Shown here in pieces: positions 1 to 64,000 of a stretch of 64,000 nt of DNA. Position 1 is the stretch's first letter. Each line of letters starts with the position of its first letter. The notes under the pieces were generated by a model. The model was given only the letters and a program-made list of their open reading frames with translations, was not told where the DNA came from and did not search any database. The translations under genes and the position numbers were made by a program. The DNA lies in the NCBI RefSeq assembly GCF_006345805.1, contig NC_043013.1, positions 38,254,001-38,318,000 on the forward strand. Reading direction: 5' to 3'. The DNA is from Octopus sinensis (lineage: Eukaryota).

Positions 1-685
1 GATTCAAAGAATAATAGTGGCCAGAAAACAGAGACCAACCATTTTGCTCTTGGTATATGCCGTTTCTTACGTATTACCATCACCAGTGTGCTTTCTCTTC
101 TATTTCTTGCTGAACAGAGAATACGTCCCTTACCTATATTAGCTTAACAACTCGGACCTTAGAAAGACGTTTACTCAAGATTGACTCAAATATTACTCTT
201 CTTTCTCTACATTCCCTTCTCTGTTCGAGTGCTACTCGGAGAAATTCATAAGCCTTTTGTAACAGATGTACATCATTGCACTTTTAAGCTCGTCAGCAAA
301 ACTTCTTATCAGCAAAGATACCATATAGACGAGAACAAACTGTGTCCGTAATACAATTGTTTCTGTATAAGTATGCGAGTTATATATATATATATATATA
401 TATACATATACGTATAAATATATATACATATATACGCAAACATACTCACGTACGTATAAATACATACACACATGTACGTATACGCCCATACGCACACACA
501 TATATATGTTTGTGTAAAAGCGTGTGTGTGTTTGTATGTGTGTGCGCGTGTGCATGTATGTCTGTGTGTGCGTGCGCGCGCGTGTGTGTGTACACATATG
601 TAAACAAAATGTGTACTTTCCATTTACGTGTTTGATCGAACAAATATACACTAACTGCAATACAATTAAAGTTGAGCTGCTCGGC

Positions 686-875
686 TACTACTACTACTAC
701 TACTACTACTACAGCTACAACTACTACTGGTGGTGGTGGTGGTGGTGGTGGTGGTGGTGATGATGATGTTGGTGGTGTTAGTGGCGTTGGCTGATAATGT
801 TAGTGGTCGCTCTTTGTATTTCATTGTAAATTTGGCAGAGGTGTTGGTTATAATGATGGCGACGACGACGACGAC

Positions 876-915
<40 letters not shown>

Positions 916-930
916 GATGGTGGTGGTGGT
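686..930. repeat. Compound trinucleotide microsatellite (CTA/GGT/GAC/GAT)
   Basis: Directly visible tandem triplet runs. Confidence 0.9.
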
Positions 931-1462
931 GACAGCAGTGGCAGTGATGATATGGGGAGGCGGCTGGGTGCAAGAAACATGCGCTAGACTATGGCGGGGG
1001 CCAGTTAGGTAGGATGGATGGTGCTGGCGGTGTTGAAGGCGGTGTTGGTAGCGAAAAGGCTGTGACCAAATAAAAGGCAATGGTGAAAATAGGACTTTTG
1101 GTAAAGACAGGTGAAATATTTTGCTCTGTTTACCAATAAGTGACCTGGAAATTAGAGAACACTCAATTACTGTTTATAAACACCCTTTCGATAGTCAGAA
1201 GGAGGGCGGGATGAAGAAGATATGAAAGAGTGTTAAGGTGTATGAATAAGGGAGAAAAAGGGGAGAAATGTAGAGGAGATGAGAGTGGAGAGGGAGAATG
1301 GGCGTGTGTATTTGTATGTGTGTGTGAGAGAGAGAGAGAAAGAGAAAGAGAGTGTGAATTGTTGAGTGAGTGAGGAGTGCTTGTGTGAAGTAGAGGGTTG
1401 TGTAGGAAGGAAGGGATGTTACACAAAGCGAGATGAATAGCTAGATATACATGTGTCTGTGT

Positions 1463-1494
<32 letters not shown>

Positions 1495-1588
1495 TTATAT
1501 GTATATGTATGTAATATCTATTTATCTGTCTTGTTCTTTCTCTTACGATTTCTTTCTTCCCTTCTCTCTGTCTGAATATACGTGTGTA

Positions 1589-1620
<32 letters not shown>

Positions 1621-1621
1621 T

Positions 1622-1915
1622 CTTTTATTCTTGTATTTGTTTCAGTCGTTTGACTGCGGCCATGCTGAAGCACCGCCCTTTTAGTCGAACAAATCGACCC
1701 CTGGACTTATTCTTTGTGAGCTTATAACTTAATTTATCGATATCTTTTGCCGAACCTCTACAATACGGGGACATAAACACACCAACATCGGCTGTCAAAC
1801 GATGATGGGGGTACAGATACACACACAAATACACACACACACATATATATAATATATATATATATATATATACGACGGGCGTCTTTCAGTTTCCGTCTAC
1901 CAAATCCACTCAAAA
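1622..1915 (-). mobile_element. SINE family A, 5'-truncated copy
   Basis: Reverse complement of the family A body and tail (GGCGGTGCTTCAGCATGGCCGCAGTCAAACGACTGAAAC). The head is missing. Confidence 0.85.
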
Positions 1916-1963
1916 AGTTCTCTATCTATCTGTCTCTCTGTCTATCTATTTATCTGATAGATA

Positions 1964-2528
1964 AGTTTCTTTATTGGCCACACAGGGCTGCACACAGGTG
2001 GGACAAGTTACAAGGTAGAGCTTTTCTTTTGGGGGATGAAAAAAACAAAAAACAAAAGAAACAAAAAAAAGAAAGAGGTGGCGTAGGTTTTCGATCAAAA
2101 GGGATCGTAAAAGGAAAAAAAGAACAAAAAAGGAAAAGAAAAAAGAAAAAAGGAAAAGGAACAAAAGAAAAGAAAAATGAAAAAAGAAGAAAAAAGAGGA
2201 AAAAAAGGGGAAGAGGAAAAAGAAAACGATCAATAGGGATCGTGTATCACGGTGTCATGATGTATGGTGTAAACGGGAAAGCAAGTAAGGTTTATCCGTG
2301 GAAAGAAAAGCCTACGAAAAAGACCACGGTAACCTTGGTCAATATTGTTATATGTTACCACATTTGTTTTCAAGTGGGTAACGCTCTGTTTTCAATTTCT
2401 GGGTTCATAGGATTATGCTCAAGGTGGCTTCGTCATTCATACGTGCCATCCTTGCTACATAAACCCATCATTTTTAAAAACATTCGCTAGACAAAACTTG
2501 CCTCTCTACTCTCACTTTCCTTTTCAAA
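1964..2528 (-). mobile_element. L1/Tx1-like LINE 3' end (ORF2 C-terminus plus pyrimidine-rich 3'UTR) inside (TATC)n
   Basis: The minus strand reads LKRKVRVERQVLSSECF..WVYVARMARMN, then a T/C-rich UTR ending CCAATAAAGAAAC. TATC repeats flank both ends. Clade assignment is by motif recall only. Confidence 0.55.
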
Positions 2529-2550
2529 GATAGATAGATAGATAGAAGAT

Positions 2551-2646
<96 letters not shown>
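2529..2646. repeat. (GATA)n microsatellite
   Basis: Direct tandem array. Confidence 0.95.
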
Positions 2647-2647
<1 letters not shown>

Positions 2648-2884
2648 GGTGCTGTACTCTTTCACCATAAATTTCTCTCAGTTTTTTTTTCTGCTTCTGT
2701 TGTACCTGTATCTCGAAGGGACAGCCTTGACACATTCTATGTCTCGCTAAATCTTCTCAAGAACTACGTTGAAGGTACGCGTGTCTGCGGAGTGCTCAAC
2801 CACTTCCCCGTTAATTTCACGAGCAGCTGTTCCGTTGATCGAATACACTGGAACCCTCGTCGTCGTAACCGACGGAGTGCCACG
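2647..2884 (+). mobile_element. SINE family B, 5'-truncated (tail-1)
   Basis: Matches the body and tail of 18799-19177 (GGAACCCTCGTCGTCGTAACCGACGGAGTGCC). Confidence 0.85.
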
Positions 2885-2955
2885 TTATATATATGATATA
2901 TATGTGTGTGTGTGTTTGTATATATATAATATATATATAATATATATATATGTAG

Positions 2956-2987
<32 letters not shown>

Positions 2988-3014
2988 TATACACATATAT
3001 ATATACATATATAC

Positions 3015-3046
<32 letters not shown>

Positions 3047-3788
3047 ATATATATGTATATATATATATATATATATACATATATGTAAGTTTTATGAATG
3101 TATGCATATATGTATTACGTATGTGTACATACATGCATATATAACACGCAGGAGGAAGGGGAGGATGTTCTTCCTGTGGAGTTGAGCCCCTGTGGTGCAA
3201 AGGAGCTATGAGAGATGATTTATTCCTCTTTACAGCGAACGAGGGAGTCAGGATGGCTCCTGTGAAAATATAGTCTGAACACAGACAGGTGTTGTAGTCA
3301 ATTACTGGTAGAGCAGAAATGGTGCAAGACCGGATTGCCCGGCGGTCAGCCAAACGGCGTACCGTTTGGCCGCTTTACAGAGAAGGACAGAAAAGCAGGA
3401 GATGCAGTAAATAACGTTGCTATAAATGCAGGTTAAGGAGTCGGTGATATGATAGGGATGACAATAGGTGCCTGTGAGGATGGTGGCGTTATAGAAGTAG
3501 GGGCAAGTGTAGGAGCGTGAACGGGAGCAGAGGAACAAGCCAGGTTGGGAGGCAGGGTTAGGAAACAAACTGAGGACCAGGAGATCACGCAGGTTGTGGG
3601 CTCGTTTGAAGGAAGGAGTGGGTAGGTTGAGAAGATGTGTATGGTAGAGGGGTCGGACTGGAGTCGCCAGAAAGTTCGGAAAATGATACGTTGAAGGGGC
3701 AGAGTGGAGGGATGGTAAGTGAGCAGAAATGAGAAACGGTCAACGGCAAGGCGGGTGCGGAGAGAGAGAACGGAAAGTGCTCTGGCGA

Positions 3789-3996
3789 TATAGCTCTATA
3801 TTTAAGAGATGAGTAGTTATGTACATTCTTTACAGTATTTACATTTGACGGATATTTGTCCTCATCTTGTTTGTTGTTAACAAAACGTTTCGGCTGATAT
3901 ACCCTCCAGCCTTCATCAGGTGTCTTGGGGGCGGATTTCGAACGTTGTGTTAACAGCAAACAAGATGAGGACAAATATCCGTCAAATGTAAATGAT
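3789..3996 (-). mobile_element. Headless copy of the hammerhead-bearing SINE with an internal inversion, nested in the PLE
   Basis: 12-bp TSD GTGCTCTGGCGA (3777-3788 and 3997-4008). Homologous to 48747-48860. Has 53-bp inverted arms at 3837-3889 and 3941-3993 with 2 mismatches. Confidence 0.85.
3879..3924 (-). ncRNA. Minimal type I hammerhead ribozyme motif (Penelope-type)
   Basis: GACAC-CUGAUGA-A-GGCUG..CAGCC-GAAA-CG-UU-UUGUU. The core is intact; the first stem I pair is mismatched in this copy. Confidence 0.7.
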
Positions 3997-4902
3997 GTGC
4001 TCTGGCGAGGGCTGTGTAGATAGTAGTAACGTGATATCCACGAAGGATCAAGTGGCGAGCCATGAGTTGAGACAGAGTCTCAAATTCATGGTTGTCATTG
4101 CAGAGCCCGCGCTGACGGATGAACTGAGAGTAGGGGATGGAGAGCTTGGTGTGGGTAGGGTAGGAGGAGGAGAAGTTGAGATATGAGTGCGAGTCAGTGT
4201 GTTCGTAGTGGATGGAGGTAGTGAGAGTGGAGTGGTATATGTTGACTGGAATGTCGAGAAATGCGATGGAAGTGTTGGAAACAGTGCAGGATGGAAGGAT
4301 GGAAGGATCGGACAAAAGAGTGGAAGGAGTCTATTTGTACGCGGGAGAGCGAGGTCGCACCGATACAGTCATCAATATAACAACCGTATGGTTCGGGAGT
4401 GGGACCGGTGAATCGGGAGAATATTTGGGCTTCAACGTAACCAACGAACAGGTTCGCATAATTTGGGGTCTATTCTCGTTTCCGTGGTCACTCCAGGGTA
4501 CTGTTGTTAACAAGAAATAAACCCGCGAACGAGAAGAACTTGAGTGAGAGAACAAGTTCAGCCAGACGAAGAAGTGTGAAGGTGTCCGGTTGTGGGGGTT
4601 GGGTCGAAGATCTAGGAAGTATTAGAGTGCAAAAAGTCCTTCGTTGTGTGGAATCCCCGTATATATAGACTCTTGATATCAAGAGTGAATAGATGTTTAG
4701 AGCGACCAGGATAGGGAGGAAGGGAGGAAGGGAAGAAGGGCTTAGAATCTCAGCTAAATGAATCAGTCTAAAAGATTTACAAATTTCTATACAGATTAAT
4801 CTCTGTTTCTCTCTCAGTATATGTCGGCTCAACTATGTGTCTATTAATGAATATATGTTTGCTCTCAACACTTTACTCTGTTTTTCTCTAAACGTATTTA
4901 CT

Positions 4903-4973
<71 letters not shown>

Positions 4974-5181
4974 TTTTTTCTCTCCGTCCTTCTCTTTGTC
5001 TCTCAATATCTGTAGCTATGCATATGTGTATGCTTATGTATTTGATTATTTGTATAAGAGTATACGAGCATGTATATGATAAAATATATATATATAGGAT
5101 TGTGTGTTTACACACGCATACACATACACGCACAAATACACATATATATTATATTTATATAATGTTTAGACATATATATAA

Positions 5182-5229
<48 letters not shown>

Positions 5230-6075
5230 AGTGTATATATATATATATTATATAAAGTGTATATATATATATATGTAGGTGTATATGCATGAATACGTTT
5301 GTATTGTATACTTGTATATATGTTTGCGTGTATATATATATATATAATATATAATATATATATATATTATATATATATATATATATTATATAGAATATTA
5401 TAGGTGTATATGTATATCTGTGCTTATATATACCCGTACACACGTACACGTTTATAAATATTTAGTTAGGGTGTTGCCTTTATTTTTCCCATTGCATATT
5501 TAACAAACTCACATTTCTCGCTGTTGTCTTTGTCAATGTTAAGCTTGTTCTTTATGCGTCGGTTGTAGAGGTGAATATAGCTTAATATTGTTTTGTTGCT
5601 GCGTTTGTTGTCTTTTTATTCTTTTCTTTTCTTTATTTGCTGTATAATTAATGTCCGTGCTTTGTGATCGTGATGTTGTGTGTTAGTGGTGGTATTATAG
5701 CTGCTAATCAGCATTGTTCGCTTCAATATATATTATATATATATTATATATATATTATATAATATAATATATATATATATATTATATATATATTATATAT
5801 ATATGATATATACATATATATGTATGTATATATATATGTGTGTGTATAATATGTATATGTGTATATAATATGTATGTATATATATGTATGTATGTATATA
5901 TATGTATGTATGTATATACATGTGTATATATAATATATTGTAATATATATTATACATATGTATATATATACATATATATATATATATATACATATATACA
6001 CATATCTATATATATATACATATATATATACATACATACATATATATATACACATATATATATATATATATATAT

Positions 6076-6487
6076 TCTCTTACTCTTTACTCTTTTACTT
6101 GTTTCAGTCATATGACTGCGGCCATGCTGAAGCACCGCCTTTAATCGAGTAACTCGACCCCGGGACTTATTCTTTTGTAAGCCCAGTACTTATTCTATCG
6201 GTCTCTTTTGCCGAACCACTAAGTAACGGGGACATAAACACACCAGCATTGGTTGTCAAGCAATGCTAGGGGGACAAACACAGACACACAAACACACACG
6301 TATACATATATACATATATACATATATACGACAGGCTTCTTTCAGTTTCCGTCTACCAAATCCACTCACAAGGCATTGGTCGGCCCGGGGCTATAGCAGA
6401 AGACACTTGCCCAAGATGCCACGCAGTGGGACTGAACCCAGAACCATATGGTTGGTTAGCAAGCTACTTACCTCACAGCCACTCCTA
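6076..6487 (-). mobile_element. SINE family A, full length
   Basis: tRNA-like head (TGGCTGTGAGG A-box; GGTTCAGTCCC B-box), CTTGGGCAAG motif, internal (TA)/(TG) repeat, and (GTAAAAGA)-type tail. Confidence 0.9.
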
Positions 6488-6511
6488 CATATATATATAT
6501 ATATATGTAAA

Positions 6512-6698
6512 CTACTTATACATAAATGGCAATTTCTGTCTGTCGATCTGTTTGTTAACATCTTGCTGCCTACAACAGTGAGCCAATCTTGACGAAACTT
6601 TGCATCCTTGTTAAACTAACAACCAGTTCAATTATAGGCTAATTCGATTTCAATAAAAATCTATAATAGGTCTCCTGGTGGAGCTGGGCTAACACTTG
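6512..6698 (+). mobile_element. Possible non-autonomous Helitron/Helentron-like remnant
   Basis: Starts CTACTTATACATAAATGGCAATTTCTGTCTGT and contains CCAATCTTGACGAAACTTTGCAT, which resembles DINE-1-like elements. Decayed. Confidence 0.3.
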
Positions 6699-7098
6699 AT
6701 AAAATGAGAAGGGTGCAAAGAGTGCTAGTGTGAGTGAAATGTGATAGCATATTGTGTGTGGCTGATATCAAGGAAGGGGAGAACAGCGTTATGTAAAAGA
6801 CAAATATGGAGTGTCAGTGGGTTTGTAACGTTAATACAGCTGTTTTTCACGGATATACACGCAACGCTGCATATATACTTTCGTAAATACATAGATACAT
6901 GCATACACACAAACACACACACAGACACATGCTGCATGCACACACACACACACACACATGCACATAGACATAAGTAACTTTTAAAACGCCGAGGAAGGGA
7001 AAGAAAGGTGGGTGTGAGGAATACGTAGCCATAAGGAGAAAAGGAGTAGGTATATATAATATTGACAGCTGTTGCAATGTTTTACCAAAAAAGGAAAC

Positions 7099-7434
7099 TA
7101 TAATTATCAATAGATATGACTAGGCTGTTAGAACATCTACATTGCTTGAAATAATGCTGTAGTTAAAGCACATAATTGTATAACTATGTACTGACAGGGA
7201 CCGTAATTGTCCGAAACCACCGGTCGAGAATTCTCTATACTGATCGGTCAGTTTCGACTAACTCCGTAGACTCGTCAGTAGGAACCGCTCGACCGGTGCT
7301 TTCGGGCGATTACGTTCCTTGTCATTACATATGTTTACAATTATGTGTTTTAACTATAGCATTGGAGCTTCTTAGCTCTTATTTCTAGCAATGTAGGTCC
7401 TCTAACACCATAGTCATATTTAGTGGCAATTATA
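7099..7434. repeat. Long imperfect inverted repeat (fold-back element) with a hammerhead at its apex
   Basis: Arms 7099-7228 and 7288-7434 align by hand at roughly 85% identity, plus a 17-nt insertion. Both ends terminate in TATA. Confidence 0.9.
7231..7284 (-). ncRNA. Complete type I hammerhead ribozyme (GUA cleavage site)
   Basis: UUCCUA-CUGACGA-GUCUACGGAGUUAGUC-GAAA-CUGA(CCGA)UCAG-UA|UAGAGAA. All core residues are present and stems I, II and III can form. Predicted cut is between 7238 and 7237. Confidence 0.85.
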
Positions 7435-7467
7435 TATATAATAGTATGTGTGTGTGTGTGTGTATAG

Positions 7468-7745
7468 TTAATCCAAGCATCAGAACACAAAGGGAAAACA
7501 CAACAACGAGAGGACGTAGAACAATTATAGTTTTATTGGACGCTCAGGAAAGGAAAGAAAGAAGGAGGATTTAACGTTTCGAGCGGAGCTCTTCGTCAGT
7601 AAAAGAAAAGATCCCAAGGAAGGAAGACGGGGGAAAAATCCCCAACGATACACACGCGGTCACATATTGAATGTGTGTGTGTGTGTGTGTGGATCTTTCT
7701 TTTTATGACGAAGAGCTCCGCTCGAAACGTTAAATCCTCCTCTCT
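7468..7745. mobile_element. Penelope-like terminal fragment with an inverted pair of minimal hammerhead motifs
   Basis: 7563-7614 and 7691-7741 are inverted copies carrying (C/A)UGACGA-A-GAGC-UCC-GCUC-GAAACGUU. The fragment sits among TA/TG repeats. Confidence 0.65.
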
Positions 7746-7802
7746 TAGTGTGCATGTTATACATATACACACACACACAACACACACCACACACACACAT
7801 AT

Positions 7803-7847
<45 letters not shown>

Positions 7848-8296
7848 TAGACATACACACACACAATATGAAAATTTAGGCGACATGAGAGGTGAATATA
7901 TTAACTAATTGTCATCGTGGGATTTACAGCTGTCTTGCACCCTTCATTACGTAATAATAATTTAAGTGTATAACTCATTATTTTACATGCTTGCACTAAT
8001 ATGCTTGCTACGCATTATACAATTCAATAATATATTTACAAATTAGGGCAGATACAGAAAACTAGCTCATCAGATCACCTGAACATTGTGGTTACTCCAA
8101 TGCTTTAATTTTAAGTATATATACAAAATTTACTCTTTATATTTACAATGTATGGAAGAGGAATGCCAGATAATATTTAAGGTAATTAAAAATATGTAGA
8201 GATAAATATATTTTGCTTTGTATTAAGGTGCTGGATCTGAGTTTAAGAAATTGAGCATACTTAATGTTAACAAAACATAAGGGATATGTGTGAAAA

Positions 8297-8732
8297 GGAG
8301 AGGTTGCGTAGCAAGTAGCTTGCATACCAATTACATAGTTCCGGGTTCAGTCTCAGTGCGTTACACCTTGGGCAAGTGTCTTCTACTATAGCCTTGGACC
8401 GACCAAAGCCTTGTGAGTGGATTTGGCAGATGGAAACAGAAAGAAGCCCGCTGTATATATATATATGTGTGCGTGTGTGTGTGGTGTGTGTGTGTGTGTG
8501 TGCGTGTGTGTTTGTGCGTGTTTGTATGTGTGTGTCTGTCCCCCCCACCATCGCTTGACAACCGATGCTGCTGTGTTTACATCCCCGTAACTTAGCGGTT
8601 CGGCAAAAGAGACCGATAGAATAAGTACTAAGCTTACAAAGAATAAGTCCTGGGGTCGATTTGCTCGACTAAAAGCGGTGCCCCAGCATGGCCGCAGTCA
8701 AATGACTGGATGAAGTGAAAGTAAAAGAAAAG
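8297..8732 (+). mobile_element. SINE family A, full length
   Basis: Colinear with the other A copies. Confidence 0.9.
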
Positions 8733-8936
8733 ATAGTAACGAAGAACAGTTATGTTTCTGGTTTATTTACTCCTCATGAAATAATTTCATCGATCTGATC
8801 AGGATTTCAGCCGAATAGAACTTTGTATTATACGTTTTTGTACTCGATCATTATGTAGTCTGTTAGCCGGGTCCCCTAAAGAAGCTTTACGTGATAGTCA
8901 CATGACTCTATGAATTCGTGTACTGCACTACAACTT

Positions 8937-8979
<43 letters not shown>

Positions 8980-8997
8980 TTGTGTGTATAAACATAT

Positions 8998-9405
8998 AGG
9001 CGCAGGAGTAGCTGTGTGATAAGTAGCTTCCTCACCAGCCACATGGTTCCGGGTTCAGTCCCAGTGCGTGGTACCTTGGGCAAATATCTTCTACTATAAC
9101 CTCGGGCCGATCAAAGCCTTGTGATTGGACTTGGTAGACGGAAACTGAAAGAAGCCCGTCGTATATATATGTATATGTGTGTGTGTGTGTGTTTGTGCGT
9201 CTGTGTTTGTCACCCCAACATCGTTTGACAATCGATGCTGGTGTGTTTACGTCCCCCGTAACAGCGGTTCGGTAAAGAGACCGATAGAATAAGTACCAGG
9301 CTTACAAAGAATAAGTCCTGGGATCGATGTGCTCGGCTAAAGGCGGTGCTCCAACATGGCTACAGTCAAATGACTGAAACAAGTAAAAGAGTAAAAGAGA
9401 GAAAG
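8998..9405 (+). mobile_element. SINE family A, full length
   Basis: AGGCGCAGGAGT head through AAGTAAAAGAG tail. Confidence 0.9.
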
Positions 9406-10088
9406 AACACAATCTCCGCCGTGTAGTTTCTATCCTGTTTCCCTTTACGCTATACTATTCCACTCCCAAAGTATGAATCGATCGACGAATATAAAGACTG
9501 TTGCTGGAATAATTTTATATACTGTTTATTCAACGGTGAATATGGCAGTAGAGAATTGGTGGTGAAAGCAATTGCGTTCTGGGTCAATTACTGTTGCATT
9601 TGAAATACACATATGTTTCTTCAATGTTTAGGGTCAATAATTAAGACTATCTGAATTAAAATTAATCGTCTCCATATCAATAAGTATAATCGTTTCTCAA
9701 ACCAGTGATTTGTTTACTTCGTGGTAAAAATGATTTTGGTTTCTTTATAGTATAAGGAAGTAATTGTCACCACCATTCAACAAAATTTACGCAAGACTGC
9801 ATGAGTTCGTGTGTCTTCCACACGTGATCAGTGGGGCATCAATTTAGCCCTTGTGCGAGACCCATATCTTAATACTTGGATTGTGACTAAGATTTCCTTA
9901 CGTTACGCTCCCGATATGGATGATTTCAAATGTAAGTCATCAGTCCAGCTAGAATCATTGCAGAGGGTAAAAAAAAACGTGGAAACAGTCAGCATGGCAA
10001 CGATAAAGCCATGTGTGACAGACGGCTCTAGTATTCATATATCTCTTTAAATCTTTGCCTGGATACAGAAAATAAAATGCGTTTCGAA

Positions 10089-10335
10089 TGGTTTAGTAGT
10101 TAAGAAATTAGCGTTGCAACAACGTGGTTTTCAGTTTGATCCCATTGCGTGGTACAGCCTATGCCAGCCACTACTTTGTGAGCGAATGGAAAGAGAGTGA
10201 AAGTTTAATAGATATTTACATATATCTGTGTGTGTGTTTGTTTGTTTGTCCCCCACAACCGCTTGATAACCGGTGTTAGTTTATTTAGCCCCCCTAACTT
10301 AGCGGCGAAACAAAAGGGGCCAATAGAATAATACT
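10089..10335 (+). mobile_element. SINE family A, highly decayed
   Basis: Patchy similarity (CCCATTGCGTGG; CGCTTGATAACCGGTG; TAACTTAGCGG; ATAGAATAA). Confidence 0.55.
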
Positions 10336-10571
10336 AATAGTGACTTCCTCATGGTGGTAAAGATATACTTTCAAAATTACTCAGTATATGACGGTTAGCA
10401 CTAGTAATTATTCCTATTTCACAGAAAATACTTGAATGAAACAGACCCTCAAGAAGAACGAAACCAGGAAATGATTTAACGTGAATTGTTCCAGATTCAT
10501 GGCTAGAACCTCTATGTGGTCGCTTAATATGCCAGAAATAAAAGATAAGTCTCCTTAAATCTCACCATCGT

Positions 10572-10941
10572 GGCACTCCGACGGTTACAACGATGACGAG
10601 GGTTCCAGTTGCCCTGATCAACGGAACAGCCTGTTCTCGTGAAATTAACGTGCAAGTGGCTGATCACTCCACAGACACGTGCACACTTAACGTAGTTCTC
10701 AAGGAGATTCAGCGTGACACAGTATGTGACAAGTCTGGCCCTTTGAAATACAGGTACTACAGAAACAGGAAAAAAGAGTGAAAGAATACAGCAGGGTTCG
10801 CCACCACCCCCTGCCGGATCCACGGGGAGCTTTTAGTTGTTTTCACTCAATAAACACTCACAACGCCCGCTCTGTGAATCGAAACCGCGATCATACAACC
10901 TTCAGTCCACTGCCCTAACCAGCGGGCCACTGCGCCCCCAC
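10572..10941 (-). mobile_element. SINE family B, full length (tail-1)
   Basis: Reverse complement of the B head (GGTTAGGGCAG..GGTTTCGATTC) and tail-1. Confidence 0.9.
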
Positions 10942-11109
10942 AGTTCAAAATTAGTTCATAGTCAATAATACAAAGAAAACTCGTTAATAAATTATTTTTA
11001 TCGTGTTCTGAACGTTGAATTGAGCTTTGGGTCAGATGAGGTCAAACGATCTCAGACTGTCATCTAAGGGCTTGGCTGTGCCTAAGTAATTTGTACTTCC
11101 TTCTTTATA

Positions 11110-11525
11110 CTCTCTTTCCTCTTTTCTCAATTTTACTTGTTTCAGTCATTTGACTATGGCCATGCTGGAGCACCGCCTTTAGTCGAGCAAATCGACCCCA
11201 GGACCTATTCTTCGTAAGCCTAGTACTTATTCTATCGATCTCTTTGGCCGAACCGTTAAGTTACGGGGACGTAAACACACCAGCATCGGTTGCCAAGCGA
11301 TGTTGGGGACACAAACACAGACATAAACATATACACACACACATAAATACATATATACATATATACGACGGGCTTCTTTCAGTTTCCGTTTACCAAATCC
11401 ACTCACGAGGCTTTGGTCGGCCCGAGGCTATAGCAGAAGACACGTGCCCAAGGTGCCACGCAGTGGGAGTGAACCCGGAACCATGTGGTTGGTAAGCAAG
11501 CTACTTACCACACAGCCACTCCTAC
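11110..11525 (-). mobile_element. SINE family A, full length
   Basis: Reverse complement of family A. Confidence 0.9.
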
Positions 11526-12404
11526 TCGTATAACATGTACATGTTTCACTGTCGAATGAGTGAAATGCTAAGTCTACGTCGGCGGAATTCGAACTCAGAA
11601 TGTATACAGCCGTATGAAATGCTGTCAGTCAGTTTTGATGGTCGTTCTGTCAATCATAATAATCGTGAAAAAGACAATTACAAACACGAACAAAATATCA
11701 TCACCACCATTACCATAGAAATGGTGGTTGAGTCGAGAAATGAGGATCGGCTCCATTTTGTTGTGATTTATCTTATATATGTGCACGTTTGTATGCACGC
11801 GTGTGTGGTGTTTGTGTGTAGATATGTGTATGTATATATATATATATATTATATATACACATACATAAATACATACATAATAAGACATACATACATACCT
11901 ACATATAATACATATATATATATATAGTATATATATATATATAGATATATATATATTATATATATATATATACACCACACACAACACACACATGTATATG
12001 CTCATAAGTACGTATCTGCTTTCATATACATATACACGCCCATATATCTTTTTAATTAGATTTTATAGAAAATGGTTCATTGTCTATTCTACTCCTACCC
12101 CTCCCTTCCAACCTATTTTTCTACCTCACCTATTCTTCCACCCTCTCTCTCTCCTTCTTTCTCACTCTCTCTCCTCTTTCTCTCTCACCTTGCTGTGTTT
12201 AAGCAACAGAAACGTTTGCGTTTCAGCTAATATTTAACACTTTTCTTATCTATTCAGTTTTGCACGTAGCCTAAATTTCTAACTATTTATCTATTTCCTC
12301 TATTCAAATCTTTATTAATGTACAAAACTATTCCTATATGTATATATCTATCTGTTTATCTATCCCTATATCTGCTAAGTAACTAATTATTTATCTACCT
12401 TCCC

Positions 12405-12442
12405 ATCTATCTATATATCTATCTATCTATCTATTATCTATC

Positions 12443-12482
<40 letters not shown>

Positions 12483-12488
12483 TTAATA

Positions 12489-12538
<50 letters not shown>

Positions 12539-12577
12539 GTTCTGTCTGTCTGTCAATCTATCATCTATCTATCTATC

Positions 12578-12636
<59 letters not shown>

Positions 12637-12651
12637 GTATTCTATCTATCT

Positions 12652-12698
<47 letters not shown>

Positions 12699-12708
12699 GT
12701 CTGTCTGT
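12405..12708. repeat. (TATC)n/(TGTC)n microsatellite
   Basis: Direct tandem array. Confidence 0.95.
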
Positions 12709-12908
12709 CATTTTCTCTGCTTGACCGTCTCTCTCCTTCCCTTTCAGCATATATTTAAATACGTAGACAAACACACACATACATATGAGCTTTTTTTTTT
12801 GCATGTGTAAATATGCGTATCTCTGCGTATATCGTGTTCCTGGATATATACTTGCCTGTCTAGCAATATCTCCATATCTCTATCTCTTTTTATAGCCTCT
12901 ATATTTGC

Positions 12909-13008
12909 NNNNNNNNNNNNNNNNNNNNNNNNNNNNNNNNNNNNNNNNNNNNNNNNNNNNNNNNNNNNNNNNNNNNNNNNNNNNNNNNNNNNNNNNNNNN
13001 NNNNNNNN
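12909..13008. other. Assembly gap (100 N)
   Basis: Run of exactly 100 N, likely a placeholder of unknown true size. Confidence 1.
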
Positions 13009-13230
13009 AAAATTACAAATAGTTCTTTTATTTTGTTTCAGGTTTACTGGATTATGGTTCATGCTGGGACACGGCATTGAATGGTTTTAGTTGATCGTAA
13101 GAGATCTCAGTACTTTAGTTTTACGCCTGGTGTATGTCATAGAAATAGGAGTCAAAGTCCCAAATCCATCACCGAAATCAACGAAATATGACAGACAACA
13201 GTATGCAAGCAAATGTTTAAAGAATTAAAC

Positions 13231-13399
13231 AGGCGCAGGAGTGGTTGTGAGGTAAGTAGCTTGCTTACCAACCACATAGTTCCGGGTTCAGTCCCACTGC
13301 GCGGCACTTTGGGCAAGTATCTTCTACTATAGCCTCGGGCCGACCAATGCCTTGTGAGTGGATTTGGTAAACGGAAATTGAAAGAAGCCTGTCGTATAT

Positions 13400-13447
<48 letters not shown>

Positions 13448-13660
13448 TTGTGTGTCTGTGTTTTTCCCTCCCCCAATATCGCTTGACAACCGATGCTGGT
13501 GTGTTTACGTCCCCTAACTTAGCGGTTCTGCAAAAGACACCGATAGAATAAGTACTATGCTTACAAAGAATAAGTCCTGGGGGTCGATATCTCGACTAAA
13601 GGTGGTGCTCCAGCATGGCCACAGTCAAATGACTGAAAACAAGTAACAGAGTAAAAGAGT
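13231..13660 (+). mobile_element. SINE family A, full length
   Basis: Colinear with the other A copies. Confidence 0.9.
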
Positions 13661-13693
13661 AATTATAAACATACCATTAATGATTGTCATGCG

Positions 13694-13759
13694 GGTATTC
13701 ATGTATTATGGTTTCTGGTTCTGGTCCGCGAGCCTCAACCTTCATCAGCATGAATCACC
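13694..13759 (-). ncRNA. Type I hammerhead motif, partly decayed
   Basis: GGUGAUUCAUG-CUGAUGA-A-GGUU..AACC-A-GAAA-CCAUAA-UA|CAUGAAUACC. Stem I is 7+3 bp and the core boxes are intact; stem III is disrupted. Confidence 0.6.
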
Positions 13760-14360
13760 GTTGAAAAGTTCTAAATCTGTTACGTTGAACATCCATCAAC
13801 GTTCTGACTTGTTTTGCAAATATATTTATGAGCAAAATTCGAATGTAGACAGTCGAAGAAAGATATTATCATTGTTAATATTATCTGTGCTGAATATAAG
13901 TAATTGATAATAATAACAATGACATTATAGGTGGTTCCAGGTTTTTAAATAGCATTCATTATATAGCTATACGTTAAAATTACAAATTAGCACTAAGATT
14001 AAGGACGCACAGGGCATCAACCTGTTCGGAAATAGAAGTCAATATCCCAAATATATATAAATATATATATATATAAATTAATAAATAAGACATATGCATA
14101 TATACATAATATATGTACGTACCTACCTCTACATGTATATATACACGCATATATGGGTACAGGACACCAAAAAAACGTTGAACACAATGAGAAACGAAAA
14201 CATAAACACAAAACCAAGGAACTGGACATTTTTCTTAAACAACAAAAAAATAGAGTACAGGACACAAGGAAAATTCCCCTTCTTCAGTCGCCATGATTTC
14301 ATCTACTCTGCGTTTCGAAGGTGAAGGCGATACGCATCTTCGATAGAAACTTTCCTTCCC

Positions 14361-14439
<79 letters not shown>

Positions 14440-14509
14440 CCGTTTTGATCAATTAAACGATTCGTTGTTATCAGTTATTTTATTGCTTCTTCATCGTATC
14501 CATAGCACG

Positions 14510-14738
14510 AAGCTGGCAGAAACGTTAGCACGCCGGGCGAAATGCGTAGCCGTAATTCATCTGAGTTCAAATTCCGCCGAGGTCGACTTTGCCTTTCATC
14601 CTTTCGGGGTCGATAAATTAAGTACCAGTTACGCACAGGAGTCGATGTAATCGACTTAATCCGTTTGTCTGTTCTTGCTTGTCATCGCCGTGTTTAGCCC
14701 CTTGTGGGTAGTAAAGAAATAGGTATTTCGTTTGTCTT
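14510..14738 (+). mobile_element. SINE family D (alpha unit)
   Basis: AGCTGGCAGAAACGTTAGC head, GAGTTCAAATTCC B-box-like motif, GCCTTTCATCCTTTCGGGGTCGATAAA core, and AAAGAAATAGGTATTTCG end. Confidence 0.9.
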
Positions 14739-14949
14739 GGGATATAGAAACACATAGCACTATAAACATACAAGCTCATTAATATAATCTAATTCCATTA
14801 TGTATTTATATACGGGTACACTTACACATATGGATATATACAGAAATTTATATCTACACACATACACATATATGCATACATGCATCTGTCTATCTGTGTA
14901 TACACCTATGCATAAATACGTATATGTGTTTGTGTGTGTATTTATGTAT

Positions 14950-15319
14950 TGTGTGGTAAGTAGCTTGCTTACCAGCTACATGGTTCTGAGTTCAGTCCCA
15001 CTGCATGGCAGCTTGGGCAAGTGTCTTGTACTATAGCCTCGGGCCGACAAAAGACTTGTGAGTGGATTTGATAGACGGAAACTGAAAGAAGCCCGTCGTA
15101 TATATGTATATGTATATGTATGTGTGTGTGTGTTTGTGTGTGTGTGTTTGTCCCTCCATCATCACTTGACAACCGATGCTGGTTTGTTTACGTCCCCGTA
15201 ACTTAGCTTCGAAAAGAGACGGATAGAGCTTACAAAGTCCTGAAGTTGATTTGCTCGACTAAACGTCCAGCATGCCGCAGTCAAATGACTGAAACAATAA
15301 AGAGACAAAAGTGTAAAAG

Positions 15320-15320
<1 letters not shown>
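14950..15320 (+). mobile_element. SINE family A, near full length with small deletions
   Basis: Colinear with the other A copies. Confidence 0.85.
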
Positions 15321-15351
<31 letters not shown>

Positions 15352-15530
15352 GTACTTGATATTCAATTAAAACCATGTCTAGATTAATCCGGATTAACTT
15401 ATCCCAATAAACTGAACGGTGCTCCATGCAGATATAGGTCAAATCGCCATTCTCAAAAAATAAAAATAATTCAACGAATGCTGAAAAGAGAACAAATGTA
15501 AAAATAAAAGGACTACGTGATATTGGTATA

Positions 15531-15584
<54 letters not shown>

Positions 15585-16383
15585 ATATTGACTTACACAT
15601 GCTAGACACACCGGTATGAATTTTCTCTAAATTTTCTATCCTTGTTATTTTCACGGTGTAATATATATATAATATCTATATATATATATATCTATATATA
15701 TATATGTGCAGAGACCCGCTTCGGTCATGACTGACCATGGGGTTGCACCTAGAAAGTTACCCTCCCATACAACACACACACACACACACACACACACATA
15801 TGCACATGTATTTACATATGTACAGACATATGCATACAGATTCTTATATACATACATAAATACATACATACATACATACATACATACATACATACATACT
15901 TTCATACATACTTATATGTCATCATCATCATCATCGTTTAACGTCCGCTTTCCATGTGTGTGTATGTATATATGTATATGCGTATTTATGTATGTATGTA
16001 TGTATGTATGTATGTATGTCTGTATGTATGTATGTATGTATGTATGTATGTATATGCGGTGTTTGTATGAGTTGCTGAGTGTGACTGCTTAAGAGAATTT
16101 ATGTAGGGATGGGGCAAAGTAAATTTCACTACCGAATTTCTGACCAAGCATAGCTATATATAAGCATATGTATAGAACATAAGCATATACATATGTATTA
16201 CTTATAAGAAGCTCAATGTGGGCATTATGTATACATATATGTAATATACAAATATATATATATACATATATGTTTATATAAATGAGTGTACATGTATATA
16301 CATGTATGTATACATATGCATATATATATACGTATATACATACATATGTACTTAACACACACATGCATATGTCTCTGTGTGCG

Positions 16384-16441
<58 letters not shown>

Positions 16442-16804
16442 GATATATATATATAGATATAGATATATATATATTCAAAGAGAGAGATAGAGAGAGATTT
16501 ACATTCATAGAATAAAATAAAACAAACCGAACATCAAATAAAATCATAAAAAAAGAAGGGTACAAACTATAACGAACAAAAAAGAAAACAAAAAGTAAAG
16601 AAAAAAACAAAAACAAGCTAATGACTGAAGAGAGGGCGGGACGAGTGGGCAGCCCCTAGACTCCGTTATTGATCCCAATCTAAGACAGGGAGACACACTG
16701 TCTAATTCTGGTGGCAAGATAAACATTATATACATCAATTTCTCAGTGTGAGATTCAAAGTCTCTATATTTATCCTCCTTCTATAGCCATCTTCATATGT
16801 ATAC

Positions 16805-16854
<50 letters not shown>

Positions 16855-17008
16855 AAATCCGCAAATATCCGTAGAGTGTACGTATTATATATACATGTAT
16901 GTATATAAGATAGATCTTCGCAGATACATATATATGTATATGCTTATGTACGTACGTATAAGTACATACTTACTTCTACGCATATATGTACAAATATGCA
17001 TACCTTCG

Positions 17009-17041
<33 letters not shown>

Positions 17042-17636
17042 ACTCTGTCTTTCTTTCTCTCCCTCTCCCCCTCTCTCTCCCCCTCTCTCTCCCCCTCTCT
17101 CTCCCCCTCTATACATACATACATACATATACATACATACATAATATACATACATACACACATGCATATTTACATATATTCTTATATGTCTCCATACATA
17201 TATGCATATATATATATACTTTGTATACACACGCGTGCAAACACAGAAATATATGCACACGTATCTATATATTAATAAATTTATATACATATATTGAATT
17301 CAAATGAATTAGTGTAAATGTATACGGCCGTTTGTTTCTGCACAAATATGAACTCATGCCAATATCTGCATATGTATGAGTGTGTGAACGATTGTGTGCA
17401 TGTACGTGTGTGTTTATGTATGTATACGCGTCTTAATGTTATATACATGTATATGTATATGTGTGTGTGGGGGTCTCTGGTGTGGGTAAGTGTGTGGTGT
17501 CTGTATGCATAATACTTAAGGAACGGCGATTTTAAGACCAACTCTGGTCAAAATATTTCTTAATTCAAATGCATATACATGTGTATGTATACAGATATAG
17601 ATATATAGAGATAGAGGTGCAAGTATGTACTTATAT

Positions 17637-17683
<47 letters not shown>

Positions 17684-17817
17684 CCGAAATTGCTACGATG
17701 ATCCGGTTCTTGACTGAAGATTGAGGGCTTCGAATGTCCCGTCCGTGTTTTTTGTATCGTCTTCTAAGTGTTTTGCGTTCTTGTCCCAGTTTGTATTTTT
17801 CTACATATAATAATAAT

Positions 17818-17866
<49 letters not shown>

Positions 17867-17901
17867 CACACACACACCACACACACACTATATATATATA
17901 T

Positions 17902-17935
<34 letters not shown>

Positions 17936-18009
17936 GCACTCACACGCACATATTACATATATATAAGTATATACGATGGGGTGCTGAAAAGTTCCCGGCT
18001 TTGAGAAAA

Positions 18010-18740
18010 GGAAAATACAGGCAGATTGATTAATTATGAGTTGCAAGCTCCTTATCAATGGTCCATAGATGTCCTCTTTCTCTTGTATTTCTCGAACTAC
18101 ACTGGTGGCCAGAGGGTAGCTGATTTCCCCAAAAGAACGTATCTTTTCCTTGTGGTTTCGCAGGTTGCGTTTTAATTTCACTAATACTCTTTTTCACCTA
18201 TCGGTCTCAATATAGTTATCTTTGTTGGTACTTGTTTTCTTTCTTGTTATCCTAGTTCATACCGTTCTAGCTACAGCACCATACCCCAAAACATTCTACA
18301 AGACATTCTCCTGCAATTGGTCATAATGGAATTGATGTCTTCGGTCTTTGTCTTGCCAAGCCTGACAACGTTTTCTGCCTTTTATGCTGGTCGTACTTAG
18401 TGGGGATTTCGTTTTTGAACGGTCGTAGCCTTCGAAGTGGGATGTCATAAACTCATCGGTATTCCATCCCAAGCTTTTGGCATTATCAATCCTGTGTATG
18501 GCCTCTGTTTCTCGTACCAAATAACCAAGAACTATCTTCTCAGTGACCCGGATTACTTTCTTATTTTGTTCTGATAAATAGATTTTACCATTGCTCCTTA
18601 GGAAGAGCACTGTATCAGCTCTTATTTCGTCCCTCGCCTCAAGTTCATTAGCTATCCTAATTATGTAATTAATTTTATGGTCACAAACCTAGGCAACATA
18701 GTTACTGGTCTCTTTCGTCTGCTGCAAATGTTGTTTCAGT
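18010..18740 (-). mobile_element. R4/Dong-like non-LTR retrotransposon fragment (post-RT, Zn finger, RLE)
   Basis: The minus strand reads SLGWNTDEFMTSHFEGY, EDINSIMTNCRRMS and EISYPLATSVVREIQEKEDIYGPLIRSLQL. The last motif parallels the RLE at 28657-28941. Confidence 0.7.
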
Positions 18741-18798
18741 ATGCATGAATATCTTTGAAGTGTAAATGTATATATACACTCGTACTTTATATCAATAT

Positions 18799-19177
18799 GT
18801 GGAGGCGCAATTACCCAGAGGTTAGGGCAGCGGACTCGCGATTGTGGGATCGCAGTTTCGATTCCCAGACCGTGCGTTGTGAGTGTTTATTGACTAAAAG
18901 CATCTAAAGCTCCACGTGACTCCGGAAGGGTGTGGTGGGAAATCCTGCTGTATTCTTCCACCACAACTGTCACCCGTTCTTCCTGTTTCTGTTGTACCTG
19001 TATTTCAAAGGGCCAGCCTTGTCGCACTCTGTGTCACACTGAATCTCCCCGAGAACTGCGTTAAGGGTACACGTGTCTGTGGAGTGCTCAGCCACTTGCA
19101 CGTTAATTTTACGAGCAGGTTGTTCCGTTGATCGGATCAACTGGAACCCTCGTCGTCGTAACCAAGTGAGTGCCACG
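18799..19177 (+). mobile_element. SINE family B, full length with TSD
   Basis: GTGGAGGCGCAAT head through tail-1. 10-bp TSD ATATCAATAT at 18789-18798 and 19178-19187. Confidence 0.92.
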
Positions 19178-19320
19178 ATATCAATATATACTCATACACG
19201 TGTATGTAGACTATATATACATAGGTATATATGCTGATGTACACACGGTATACACTAACATACACACGGTATACACACACCCATATGCCAGAGTATATGT
19301 TTGTTTTTGTCTAATTTTTT

Positions 19321-19690
19321 TAGCTCCCAACCAAATGGTTTCAGCCTCAGTCTCCTCGCATAGCACCTTGAGCAGGTGTCTTTCACACTAGTCCCGGGCC
19401 AACAAAAGACTTGTGAGTGGATTTGGAAGACGGAAAATGGAAGAAGCTTGTTGTATATGTGTGTGCGCGTGATGTGTGAATCTTTGTATGTGTTTGACCC
19501 AACACCAGCGATTGACAACTGGTATGTTTACGTCTACTTTATCTAGCGGTTCAGCAAAAGAGAGTGATACAATAAGTACCAGGTTTTAAAAAAATATAAG
19601 TACAGGGGTCGATTCGTCCGACTAAAATACTACAAGGCGGTGCCCCAGCATGGGCAGAGACTATTTACTGAAACAGGTAAATGATAAAAG
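19321..19690 (+). mobile_element. SINE family A, decayed
   Basis: Recognisable TTGTGAGTGGATTTGG and AGGCGGTGCCCCAGCATGG blocks. Confidence 0.75.
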
Positions 19691-19837
19691 ATATTTGTGC
19701 GTATATACACTCACACACACGTTTATAAAGGAAATATATTCATAAACATAAGTTATTAGAAACAAAATTTCTGTCGCTGTAACGGAAAGTTGCAGCACAA
19801 ATCTCTCAGTATCAACAATCACTTTTAATTTCTCGTA

Positions 19838-19872
<35 letters not shown>

Positions 19873-19875
<3 letters not shown>

Positions 19876-20050
19876 CGCAGTTCTCGGGGAGATTCAGTGT
19901 GACACAGAGTGCGGCAAGGCTGGCCCTTTGAAATACAGGTACAACAGAAACAGGAAGAACGGGTGACAGTTGTGGTGGAAGAATACAGCAGGATTTCCCA
20001 CCACACCCTTCCGGAGTCACGTGGAGCTTTAGATGCTTTTAGTCAATAAA
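19873..20050 (-). repeat. 178-bp local inverted duplication of 18886-19063
   Basis: The reverse complement is identical except at 1 base and shares the private variants of the donor copy. Confidence 0.92.
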
Positions 20051-20051
20051 A

Positions 20052-20286
20052 GTGGAGGCGCAATGGCCTAGTGGTTAGGGCAGCGGACTCGCGGTCGCAG
20101 GATCGCGGTTTCGATTCTCTGACCGGGCGTTGTGTGTGTTTATTGAGCGAAAACACCTAAAGGCTCTACGAGGCTCCGGCAGGGGGTGGTGATCCCTGCT
20201 GTACTCTTTCACCACAATGGCGGTGCCCCAGCATGGCCACAGCTCAAGAGCTGAAACTGGAAAAACAAAAAAAAAAAAAAAAAAAA
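20052..20286 (+). mobile_element. Chimeric SINE: B head joined to an A-type 3' tail plus poly(A)
   Basis: B head runs to CTCTTTCACCACAAT, then GGCGGTGCCCCAGCATGGCCACAG..CTGAAAC and an A-run. Confidence 0.8.
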
Positions 20287-20295
20287 TATATATAT

Positions 20296-20728
20296 AGGCT
20301 CAGGAGTTGCTATGTGGCAAGAAGCTTGCTTACCAACCACATGTTTCCGGGTTCAGTCCCACTGCGTGGCACTTTGGGCAAGTGTATTCTACTATAGCCT
20401 CGGGCCGACCAATGCCTTGTGAGTGGATTTGGTAGACGGAAGATGAAAGAAGGCCATCGTATATATACATATGTGTGTGTGTGCGTGCATGTTTAAGTGC
20501 GAATCTTTGTATCTGTGTTTGTCCTTCCCCCCCCCCCACCACCACCATCGCTTGACAACCGATGTTGGTGTGTTTACGACCGCGTAACTTAGGGGTTCGG
20601 CAAAAGACACTCATAGAATAAGTACTAGGCTTACAAAGAATAAGTCCCGGAATCAATTTGTTCGACTAAAAGCGGTGCTCTAGCATGGCCGCTGTCAAAT
20701 GACTGAAACAAGTAGATGAATAAAAGAG
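20296..20728 (+). mobile_element. SINE family A, full length
   Basis: Colinear with the other A copies. Confidence 0.9.
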
Positions 20729-21210
20729 TATATATAGATATATACACACACACATACATATTTACATACATGCCTACCTACATACATGCATGCATACATA
20801 CATGCATACATACATACATACATACATACATACATACATACATACATACATACATACATACATACATACATGCATAAATGCATACACGCGCATTCACAAA
20901 CGTATGTGAACCTACAGGGGCAAATAAATGTGGAGAAAATAGTCCTCGAAAAGAAAATGTGAAAGAAAATGCTATTTTCTGGCAGTTGAAAATATACTTC
21001 AGAATAATTCTAAGTTCTCATAAATGTCTGATGAACGATTACGCGAAACTCTGAATAAAAGTTTGTAAAGTTTTTATTTTTCAACTTCAATACAATGGTG
21101 TATACATACATACATACATACATACATACATACATACATACATACAAACATACATACATACATACAAACATACATATATATATATATAAATATATATATA
21201 CACATACACT

Positions 21211-21256
<46 letters not shown>

Positions 21257-21451
21257 TATGCCGATATATATACATACGTACACGCACGTGCATATATATA
21301 TAGATGGATAGATAACCGCAAGTGTATATGCTGGTGTGTGTGTGTGTATGTGTGAATGCATGTATGTATGCATGGCTGTATGTATGCGTGTATATATATT
21401 ATATACGCATACATACGCATATATATATATACGTATATATACATACGCATA

Positions 21452-21515
<64 letters not shown>

Positions 21516-21517
21516 AT

Positions 21518-21618
<101 letters not shown>

Positions 21619-21789
21619 CACACATAGCCATATTTATCTATCCCCATCTCAGTATCTCTCTATCTCACAGTCGCGTTCTGAGGGGATGTGTAAGGGGATG
21701 GTGGAAATGACAGGTGATTTATCACCACAAGTGCAACCGTCAGTGTGTTGGCGGCACAAAGGTGGATTTGTTGTGGCTTTGATTAAGAA

Positions 21790-22845
<1,056 letters not shown>

Positions 22846-24002
22846 GGTAGGGAAGCAGAAGTTGGTGAAGGCATATAATAATCTTACATAAGCACATTCC
22901 TGATCAAGGAATATTATTTTCAAAGACGTTCCAAACCCAAAACCATTCCATTTTTATTTTATTTTATTTCATTTTTTTTATCATGGAACCTAGACCCACA
23001 TCAGCCGATGTCTCATTCTTAAAAAAACATTTGTGTTATGCATTTAGCTGCTATTTCCAGCATGCCGCATGACTATGTAGGATAGTGCTTTCTAACATTT
23101 CTGTGACCACGATACCTTTCCTAACTCAGCATAAGGTTACGCAACGCCCTTGTTCTACACACCCAGAAAAAAACGTAAACCTCTGCGAAAAATCTGTTCC
23201 AGCGAACGCCAATAGGATTCGCTTGAAATTGTTGTTGTAGCTGTTGTTGTTGCTGTTGTCTAGCTTTAATCGAGGAGACGTAAAATCAAAAATAATCCAA
23301 CCGTGACAATCACGTTTTACTTTCTATATACAAGATACGCATGACCACATGGTCCAATGCACCTTTTTCCAAGATGGAAGTACGTGAGTGATTTAATGGA
23401 GAGTTTGCTACTATCTTTAGCAGATTGAGTGACCATATAACGGAGAAGATGGTAGGGGCGATTGTCGTTGTCATCGCAGTTGGCGCCGCTATCGTCGATG
23501 TGGCCATCATTGTTGTTGCCATCGAGTTCGTTGTCTTTATTGTCGTTGTGGGGCTGTGGTCGTCGTCTTGTCAATATCTTTGTTGTAGCCGAAGTCGATG
23601 TTGTCGTCGGGGTCTTTGGCCGTCGTCGCTGACATCGTCGTTATCGCCGACGTTGTCGTCTTCTTCTTCTTCTTCTTCTTCTTCGTCTTCTTCTTATTCT
23701 TCTTATTCTTCTTCTTCTTCCAATCAGGCCTCACACCATTAGCCACAAAGAATAATCTCTAATTCGAGCCTACTCTAAGCTACTAAGAATGCGTTTGGGA
23801 ACTTGAAGATCCACCCACCACACGCGATAGACTGGCGGTTGCACGGGCGCGAAAGATACGTTGTTATCCTCATCCCATAAACGGCGACTTTTATGTCGGT
23901 GGAGAGCTGAGCCATCCTGGGGTACAGAGGATTCGCAATCTAGACTACTATCTGAAAGTTTACCACACCATAGTGGGTTACACCATGGTTCCTCTGCTTT
24001 GA

Positions 24003-24203
24003 GGCAGAAGTAGGAAGAAAGAGTGAGAGAAAGTTGTGGTGAAAGAGTACAGCGGGGTTCACCACCACCACCACCCCGCCGGAGCCTCGTGGAGCTTAGG
24101 TGTTTTTGCTCAATAAACACTTACAATGCCCAGTCTGGGAATCGAAACCGCGTTCTTACGACCGCGAGTCCGCTGCCCTAACCACTGGGCCATTGTGCCT
24201 CCA
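24003..24203 (-). mobile_element. SINE family B head and body, without tail-1
   Basis: Reverse complement of the B head; continues into unrelated sequence at 23770-24000. Confidence 0.85.
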
Positions 24204-24524
24204 CTGTCGTTGTCGTTGTCCTCGTCGCTGTCATCATCGTTGTTGTCATCGTCATCCTTAGTCGTCTCTTTCATTGTTGTCATTGGCACCGTACTCAACA
24301 TAGTTGTCGTCTGCAATAACGTTGTTGTCATTGTCGTCGTCATGGCTGTTGCCATCGTCTTCAGTCGACGCCATCATTGTTGTCATCGATGTTGTCGTGA
24401 TTGCCACAAAGAGAATAGCGGGGGTAGTGGAATTGGTAGTCATTGTGAATATTATGAGGGGTTTTATGGGGTGGAGTATGTGAGAGCGAGCTATGAGTAC
24501 TTTCTGTGCAGTAAAACGCTATAG

Positions 24525-24853
24525 ACGATCCTCGGTCATGAATGACCATGCGATTGCATCTAGAAATTTAGCCTCCGAGGCACAAGTGCGGACAATGTTA
24601 TTTATGGAAGCCCAGCAGTCAACCATGCATACCAGTTGCTCCTCTCCATGCCACCGATGTTATCCGAGGGAAAGACAAAGGCCGATAGAGCTTGGCACCA
24701 GAGATGTTGCAACTCATTTCTACAGCTAAGTGAACAGGAGCAACGTGAAATAAAGCGTCTTGCTCAAGAACGCAATACGCTGCTTTGTCCAGGAATCGAA
24801 CTCACAACCTCACAATTGTAAACCCGACGCTCTAACGGCTGAATCATGCGCCT
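24525..24853 (-). mobile_element. SINE family C (CORE-like domain) with tail-2
   Basis: Reverse complement of 55155-55492 (TTCTTGAGCAAGAC..TTTATTTCACGTTGCTCC). Confidence 0.8.
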
Positions 24854-25134
24854 TTACTACTATGCGGTGGTAGTGATTGAAATGCTGATATTTTTGGGTA
24901 TCTTGTGACAGCAGTGGTGTGGTGGTGGTGGTGGTTGGTTTTTATAGGGGTGGGTAGTGTACAAGCGGTGGTAGTGATGTTCTAACATGAGTGAGGTACA
25001 CTTCTGGCTGGGGTGGGAAAATTTGTCGCCTCTATTGAAATAAAGACCCATCCCCACATCAGTCATTTTGTTCTTTTTGTATTTGATTTTGCTATCACTA
25101 ACAGTATTGCTATTGCCGCTGTTGCTTTTATTGC

Positions 25135-25181
<47 letters not shown>

Positions 25182-25641
25182 TTGCTGCTTCCACAACTGC
25201 GGGTGTTGTCGCCGTTCTTTTTTTATTCTTTTACTTTTGTTGGCGTTGGTGCTGTTATGGAAGGCAGTAGTTATTATCGCTCTTTAACCCCAAATCGATC
25301 CTGACCAAACAGACTTATCATCAAACGGACTCCACTTCGGCCATCACAGATTAATTTTAGTTGTTTATGTTAGTCTGCGTTATCTAATGTGGTCTTCATA
25401 GGACTTTTTTTTAAAGATGCTATATATGTAATCTGATGAATATTTGGTTGCTATTTCTGTAAGGTACAGAGCAGCGCTTCCCAACCATTTGTTATCTGGG
25501 GACCACTTTGATTCTATTTCACTTGGATGGACCCTCATGACTATTCAACATTTAAAAAATTCTATCATATTTTTATGATTTAACATTATAAGGAATTAAT
25601 TGTATTAAAAAATTGCTAAAATATTTTTGGATTGTTGAAAA

Positions 25642-25807
25642 GGGCGTAGGAGTGGCCGTGTGGTAAGTAGCTTGCTTACCAACCACATGGTTCCGGGTTC
25701 AGTCCCACTGCGTGGCACCTTGGGCAACTGTCTTCTACTATAGCCTTGGGCTGACCAAAGCCTTGTGTGCGGATTTTGGTTGTCGGAAACTGAAAAGAAA
25801 CCCGTCG

Positions 25808-25875
<68 letters not shown>

Positions 25876-26078
25876 TGTGTCTGTGTTTGTCCCCCCCCAA
25901 CATCGCTTGACAACCGATGCTGGTGTGTTTACGTTCCCGTAACTTAGCGGTTCGGCAAAAGACACCGATAGAATAAGTACTAGACTTACAAAGAATAAGT
26001 TGCTCGACTAAATGTGGTGCTCCAGCATGGCCACAGTCAAATGAGTGAAACAAGTAAAAGAGCAAAAGAGAAAAAGAG
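25642..26078 (+). mobile_element. SINE family A, full length
   Basis: Colinear with the other A copies. Confidence 0.9.
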
Positions 26079-28619
26079 TACATAAATTTTAACAACAAAA
26101 TCATTCAAGGTACTCCATGGGTCATATCGACACCGGTTCGAAACCACGAATACAAAGTTATGAACTTTGATAATACTGCATCTGTCCTCATCGTTGTTGT
26201 TGATGTTATTGTTGTCTTTGTTGTTTAGCCACATAACAACAATGACCAAGCAGACATATTATGATAAAAAAAAAGGGTTCTAGTCCCACGACTAATTTGC
26301 CTTTTATCCAAACATTGTATCTGAGAAATATATCCTTCATTTTTCATATTCATTTATTTATTTATTTTACTGTAAGATATTTGAGAGAGATTTGGTTGCT
26401 ATTTCAAGCAAATCTAGTGACCACCTTAATATTCCCGCGTTGCCTTTTCATGAAGTGCAGTAGTTTGATGTTACTGATTAAAATAGTTATGACTTCAAAA
26501 TATTGGGTCAGTTGTGATTATTGTCACTATTCTTATGTTCAGCCCTGACTGAACTAACCTATGATCAGTCGCAGCAACCGTTATTTTCACTCGATAACAT
26601 TCAATATAATGAATCCTTTTTTCTTTAATTCTTTCTTTATCCTTGTACATTATATAATCCTTAAGCTTAATGTCAGTAGCCATCCCCTGGTTTATGAAAA
26701 AAATACAAAAATCCTTGTATAGAACTGTGCACTTTACAGTTCTAGCGATGCAGTGTTTGGCTGTGGTGCACATGCCCTCATGTCCGAGATAGGAAGCTTC
26801 GCGTTAGGCAGAGAGAGCACTACGTGAACAACAGTGCCGAATGAAAGGTAGTGTTTCTTTTTTACTCTGCGTGTGTTGTGCTTAAAAACGTGTTTATATT
26901 CTTGAATGTGATAAAGTGCAGAATTAGATTATTACCCTGCTCCCAGCTTCAGTGATGCTGCCAGGATTTGAAAAATAGGGCAAATTTCCCCACCTTATTT
27001 TGTGATTTAGTGGGGAGTTAATTCGCGGCGGTGTTCAGTGAACAAATAAAACATACTACTCGGCAGTGGCTAAAATGCGGACTGATCATGTTAATGCAAA
27101 AATTTTCTTTTTATATGTTTCCTTTTACACAATATTAAAACAACAGCTAAAATTTTCTGAAGCAGCACCATAACTAATCTTATCTACGAGCCGCCACTAC
27201 CTTTGATCAAAGCGATTTCAGCTGATACTGTTACAAATCTAAGATAACAATATCCTACAACGTTTTACTCCTGCTTTGTGACAAGTAGCAGATAATTTGA
27301 GAGAGATTTGGCTGCCATTTCTAGTGCGTAGAGCAACCACAACAGGTTCCCTCGCATAAAATTTCAATTATGTATGAAGTTGGCAACTCGTGAGTGCTGA
27401 AGAAAGGGCATTGTTGTCAAATGTCATTGATTTGTGAGGAAGTGATAGTGATGATCGTGGTGGTTGTGGTGACGGTTGTGGTAGTGGTGGTGCTATGGTG
27501 ATAGTGGTGGTTGTGCTGTTGTGGCTGTTGCTTGGGGAAGGAGGTCATCGTTGTTGTCGCCGTCGGTATCCGTCGTCGTCGTCTTTGTGATACAGGTAGT
27601 CGTGTTTTCGGTCGTTGTCTCCGTGGCTATCTATAGCACAGCACTTTTGATGTCCTTCATGTTATTTGTTAATGACTTTTACTAAAGAAGGGAGATTAGC
27701 AACCTTGCCCTCCTTAGAAAAGAAGAGCAGGGGTGCTACAGGCATTGGTTGGCAGGGAAAGAAGCAAATTATCATTAGGAGGGAGATCAGAAGAGCCGGT
27801 CTGAATGCTTGCAATAAAATGATCGCCAGTAAAAGCAGTCTATAACTAAAGTGTTACTGCTGGTGTTAAACAAGGCAGCGTATTAAGTCTTTCGTTATCT
27901 TTTATTTGTTTGTCCGTCGAAGTTACTTCGTTGCTCTTCGCAACCTTTTCAGTGACCCGTGACTCCCTTCTCGCTCCAAAGCCTGCTTTCGTCTGTCTGA
28001 GAATTTTATCTTTTATCTTTTATTTGTTTCAGCCACTGGACTGCGGGCATGCTAGGGCCAGGGCTGGGTTAACAATTAAGCAGAATAAGCACTTGTTTAG
28101 GGCATCAAGGAGGAAAGGGCACCACAGAACTAGTAAATGGTCTATGGCACAAAAGAAATCACTATAGACTTGCTAAAATGATGTTCGGGATGCCTCATCC
28201 CTACTAAGTACAGAAGCAGATGTTTTACGTAAGAACTGATTTTTTGGAGCTAATCAAAGACATTTCAATGTAAAAAGATGAAGACAGGCGGTGCTCCAGT
28301 CAAAGGCGGTGTTCCAGCATAGCCGCAGTCAAATAGCTGAAACAAGTATAAGAAAAAAAATTCTACTGTATGGGTGGCCGGGGCACATGAGTAATATTTG
28401 CTGCAATTTTTACTTTGAGAAAAAAAGTGTATTTTTTTTACAAATGTTCATTACCTTACAGAAACTACTGTTCACCTCGTTTTCTCTAACTCTCGCCTGC
28501 TTCCGATCAGTTATTTTTTTGGCTATGTAATGATACCCGTGCTTTTCTCCGGACTATGTGCTTCTTTTTCCTTTTCCTCTTTCGTGTATGTATGTATGTA
28601 TTATATGTATTTGCATACA

Positions 28620-29130
28620 TACTGTCCTGAAATAGATATAGAAAATCCAGCGGTTATTGAATACTTATATGTATATTATCACAAAGAATGCTGGTGTAAC
28701 ATTCCCATTGAAACATCGGTCAAGAAAAGTATGTACCGTCATTGAGGTCAGCTATCCTGCTGATGTGAATATGTCTTTGAAAATTAAAGAGGAACAAATT
28801 AATTATGGACAACTGCTCCAAAACCTCCAGCTAGTATATTACAAATTTACATTCATGCCAATAATAATTGGAGCATTTGGTTTTGTAAGTAAATGTAAAT
28901 GCCTATCAGTCAGTCTGGATAACCCTGGATTTTCAGAATAGGAAATCAATCAACTGAATCGCATATTACAAATACGATCTGTAAGCGGAACAATGAAAGT
29001 ATGTAAGACTTTTCTCAGGTTTAAAATGTGACGTTGTTTTCGTTATCTACATTCCAAAGACGAAGCTTTGTATCTTTGTTAGAAACCAACTCCTTCAGAG
29101 GAAGAATTTAAATGATTAAAAACAGAAGAG
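28620..29130 (+). mobile_element. R4/Dong-like LINE 3' end (restriction-like endonuclease plus 3'UTR)
   Basis: Reads KVCTVIEVSYPADVNMSLKIKEEQINYGQLLQNLQL..FMPIIIGAFGFV, then SGTMKVCKTFLRFKM*. Ends next to CATACATAC. Confidence 0.75.
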
Positions 29131-30379
29131 ACATACATACAGATATTCACATATGTATATCGCTAAACGTCTTGAGACTTCTTCTTTAACATGTTGTATA
29201 TTAAAAGTACAGGCCACTGTGGCAAGGAATTATTACTGTTGTTGTTGACTGGATAAGATAGTCTTAGAATATATATAAAAGTGAACAAAGAACAGCAAGA
29301 GATAAGCTGGTTCGATGACTGGTTTCAAATCTCAGCTGAATGCGTTTCACATTCCTCAGGAGAAAGTTACAAAAGAGATGTTTCATATTTTTTCTTCAAT
29401 CGATACTACACTTCGAATCAAGCTGATATCGATTTGAATTACTATTGCTTCGCAGTTTATAAAACAAGTACCAGTAATATACATGGCATTATTCTGTAAA
29501 CTAAATAATATATTGCCTTAAAGAAATAAAAAAAAATTAAGTGACATAATCCTTAGTAAAAAAAAAATACAATTTTGGAAATATTTCAATTTTCTCATTT
29601 TCTAATACTCTTGAAAAACAATGATATGAATGTTACAAATTGCCATTTCAATACTCCAACATTTTGAGGAAAAACAGTATTCTATTGTCACGTTATCGCA
29701 ATTATATTTATTTCTGTATTAAGACAAATCGAACGAAATAGAAGGCTTTAAAGTAAATATTATTGCCTTGTATTCTATCTTTAATCGAAAAATTTTGAGA
29801 TATTCCATAAATGACGTAAATTTAAGTCCACCCACTCGTGGTATTTTTGGTTATAAAAGGCCGGCAATTTCTCACTTCTATCGAGGCACCAGCACGGATC
29901 TAATCTGACCTGATCTCAACAGATGTAGTGTAGTCTCGATCTGATCTCGATTGGTGAAGATTTATCAGGTCAGCTGACATCAGATCAATATAACACTTGG
30001 TAAGTATACCAGGTGAGTATAAAACGAAGCTCACAGAAAATCTGGCTCAGATTGCATACTATCTTCGGCATAATATTTAAACCTATAAGCTTCGGAAGCC
30101 ATTGAAGTTTAAAAGCCAGCCACAGAGGATTTAGGGTTGGGAAAAAAAAGAAACTATTTGTAGCGCGATAATGGTAGTTTTTGTCAGCTATTAGTAAGAG
30201 TTCAGTCTGCTGTAAGCATCGACTAAACTTAAGACTTTGTTGGATTTCCAGGTCAGATTAAAGTCCGTTTAGATGGGCATAAATTAAGATAATTTGAACA
30301 AAATCTAACTTAAATTGGTTTACAAATGATCAGGTCGGTTTTATGAATCCCTGAGTCTTTAAACACTCTTTGCAAAATG

Positions 30380-30444
30380 CTGGTTGATGACAACAGTTTC
30401 GAGGTATACGGGTGTGTCACATAACCGTATAGACTCTTAACCAG
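30380..30444 (-). ncRNA. Hammerhead relic (CUGA box partly deleted)
   Basis: CUGGUU-AAGA-GUCUAUACGG..CCGUAUACCUC-GAAAC-UGUU-GUC|AUCAACCAG. Stems and the GUC site are retained. Confidence 0.45.
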
Positions 30445-31728
30445 GCTCTTTAAGTGCAGGAAACCTGGGGTTTCCAACCAGAAATCCTGATAATGCTACT
30501 TTTGTACAACTTTTTTATAGGTAAATAAGGGCATATGGTTGATTGAAGGGAATTCACTACAACACTAGTGACAGCGGTGCAATGATGGAAGAGTTGAAGA
30601 GTTAAAAATAATGCCAACTGGATTCGAACTTACAACATTGGTGTCCTACTTTTATAGAATTGATGAATTTAATAAAACTTGCAGAAAATTATTTTATAAT
30701 TTTCTTGTTAATAATATCAGTTTGGGAGTGACACGAAAAGTGGGAAAAAAGAGTCGATAATACTCTTCCCATCACTCTCAATTTATTGGCATTGTATTTG
30801 TTCCGAGTCTCTTGTACTTTCGAGTTGAAATCTCCGACAACAAAATAGGAATTTGTAAGACATATCTGAAAAATTAGTTTAAAATGATTTCTTTTGTGCA
30901 GCAAAACATTTACCATTTCTGTAGTGCTCCCTCTTTCACTTGATGTCTTAAGCTTGTGCATATTTTGCTTAATGGTTAATCCATTTCTGATGACCATACT
31001 GTCTTTTATTAGAGATCAAGAGGCGTAAATTGCTCAATGAGAGACCTTCCTATTTCATAAGAGCAGAGCGTGGTTTGAAAAGAACTTGGCTGCTGTTTCT
31101 AGTGAGATGAAAGCCCCTGATTCTCAGTTACTATAGTGTTCTTGTCTTTACTCTAGTAGCCATAAGATGGTTAAAGTAGTGATGGTTGTGCTGTGGAACG
31201 TTGGTGGTGTTGACGGTGATGATTATGATGATGATGATGATCATGATGATGATGGGTGGTTGTGTTGTTAAGGGGTAATTGTTGTAGTGATGTAGGTGGT
31301 AGCGGTGCAGGTAATGGTGCGGCGGCAGACGCAGTGGTTGGTGATGATGGCAGTGGCGATGGTGTGGAATCGCTGTGTACAATAGCGTTGTTGGTGGTGG
31401 TGTTAAATGATGGAGGTGATGTCGGTGATAGTGGGGGCTGTTATAGTAGTGGGAGGGTCGATGATAGGAGTAATGGTATCGTGGTAGTGGAGGTGGTGGT
31501 GACGATGGTGATAGAATTGGTGATGGCATTGGTGGTGGTGGTAGTGGTGGTCGTCATCGTCGCCGTCGTCGTCGTGATGGTAGTGACGGTGATGGTGGTG
31601 TGGGCATTTGTTTTGTTAACGTGACATTTTGGTAGTGTCGTGGTCACAATAAACAGACAGATGGTAGTAAGTAGATAATAGGCCATAAAAAAATATACCC
31701 CAGGTACGGGTAGAGATAGAGCCTCTTT

Positions 31729-31764
<36 letters not shown>

Positions 31765-32047
31765 GGACAAACAGACACGGGGTAAGAGGATCAGAAATAG
31801 GAGAACAAAAAGAACAAAAGTATATAATGAAAAAATAAATAAATGAAAGGACAGCGCATCGTGCTCATGTATGTATGTATGTATTATGTATGTGCATATT
31901 ACATATATATATATATACGTACTTGTGTATATGTATGTATATATTATTATGTGTATATGTGTGTATATACATACGATTCTATGGTTAATTTACATGCATA
32001 CGTAATGCATTTTGAGTTCGTGTATGTACATACGTGTGTTCGGATAT

Positions 32048-32101
<54 letters not shown>

Positions 32102-32801
32102 ATGCATGCATGTAAGTGTGTATGCAAGAGTGTATATATATTAAGGTAGAAGCCATTAAAAGAGTGGAAGATGAGTGAGGCTAATGAATAGAAAGAGAAC
32201 GTGAAAAAGTGGGAGTTACCACTCGCCTGAAAAGTTGAGAAACTTAAAACTGAAGTACACTATCTATCTCTCAGTCTAACCATCTATTTGTCTATCCATC
32301 TCTCTGTCTGTCTGCCTGTCTATCTATTTATTTGTCTGTTCTTCTATATGACTATGTATTTATGCATGTGTGCGCGTGTGTTCACACACACACATATATA
32401 CTCACAATTTGAGGAAGTGGTATCACCACCACCTCCACCACGATGATACCACCACCGCTATCATCGACCCTCCCACCACTTAAGCCGAACTCTCACTATC
32501 ACTGACACCACCGCCATCATTTATATATATGCATATGTGGGCACAGAACGTCACGGAAGTGTACAACAAAAAATACGAAGTACGAGTACATGGAATATGA
32601 ACTTTTATTTTGAGCAACGAAAGACACAAATAGAAAACAAGACAGCCAATATAAAGAACGACCCTTCATCAGTTGTTGGCTGTTATTTTTTTTTCTACTC
32701 TCGTTTTTCGAGCAATGCACAAGATACGCTTTCGATAAAACAGTTGCCCCAGCAAAGCAAATTAAATGAAATTTGCGATTTTTGTGCCACGAATGTTATA
32801 T

Positions 32802-32981
32802 GAGGGAAAGGCAAAGGCCGATACAGTTCGGCACCAGTGACGTCGCAACTCATTTCTACAGCTGAGTGAACTGGACCAACCTGAAATAAAGTGTCTTGCT
32901 CAAGAACACATCACATAGCCCAGTATAGGAATCGAACTCACCACCTCATGATTGTGAACCCGACGTTTTAACACTGAGCCA
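32802..32981 (-). mobile_element. SINE family C, 3'-truncated (tail-2)
   Basis: Reverse complement of the C head, CORE-like block and start of tail-2. Confidence 0.8.
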
Positions 32982-32989
32982 ATATACAA

Positions 32990-33025
<36 letters not shown>

Positions 33026-33039
33026 CTATATATATATAT

Positions 33040-33083
<44 letters not shown>

Positions 33084-33410
33084 AAATAAACATCCAAGCT
33101 GCGAGATTTGAACTCGGACTACAGACTGTGGGAACAAATACAAGGCTTCTTGCTCGATACTCTTCTCTAACGATTCTTCTTGTAGTCAGCTAATCTTCAC
33201 TTCAGCTCTCTTTCTTAAACTACATCGTATCAGACATCTTCCTACCTGGAGTAAGTCGTTTATATAGACCACAGATAAAATGAGTATCAGGGCTTCAACT
33301 GGAACTTATTCTATCGACTCTACAAGAATGCAAGGCAAAGTCGACCTCAGCAGAATTTGAACTCAGAACGTAAAGACGGACAAAATGCTATGCAGTAATT
33401 TACCCGCTGT

Positions 33411-34020
33411 AAGGCGGCGAGCTGGCAGGAACGTTAGCACGCCGGGCGAAATGTGTAGCCGTATTTCGTCTGCTATTACGTTCTGAGTTCAAATTCCGCC
33501 GAGGTCGACTTTGCCTTTCATTCTTTCGGGGTCGTAGATTAAGTACCAGTTACGCACTATAATCGACTTAATCCGTTTGTCTGTCCTTGTTTGTCCCCTA
33601 TGTGTTTAGCCCCTTGTGGGTAGTGAAGAAATAGGTATTTCGTCTGTCTTTACGTTCTGAGTTCAAATTCCGCCGACGTCGACTTTGCCTTTCATCATTT
33701 TGGGGTCGATTAAAAAAGTACCAGTTGCACACTGGGGTCGATATAATCGACTTAATCCCTTTGTCTGTCCTTGTTTGTCCCCTCTGTGTGTAGCCCCTTG
33801 TGGGCAGTAAAGAAAAAAGAAACGTTAGCATGCCGGGCGAAATGCTTAGCGGTATTTCGTCTGCCGCTACGTTGTGAGTTCAAATTCCACCGAGGTCGAC
33901 TTTGCCTTTCTTCCTTTCGGTGTCGATAAATTAAGTACCAGTTGAGTACTGAGGGTCGATGTAATCGACTGGCCCCCTTCCCAAAAATTTCGGGTCTTGT
34001 GCCTAGAGTAGAAAAGAATT
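33411..34020 (+). mobile_element. SINE family D trimer (head-alpha-beta-gamma) nested in an older minus-strand D copy (~33285-34058)
   Basis: Three tandem cores. The split host element resumes at 34021-34058, and TTTACCC occurs on both sides of the insert. Confidence 0.88.
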
Positions 34021-34669
34021 TTACCCAGGGTGCTAACAATTCTGCCAGCTCACCGCTTTCCACAATACTGTAAATTTATGGTGCGTCTATATGGGTACTC
34101 AATTTGATCTGCTAGAAATGGCAGCCTAATCTTTCACACACACACCAAACCCTTTACAGTCTCGAACAAAGAATGACACGTCATGCAATGTGCTAGATAA
34201 TCCTGTAAAAGACGGATGGGCGTGGATGGAATGCTTTTAAACAAAGACCAACAGGACAAATACGGATCTAAATGACAATAGTAACGACAAAAACAAGATA
34301 TAATTCCTACTGCAAAGTGTCTCCATTATCAAGGTTTTTCAACATGTAGCTGTTAATACATCTCAGGTATTTATTGCTGGTCTTTGTTTTTATATAGGTG
34401 AGGGTTTATTTGATTTTCTTCATTCTAGAAGCAGATATAGATAATTATTGACCTCCTTTCACTGTTTTTCTTTTATTATTTTATCGAGTATTATTAATTC
34501 GCAGGAGTGGTTTTCGTACATCTGATAATCGCAGTCATTAATATACCTAGTTACCGTGTTTACCTGTTGCTACTTTAGCTTGTTCGTTTGTTTGTTTTCC
34601 TTACCTGTTATTTTAGTTTTGATTTTTTTTTTTTATATATTTTCTTGCTCGCAATAATAATGATAATAA

Positions 34670-35285
34670 TGGTTTAAAGTTTTTCCACAAAAGCAGCCAT
34701 TTTGGGGGAGGGGATGAGTCGATTGCATCGACCTCAGTGTTCAACTGGTACTTAATTTATCGACCTCGAAAGAATGACAGGCAAAGTCGACCTCGACGGA
34801 ATTTGAACTCAGAACGTAACGGCAGACGAAATACCTATTTCTTTACTACCCACAAGGGGCTAAACACAGAGAGAACAAACAAGGACAGACTAACGGATTA
34901 AGTCGATTATATCGACCACAGTGCGTAACTGGTACTTATTTAATGGAGCCCGAAAGGATGAAAGGCAAAGTCGACCTCATCGGAATTTGAAATCAGAACG
35001 TAACAGCAGACGAAATACCGCTAAGCATTTCGCCCGGCGTGCTAACGTTTCTTATTTCTTTATTGCTCACAAGGGGCTAAACATAGAGGGGACAAAGAAG
35101 GACAGACAAAGGGATTAAGTCGATTACATCGACCCCACTGCGTAACTGGTACCTAATTTATTGACCCCGAAAGGATGAAAGGCAAAGTCGACCACGGCGG
35201 AATTTGAACTCAAAACGTAAAGACTGACGAAATGCTGTGAAGCATTTCGCCCGGCGTGCTAACATTTCTGCCAGCTCGCTGCCTT
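34670..35285 (-). mobile_element. SINE family D trimer (head-beta-alpha-gamma)
   Basis: Three tandem cores on the minus strand, inverted relative to 33411-34020. Confidence 0.88.
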
Positions 35286-35294
35286 AATAATAAT

Positions 35295-35700
35295 AATCCT
35301 TTCTACGATAGGCACAAGGCTTGAAATTTTGTAGGAGAGGAGCAGCCAAATACAACCCCAGTGCGTAACTTGTACTTATTTTGTCCACCCAGAATGGATG
35401 AAAGGCAAAGTTGACCTTGGCGGAATTTGAACTCAGAATGTATAGACGGACGATATGCTAGTAAGCTTTGATAATAATAATTCTGTTTTGGAGCAATGTA
35501 TCTCGAAGCAAATAAAGCTATAGATACTCCTTTCTTCAATAGGCACATGACCTGATATTTTGGAAGACGGGTCTAGTAGATTATATTTGAGCCTAGTGCT
35601 CAAATGGTACTTATTTTATCGATTCTGAAGGATGAAACGCAAAGATTGACCTCGGTGGAATTTGAACTCAGAGAATAAAGACGGACGGAATGCTACTGAA
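35295..35700 (-). mobile_element. Two decayed family D (gamma-tail) copies
   Basis: GGAATTTGAACTCAG cores near 35425 and 35660. Confidence 0.7.
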
Positions 35701-37299
35701 CATTTTGTTATTGTTGTACTGTGAACCTTACGGAAGAAGAATCGATTCCCTTTCCAGCCATAAGTAAGGGCTCGAAGATTTACAGGGGAGATACCAATAA
35801 GAAAATAGCTTTAAACTTTTAAAGTTGTGTGGAAAGACATGAGTAAGTTACACAAAAACGAAGCAAGAGAGAGAAGGCGTTAGGCAATATATAAATTGAC
35901 GAATAAAAATTTTATTATGCTCATATATTTACTCGGAATAGATAAAAATCAAGATGAAAAACACAAAAACTAACATAAGAAATAATTCAAAGGAAATAAA
36001 ACATGAAAATTGTTTGGTTTCTCAGTGGTGAAAACTATTAAACAGGTTGATTTAGAGCTCTGCCAGTCCTTACCCGCCCTTCATTGCTCGATGTATTCCT
36101 CACTTGTACAGTAAGGGTCACTAGTTAGCATGTTCAAGAATTTGGAGAAGCTACTCTATAAATAATAAAATCGTACCCTGGTAATCGTACCCTGGTAATC
36201 GCACCCTGGTAATATAACACATCAAACACATCCACGTCTTCAGGATAAAGCCTTTTCAGTTGGTTTTGGAACTTATGGTTTCCAATGGGGATTGTGGGAT
36301 TCTCAGTTTTGTTTTCTTTGAAGTTCCTCTCTTCATCTGTTCTACATATTTTCTTAGGCTTGACTTCTTTCTTCTTTCTATTATCACCGACAATTAACCT
36401 TCTCATTTCATATCCTATATCCTCATTGTCACAAGTGAATAGGGTAGTTCTACTGCCCACTCCACTGGTTACCGATGCTTTGACCCTGAAGTTATGGAGA
36501 TTTCCTTGACCGTCTTCGATGCTACAAATGGTAGTAGAGTTGAGATAGTATCCTCCAGAACATTCAAATATCCATCGCTATCTCCCTTTCTCTGTCGTTC
36601 CTTGGGGGACAGCTTCTCGAATAGCTCTTCCTACCTGCACACCATCAGTCTCTGTTTTGTCTAATTATTAGGTTATACGTACTTACGAGTCTATGCTGAC
36701 CTCTCCGACCACACTTTGTTCCCCAACACCTGTGCTTACCATCCACTATTTTTACGTTACAAAACTGACGGTCAATCAAGTGTCACTGTCAATGACAATA
36801 CTGTCACTTTTCTGTTTTGCTGTCTCGTGTACTAAAACACGAGCAATGGAAGATATTTTTCGCACTGTTTCTGATGTTACTTAATCCTCGGTTTTAAAGT
36901 CAAGCAGACAGTACCGTAAGCCTTGCCCTACTCAGTGTATAATATGCCGGTCCATACTTTGGTTCCTGTCTCCTTTAGTTGCTGTCTTTGGAGCTGTGAA
37001 AAAAACTTTCACTCACTTCATAAAGTACAGGTACATTAATTTTATTCTTACTCCTCTTTAATGGGTTCTTCAAGCAAAGAAACACTATCATTTGTGACAC
37101 TGTTCTCTCACAAATGCTCAATCTAAACCTGACCATATTGATAAAATATCTCGATTCATCCCATCCGTCCACTACTTCTGAGACGGTTGTGGGATCACAA
37201 CCTTCAAGTACCTTGTGCATAGAGTCTTATGAAAAGTAACCATCATTACCAGTTGCATTGCTAAATGTGACCATCGGAAATAATGGATATTATCCAACT

Positions 37300-37545
37300 A
37301 TTTCGTTCTTGGTCTACTCCTAGGTTGATGCGACTTGGAAAATCTGCCTTGTGATTTTTTTTCCTCGGAGATTCTAATCACATGTCTGTAGTACCGGAGT
37401 TGTGACCTTTCAATGCGGAGAAATAGCAACCTGACCTCGAGAGATTCCCTGGATCTCCAAGCTATCACCTTGTCGAGTAACGCAATTCCAGAGATCCTTC
37501 GGAGAAACCCCATTTCAACCACTTTTATTCGCGTTAATGTACTTG
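37300..37545 (-). mobile_element. RTE-clade LINE C-terminal fragment
   Basis: RIKVVEMGFLRRISGIALLDKV..RESLEVRLLFLRIERSQLRYYRHVIR..RPR is typical of RTE C-termini. Confidence 0.8.
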
Positions 37546-38273
37546 TTTCAGAAAAGTATGCAAAACATGACAGCAATTAGATCACAATCATCTTAGACAT
37601 ACCTGGCCAAACTGGAAAGACGATCAAAGCAAATGGCCGCCCAGGACTGGTACGAAAAGGTTTGAACTCCGAATCGACATCTCGATTACTTGAGCATTAC
37701 CCCGAATGAGGTGGTGGAGAAACTATGCAGTTGCAAGTATCTTGAGAATTAGTTATTTGTGGAGTGGGGCATGAATGTTAAAGCGTTTCCAAGTAACGGT
37801 ATGAATATAATCATAAAACCCATACCGGGTTTTACAACGTCCAAACAATATCCCTGCTAGACACTCTTATATCCTACGCAAGACTTTTTTAGTTCAGTAG
37901 TGCGATTCTTACACTACACTTTCTGTCGACAGCATATGCCATTCCAGCGAATTTTCCATAAAACAGCTCACATCACATACACTCTATAAAATCAACCATT
38001 GTTAATCTAACATATCACACAAAACATCATTTGCTCGACACTATAATACCTCACACAGCTCTTCTGTACACAGTTGATAAATAATAATAAAAATCCTCAT
38101 ATATAGCTGACAGTGTCTCCTTCTTTCTGTCCTCCACTGACATGCGCGTCAAGGACAATTAGCAGCGAAGATAGTTTCCCAATCGCTGTATTTCGTTAAA
38201 ACATTGACAGGTCGTTTAGTTAATTGAATACTCTGTAGAAATTTGCATTATAAGTTCAGCTTACCACGTGTAA

Positions 38274-38419
38274 CATACATACATACATACATATATACAT
38301 ACATACATACATACATACATACATACATACATACAATCATACATACATTCACACATACATACATACACACATACATACACACATACATACATACACACAT
38401 ACATACATACATACATACA

Positions 38420-38453
<34 letters not shown>

Positions 38454-38590
38454 CATACATACATACATACATACATACACACATACATACATAATACATA
38501 CATACATACATACATACATACATACATACATACATACATACATACATACATACATACATACATACACACATACATACACACATACATACA

Positions 38591-38624
<34 letters not shown>

Positions 38625-38705
38625 CATAATACATACATACATACATACATACATACATACATACATACACACATACATACATACATACATACATACATAC
38701 ATACA
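38274..38705. repeat. (CATA)n microsatellite, ~430 bp
   Basis: Direct tandem array. Confidence 0.95.
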
Positions 38706-38956
38706 TGCATGCGTACGTACATGCGTGCGTAAGTGTGTGTGTGTATATATATATATTATACATATATATATGTGTGTGTGCTCATGTGTATATGTGAATG
38801 CATTCGTGTGACTGCACGTATGATTTCATTATTTATTAAATGTATATATGTATATTGTTCAAATAATACATTTAAATGCATCTCATCGCGAATAATAAAT
38901 TATAAAACTTAACATTTATTACTCGTCGATTTTCGCTGAGTGTCTACTGATAATAT

Positions 38957-39294
38957 CTTCTTCTTTTTTTTTTTACTCCGTCGGTTACGACGACGAGGGT
39001 CCCAGCTGATACGATCAACGGAACAGCTTGCTCGTGAAATTAACGTGCAAGTGGCTGAGCATTCCACAGACACGTGTACCCTTAACGTAGTTCTCGGGGA
39101 TAATCAGCGTGACACAGAGAGTGACAAGGCTGACCCTTTGAAATACAAGTACAACTCATTTTTTCCAGCTGAGTGGACTGGAGCAACGTGAAATAAAGTG
39201 TCTTGCTCAAGGACACAACGCGTCGCCGGGAATCGAACTCACAACCTTACGATCATGAGCCGAATGCCCTAACCACTAAGCCACGCGCCCTCAC
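38957..39294 (-). mobile_element. SINE family C head and CORE-like block with tail-1, full length with TSD
   Basis: A-box TGGCTTAGTGG and B-box GAGTTCGATTCC. 11-bp TSD ACTGATAATAT at 38946-38956 and 39295-39305. Confidence 0.92.
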
Positions 39295-39499
39295 ACTGAT
39301 AATATATATATATATGTAACGCAGACCACCTTCTATACAATCACCGTTGGACATAGAAGCACACAAAGCCAATCACGCAGCGCATGGAAAACAGAAAGTC
39401 CACCCAAAGAAATAACACAGCAAACATTGTATAGATCTAGAACAAGAGATAAGACGTTCAAAGAACAACAGACATAACACAAAGTCTCGTCTTTTCTTA

Positions 39500-39893
39500 G
39501 CACTCCGTCGGTTACGACGACGAGGGTTCCGGTTGATCCGAATCAACGGAACAGCCTGCTCGTGAAATTAACGTGTAAGTGGCTGAGCATTCCACAGACA
39601 CGTGCAACGTGCACCCTTAACGACGTAGTTCTCGAGGATATTCAGCGTGACACAGAGAGTGAGAAAGGCCGTCCCTTTGAAAAATACAGGTACAACAGAA
39701 ACAGGAAGTGAGAGTGAGAGAAAGTTGTGGTGAAAGAGTACAGCAGGGATCACCACCATCCCCTGCCGGAGCCTCGTGGAGCTTTTAGGTGTTTTCGCTC
39801 AATAAACACTCACAACGCCCGATCTGGGAATCGAAACCGCGATCCTATGACCGCGAATCCGCTGCCCTAACCACTGGGCCATTGCGCCTCCAC
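39500..39893 (-). mobile_element. SINE family B, full length (tail-1)
   Basis: Reverse complement of family B. Confidence 0.9.
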
Positions 39894-40016
39894 AAAGTAA
39901 CTCACAATGGAACAGAATTAATGTAGGAGGCATACACAAGTTTTTACACAAAATACAATGCAGCATAGATTTCAGGAACACAATGTTGTACTCATGGTGC
40001 AGCAGAAACTTGTATA

Positions 40017-40252
40017 AGGCGGCGAGCTGGCAGAAACGTTAGCACGCCGTGTGAAATGCTTAGCGATATTTCGTCTGCATTACGTTCTGGGTTCAAATTC
40101 CGCCGAGTTCGACTTTGCCTTTCATCCTTTCGGGGTCGATAAATTAACACCAGTTACGCACTGAGGTCGATGTAATCGACTTAATCCCTTTGTCTGTCCT
40201 TGTTTGTCCCTTGTATGTTTAGCCCCTTGTGGGCAATAAAGAAATAAGAAAC
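40017..40252 (+). mobile_element. SINE family D (beta unit) with TSD
   Basis: 14-bp near-identical duplication AGAAACTYGTATAA at 40004-40017 and 40247-40260. Confidence 0.9.
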
Positions 40253-40293
40253 TCGTATAAAACATTAAAACATTATCATAAATTATAATAACC

Positions 40294-40855
40294 GTGAATG
40301 CGCATGACTAAATGGTTAGGGTATTCGACTCACGATCGTAAGGTCGTGACTTCAATGCCTGATGGCGCGTTGTGTTCTTGAGCAAGATGCTTTATTTTAC
40401 GTAGCTCCAGTCCACTCAGCTGGCAAAAATGGGTAGTACCTGTATTTCAGAGGACCAGCCTCTTCACATTCTGTGTCATGGTGTATCTCACTGAGAACTA
40501 CATTAACGGTATCTGTGTCTGTGGCGAGCTGGCAGAAACGTTAGCACGCCGGGCGAAATGCGTAGCCGTATTTCGTCTGCGTTACGTTGTGAGTTCAAAT
40601 TCCGCCGAGGTCGACTTTGCCTTTCATCCTTTCGGGGTCGATAAATTAAGTACCAGTTACGCACTGGGGTTGATCTAATCAACTTAATACCTATGTCTGT
40701 TCTTGTTTGTCCCCTCTGTGTTTAGCCCCTTGTGGGTAGTAAAGAAATAGGTATCTGTGTCTGTGGCGTGCTCAGCCAATAGCACGTTAATTTTATGAGC
40801 AGGCTATTCCGTTGATCAGACCAACTGGAACACTCGTCGTCGTGCCCGATGCAGA
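40294..40855 (+). mobile_element. Decayed SINE family C (tail-1) interrupted by a D element
   Basis: C head and CORE-like block; tail-1 resumes after 40768. Confidence 0.8.
40523..40754 (+). mobile_element. SINE family D (alpha-type end) nested in a C element
   Basis: 19-bp duplication GGTATCTGTGTCTGTGGCG at 40508-40526 and 40750-40768. Confidence 0.9.
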
Positions 40856-40995
40856 GCCAGTTTTGATCATTTCCTTTTTTTCTAACTTAAAGACAAATCC
40901 TATATATTTTAAGGGAGGATACAGGTGGGTATTGGTTATATTATATTCGGCCGCAACCCGTCAATATTCGAAAGGTTTGTTATTCAAACAGATTA

Positions 40996-41185
40996 TCCTT
41001 TCGACTAAAGGCACAAGGCCTGAAATTTGGGGGAGGGGACTGGTCGATTGCTACGACCCCAGTCTTTCACTGGTACTTAATTTATCGATTCCGAAAGGAT
41101 GTCCTCGATGGAATTCGACCTCGGCGGAATTTGAACTCAGAACGTAAGCGACGACTGAAATACCGCTAAGTATTTCGTTCAGCTT
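40996..41185 (-). mobile_element. SINE family D (gamma tail), decayed
   Basis: Core plus GGCACAAGGCCTGAAATTT tail. Confidence 0.75.
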
Positions 41186-41487
41186 GCCGGCTTGTTATTG
41201 AAACACAATGATATCTCAGCAATAGGCAAACTCAGAACTTAAGTAGACTTATTAATAAATACTTCATAGTACTGACCAAAAATCTGTTGATTCTCATCAG
41301 CTGTTGTCTTAGTAGAAATAATTGTTGTTTCCAATAAAGACATAAAACCTAGAATATAGTGGACGGAGTTAGCCAATTACATCTCCACCTCGTCATTATT
41401 TCACAGTCCTCCGAGACAACGGAAAGCAAAATGAACACTAGCCAGATTTCTGTACAATTTACAAGGAATATATTACATTTGTGTATT

Positions 41488-41692
41488 AGGCGACGAGCTG
41501 GCAGAAACGCTACCATAACCGGTCTTAGTGGCATTTCGTCCGCCTTTCTGAATTCAAATACCAGCGAGGTCGACTTTGCCTTTCATCCTTTCGAAATCGA
41601 TAAAATAAGTACCACTTGAACTCTGGGGTCAATATAATTAACTTGCCCACTCCCCCTCCGAACTTGCTGGCCTTGTGCCGAAATTTGAAACC
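41488..41692 (+). mobile_element. SINE family D (gamma tail), decayed
   Basis: Head, core and gamma tail are recognisable. Confidence 0.75.
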
Positions 41693-42299
41693 AATTTTAA
41701 AACCGCTTGTGTTGTTTGTTTGTTTTATTCTTCAGTTTACTGCAAGGATTTGAACTCAATATTCATGCTTCTACTACACGTAGCAGTGAGCTATATCTTT
41801 CCTTACGACTTCGTTACTGCTTGGCAGATTTAACAATACAGCTAACTGTGGCACACCACAATACTAATAATACAATACTGTTGATTCATCAAGAAACTTC
41901 GAACTCACAGTCAAAGAGATGTACGTTGTTCAATCAACTCAGCTACTGCGACTATCTTCTAATGACTACTGTAACTCATTTGTTAATTATTTTATAACGT
42001 CATAAATTGATAAATTATTACTTTTACAAAACACTGTCACATAGAATTTATTACTGTAGTAGACACTTTTGTTAGCAAGTCATTATTGTTTTACAAAACA
42101 ACACCATAAAAAATTATTACTTTTGCTCAAAACTCATAAATTTTACAGCTTTGACAAATGATTACTAGCTACTTACAATAGAAATTAATATGATAATTAG
42201 ACTTCTATCATAACATGGTGAGAGAAGCTGAAATAATTTTCTGCTGGCTACTCTATGTAAATAAGACTGACAGAGCAGTTCACTGTTTGATCAATGGCT

Positions 42300-43050
42300 G
42301 ATAATTCATAATGGTTGCTTTTTGCTTTTTCGCCATACACGATCTTCAACGGTTCTTCAAATGTTGTCTTCTATTACCCAGCTTCCAATATGGGGTCTAC
42401 CAAAGTTGCTTGCCTAAATATTTTGGTTTCTTATAATAGCTTCTTTAATAGAATTTTAAAGCACTTTCCTTTTGTGAGATTTTCTGTTATTTCTCTTTGT
42501 TATATTTCTCATTTCCTGCATCAGCATGAACCTGGCTGAGAGAATTGCAATTTCCCTCAACCTTTACGAGTCTTTCCAATCCTGATATCAAACCTACCTA
42601 TCTGCAAATCTACACTAAGTGTAGCTGTACTTTTTTCTTGCAATACATTCATGTTGGTGCTCGTTGTTTTTGTCTGTCCAAGTATCAGACATTGTACCAC
42701 TGCCAGGTCATTCAACATAACTCATTTCATATTTCAATCCATTTAATTCTGCCATTATCTAAGGATCCATCACCTTCGTCTTCATTTTCGAAACATTTGA
42801 TTTTGACCTCTCAAGTTTTGTCAGTTTTCCTCTTTTGTAAATCAATATTTTCTCTTTAGTATCTCATAAGTATTTACTCGGCGTGTTTTTCAACTTCTGC
42901 GCTAATTTTCAAATCGAATTTTAATGAATCTCATGGAAACATATTCTCTTACACTTCATTTATTTAATTCTTCTAATTATGTTTTTCATAATACCAGCTT
43001 AATCGATTTTTTTTCAGAGAGTTTCTCATTACATGTTTTTAAGTAAAGAA
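42300..43050 (-). mobile_element. Possible decayed Ty3/Gypsy pol fragment (RNase H end to integrase Zn region)
   Basis: A-rich minus strand with ILR.WQ, YEMSYV..PG..TMSD and QVHADAG-like pieces. Heavily disrupted. Confidence 0.3.
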
Positions 43051-43068
43051 CCCCATACAATTTCTTAT

Positions 43069-43134
<66 letters not shown>

Positions 43135-43146
43135 GCAGCACGAAAC

Positions 43147-43197
43147 TTTGTCAGTGAACAGGTCGCGGTCTCAAAGCGACGAAAATATTTTGACAAA
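43147..43197 (+). ncRNA. Hammerhead-topology relic inside (TA)n
   Basis: UUUGUCA-GUGAACA-G-GUCGC..GCGAC-GAAA-AUAU-UU|UGACAAA. It has a 7-bp stem I, 5-bp stem II and palindromic stem III; the core box differs from CUGAAGA at 2 positions. Confidence 0.55.
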
Positions 43198-43245
43198 TTA
43201 TATTTAAATGTTGAAGTGAATCTAACAGATTTTGTGTGTTTCGTG

Positions 43246-43304
<59 letters not shown>

Positions 43305-43334
43305 ATATAATATATATATATTATATATAATATA

Positions 43335-43375
<41 letters not shown>

Positions 43376-43378
43376 TAT

Positions 43379-43456
<78 letters not shown>

Positions 43457-43893
43457 TTGCATGCGTTTCAGTCCGTCCAAATATTGTGGCCATGCTGGTG
43501 CACAACCCGTGTTATCATTTTCTTACAATAACCATTCTTATGCAGTTGGCTTTTGGTGAAGGAGGGAGTTTGGCATTGCTGCCCTCTTATTCTCACCGTG
43601 TTATAGGTTCATCTGCTACCTTGGACAGCAGAATGTCGAGATGTATCACGAAAACGTCTACCCCTACTCCATGTAGATCCCTCAGGTGTTTTGACATGGT
43701 ATTTAAATAGCCGTGGGCTGATGCCAACCTCTCGCAGTACATTGTCCTCACTCTAAACGGGATTGCTGAGAACTTACTGATGTTAAACTGAAATCAGTTA
43801 AGGAGGACATTTACAGGTGTAATGTATCTCATTACGTTTGTGTACTTTCGTTGATCCATAAGAATTATTTGTTTGATTTAAAACTTATTACAT

Positions 43894-44292
43894 AGGCGCA
43901 GGAGTGGCTGTGTGGTAAGTAGCTTGCTTACCAATCACATGGTTCTGGGTTCAGTCCCACTGCGTGGCACCTTGGGCAAGTATCTTCTACTATAGCCTCG
44001 GGCCGACCGAAGCCTTCTGAGTGGATTAGGTAGATGGAAACTGAAAAAGCCCGTCGTATATATATGTGGGTGTATATGTTTGTGTGTTTGTGTTTGTCCC
44101 CCCCAGCACCGCTTGACAACCGATGCTGGTGTGTTTACGTCACGGTAACTTAATGGTTCGCCAAAAGATAGCTATAGAATAAGTACTAGGCTTACAAAGA
44201 ATAGGTCCTGGAGTCGATTTGCTCAACTCAAGGCGGTGCTCCAGCATGGCCGCAGTCAAATGACTGAAACAAGTAAAAAAGTAAAGAGTAGA
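43894..44292 (+). mobile_element. SINE family A, full length
   Basis: Colinear with the other A copies. Confidence 0.9.
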
Positions 44293-44763
44293 GTATAACC
44301 AGATGAAGTCTTTATACTTTAGGCCTTTAAGGTATAAATTAATTAGGACCCTAAATTTGTGCATTAGTTTTTACTGATTATAGTTAATTATTTCATAACA
44401 ATGGCTATATTCAAACATGAGCTAGGTGAGATTTTTGCAACAGTCTATATCTATTTCGACAGCAGTTTTTCCGTTTTTTGACTTCTTTTATAATGAGTTT
44501 TGAATTGGTCTTCAATGCAATTATATCTTCCTATTTTGTTGCGCTGAAATTAAAATGTACTCATTGTTTTGTTAGAAACTCGTATAAAAACTACTTCATA
44601 TTAGCACAGAAATTATTGAATTTTAATATTTACTGTCAGGCGGATAATAATCCTTTTTGTTTCTGTCCGTAGATTCACTAAAGTAGATTATTCGTTTCAG
44701 GCATTTGACTGCAGCGATGATGGACCACCACCTTGAAGATTTTGTCGAACAGATTGACGCTAT

Positions 44764-44926
44764 AGGCGTAGGAGTGATGTGTGGTAAGTAGCTTGCTTAC
44801 CAACTACATGGTTCCGGGTTCAGTCCCACTGCGCGGCACCTTGGGCAAGTGTCTTCTACTATGGCCTCGTGGCGACCAAAGCCTTGTGAGTGGATTTGGT
44901 AGACAGAAACTAAAAGAAACCTGTCG

Positions 44927-44964
<38 letters not shown>

Positions 44965-45205
44965 ATATATGTATGTATGTGCGTGTGTATATGTTTGTGT
45001 GTTTGACCCCACAACATCGCTTGACAACAGATGCTGGTGTATTTATGTCCCCGTATCTTAGCGATTCGGCAAAAGACACCGATAGAATAAGTACTAGGTT
45101 TACAAAGAATAAGTCCTGGGGTCGATTTGCTCGACTAAATGCGGTGCTCCAGCATGGCCACAGTCAAATGACTGTAAATAAGTAAAAGAGTAAAAGTGTA
45201 AAAGA
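44764..45205 (+). mobile_element. SINE family A, full length
   Basis: Colinear with the other A copies. Confidence 0.9.
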
Positions 45206-45438
45206 GCTAGTACGTATTTTTGAAATACACACACACACACACGCACACACACACACACACACACACATAAATACATACATACATACATACAAACACGCAC
45301 ACACACATGTTTATATGTAATTTTGGGCACTAATGGGTATACGTCAATTAGTATGTTCTATGAAGCACATTCACAGCTTGGGCTACCTGGTGTTACCCAC
45401 GATTGGTATATATTTCCTCTGGATCTATGTCGGTTGAG

Positions 45439-45546
45439 ATAATAATTCATGAAGGAAATGGAAGATAGATCTAGCATTAGTCTTTATTCAGTACTGAAGA
45501 AAGACTAGTGCAAGATCTATATTCCGTTTCCTTCATCAATTATTAT
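45439..45546. repeat. Spacerless imperfect palindrome (~54-bp arms) centred on GTAC at 45491-45494
   Basis: Arms pair by hand with about 6 mismatches. Confidence 0.85.
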
Positions 45547-45551
45547 TATTG

Positions 45552-45589
<38 letters not shown>

Positions 45590-45898
45590 TGTGTGTGTGT
45601 TGTGTGTGTGTGTGTGCGTGTTTGTTTGTGTGTGAATGTATATTATACATGATGATTGCCACTCCTTTACCGAAGAAGGCCATCTCTTCAATTAATAAAT
45701 ACTGTCGTGAGATTTTATATGACTAGCAAGTCCTGCTCTTGACAAGCAACATCCACTGCAGATTCTACAAATATTTCAAAGCAGAAAAGTGACTGGGATT
45801 GTAGTTAAGTCCTGTCTACGAAGCAGTCGTTTCAAGATAGATTGTTCAATTCTTGGAGCTTCAGATGCTTTACATCTATTGTAGATCATTTCTTTCCA

Positions 45899-46001
45899 AG
45901 GCTATAGTAGAAGACTCTTTCCCAAAGTGCCACGCAGTGGGACTAAACTCGTAGCCATGTGGCTGGTAAGCAAATTATTTACCACACTACCCCTCCCACG
46001 C
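45899..46001 (-). mobile_element. SINE family A head fragment
   Basis: GGCTATAGTAGAAGAC..GTGCCACGCAGTGGGACT. Confidence 0.7.
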
Positions 46002-46003
46002 TA

Positions 46004-46046
<43 letters not shown>

Positions 46047-46052
46047 TATATA

Positions 46053-46084
<32 letters not shown>

Positions 46085-46469
46085 ATATTTTAATATATAT
46101 TATTTTTATATCATATTATATATTAATATACATATATTTATATATTTATATACATATATTATATATATATTATATTTATATCATATATATATTATATATA
46201 CGTATAGATAGATACATACATAACATACATACATACATACATACATACATACATACATACATACATACATACATACATACATACATACATACATACATAC
46301 ATACATACGTAGGTAGGTAGGTAGATAGATAGATATTACATACGTAACATGGTATAATTATGAATATGGCAAATTTTAGCCATTTCTCCGCGGACTGAAA
46401 AAAATAATGAAAAATTTTAATCGGTTAAGGTCCCATCTAAAAATGACACTGATGGTGATTGACTAAAGC

Positions 46470-47143
46470 CTGCAACAATCCTTAGTGAGGGAGAGAGCAG
46501 ACAAAGAAGCCTGAGTGATAAAAACAAAATCAAGTTAAACCCAAAGGCCTTCTTTCATTATGTCAATGAAACAGTCTCAGTACACTGCAAAATAGGACCC
46601 CTCTTCTAAAGAGATGGCTCCCTCACAGATAGCCCAACTGAGATCAGTGAGGTACTGAACGACCAGTTCAAAAGTGTCTTTATCATCCAGCTGGAACACA
46701 GACAAGTGAATGAACCAGTGAATTTCTTTGCCGCCTAACATATAACCAGCAAGGCAGTTACGATGGATTACATCGACATTTGCGATTACATCAACTAGCC
46801 ACAGATGAGATGGACGCAAACTCAACTGCTGGCCCTAATGGTTTCCCAGCAATCCTCCTTAAATCTTGTAAGCGTGCCCTGTCGAAGAGCTTTCTTGCAA
46901 ATAGCAGACTGCCAAGTAAACTGAAGAAGGGAATAATGTGTACATCGATAAAGGAGGAAGCAGAGTAGATGCCAAAAATTATAGGCCCATCTCTCTGACT
47001 TCACACATGGAACCGATAGTCAGAGGGAAACTAATCGCATTCCTTGAAGAAAACGACTTGCTGAGTGATACCAAGCATGGGTTTCGACCCAGTAGGAGCT
47101 GCCTAAACCGGTTCTTACAGCGCTATGACTGGATGTTGAGGCA
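46470..47143 (+). mobile_element. CR1/Jockey-group LINE fragment (tether plus RT N-terminus)
   Basis: Reads IKLNPKAFFHYV, SEVLNDQFKSVF, AGPNGFPAILLKSC, KGGSRVDAKNYRPISLTSH and LLSDTKHGFRPSRSC. Confidence 0.85.
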
Positions 47144-47414
47144 TTATATATATTTATATATATATATATATATTATATATACACATTATATACATACATT
47201 ATATACATATATATTTTATATATACTCATTATATATATTCATTATATACATATATATTATATATATATACATCATATACATATATATATATATACATTAT
47301 TTACATATATATTATATATGTATATATATAATATGTATATATATATACATACAATATGTATATATTATATATATATATACATTATTTACATACATATATA
47401 TATATATATAACAC

Positions 47415-47446
<32 letters not shown>

Positions 47447-47476
47447 TATATATATTTTATATATAACATATATATA

Positions 47477-47518
<42 letters not shown>

Positions 47519-47556
47519 GTATATATATATATATGTATATATATATGTATTATATT

Positions 47557-47603
<47 letters not shown>

Positions 47604-48746
47604 CATGAACGGATAAGGATTTTTCTGAAGAATATTCCTTTTGAAATTTCTCTTCGTAAAGGCAAAGCCATGTTTCACTTTCCTCTTTGAAGTGATATAA
47701 TTTCCTCATTTTCGTATACGTCTTTCTTCTATAGTTTACAGATATTTTCCTAAAGGTGTCCCTTATACTTCCTTAGAGAATTCAATAAACATCTCTGCAT
47801 CCATTGCCATATATTTCTCTTCATTAATGATCACTATTAATCTTAGTAGCTCTGTTTCCATTCTGAACATTTCTTTCGTTATTCTCTCTTGAAGTTGTTT
47901 TTGTTGCTCGGGTTAAATTTTTTTTTTGTTTTTGTTTCTTTGTTTGATTGTAATCTTCTTGAAAAATTATTCGTGTTGAATTCGTCCATCTTTTATATGC
48001 GACAACTTTATTGCTGCTCTTAACTTTATTCGAAAAATAAAAAAAAAATAAATAAAAGAAATGCTTGCGTGTGTGAAAGTTCTTCTGTCAAACGTGACCA
48101 ATATAGCTTTTAATCAAAGTTTTTCAGCGTAGAAACACTTTTGTTTCTCATAATTTTTTCTGTTTTTTTTTTTATTCCTATAGTTTCTAGTATTTGGCAT
48201 ATTTGGTACAAATCCTGACTAACCTGCATGGAATTTATATTTCTTTCATTTTCATTAACTTCTCAGTCAAAACTTTGTGGGTTATTAGCTATTTTTTCAC
48301 CTACACTGATAATTTCGAAGTCATTTCTTTTAATCCTATTGATATATCTTCGTTTGTTGCGTTTTCCGTTTTATCCGTTTTTGGAAGCATTTGATTTCTC
48401 TCGTGTCATAATTAATATGTGAAAAGAAATATTGTATTGCAATTAGTAAATTTAATTCGAAATACATATCAGTTTCACTTCTTATGGAAGATTATCATTG
48501 AAAGGTACACGCTCAATTGATACCTATTAGCTTTCATTTAAGTTATACTGAAGTTAATCGACCAGGTTCACAAGTACACACGTGTCTGTGTGTATGGTGG
48601 GCTTTTATAAAACATAAAGACTAAAGAATTATTTAGCTTACACGCGTTTCGAATAACTAGACATATCCCATGCTCTCCATTTTACAATATGAAACGGGTA
48701 GCATGGCATTTAAATCTTCTTTGTCTATCACATTTCAATCGATCAG

Positions 48747-49017
48747 TTTACATTATTTACATTCGACGGATAGTTGTCCTCGTCTTGTTTGTTTTTAACA
48801 CAACGTTTCGGCTGATATACCCTCCAGCCTTCTTCAGGTGTCTTGGGGAAATTTCGAACCTGGGTTCTCATTCCTAAGGTATTTTTCGATGTTATTATTA
48901 TTATTGCTATTATTATTGTTATTGTTGTTGTTGTTGTTGTTCAGGTCACTGCTTGGAATCGAACTCGGAATCTTGGGGTTCGTAGCCTGCGCTCTTAACC
49001 ACTACGCTATATGCCCG
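48747..49017 (-). mobile_element. tRNA-Arg-headed SINE-like element carrying a hammerhead ribozyme
   Basis: Head GGGCATATAGCGTAGTGGTTAAGAGCGCAGGCTACGAACCCCAAGATTCCGAGTTCGATTCC (A and B boxes, CT-ACG-AA loop), then an (AAC/AAT)n spacer, the HHR, and a tail shared with 3789-3996. Confidence 0.8.
48797..48842 (-). ncRNA. Minimal type I hammerhead ribozyme (Penelope-type)
   Basis: GACAC-CUGAAGA-A-GGCUG(GAGGGUAUAU)CAGCC-GAAA-CG-UU|GUGUU. Predicted cut is between 48802 and 48801. Confidence 0.78.
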
Positions 49018-50321
49018 AGGGCGTGTCTTACTTCGTGTATATAGCTTCTAATAACAACCATTCAAGAGAGTAGTATTTAGTCATTCACAGACTTCATGCT
49101 GTTGGTATTCAACTGACAAATTCCTGGTTCACAGCATTTGCTTTTCTAACCTACACTTAACATTGTAAGTACTTTCATGGTCATTGCTCTGATGAATTAC
49201 TGATTTAGGAATCTCTGTCAGGAAATTTATGTGTATCACTTGCTTCACTTCCCACGAAGCTCTAGCAAGAAGCTGCATCTTAATCCTTCAATCCTTTTAT
49301 TCCTGCAGCTTATTTCCTCAAACTGCTGTTCTCTGGAACTCACTAGCATAGTCATGATTTTCTGTGATCTGTTACCTTCAGTCTTTCGAGTGTGTAAGTT
49401 CCTGCTTCTCTTTCTTTCTTGTTCCTTACGCCACAATAGCTATGAGCCTCGTTTGGGACAAAATCTATTTTAAAAAATAAGCATAAAAGAAGGCAGGGTG
49501 TAGTTTGAGGTAGATGCGGCTGCCATATCGATGCAGGTTAAGCAATCATATTTTGTGGCTTCTTTCTTGGCCCGAAACGGTACACAACGTAAACATTTTT
49601 TGAATGGCTACATTGCTGACATGAGTTTCCTCTGAAACACCTCTGCTAAGGATAGGATCTGGCTTGCTAGGAGAATCGTGAGACCACTGCTGAGACGCTT
49701 CCACAAAATAAAAAGGCCTTTAAGAAAACCTATTATAGCTGCGACTCCATCTAAGAATATCTGAAGAAGGAATACTATTCCGAAATATCGTATCAGACTA
49801 TGGATGACTAATTTACAACAGGTATAGAGCACATTGTCATTATTATAGTGCATTGTTGTACCATTCAAAACTGTTTATTCTTTGATTCATTTGATTTTTA
49901 GCGACCTTGTTGTTGATGCTTTCAATACAAATTGGCCAGAGAATTACCTTATCCTCCCTCAATGGGATATAAATCTTTCGACTCTACCATTCTCGGTTTT
50001 CTGCTAAATATCACCAACTGTTAGAGTAAAACTGGCGGCTTTCCAAGAGCTTAACTTCCACTCTGCTGCACTGGTTTTATATATGCGTAGTATTTCACGG
50101 AAGTACGCATACGTAGCACACTCTCACATATGTGTTTGCTGGTGCATGCGCACACTAAAGATACATACATGTGGGAGTTGGGGGTGACGTGCGTGTGCTT
50201 TGTGTTAATGATCTTGTGTGGGAATACAGACGTGCTGGTTTCCGTGTCAAAGTATTATAGAGCTGTGTGTACTAATATACATACATTACACACATATATA
50301 CATACGTATGCATATATACAT

Positions 50322-50376
<55 letters not shown>

Positions 50377-50822
50377 AGTGTATATATATATATATATATA
50401 TTTACTGAGAGATGTTTTTTATAGTCTTGTATTCATATATATTTCTTGTTTTTTTTTTTTGGTTCTTTTTTGGTAGATATCTCATAAGAATGAGTTGAGT
50501 GAAACTGGTAACTTAATGACTAATTACAGATTAGAAGCCATAAATGTATAATGTCATAGTTGAACAAGTTATGAACATTATACATCAAAGGTTAAAGTTT
50601 ATTACAACAACACTGCAGCAAATAAACTAAATTAATAAGGAAGTACAAATTGCACTGCAAATCGCATAGAAAAAAAATAAGGAAAAATAAATGCTAGCAA
50701 ATAAATAAAAAGAGAAAAAAAATTGAAAATACAGTTGCATCTTGGTAGAGTCTGGAGTCATTGTAAACACTGGAAAGACACATACACTATTGTTTTAAAT
50801 AATTCTTCTATAAATGGTGTAC

Positions 50823-51025
50823 GTGGAGGCGCAATGGCCCAGTGATTAGGGCAGTGGACTCGCGGCTTCGATTCCCAGCCCGGGCTTTGTGTGTTTTTAT
50901 TGAGCGAAAATACCTAAAAGCTCCACGAGGCTCCGGCAGGGGGGGGGGCGACCCCTGTTGCACTCTTTCGCCCCAACTTTCTCTCACTCATTCTTCCTGT
51001 TTCTTGAGTAACACTGCGATGGACC
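50823..51025 (+). mobile_element. SINE family B head and body with the start of tail-3, truncated by a LINE
   Basis: B head; ends CACTGCGATGGACC, resembling the tail of 55530-55838. Confidence 0.8.
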
Positions 51026-52128
51026 TTACCATGGTCCTGGAGGCAGTTCTTTTTAATGTGACCTGGCTACAGGCACGAGTGATACTTGAAGGGATGTCTC
51101 TCAAGTATCACCGGATACCTGCAGCTAGCCATTTTTTAAAAATCTGGAAAAACCAGATCTGTTGCGGCCGATGGGCTCCACAGGGTCAAAAGCGATTTTG
51201 ACCCTTCCCAATCGACCGCCGGCAATACCCTTACATTTAAGAGCCTGAGCCCGCTATTCACCAGTCCCTGTCGGATGGTATCTTCAATCCAGCCCGCCTC
51301 GGTGCCAGAGGGAACCCACATACCCAGGCTCTTATTAATTTCCTCCTACAGTACGACGGAAGGAACAGAATTTCGTTGCCCTCTAAGGGCTGACTTCCAG
51401 TTGTCAAACAGCAACCATACTGTTGCATGTTTGACATCAAGGAATATGTATTTCACAGAGGGCAAATAATCTTCCAGTTCATTTTCTATAACTGGTTTTG
51501 GGAAGACGGTGATGGAATCAAGAACTTTAGAATAAGTTCTAGCCACCACCGTTCTCTCTTCCATATCTTTTAACCACTGCTTGGGTGGGACAATCTCTCA
51601 CTCAAAAGCAGCGGCACCATTCTTTATCGTCATGAGGAAGAAAGTTCAAATGTCCACAAACATAGAAATACACTAAAGAAAAAAAAGGCCGACGAAAAAT
51701 ATAAGACAAAAGAAAACAAAAAGGACAGTTCAAAAATTAGAAGGAAAAACACGGAAGAAATAAAAAATATGGTTCCAAATGGCAACAACACAATTCCGGC
51801 CACAGGTACTCCTGGTCCTCTTCTTTGGCTGGTACTCCGAGCTGGAATCTTAAATCCACAGAAGACGAATCTACGCCACAATGGGCTACAAAAATTTTCA
51901 ATGACTGGAACAAACTTCAATCTTTGGGCGGGGATACACACCCAACATTTTTTTCAACAAGCAAAAATCACAATAGCCGCCGAGAGCAGGCGAAATTGTC
52001 CCAGAGCTGGGTGAAAGTTACTGAAAAAAATTCCAAAACAATAAATCACGCCCAGCTCAAAACAAACAAAATCACCTACCTCGAACGGACCTCTTAATTT
52101 TCAGTTTTAGGACGGAGCGCACTAGCTC
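51026..52128 (-). mobile_element. LINE 5'UTR plus ORF1 remnant (L1/Tx1-like, zinc knuckle)
   Basis: The minus strand reads MEERTVVARTYSKV..PSYCRRKLIRAWV and YHSCL*PGHIKKNC (decayed CX2CX4HX4C). Confidence 0.6.
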
Positions 52129-52890
52129 GTGTCCTCCTTGTTCAAGTGTTGAAGCAAAACACCAATGCGCATGTGCGTGGTGAGCAGGCTACTAACCACA
52201 CAGCCACTCCTGCACATTGTATAAATTGTGGCTATACTACCTTGTCAAATGATTTGTCTTCTTAAAGTTTATAACTGAAAACACGTTGGACCTCATTTCT
52301 TAACGATAATTAGGACATGATTACAAGAGTAAAGGTTAGTTATTTCTTCTTTTTTTTTTATGGTATCATATTAAATATGCACGTGAACAGCAGCGTGTTG
52401 TAGAAATAATAGAGTGATGGTTATAGTGTCATGCGGTAATTATTTACGTCCCTTTGTGTTCGGAGTAGAAATCGCGCCGGGTTGACTTCGCCTTTCATTC
52501 ATGCGGAAGTTGAAACAATCAGCGATGCTAACCTTAACAATAATACATTCTAGGTTAATTAAAATTTTACATATTTGAAAAGGAAAAGGAGCTAAGAGAA
52601 AATAACTGAAAGGGGTCAGAAACATGAATTTGGACGAAAATGCTGTACGAAGCATTCTTAATTTATTAAAATTTCGCTCAACAAATAGAGATCGGGAAAA
52701 TTATACTGGATTGAAATAAGTTCTAGGGTGGTTGATATGATCGATTTAAACCCCTGGAAACTGTTTTCCAGGATGTCCGCAGTCCATTGACTGAAACCAG
52801 TAGAATAATTATGTATTTCACATGGCAGACTGACCTCACTTCGGAGATTTGAATGAAAAGACGATAATAAGGGAGAGAAAGAAATGAAGG

Positions 52891-52985
<95 letters not shown>

Positions 52986-53739
52986 TGTGGAGGTAGAGAA
53001 GTGTAAGTAATCAAAGAAGAAACAGTATGAGAGAAGAGAAAGCAGAAAAAGAAGACGGAATTAATAAATTAGGGATGATGAAGATGGTGGTTGTGGTGGT
53101 GCTGAAGATAGTGGTACTGATGATGACGATGATGATGATGATGATTATGAGAAGAAGAAAAGAATGAAAGAAAGAAAGAGTGAAGGAGAGAAAGATACTT
53201 ACTATGCGTCTCGTTGTGATGAAATGAATGCCAGAATCGTGTGGTAATTGGGCAATTTAAAACAGCTCCTAAGACCAAAGGCCTGTAATGAAAGGGAACA
53301 CTAATAGCAGACCCTATCAAAATATGTAGCGGGAGTAGGTGAGGGGGGGGCGTCAACGGTAGGCAGTGGTGGGGAGAGAAGTAGTGGTGGTGGTGGTGGT
53401 GGTGGTGGTGGTGGTGGTGGAGGTGGTGGCTTTGAGGGCAAGAAAGTCGGGTGACGGGTGATGGTTGTTGTGTTGATAATGTCAGACTCCAACAGAATAA
53501 CTTCTTTGATAATCTTTCCCTTTTAAGACGCGAAGAAAAACAAGAGGTTTCCAAAAGAGGTTAGCGTGGCAAAGGTAAAAAGAAAGACGAGGTGGTGTTG
53601 GGTGTGGGGTGCGGGGTGGGGTTCGGGTGCTGGGGAGGGGGAAATTGGGTTGGGGGGTAGCGCAATGGAGGAGTGCAGACAGTTGGAGAGTTGTTGGTGT
53701 CGGTAAGGGTACTACGCTGTGCTGTGCTGCGATATTCAC

Positions 53740-54346
53740 GATAGACACATACACGTACGTGGTGATAGAGGTGGTGGTGATGGTGGTAGTGGTGGTGGTG
53801 GTGGTGGTGGTGGTGGTGGTGGTGGTGGTGGTGGTGGTGGTGGTGGCGGTGGTGGTGGTGTGGTGGTGGTGGGTGGTGGTGGTGGTGGTGGTGGTGACGG
53901 TGGTAGTGGTGGTGACAGCGGCGTCGGTGGCGGCGGCGGCGGCGTTGGTCATCGACACCGTGATGACGGGGGTGGCGGGGTGGCTGTAGTGATGGTGGTG
54001 GCGGCGGTGTTGGTCATCGGAACCGTGATGGCGGTGGCAGCGGTAGTGGTGGTGGTGGTGGTGGTGGTGGTAGTGGTGGTGGTGGTAGTGGTGGTAGTGA
54101 TTGTGGCATAATGGGTACATGCTTTGTGCTGAGGGTGATGAGGGGGTGGATGGCAGTTCTGTTGTTCTTCGAAATCATTATTCAACTTTTGCTTGGTTAT
54201 GAATATGTCTGATAGTCGCCCTCCATAATCGCCGTCATCATCATAATCATTGTCATAAACCGCATCACCATTGCCGTCGTTGTCATCATCCTTACCACCT
54301 CACAATTACTGCTATGAATATCACCAACACAACCACAGCCATCAAT

Positions 54347-54394
<48 letters not shown>

Positions 54395-54720
54395 GTCGTC
54401 GTCGTCGTCGTCATCGTCGTCATCATCAATATCATCATTATCATCATTATCATCATCATCACATCCTTACATCATCATCATCATCAACATTGACGTCATC
54501 GTCATCATCTTTGTAGTCACCATCATTATTATCGTCCTCTCCTCTTCACCATCATTACATCATCACCATCATCATTATCATCATCATCATCATCATCATC
54601 ACCATCATCATCACCATCATCATCATCATTACTACCCCCCACCATCATCACCAGCTCTACCAGTAACATCCCCACCACCACCACCATAACTACCGGTATC
54701 ATCATCAGCCACCATCATCG
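53740..54720. repeat. (GGT)n-rich then (CAT)n/(CGT)n-rich triplet tracts
   Basis: Directly visible. Confidence 0.9.
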
Positions 54721-54799
54721 ACATCGTTACTATAATCAATGTCCTTCTTTCTCTCCCTATTTTTTGATTAAACATCGATCTGTCAATGTAAGCACATTA

Positions 54800-55090
54800 C
54801 TTATGTGTATCTGTATCTCGTTGCATGGGCACAAAAACCAGAAGAGGTCTCTTTACACACCTCATATATCTCCCTTGCTGGTGCTCTTCGTAGAGTAAGC
54901 TTCACTGGCCACACGCTATCGTGCTGAAAGACAGATCATATCTTATCGGACCCAGACAAAAAGCAGTGATAACCGGCTACATTGATGGTGTAGCAAGAGA
55001 TGCACAACATGAAAATGGTGAGCTACCAAGGCTGTTGGAGGATAGGGGTTCTCGGAGAGTCATTAAGAACCACATCTTAGCTGCAGCCAG
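54800..55090 (+). mobile_element. RTE/RTEX-like LINE C-terminal remnant
   Basis: YRAERQII and YIDGVARDAQHENGELPRLLEDRGSRRVI resemble RTEX C-termini. Confidence 0.45.
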
Positions 55091-55154
55091 TTCAAGGCGA
55101 AAGACATCTGGTGTTTTCATTTGTTAAAGTATTCATTTATAATTCTATATTTTT

Positions 55155-55492
55155 GTGAAGGTGCATGGCTCAGTTGTTAAAGTGTTGGGCCCACAATCAC
55201 GAGGTAGTGAGTTCGATTCCCGGATCGGGCTGTGTGTTGTGTTCTTGAGCAAGACACTTTATTTCACGTTGCTCCAGTTCACTCAGCTGTAGAAATAAGT
55301 CGCGATGTGGCTGGTACCAAGCTGTATCGGCCTTTGCCTTTCCCTTGGATAACATCGGTGGCGTGGAGAGGAGAGGCTAGTATGCATGGGTGACTGCTGG
55401 TCTTCCATAAAACAACCTTGCTCGGACTTGTACTTCGAAAGGGTATTTTCTAGGTGCAATCCCATGGTCATTGATGACCAAAGGAGATCTTT
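55155..55492 (+). mobile_element. SINE family C (CORE-like) with tail-2, full length
   Basis: A and B boxes, TTCTTGAGCAAGACACTTTATTTCACG block, and a tail ending CTAGGTGCAATCCCATGGTCA. Confidence 0.88.
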
Positions 55493-55529
55493 ACCGTTAT
55501 TTCTAAGATGAGGACATATCTCTGACAAA

Positions 55530-55838
55530 TGTTGTTGCTTGTTCCTTCTCGAGCCATGCCTGGCTCATAAGGGCCGGTTTCCCGGTTTCATTGGCGTGTA
55601 TGTGCCCCACCTGGATGGGACGCCGGTCCGTAGCAGGTGAGCTGCTAATGCAGGCAGAAAGAGTAAGAGAAATATGTGGAGAAAGAGTCAGCAGAAGTTC
55701 GCCATTACCTTCTGTCGGAGCCGAGTGGAGCTTAGGTGTTTCGCTTATAAACACAAACATCGCTCCGGTCTGAGATTCGAACCCGCGATCTTTCGATCGC
55801 GAATCCGATGCTCTAACCACGAAGCTATGTACCTCCAC
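55530..55838 (-). mobile_element. B-related SINE head with tail-3
   Basis: B-like head and body, then CCTGCTACGGACCGGCGTCCCATCCAGG and an AAC-rich end. Confidence 0.7.
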
Positions 55839-55969
55839 TCTCCGACTAATACATAATATAAATTCTTCATCTCAGAAATATAGAATTGTTTTATCCAAGC
55901 GACACGGAACCGACATAAGACAACAATGGAGCTCTATAAGCCTTTAAAATTCTCTCTAACACTGCTTAC

Positions 55970-56133
55970 AGGCATAGCGTGGTGGATAAAGGCAATGAAA
56001 TTCAGTGCAGTCACCTAGCGTGTTTTGAGTTCAATTCCCAGACAAAACACTAAGGTGAATCACGAGGCACAGGAAAAAGACTGGTGCTTACGTAACCGAA
56101 ACGTAGTGAAAGCAAAAAGGGAGATGAGGACAC
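55970..56133 (+). mobile_element. Old decayed copy of the tRNA-head plus hammerhead element
   Basis: TAGCGTGGTGG A-box and GAGTTCAATTCC B-box, then GGCAC..AAGACTGG..CCGAAACGTAGTG..AGATGAGGACA, aligning to 48775-48842. Confidence 0.55.
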
Positions 56134-56297
56134 CACTCCACTCTGGCCAGTAGTAAAGTAGTCATTTGTGTTTCCTACAGATTTAACATTCCAGTACTTT
56201 TTTACGGTGTGGTGGCTTGTGTGGATCAATTCTCCTGTGAGCTTTGCTAATGGAACATATTTTCTTGGCAGGGCCTCCAATGCTAGTTAGTTGAAAG

Positions 56298-56401
56298 CAG
56301 TGTTTCTCAACCGGGATCCCCCCGGTACCCTAGGGTTCCGCAAAAGGTTCTTAGATGTTCCGCGAGAAAGAGTGAGATAAGCTAATGCTAATTTCATGGT
56401 A

Positions 56402-56456
<55 letters not shown>

Positions 56457-56502
56457 TTACCACGTGAACTACGATGAAATAATAGGAGAAATATATATAT
56501 AT

Positions 56503-56550
<48 letters not shown>

Positions 56551-56824
56551 TTAGCTCCTACACTCATTTTTTTTCTCTCCTTGTTTTTTTTCTGTGTATC
56601 TTTCTGTCGAAGAGCGTAGGCTCGAAACGTAAAAGACTTTTTCTATTCCTGAGCGCTATACTAATACATTTGTTTGCTTGTACTCCACCTGCCTTCGTCT
56701 TTTGTTTATTTTCATAAACTTTCCCTTTATATATATATATATATATATATATTGTGCAGGGGTTCTTTGAGACATTCAATTTATTTTAAGGGTTACGCAA
56801 GGTTAAAAAGGTTAAGAAACACTG
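56298..56824. mobile_element. hAT (Charlie-like) MITE
   Basis: 15-bp TIRs CAGTGTTTCTCAACC and GGTTAAGAAACACTG (14/15 match). No intact 8-bp TSD. Carries nested repeats. Confidence 0.7.
56599..56636 (+). ncRNA. Minimal hammerhead motif (CUGUCGA variant) in a PLE-like insert (56548-56727) within (TA)n
   Basis: UCUUU-CUGUCGA-A-GAGC(GUAG)GCUC-GAAA-CG-UA|AAAGA. Confidence 0.6.
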
Positions 56825-57020
56825 CAAAATTATAGAAGACAGACCACCTCTCTCCAGAAGTAAAAATTGGTTCGCGTAGGACCAAAGGAAGTTACTGAAG
56901 CATCAATGACAATCCAAGACCAGGGAGATTAAAAGACAGTCCTTAGTCGAGAACAATGGAGAAAAGTTGTCGATGAGCGAAGGTCTCAAGTAAGAGTACA
57001 TATCTAATATTGCTGTTGTT

Positions 57021-57169
<149 letters not shown>

Positions 57170-57544
57170 TGTGTATGACGATGCTAAATATGAATATCGA
57201 TTCCATGATATCTATTGAAAAGTGATCAGTATTATTTATATGAATTAGGGGATAGCGCTCTAGAAAATGTTATTCTTTACTCGCGGGGAAATTAGTGGGG
57301 CATAAATTTTCTATGAATTCACAAAGGTCATAAATGTAGCCCCTTTCTTCAGACAAATCATAAAAACAATTTTTAAAAAAATCAAAGCTTATTCGCATTT
57401 TCAGCAATTGGTTGCGCATTCTACTCAGCTACAATCAAAATATAAATTAGTGCAATGCAGAGAAAGAGGGAGAGAGAGAGAGAGAGAGACAAACAAAGGA
57501 AATTACATATAGATATAGATATATAGATATGTGTGCACACATAC

Positions 57545-57631
<87 letters not shown>

Positions 57632-57839
57632 GGATGGATGGATAAAGAATTAGTGAATGAGTGTGTAGAGAGGTAAGAATGGTGGGAGGTATTGCTCATC
57701 TTCAAACTGAATCAGAAATCAGATGTGGACCGTTCCAATACGGAAGGATACGGCCGGCTTTATAATTAGCACCTTGTTAACAGTTATATATTAATGGAAC
57801 CCTCCAAGACAAAGAAGGGAAGGGGGGAATCAAGTAAGA

Positions 57840-58393
57840 ATACAAAGAGAAAATGAGAGAGTAAAAGCTATATATAACACTTGATAGAGAGAGAGTGTGT
57901 GATAGAGAGATAGAGAGACAGAGAGTGAGAATTATTTATAATAGTTGACAGAGAATGTGAAAGAGAGAAACAAAGAGAGTAAGAACAAAAGAGATAGCTA
58001 ACGAGTGAGGGCAGAGAGAGAGAGAGAGAGAGAGACTGAGAGAGGGTGAGAGAGACGGAGATTAAAGGAACATGAAACAAGAGAAAGACAAAGAAACATG
58101 AAGAAACAAAGAAAGAAAGAGAGGTAAAAAGTAAAGAGTATGGTAGATTACGAGAGAGAAAGAGGTGGGAGAGAGAGAGAGATGGAGGATTGTAAGTAAG
58201 TGATAGATAAGAAGTGTTAGAATTAAAAAGAGAGTGAGAGAGACATACAGAGGAGCTCAAAGGGGAGAGGGGGTTGCGAGTCAAACAAAGAAGAGAAAAA
58301 AGGGATAGGAAGAAAGATAGAACAGAGAGAAAGAGAAAGTGAGGGGTGAGATGGGATCCGAAGGAATAGAAAGTGAAGGAAATTGAGTATATC

Positions 58394-58443
<50 letters not shown>

Positions 58444-58850
58444 GCAAGCAGAGACAAGAAAAGAAGGAAAGAAGAGATGAAGGAAAAATAAGCGATAGAA
58501 TGAGGGTGAGAAGCAGAGAGAATCAGAAAGATATTGTGAAGATGAGGGAGACGAGAAAGAAGAAAGATATTAGGAGAAAGAGAGAGTATTGGGAGAGAGA
58601 GAGAGAAACTGATAATGATAGAGAAAATGAAGAAAGGAACCAGAGAATGAGAGAGACAGGCAAATAGACAAAGAGTCAGAATGAGAGAGAGAAAGAGAGA
58701 CTAAAGCAAGTGAGAATCAGAGAGAGAGAGGGGGTTAGTGATAAGAGAGAGTGAGCACAAGGGTGGGAGGCTAGAGAGAGATAGATAGAGACAGAGAGAG
58801 TTGGGGAGAGAGAAAGAGGGAGTTAGAGAGAGAGTTAGGGAGGGAGAGTC
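57840..58850. repeat. ~1-kb purine-rich (GA) low-complexity tract
   Basis: Directly visible strand-asymmetric A/G composition. Confidence 0.85.
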
Positions 58851-60509
58851 ATCGGGTTCAAATGAATGGACTCAGTGTCAGCGACGAAAACTGATGTTAA
58901 ATGAAACAAAAGAAATGAGGAAACAGCAAATTACAAAGCGTAAACTGGAAAGGTTTAGAGAAATACCGTCCGTCCATGGCCACCACCGAGCCTCTCATCC
59001 ACCTTCATTACCTCAACATACTACTACTACTACTACTACTACTACTATTACTACTACTACTACTACTGGAAGAAGAAGAAGACGAAGAACGGCAACACAA
59101 CACAACCCCCCTCTCCACCCCACCCCACCCCACCGTCACCTAAACAATCAGCCGCTATACATTATCATCACTCCCCGATACTCCGCTACACCCTCCTCCT
59201 CTCCCCACCACCACCACCACCAACCATTCTTCCTTCTAATTTCTCCTTTAATTATCGCCTACCCATTTACAACACGCATTGATGTTGTATATATGTGTGT
59301 GTGTGTGTGTGCGTATACATAAATATGGATGCATACATGTGTATATATATATATATATATATGTATAGAAACATGTACATGTATATACATACACACATCC
59401 GCACACACACACACGCACACATGCACACATACACACATATGCTTATATATTCGTATCGGGCGTTCTTTTGATTTTCATCCTTTCAATTATCTCCCTTGCT
59501 ATGTTCATTATTATTATTATCATCATTATTATTATTATTATTATCATCATTATTATTGACCCTCCTCCACCTTTCCCTCCCACCTCTCCTCATCTTCCTC
59601 CTCCTCCTCCTCCCTCACTCCTCTTCCTTCTTCAACGACATCATACAACAACCAATTCCTCCAAAGCCAAACCCGAACCCCCAAACCCTATCCGTCGCAC
59701 TACAACCCCCCCACCCCCACTTCCCTCAGGTTCATCACCCACCCGCTCGCTACCAGTTTCTTTTGTTTACGTCTAGTTAGGGATTAGACTTGACCTTCTC
59801 GCATGTACACTTCCTCTTTCTTCTGCAAAAGGATCAAATGTTAGGAATCCCATACACTTTGGTAAACACCCGCTGGTGATGGATATTATAAAAGAACCCT
59901 TTTTTTTCCCCTCCACTTCTGTTCAAAGAATTAAAGTGGGCGCAAAGAGGAACTCTTGCAAGCTGTGGTGTCTCTAAGTGCATACTTAAAAACGAATGGT
60001 ACCTATCTACGTATGCATTCATGCCTCCATGTATGTACCTTTATATATACATGTATGTATGTATGTATTTATCTGACCATGTGGAATGCATTGTTAGTAA
60101 TTGCAAACAAAAATTCCAGCATGTCATTGAATCTCTGTGTGTGTGGTGTGTGTGTGTGTGTGTGTGTGTGAGTGTGTGCATTTTTTTGTTGTTACGCTAT
60201 ACGTCTCTGCGTTCATATATATATATGTATATATAAGTATGTATTTGCATATGTACGTGTACTTCCTTGTTCATGCGTTTGTACGTATATATGCATATTT
60301 GAGTGTTCATATGTAGATTGAATTATGAATGTGCGTGCTTGCATGTAGCTTGCTATGAATGCATATATGTGTTCTTAGGTTATATGTATGTATTTTGTAT
60401 GTCTATATCTACCTATCAATTCGTCTATGTCTTGCGTTAATCTTTCATAAAGGCACTGTCGGAACATACGGCATATCTTTGATAAATTTTAAACTCTACA
60501 GAAACCCAA

Positions 60510-60600
60510 CCCTCTCCACGTTTGTCCTTCCCTCTCCTCGTTTGTCCATCCTTCTCCACGTTTGTCCATCCCTCTCCACGTTTGTCCATCCCTCTCTACG
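60510..60600. repeat. 20-bp minisatellite (CCTCTCCACGTTTGTCCATC) x ~4.5
   Basis: Direct tandem units. Confidence 0.9.
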
Positions 60601-60994
60601 ATTGCTTTCAGAAAGTTCACAATGAAACTTTATTCGACCCCGAAAAGAAGAAAAGCAAACTAGTCCTTGACGGATTTTGAACTCAAAGATCTGAGAACAT
60701 GAACGAATATCACAAGTACATTTATCCGATGTACTAGCGACTCTACTAAAATTGTAAGCATGTATGTATACTTGTTCTTCAATTTCCCTTTTTTAATTTA
60801 GAATAAATTTTGACCGGCAACCTACATGGTAGCAAGTTTGTGAAGGAAAGCATCTTGTTTTGTCCATCGTACTTTAAGTCTTGCAGATTTATATAGTCTC
60901 AGATATCCTAATCATTAGCAGCGTGTGAATTAAGGATTTCGAGAGAGAAAAAGTGATGGATAGATGGATGGATGGATGGATGGATTGATGGATG

Positions 60995-61117
60995 TCATTA
61001 TTCAGTTTATTTCAAAATTTCTGGCCAATAGAGAAAGAACCGGCTTCTAACCTAGATCCTAGGTTCCTTCATTGGAATTTCAACATCAACAACAGGGTAT
61101 TTTTGTTTGTATGTATG

Positions 61118-61149
<32 letters not shown>

Positions 61150-61399
61150 TGTATGTATGTATGTATGTATGTATGTATGTATGTATGTATGTATGTATAT
61201 ATGTAAGTATGTATGTGTGCAGATTTGTATGTTTTATGTATGTATTCTCATGCATATAGTTACATGTCTAGACATGCTCATATATATTTAAATGATAAAC
61301 TTCTGGAAAGTTTTACAGATTTTTACAGTTTCAGTGGTGGATAGGATCTATGGTCTTCGAATAAGCTTTCTCCTTTCTGGTTTTGAGAAGCCTTTAGTC

Positions 61400-61400
<1 letters not shown>
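60995..61400 (-). mobile_element. R4/Dong-like LINE extreme 3' end among (CATA)n/(CATC)n
   Basis: The minus strand reads ETVKICKTFQKFII*, like GTMKVCKTFLRF at ~29000, then a UTR ending AATAAACTGAATAATGA. Confidence 0.6.
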
Positions 61401-61432
<32 letters not shown>

Positions 61433-62415
61433 TGTATGTATGTATGTATGTATGTATGTATGTATGTATGTATGCATTCATGCATGTGTATGTGTCTGCT
61501 TTTCTTGTTGGGTTATGAGTTTGTATGTAGCCTGAATGAAGATAGAAACATAAGCATATCGATGAATGTTACTGCAGATATAATCACTCACAAGTTAATT
61601 TCTATGAGGCCTATTATTGAATACATATCCCGTAACTGTACATTCTCTTTTATAGACGAGTCCTTGCTGTCTAAACCGGTAACCCCGTTGAGTTCACCCC
61701 TGGGAGAGATTGAGAAGCCTTGTAGCACTAAATATAGCAACTGTCAAATCGGTGGATGTCTCCGGCTGTCTTCGCTCTTTAGCAAACAAAAAGTGATAAG
61801 GCAGGCTGGACAGGATATAACACCAATATATATCCCTGCAGCATATCGTCTGAGCGTATTTGTGTCATGGATAGAGGCGATCAGAAGACCTAGCACCATG
61901 TGGATTGAACTCGTAATTCGTGAATCGTGACCCTATCTCCACACGTATTAAGCTTGCTAACGATTGACCCATGATTTCAAACTATCTTCAAAGTCCTACA
62001 GCAAATTCACGAGGGGTGGCGGAGATAGGATTGATATGTCCGGAAATCATTAGTCTTCGGTTCCAGCTGGACACACTGGCGTCGAACACGTCAACAACAT
62101 TGATGATGAAACACTTAAAATGTCTTCGACAACGAAAATGTGAGAAGAGGAACGAAGAGACAGACAGACAGGGAGACAGGGAGACTGACTGTCAGACTAA
62201 CACACAGATGGAGTAAAAGATGCATTGCTATTCCAGTGCTAAGAGTAAATACTGTAGACCTTTTGACAATGATAAAAATTCTAAAAAAGTCTGAGAACCG
62301 AAATATCCTTGGATTTGTCTCGAGCACTTTTCAAAATGATATTATAATAGTATTTAATATTTTTAAATTACATTATGTAAATAATTTTCTAAATATATCT
62401 ATGCGCGTTATATAC

Positions 62416-62920
62416 GCACGCAAGAGTGGCTCTGTGGTAAGACCACACGGTCACGGGGTTCAATCCCACCGCGCGGCACCATGCGCAAGTGTCTTCTACT
62501 ATGGTCTCGGGCAGGTCAAAATCCTTGTGAGTGGATTTGGTAGACAGAAATTGAAAGAAGCCCGTCATATAAATATATATATATATATATAATGGAACAA
62601 AAACGCAATAGAGCACGATAAAATATCCGGACAGATAGACGATACAAAGGCAGACAGAAAAAACAACAATTTGAGGGACAGGAAAAAAAAGGCGGGTCAT
62701 TTGTGACCTTCTTTCGTCAGTCAAGTTACCAGATGTCCATACACTTTCGGGCAATATATATCCAAGTCTGTATTCGGTCCCCGGCTCCACGGCTTGTTGG
62801 TGTGTTTGTCTCCGCAACCTAGTGGTTCGTCTTAAAAGGTCGACAGAATAAGTACCAGGCTAAAAACAATGTACTGGGGTCGTTACATTCTACTGTAAAT
62901 CCTACAAGGCGGTGCCCCAG
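62416..62920 (+). mobile_element. SINE family A, decayed, with an insert (~62590-62790) in its internal (TA)n
   Basis: The A head and body stop at the TA run and resume near 62795. Confidence 0.75.
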
Positions 62921-63757
62921 CCAGTCGCTTCTTGAAGACAAACTAGCAGAAACCAAAATCTTCGAAGTTACAGTCAACATTATTCTTTAAAATGCTTATG
63001 CATGCGTGTGAGTATATATACATATATGTATGTGCGTGCGTGTCTCTGTGTGTGTGCGTGTCTCTGTGTGTGTGCGTAGGTGTGTGTGTATGCATGTCTG
63101 TGCGTGTATGTGTGTATGTATTTATTAAGATGTATATTAGTGTGTATCTAGATATCTATTTATTTATGCATGCATCTATGTATACTTGTGTATATGCAAG
63201 TATGTGTGAGTGTATGTGTGTGTTTCTACATGCATCTAATTTGGCGCATGCGCTTTTGCATATGTAAATGTGTGTACGTGTATAACATTTCATTTGATTC
63301 TCTGTGTTACTTTATGAAAATGTGCGATACGTTGTCGCATATGTCACGGACAAATTTATTCAAACAGTCATAGGGTAAAGTACATACTGACCGCCATATT
63401 TCCTGCACATTATATTGATTTTGAAAATGTGTGCATAAACACAAAGACAAACATGCAAACAATTATATATCAAAGTATGTATATAATGCATGTACACACA
63501 CTAATGCAAGCATATATATATATATATACATCATTAAACAAAAGCATGCACACACAAGTCTGATAATCTCTCAACTTGATGTACAATGAAACAAATATAA
63601 TCCTATTATAAATAAAAAAAATGTTATGCATGCTTCTGTGCATACGGATGTATATATAAACATACATGCATTCACACACAAATTAATATACATTTATATT
63701 TTCATAAAGCTTCCCGTTATATATATATATATATGCGTTTATGCACACACACATATA

Positions 63758-63849
<92 letters not shown>

Positions 63850-63850
63850 G

Positions 63851-63893
<43 letters not shown>

Positions 63894-64000
63894 CGCATAC
63901 ACATGTATATACGTGCACATATCTGAGTGCACGTGTGTGTAGGTAAGTATGCGCGTTTGCATACACCGAGGGTGCATAGAAAATCATATATTCACACATA

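What the first reader, a model, noticed from the sequence alone, without database searches (positions are those of the whole stretch)
48747..49017. tRNA-Arg (Pol III)-headed SINE carrying a Penelope-type hammerhead ribozyme
Seen: the minus strand has a tRNA-like head (A-box TAGCGTAGTGG, B-box GAGTTCGATTCC, ACG anticodon loop, AAGATTCC as in tRNA-Arg(ACG)). An (AAC/AAT)n spacer follows, then an intact minimal HHR (CUGAAGA-A..GAAACGUU, 5-bp stems I and II) and an AT-rich tail. The same module recurs headless at 3789-3996 with a TSD and decayed with a head at 55970-56133, so it looks like a family. Established: CUGANGA-A..GAAACG minimal HHRs with a palindromic stem III typify Penelope-like termini and are thought to cleave as dimers; schistosome SM-alpha repeats are a precedent for Pol III plus HHR. 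Inference: this is a ribozyme-bearing SINE possibly mobilised by Penelope machinery rather than by a LINE.
Basis: partly seen in the sequence, partly recalled or inferred. Interest (0 to 1): 0.8.

Follow-up and report, generated by a model that had tools for sequence, protein, structure and literature searches.

The report
Penelope retrotransposon with tRNA-like promoter end
This short repeat, which looks like a tRNA-derived SINE carrying a ribozyme, is the detached terminal repeat of a protein-coding Penelope-type retrotransposon. Its tRNA-like head likely lets RNA polymerase III, an enzyme meant for short non-coding RNAs, transcribe the whole element.

Summary
The sequence observation holds: tRNA-like head, (AAC/AAT)n spacer and minimal type I hammerhead (HHR), in a family of roughly 30,000 insertions (extrapolated). 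It is not an independent SINE with a borrowed tail. The same 270-310 nt is the pseudo-LTR (pLTR) of an autonomous Penelope/Poseidon element. The head follows the RT-endonuclease ORF's 3' UTR, and HHR plus tail run on in frame into that ORF. Copies show the Penelope signatures: 35 of 70 are head-to-head pairs, and 30 of those 35 carry the ~40-nt tail on one arm only. About 80% of intact heads start abruptly at the tRNA-like 5' end. The ORF has 0 runs of four or more T against 4.6 expected (P=0.006). Both fit Pol III transcription of the whole element, which is inferred, not shown; available RNA reads were uninformative. The ACG anticodon is private to this copy. 55970 is a separate, older mini-element. 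Nine literature searches found no Penelope element with a tRNA-derived pLTR; Repbase/Dfam/SINEBase could not be checked.

The parts
48942..49016 (-). tRNA-like head of the pLTR (75 nt): A box 49009-48999, anticodon-like loop around 48983-48981, B box 48966-48955; predicted Pol III type-2 internal promoter
   Evidence: z=7-9 vs genomic tRNAs; boxes >=92% conserved outside CpG in 100 arms; directly follows the ORF 3' UTR in autonomous copies
49017..49023 (-). decayed remnant of the palindromic leader (family form TGCCC-AC-GGGCA across the UTR/head junction), where most copies start or fold back
   Evidence: AC precedes 20 of 39 intact head starts, AT 6, GT 5; L141 and L150 3' ends
48892..48941 (-). 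(AAC/AAT)n spacer of variable length
48843..48891 (-). pLTR body with the ATG (48871-48869) that opens the frame running through the HHR into the RT-EN ORF (start codon inferred)
   Evidence: L142 has a 391-aa open frame from this point; a distant homologue P0002 keeps the HHR-coded stretch near its N-terminus
48797..48842 (-). minimal type I hammerhead: stem I 48842-48838/48801-48797, core 48837-48831, extra A, stem II 48829-48825/48814-48810, palindromic AACGUU stem III; predicted cut 48802/48801, predicted to need a dimer
   Evidence: N7 is A 48% / T 48% across copies, other non-CpG core positions >=96%; matches the min-HHR description in PMC4209133
48747..48796 (-). ORF N-terminal segment up to the 'pre-tail' 3' end (one of two 3' end sites); this copy lacks the ~40-nt tail and has no TSD
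3777..4008 (.). second family A insertion: head-to-head pair (tail-bearing arm 3792-3942 minus; short pre-tail arm 3941-3998 plus) between 12-bp TSDs 3777-3788 and 3997-4008
55836..56150 (+). family B mini-element in partial tandem: tail + ORF N-terminal relic fused to 3' UTR relic (55836-55969), then a different tRNA-like head (from 55970) and a decayed HHR

Best explanation
The element is a solo pseudo-LTR of an autonomous Penelope/Poseidon-type retrotransposon whose pLTR begins with a tRNA-like head, which likely acts as an RNA polymerase III promoter for the whole element. Shown: the unit is head - AAT spacer - HHR - tail - ORF (RT + GIY-YIG-type endonuclease, about 800 codons) - short 3' UTR - next head. 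Most copies start at the head and end at one of two sites about 40 nt apart, and half are head-to-head pairs with the tail on one arm. Inferred: Pol III starts a few nt upstream of the head and reads through an ORF free of T4 stop signals. The RT-EN protein binds the ORF start and primes internally at the tail sites, as shown in vitro for the Anolis element. Priming at the first tail copies only the ~300 nt up to the RNA 5' end and gives the SINE-like solo pLTR; priming at a downstream tail gives ORF-bearing copies. Inferred, less firm: inverted pairs arise from two cDNAs, one per start site and per nicked strand, joined at their 3' ends, helped by the palindrome at the head start. The palindromic HHR stem III may pair the two RNAs. 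The window copy lacks tail and ORF start and is probably inert.
For: Head directly after the ORF 3' end: L150 full-length copy, plus L123, L141, L151; 39 of 40 scored places cover ~300 nt of the ORF-end-to-head junction; 383 exact junction matches genome-wide, 0 for the reversed control. HHR+tail in frame with the ORF in many loci, e.g. L143 = head+HHR+tail+910 nt of ORF. RT: PF00078, E 6e-8. 94 homologues at E<=1e-20, nearly all 690-1000 aa with RT + PF28514 + PF26215, two also GIY-YIG PF01541; 36% identity over 352 aa to an Anolis protein. Insertion signatures: 35 of 70 inverted, 30 of 35 tail-on-one-arm, exact TSD >=10 bp in 16 of 35 inverted vs 5 of 35 single-arm; these are the PLE hallmarks in PMC8557442, PMC3846280 and PMC11167929. 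5' pile-up: 29 of 30 full-head loci have no ORF upstream; 383 junction vs 2186 head matches with equal sensitivity (8/27, 17/56) put it at ~18% read-on. T>=4 runs: 0 in the 755-codon column-majority ORF vs 4.55 expected, P=0.006; the same null slightly under-predicts 70 other long frames (266 observed, 234.5 expected); copies 0.19/kb vs 3.5/kb in a control PLE family. Two-cDNA step: in pre-tail arms the loop reads AC 6 times and GT 3 times, whereas fold-back from a tail-first cDNA predicts GT always.
Against: No direct Pol III evidence. Three unstranded RNA-seq runs of coded organism B show no pile of read starts or ends at the head or at the HHR site, and depth falls from ~600 to ~10 just past the tail, so 5'-linked full-length RNA is rare there. 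The T4 test is null-dependent: synonymous shuffle P=0.057. G>=4 runs are also absent (0 vs 1.6), and the control family's majority ORF is also below expectation (2 vs 4.3, P=0.16). The share of heads that read on into the ORF differs between samples (1/30 vs ~18%), and in the reads the UTR is the commonest sequence before the head. How an uncapped Pol III RNA would be translated is unexplained. No copy with an intact full ORF was found; copies are ~10% diverged. The loop test has n=9. No shuffled control was run for the TSDs.
Confidence: 0.68

Rival explanations
1. Same pLTR architecture, but the head is a passenger (an old SINE or tRNA pseudogene fixed in the pLTR). The element is transcribed by Pol II like Drosophila Penelope, and copies stop at the head start because of a Pol II initiator there or because the palindrome stalls or folds back the RT.
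For: Drosophila Penelope uses a TATA-less internal promoter with a DPE (PMC2377424 passages). 5' palindromes occur in pLTRs without tRNA heads (PMC3846280 passages). T4 absence is only P=0.057 under synonymous shuffling. A capped RNA would solve translation.
Against: A and B boxes sit at tRNA spacing in both family A and the older family B. The 5' pile-up lies ~7-14 nt upstream of the A box, where Pol III starts (established knowledge). The whole 2461-nt majority unit is free of T4.
Confidence: 0.25
2. Most short copies come in trans from non-autonomous masters (head-HHR-tail plus a short piece of ORF) transcribed by Pol III and mobilised by the Penelope protein, i.e. a working SINE of Penelope. 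The autonomous copies supply only protein.
For: Internally deleted tandem copies exist (L120, L128, L139, L147, L159; L128 and L147 share one junction). Family B is such a mini-element. Only 1 of 16 loci in unbiased blocks has ORF sequence.
Against: Internal priming on the full-length RNA would give the same solo pLTR in cis (PMC11167929). Short and ORF-bearing copies are about equally diverged from the references. The head is not specific to non-autonomous copies.
Confidence: 0.3
3. An ordinary tRNA SINE with a LINE-derived tail that carries an HHR-like motif by chance or by capture.
For: Size, head and copy number are SINE-like.
Against: No poly-A or simple-repeat 3' end; the 3' part is the Penelope ORF start in frame; inverted one-tail pairs.
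Confidence: 0.02

Closest known systems
Penelope/Poseidon-clade PLEs, e.g. PAc (Poseidon of Anolis carolinensis; PMC11167929, parts 1-2 of 4 read)
   Same: Single RT + C-terminal GIY-YIG-type ORF; HHR in the pLTR overlapping the ORF start; two 3' end sites bounding a 30-40 nt tail; partial tandems and inverted 5'-truncated copies; 36% identity to an Anolis protein that is probably PAc-related (identity with PAc not checked).
   Different: The pLTR here opens with a tRNA-like A/B-box head and the ORF lacks T4 runs. The one dissected PLE promoter I read about (D. virilis Penelope, PMC2377424 passages) is a LINE-like TATA-less internal promoter. Solo pLTRs dominate the copies.
TRIMp3: Cassandra, Helenus (tRNA in LTR), Ajax (PMC10886601, abstract and passages)
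   Same: A small-RNA-derived Pol III promoter inside a terminal repeat.
   Different: Those are non-autonomous LTR elements with PBS/PPT and 4-5 bp TSDs. Here the carrier is an autonomous PLE with an HHR and longer TSDs.
Sm-alpha / Sj-alpha SINE-like elements of schistosomes (PMC2770079 and PMC8490949 passages; Ferbeyre 1998 not held)
   Same: tRNA-related repeat plus type I HHR at high copy number.
   Different: No autonomous partner carrying the same head is named in the passages read. Here the HHR is of the minimal PLE type, is protein-coding, and the head is part of the autonomous pLTR.
Non-LTR retrozymes (PMC7229834 passages; bioRxiv 10.64898/2026.07.22.740005, part 1 of 5)
   Same: Short HHR-bearing non-autonomous derivatives of PLE pLTRs; family B's partial tandems resemble them.
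   Different: Retrozymes are defined as head-to-tail tandem units, and no tRNA head appears in the passages read. Family A is mostly solo or head-to-head.
Octopus tRNA-derived SINEs OK/OR1/OR2 (Ohshima and Okada 1994; seen only as a reference, with OR2 called a CORE SINE in PMC4758252; tRNA-Arg origin recalled)
   Same: tRNA-like head, similar size, probably a related host (host group is my inference from recalled repeat features, no call names it).
   Different: Sequences could not be compared. This family may already be catalogued under such a name without the HHR/PLE link.

Membership tests
EN+ Penelope-like element (Penelope/Poseidon clade) | single ORF with RT and C-terminal GIY-YIG endonuclease | tested here: met
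   PF00078; 755-codon open majority frame with YVDD and a C-terminal VYSIPC..GET..R motif (motif name recalled); homologues carry PF26215 and two carry PF01541. The EN was not scored directly against Pfam.
EN+ Penelope-like element (Penelope/Poseidon clade) | pLTR formed by partial tandem, containing a minimal type I HHR | tested here: met
   L150, L148, L120, L159; HHR
EN+ Penelope-like element (Penelope/Poseidon clade) | inverted 5'-truncated copy at the 5' end; 30-40 nt tail on one end | tested here: met
   35 of 70 inverted, 30 of 35 one-tailed
EN+ Penelope-like element (Penelope/Poseidon clade) | clade placement by RT phylogeny; no Zn-finger linker (unlike Neptune/Nematis) | tested here: inconclusive
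   no extra Cys cluster between RT and EN in the majority frame; similarity to an Anolis protein; no tree built
SINE2 (tRNA SINE) | tRNA-derived head with A and B boxes | tested here: met
   isotype unresolved; ARAGORN and Rfam do not call it a tRNA
SINE2 (tRNA SINE) | independent non-autonomous element whose head is absent from the autonomous partner | tested here: not met
   head lies in the autonomous pLTR
SINE2 (tRNA SINE) | LINE-derived 3' end and poly-A or simple-repeat tail | tested here: not met
   3' part is the PLE ORF start; ends fall at two fixed sites
SINE2 (tRNA SINE) | transcribed by RNA polymerase III | not testable with these tools
   indirect only (5' pile-up, T4 depletion); reads unstranded and uninformative
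minimal type I hammerhead ribozyme | conserved core, stems I and II, extra nucleotide after A9, palindromic stem III | tested here: met
   description in PMC4209133
minimal type I hammerhead ribozyme | self-cleavage (as dimer or protein-assisted) | not testable with these tools
   no read ends at the site; PAc likewise showed none in vivo
non-LTR retrozyme | head-to-tail tandem units each with an HHR; circular RNA | tested here: not met
   family A short copies are solo or inverted; partial tandems only in a minority and in family B; circular RNA not tested
TRIMp3 (Helenus/Ajax/Cassandra) | true LTRs with PBS and PPT, 4-5 bp TSD, no ORF | tested here: not met
   PLE ORF between the repeats, TSDs of 8-17 bp where found; PBS/PPT not searched

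The most novel reading that the evidence does not exclude
An autonomous, protein-coding retrotransposon that runs its whole 2.6-kb RT-endonuclease unit from a captured tRNA promoter. Its ORF has been purged of Pol III terminators, its uncapped RNA is translated through a coding hammerhead, and an RNA/protein dimer primes two cDNAs at once. The SINE-like family is its by-product, which shows a route by which a Penelope element gives birth to SINEs.
Probability: 0.4. Interest if true: 0.85.

Novelty: new variant of a known kind. Interest (0 to 1): 0.66.

Why it matters
If Pol III drives this element, it is a protein-coding retrotransposon using a promoter class thought to serve only short non-coding RNAs and non-autonomous elements. 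That raises a direct question about cap-independent translation and a possible job for the PLE hammerhead. It also shows that a large 'tRNA SINE' family can be a set of solo Penelope pLTRs, which matters for repeat annotation in genomes where most SINEs are unclassified (PMC13282606 lists 893 of 900 recently active SINE families as unclassified). The tens of thousands of short copies, with a strand-marking 2-nt loop and a one-sided tail, are a natural data set for the open question of how PLE inverted structures form.

Tried and rejected
ARAGORN found no tRNA in the window. Rfam gave no tRNA or hammerhead row among the 150 of 190 window hits shown or for the element alone. Pfam gave no hit for four pieces of the other PLE in the window or for two N-terminal ORF pieces. 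A family search with PF26215 could not be run. One genome search was mis-aimed and hit an unrelated repeat; it was not used. The RT protein search returned only family-A-like copies (150 scored, 69-100% identity), so no autonomous partner of family B was found. RNA reads show equal strands and no start/end pile at the head or HHR, so they are no test of Pol III or cleavage. Unconstrained cofolding of two HHRs gave a swapped-stem dimer, not the stem III dimer, so it is not evidence. Rejected: Arg(ACG) identity; 55970 as a decayed family A copy; a LINE tail; simple fold-back from a tail-first cDNA as the only source of inverted pairs. Literature: nine searches showed no title or abstract on a PLE with a tRNA/Pol III pLTR. 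Three of them returned no papers. Ferbeyre 1998 and Lunse 2017 are not held. No supplements were read; those of PMC8557442 and PMC13282606 (repeat libraries) could hold this family. Earlier scan notes: nothing. The unbiased sample stopped at 1.264 Mb, so copy numbers are rough.

Full report
Observation. On the minus strand, 49016-48942 is a 75-nt tRNA-like head with A and B boxes. It is followed by an AAC/AAT spacer, a 49-nt body, a minimal type I hammerhead (48842-48797; predicted cut 48802/48801) and about 50 nt more, ending at 48747. ARAGORN and Rfam do not call either part, but the head aligns to the genome's own tRNA genes at z = 7-9 over shuffles. The isotype is open: the best of 33 distinct genes of 9 isotypes was Arg(TCT), narrowly ahead of Thr/Cys. 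The ACG triplet is private to this copy, since 97% of 100 heads have T at its third position.

Family. G000 (2.72 Gb) gave 3240 candidates; all 40 scored are near full length at 87-100% identity. In 1.264 Mb not chosen by similarity (twelve 100-kb blocks plus the window) there are 16 loci, 14 of them 100 nt or longer. The 14 loci outside the window give about 12 per Mb, or roughly 30,000 genome-wide (my Poisson range about 17,000-53,000). In 30 loci picked by the HHR alone, 18 carry a head. In the HHR core, N7 is split A 48% / T 48%, while other non-CpG core positions are at least 96% fixed. The split is tolerated both by the ribozyme and by the overlapping codon (Glu/Asp).

What it is. A 35-aa frame from the family B copy in the window led to loci where HHR and tail run on, in frame, into a long ORF. 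L141, L148 and L150 are near-complete decayed elements. In L150 the 2.3-kb ORF and a short 3' UTR are followed directly by head, body, HHR and tail. This junction is general: 39 of 40 scored places cover about 300 nt or more of it, and there are 383 exact matches genome-wide with 0 for the reversed control. L143 has head, HHR, tail and 910 nt of ORF in one run. [quoted passage not shown] Its 94 homologues at E<=1e-20 are mostly 690-1000-aa RT proteins, two annotated with PF01541; the best is 49% identical and an Anolis protein is 36% identical. The best homologue keeps the peptide coded by the hammerhead near its N-terminus, so the ORF probably starts at the ATG in the body and reads through the ribozyme. 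The finding is therefore the pLTR of an autonomous Penelope/Poseidon-type element, inserted alone.

Insertion signatures. Of 70 insertions examined (58, after dropping two duplicates, and 12 from the blocks and window), 35 are head-to-head pairs. 30 of those have the ~40-nt tail on exactly one arm; 23 single arms end before the tail and 12 at its end. Exact TSDs of at least 10 bp flank 16 of 35 pairs and 5 of 35 single arms; no shuffled control was run. Inverted 5'-truncated copies, a one-sided tail and junction palindromes are described PLE traits (PMC8557442 and PMC3846280, passages). The tail marks two internal RT start sites of a protein that nicks and extends both strands (PMC11167929, parts 1-2).

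Evidence on the promoter. Copies begin abruptly at the head. 29 of 30 full-head loci have no ORF upstream. Genome-wide, 383 UTR-head junction matches against 2186 head matches, with equal pattern sensitivity (8 of 27 and 17 of 56), imply that about 18% of heads read on and about 82% stop. The stop falls in a palindrome, TGCCC-AC-GGGCA, spanning UTR and head, about 7-14 nt before the A box, where Pol III would start (established knowledge). The 755-codon majority ORF has no run of four T: 4.55 expected under a third-position null, P = 0.006. That null slightly under-predicts 70 other long frames (266 observed vs 234.5 expected). Copies have 0.19 such runs per kb against 3.5 in a control PLE family. 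Against: the synonymous-shuffle P is 0.057, G4 runs are absent too, and the control's majority ORF is also a little low, 2 vs 4.3. Three unstranded RNA-seq runs of coded organism B cover the pLTR deeply on both strands. 88-89% of laid reads run on into unlike sequence, there is no pile of starts or ends at the head or the HHR site, and depth drops about 60-fold just past the tail. These reads look like passive transcription of dispersed copies and neither show nor exclude Pol III use. They do show the UTR-head junction in that organism. Drosophila Penelope uses a LINE-like internal promoter (PMC2377424 passages), so a Pol II start at the same place remains a real rival.

Mechanism (inferred). 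Pol III starts just upstream of the head and reads through. The protein primes at a tail site inside the RNA. Use of the first tail yields a ~270 or ~310 nt cDNA that ends at the RNA 5' end, which is the solo pLTR; use of a later tail yields ORF-bearing copies. The 2-nt loop marks strand. Fold-back from a tail-first cDNA would leave GT before every pre-tail arm, but 6 of 9 informative pre-tail arms read AC. This favours two cDNAs, one per start site, joined head to head; n is small. The palindromic stem III could pair the two RNAs; this is untested, and cofolding did not favour it. The window copy lacks tail, ORF start and TSD and is probably inert.

Other copies in the window. 3777-4008 is a one-tailed pair with a 12-bp TSD inside another PLE. 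55836-56150 belongs to family B (43 matches, 176 candidates, 70-81% identity apart from the self-match). It has a different tRNA-like head (z 4.5-6), the same HHR core and stem II, and an ORF start fused to a 3' UTR relic, in partial tandems (5 of 20 loci by eye). It is an internally deleted mini-element of an older relative, so the tRNA-headed pLTR predates the A/B split (inference).

Comparison and novelty. Pol III heads are known in non-autonomous terminal repeats (TRIMp3, PMC10886601 abstract), and tRNA-related repeats with HHRs are known in schistosomes (PMC2770079 and PMC8490949 passages). Retrozymes derive from pLTRs (bioRxiv 10.64898/2026.07.22.740005, part 1; PMC7229834 passages). Minimal HHRs scattered as solo or opposite-strand pairs were noted in PMC4209133 (parts 1-2). 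Nine searches showed no autonomous PLE with a tRNA-derived pLTR, but repeat databases and the 1994 octopus SINE paper could not be checked. Verdict: a new variant of a known kind. The pLTR identity is about 0.95 likely, Pol III drive about 0.6, and the two-cDNA step about 0.55. Interest 0.66.

Noticed in passing
window 3302-4620 (-): Decayed ORF of another Penelope-like family with a Cys-rich linker (Neptune-type, name recalled). It has 2330 candidates in G000, a C-rich sense strand and its own HHR-like 3' end without a B box; the family A pair at 3777-4008 is inserted in it. Used as control.
   Followed up: partly
window 7599 (-), 7278 (-), 13748 (-), 29359 (-), 49761 (+): Further CUGANGA...GAAA motifs. 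The 7599 type recurs in blocks C5, C6 and C14, and the 49761 type in C6, without an upstream B box: probably pLTRs of other PLE families.
   Followed up: partly
L147 (G000:C27:7599700-7605800): Nested palindromic cluster of about ten pLTR arms with a 121-nt ORF piece; its deletion junction is shared with L128, suggesting a mini-element subfamily.
   Followed up: no
L150, L162, L163 (C9724, C9459, C8464) and L164 (C1): The same full-length copy lies on three small contigs at 100% and on C1 at 99% over the query: segmental duplication or assembly redundancy.
   Followed up: no
family A, after the HHR: The spacer before the tail varies in 9-nt units (Asn-Asn-Val), which keeps the reading frame. 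Some family B copies lack about 10 nt here and put another ATG in frame.
   Followed up: partly
L092, L095 upstream units: In these family B tandems the tail segment is missing from the upstream unit, roughly between the two end sites.
   Followed up: no
window 55762-55827: Another tRNA-like repeat fragment on the minus strand just upstream of the family B copy.
   Followed up: no
L150:2150-2500 in runs X21-X23: The ORF 3' end is covered at a depth close to that of the head, higher than its genomic share here would predict; unexplained (species difference or a few expressed loci).
   Followed up: no
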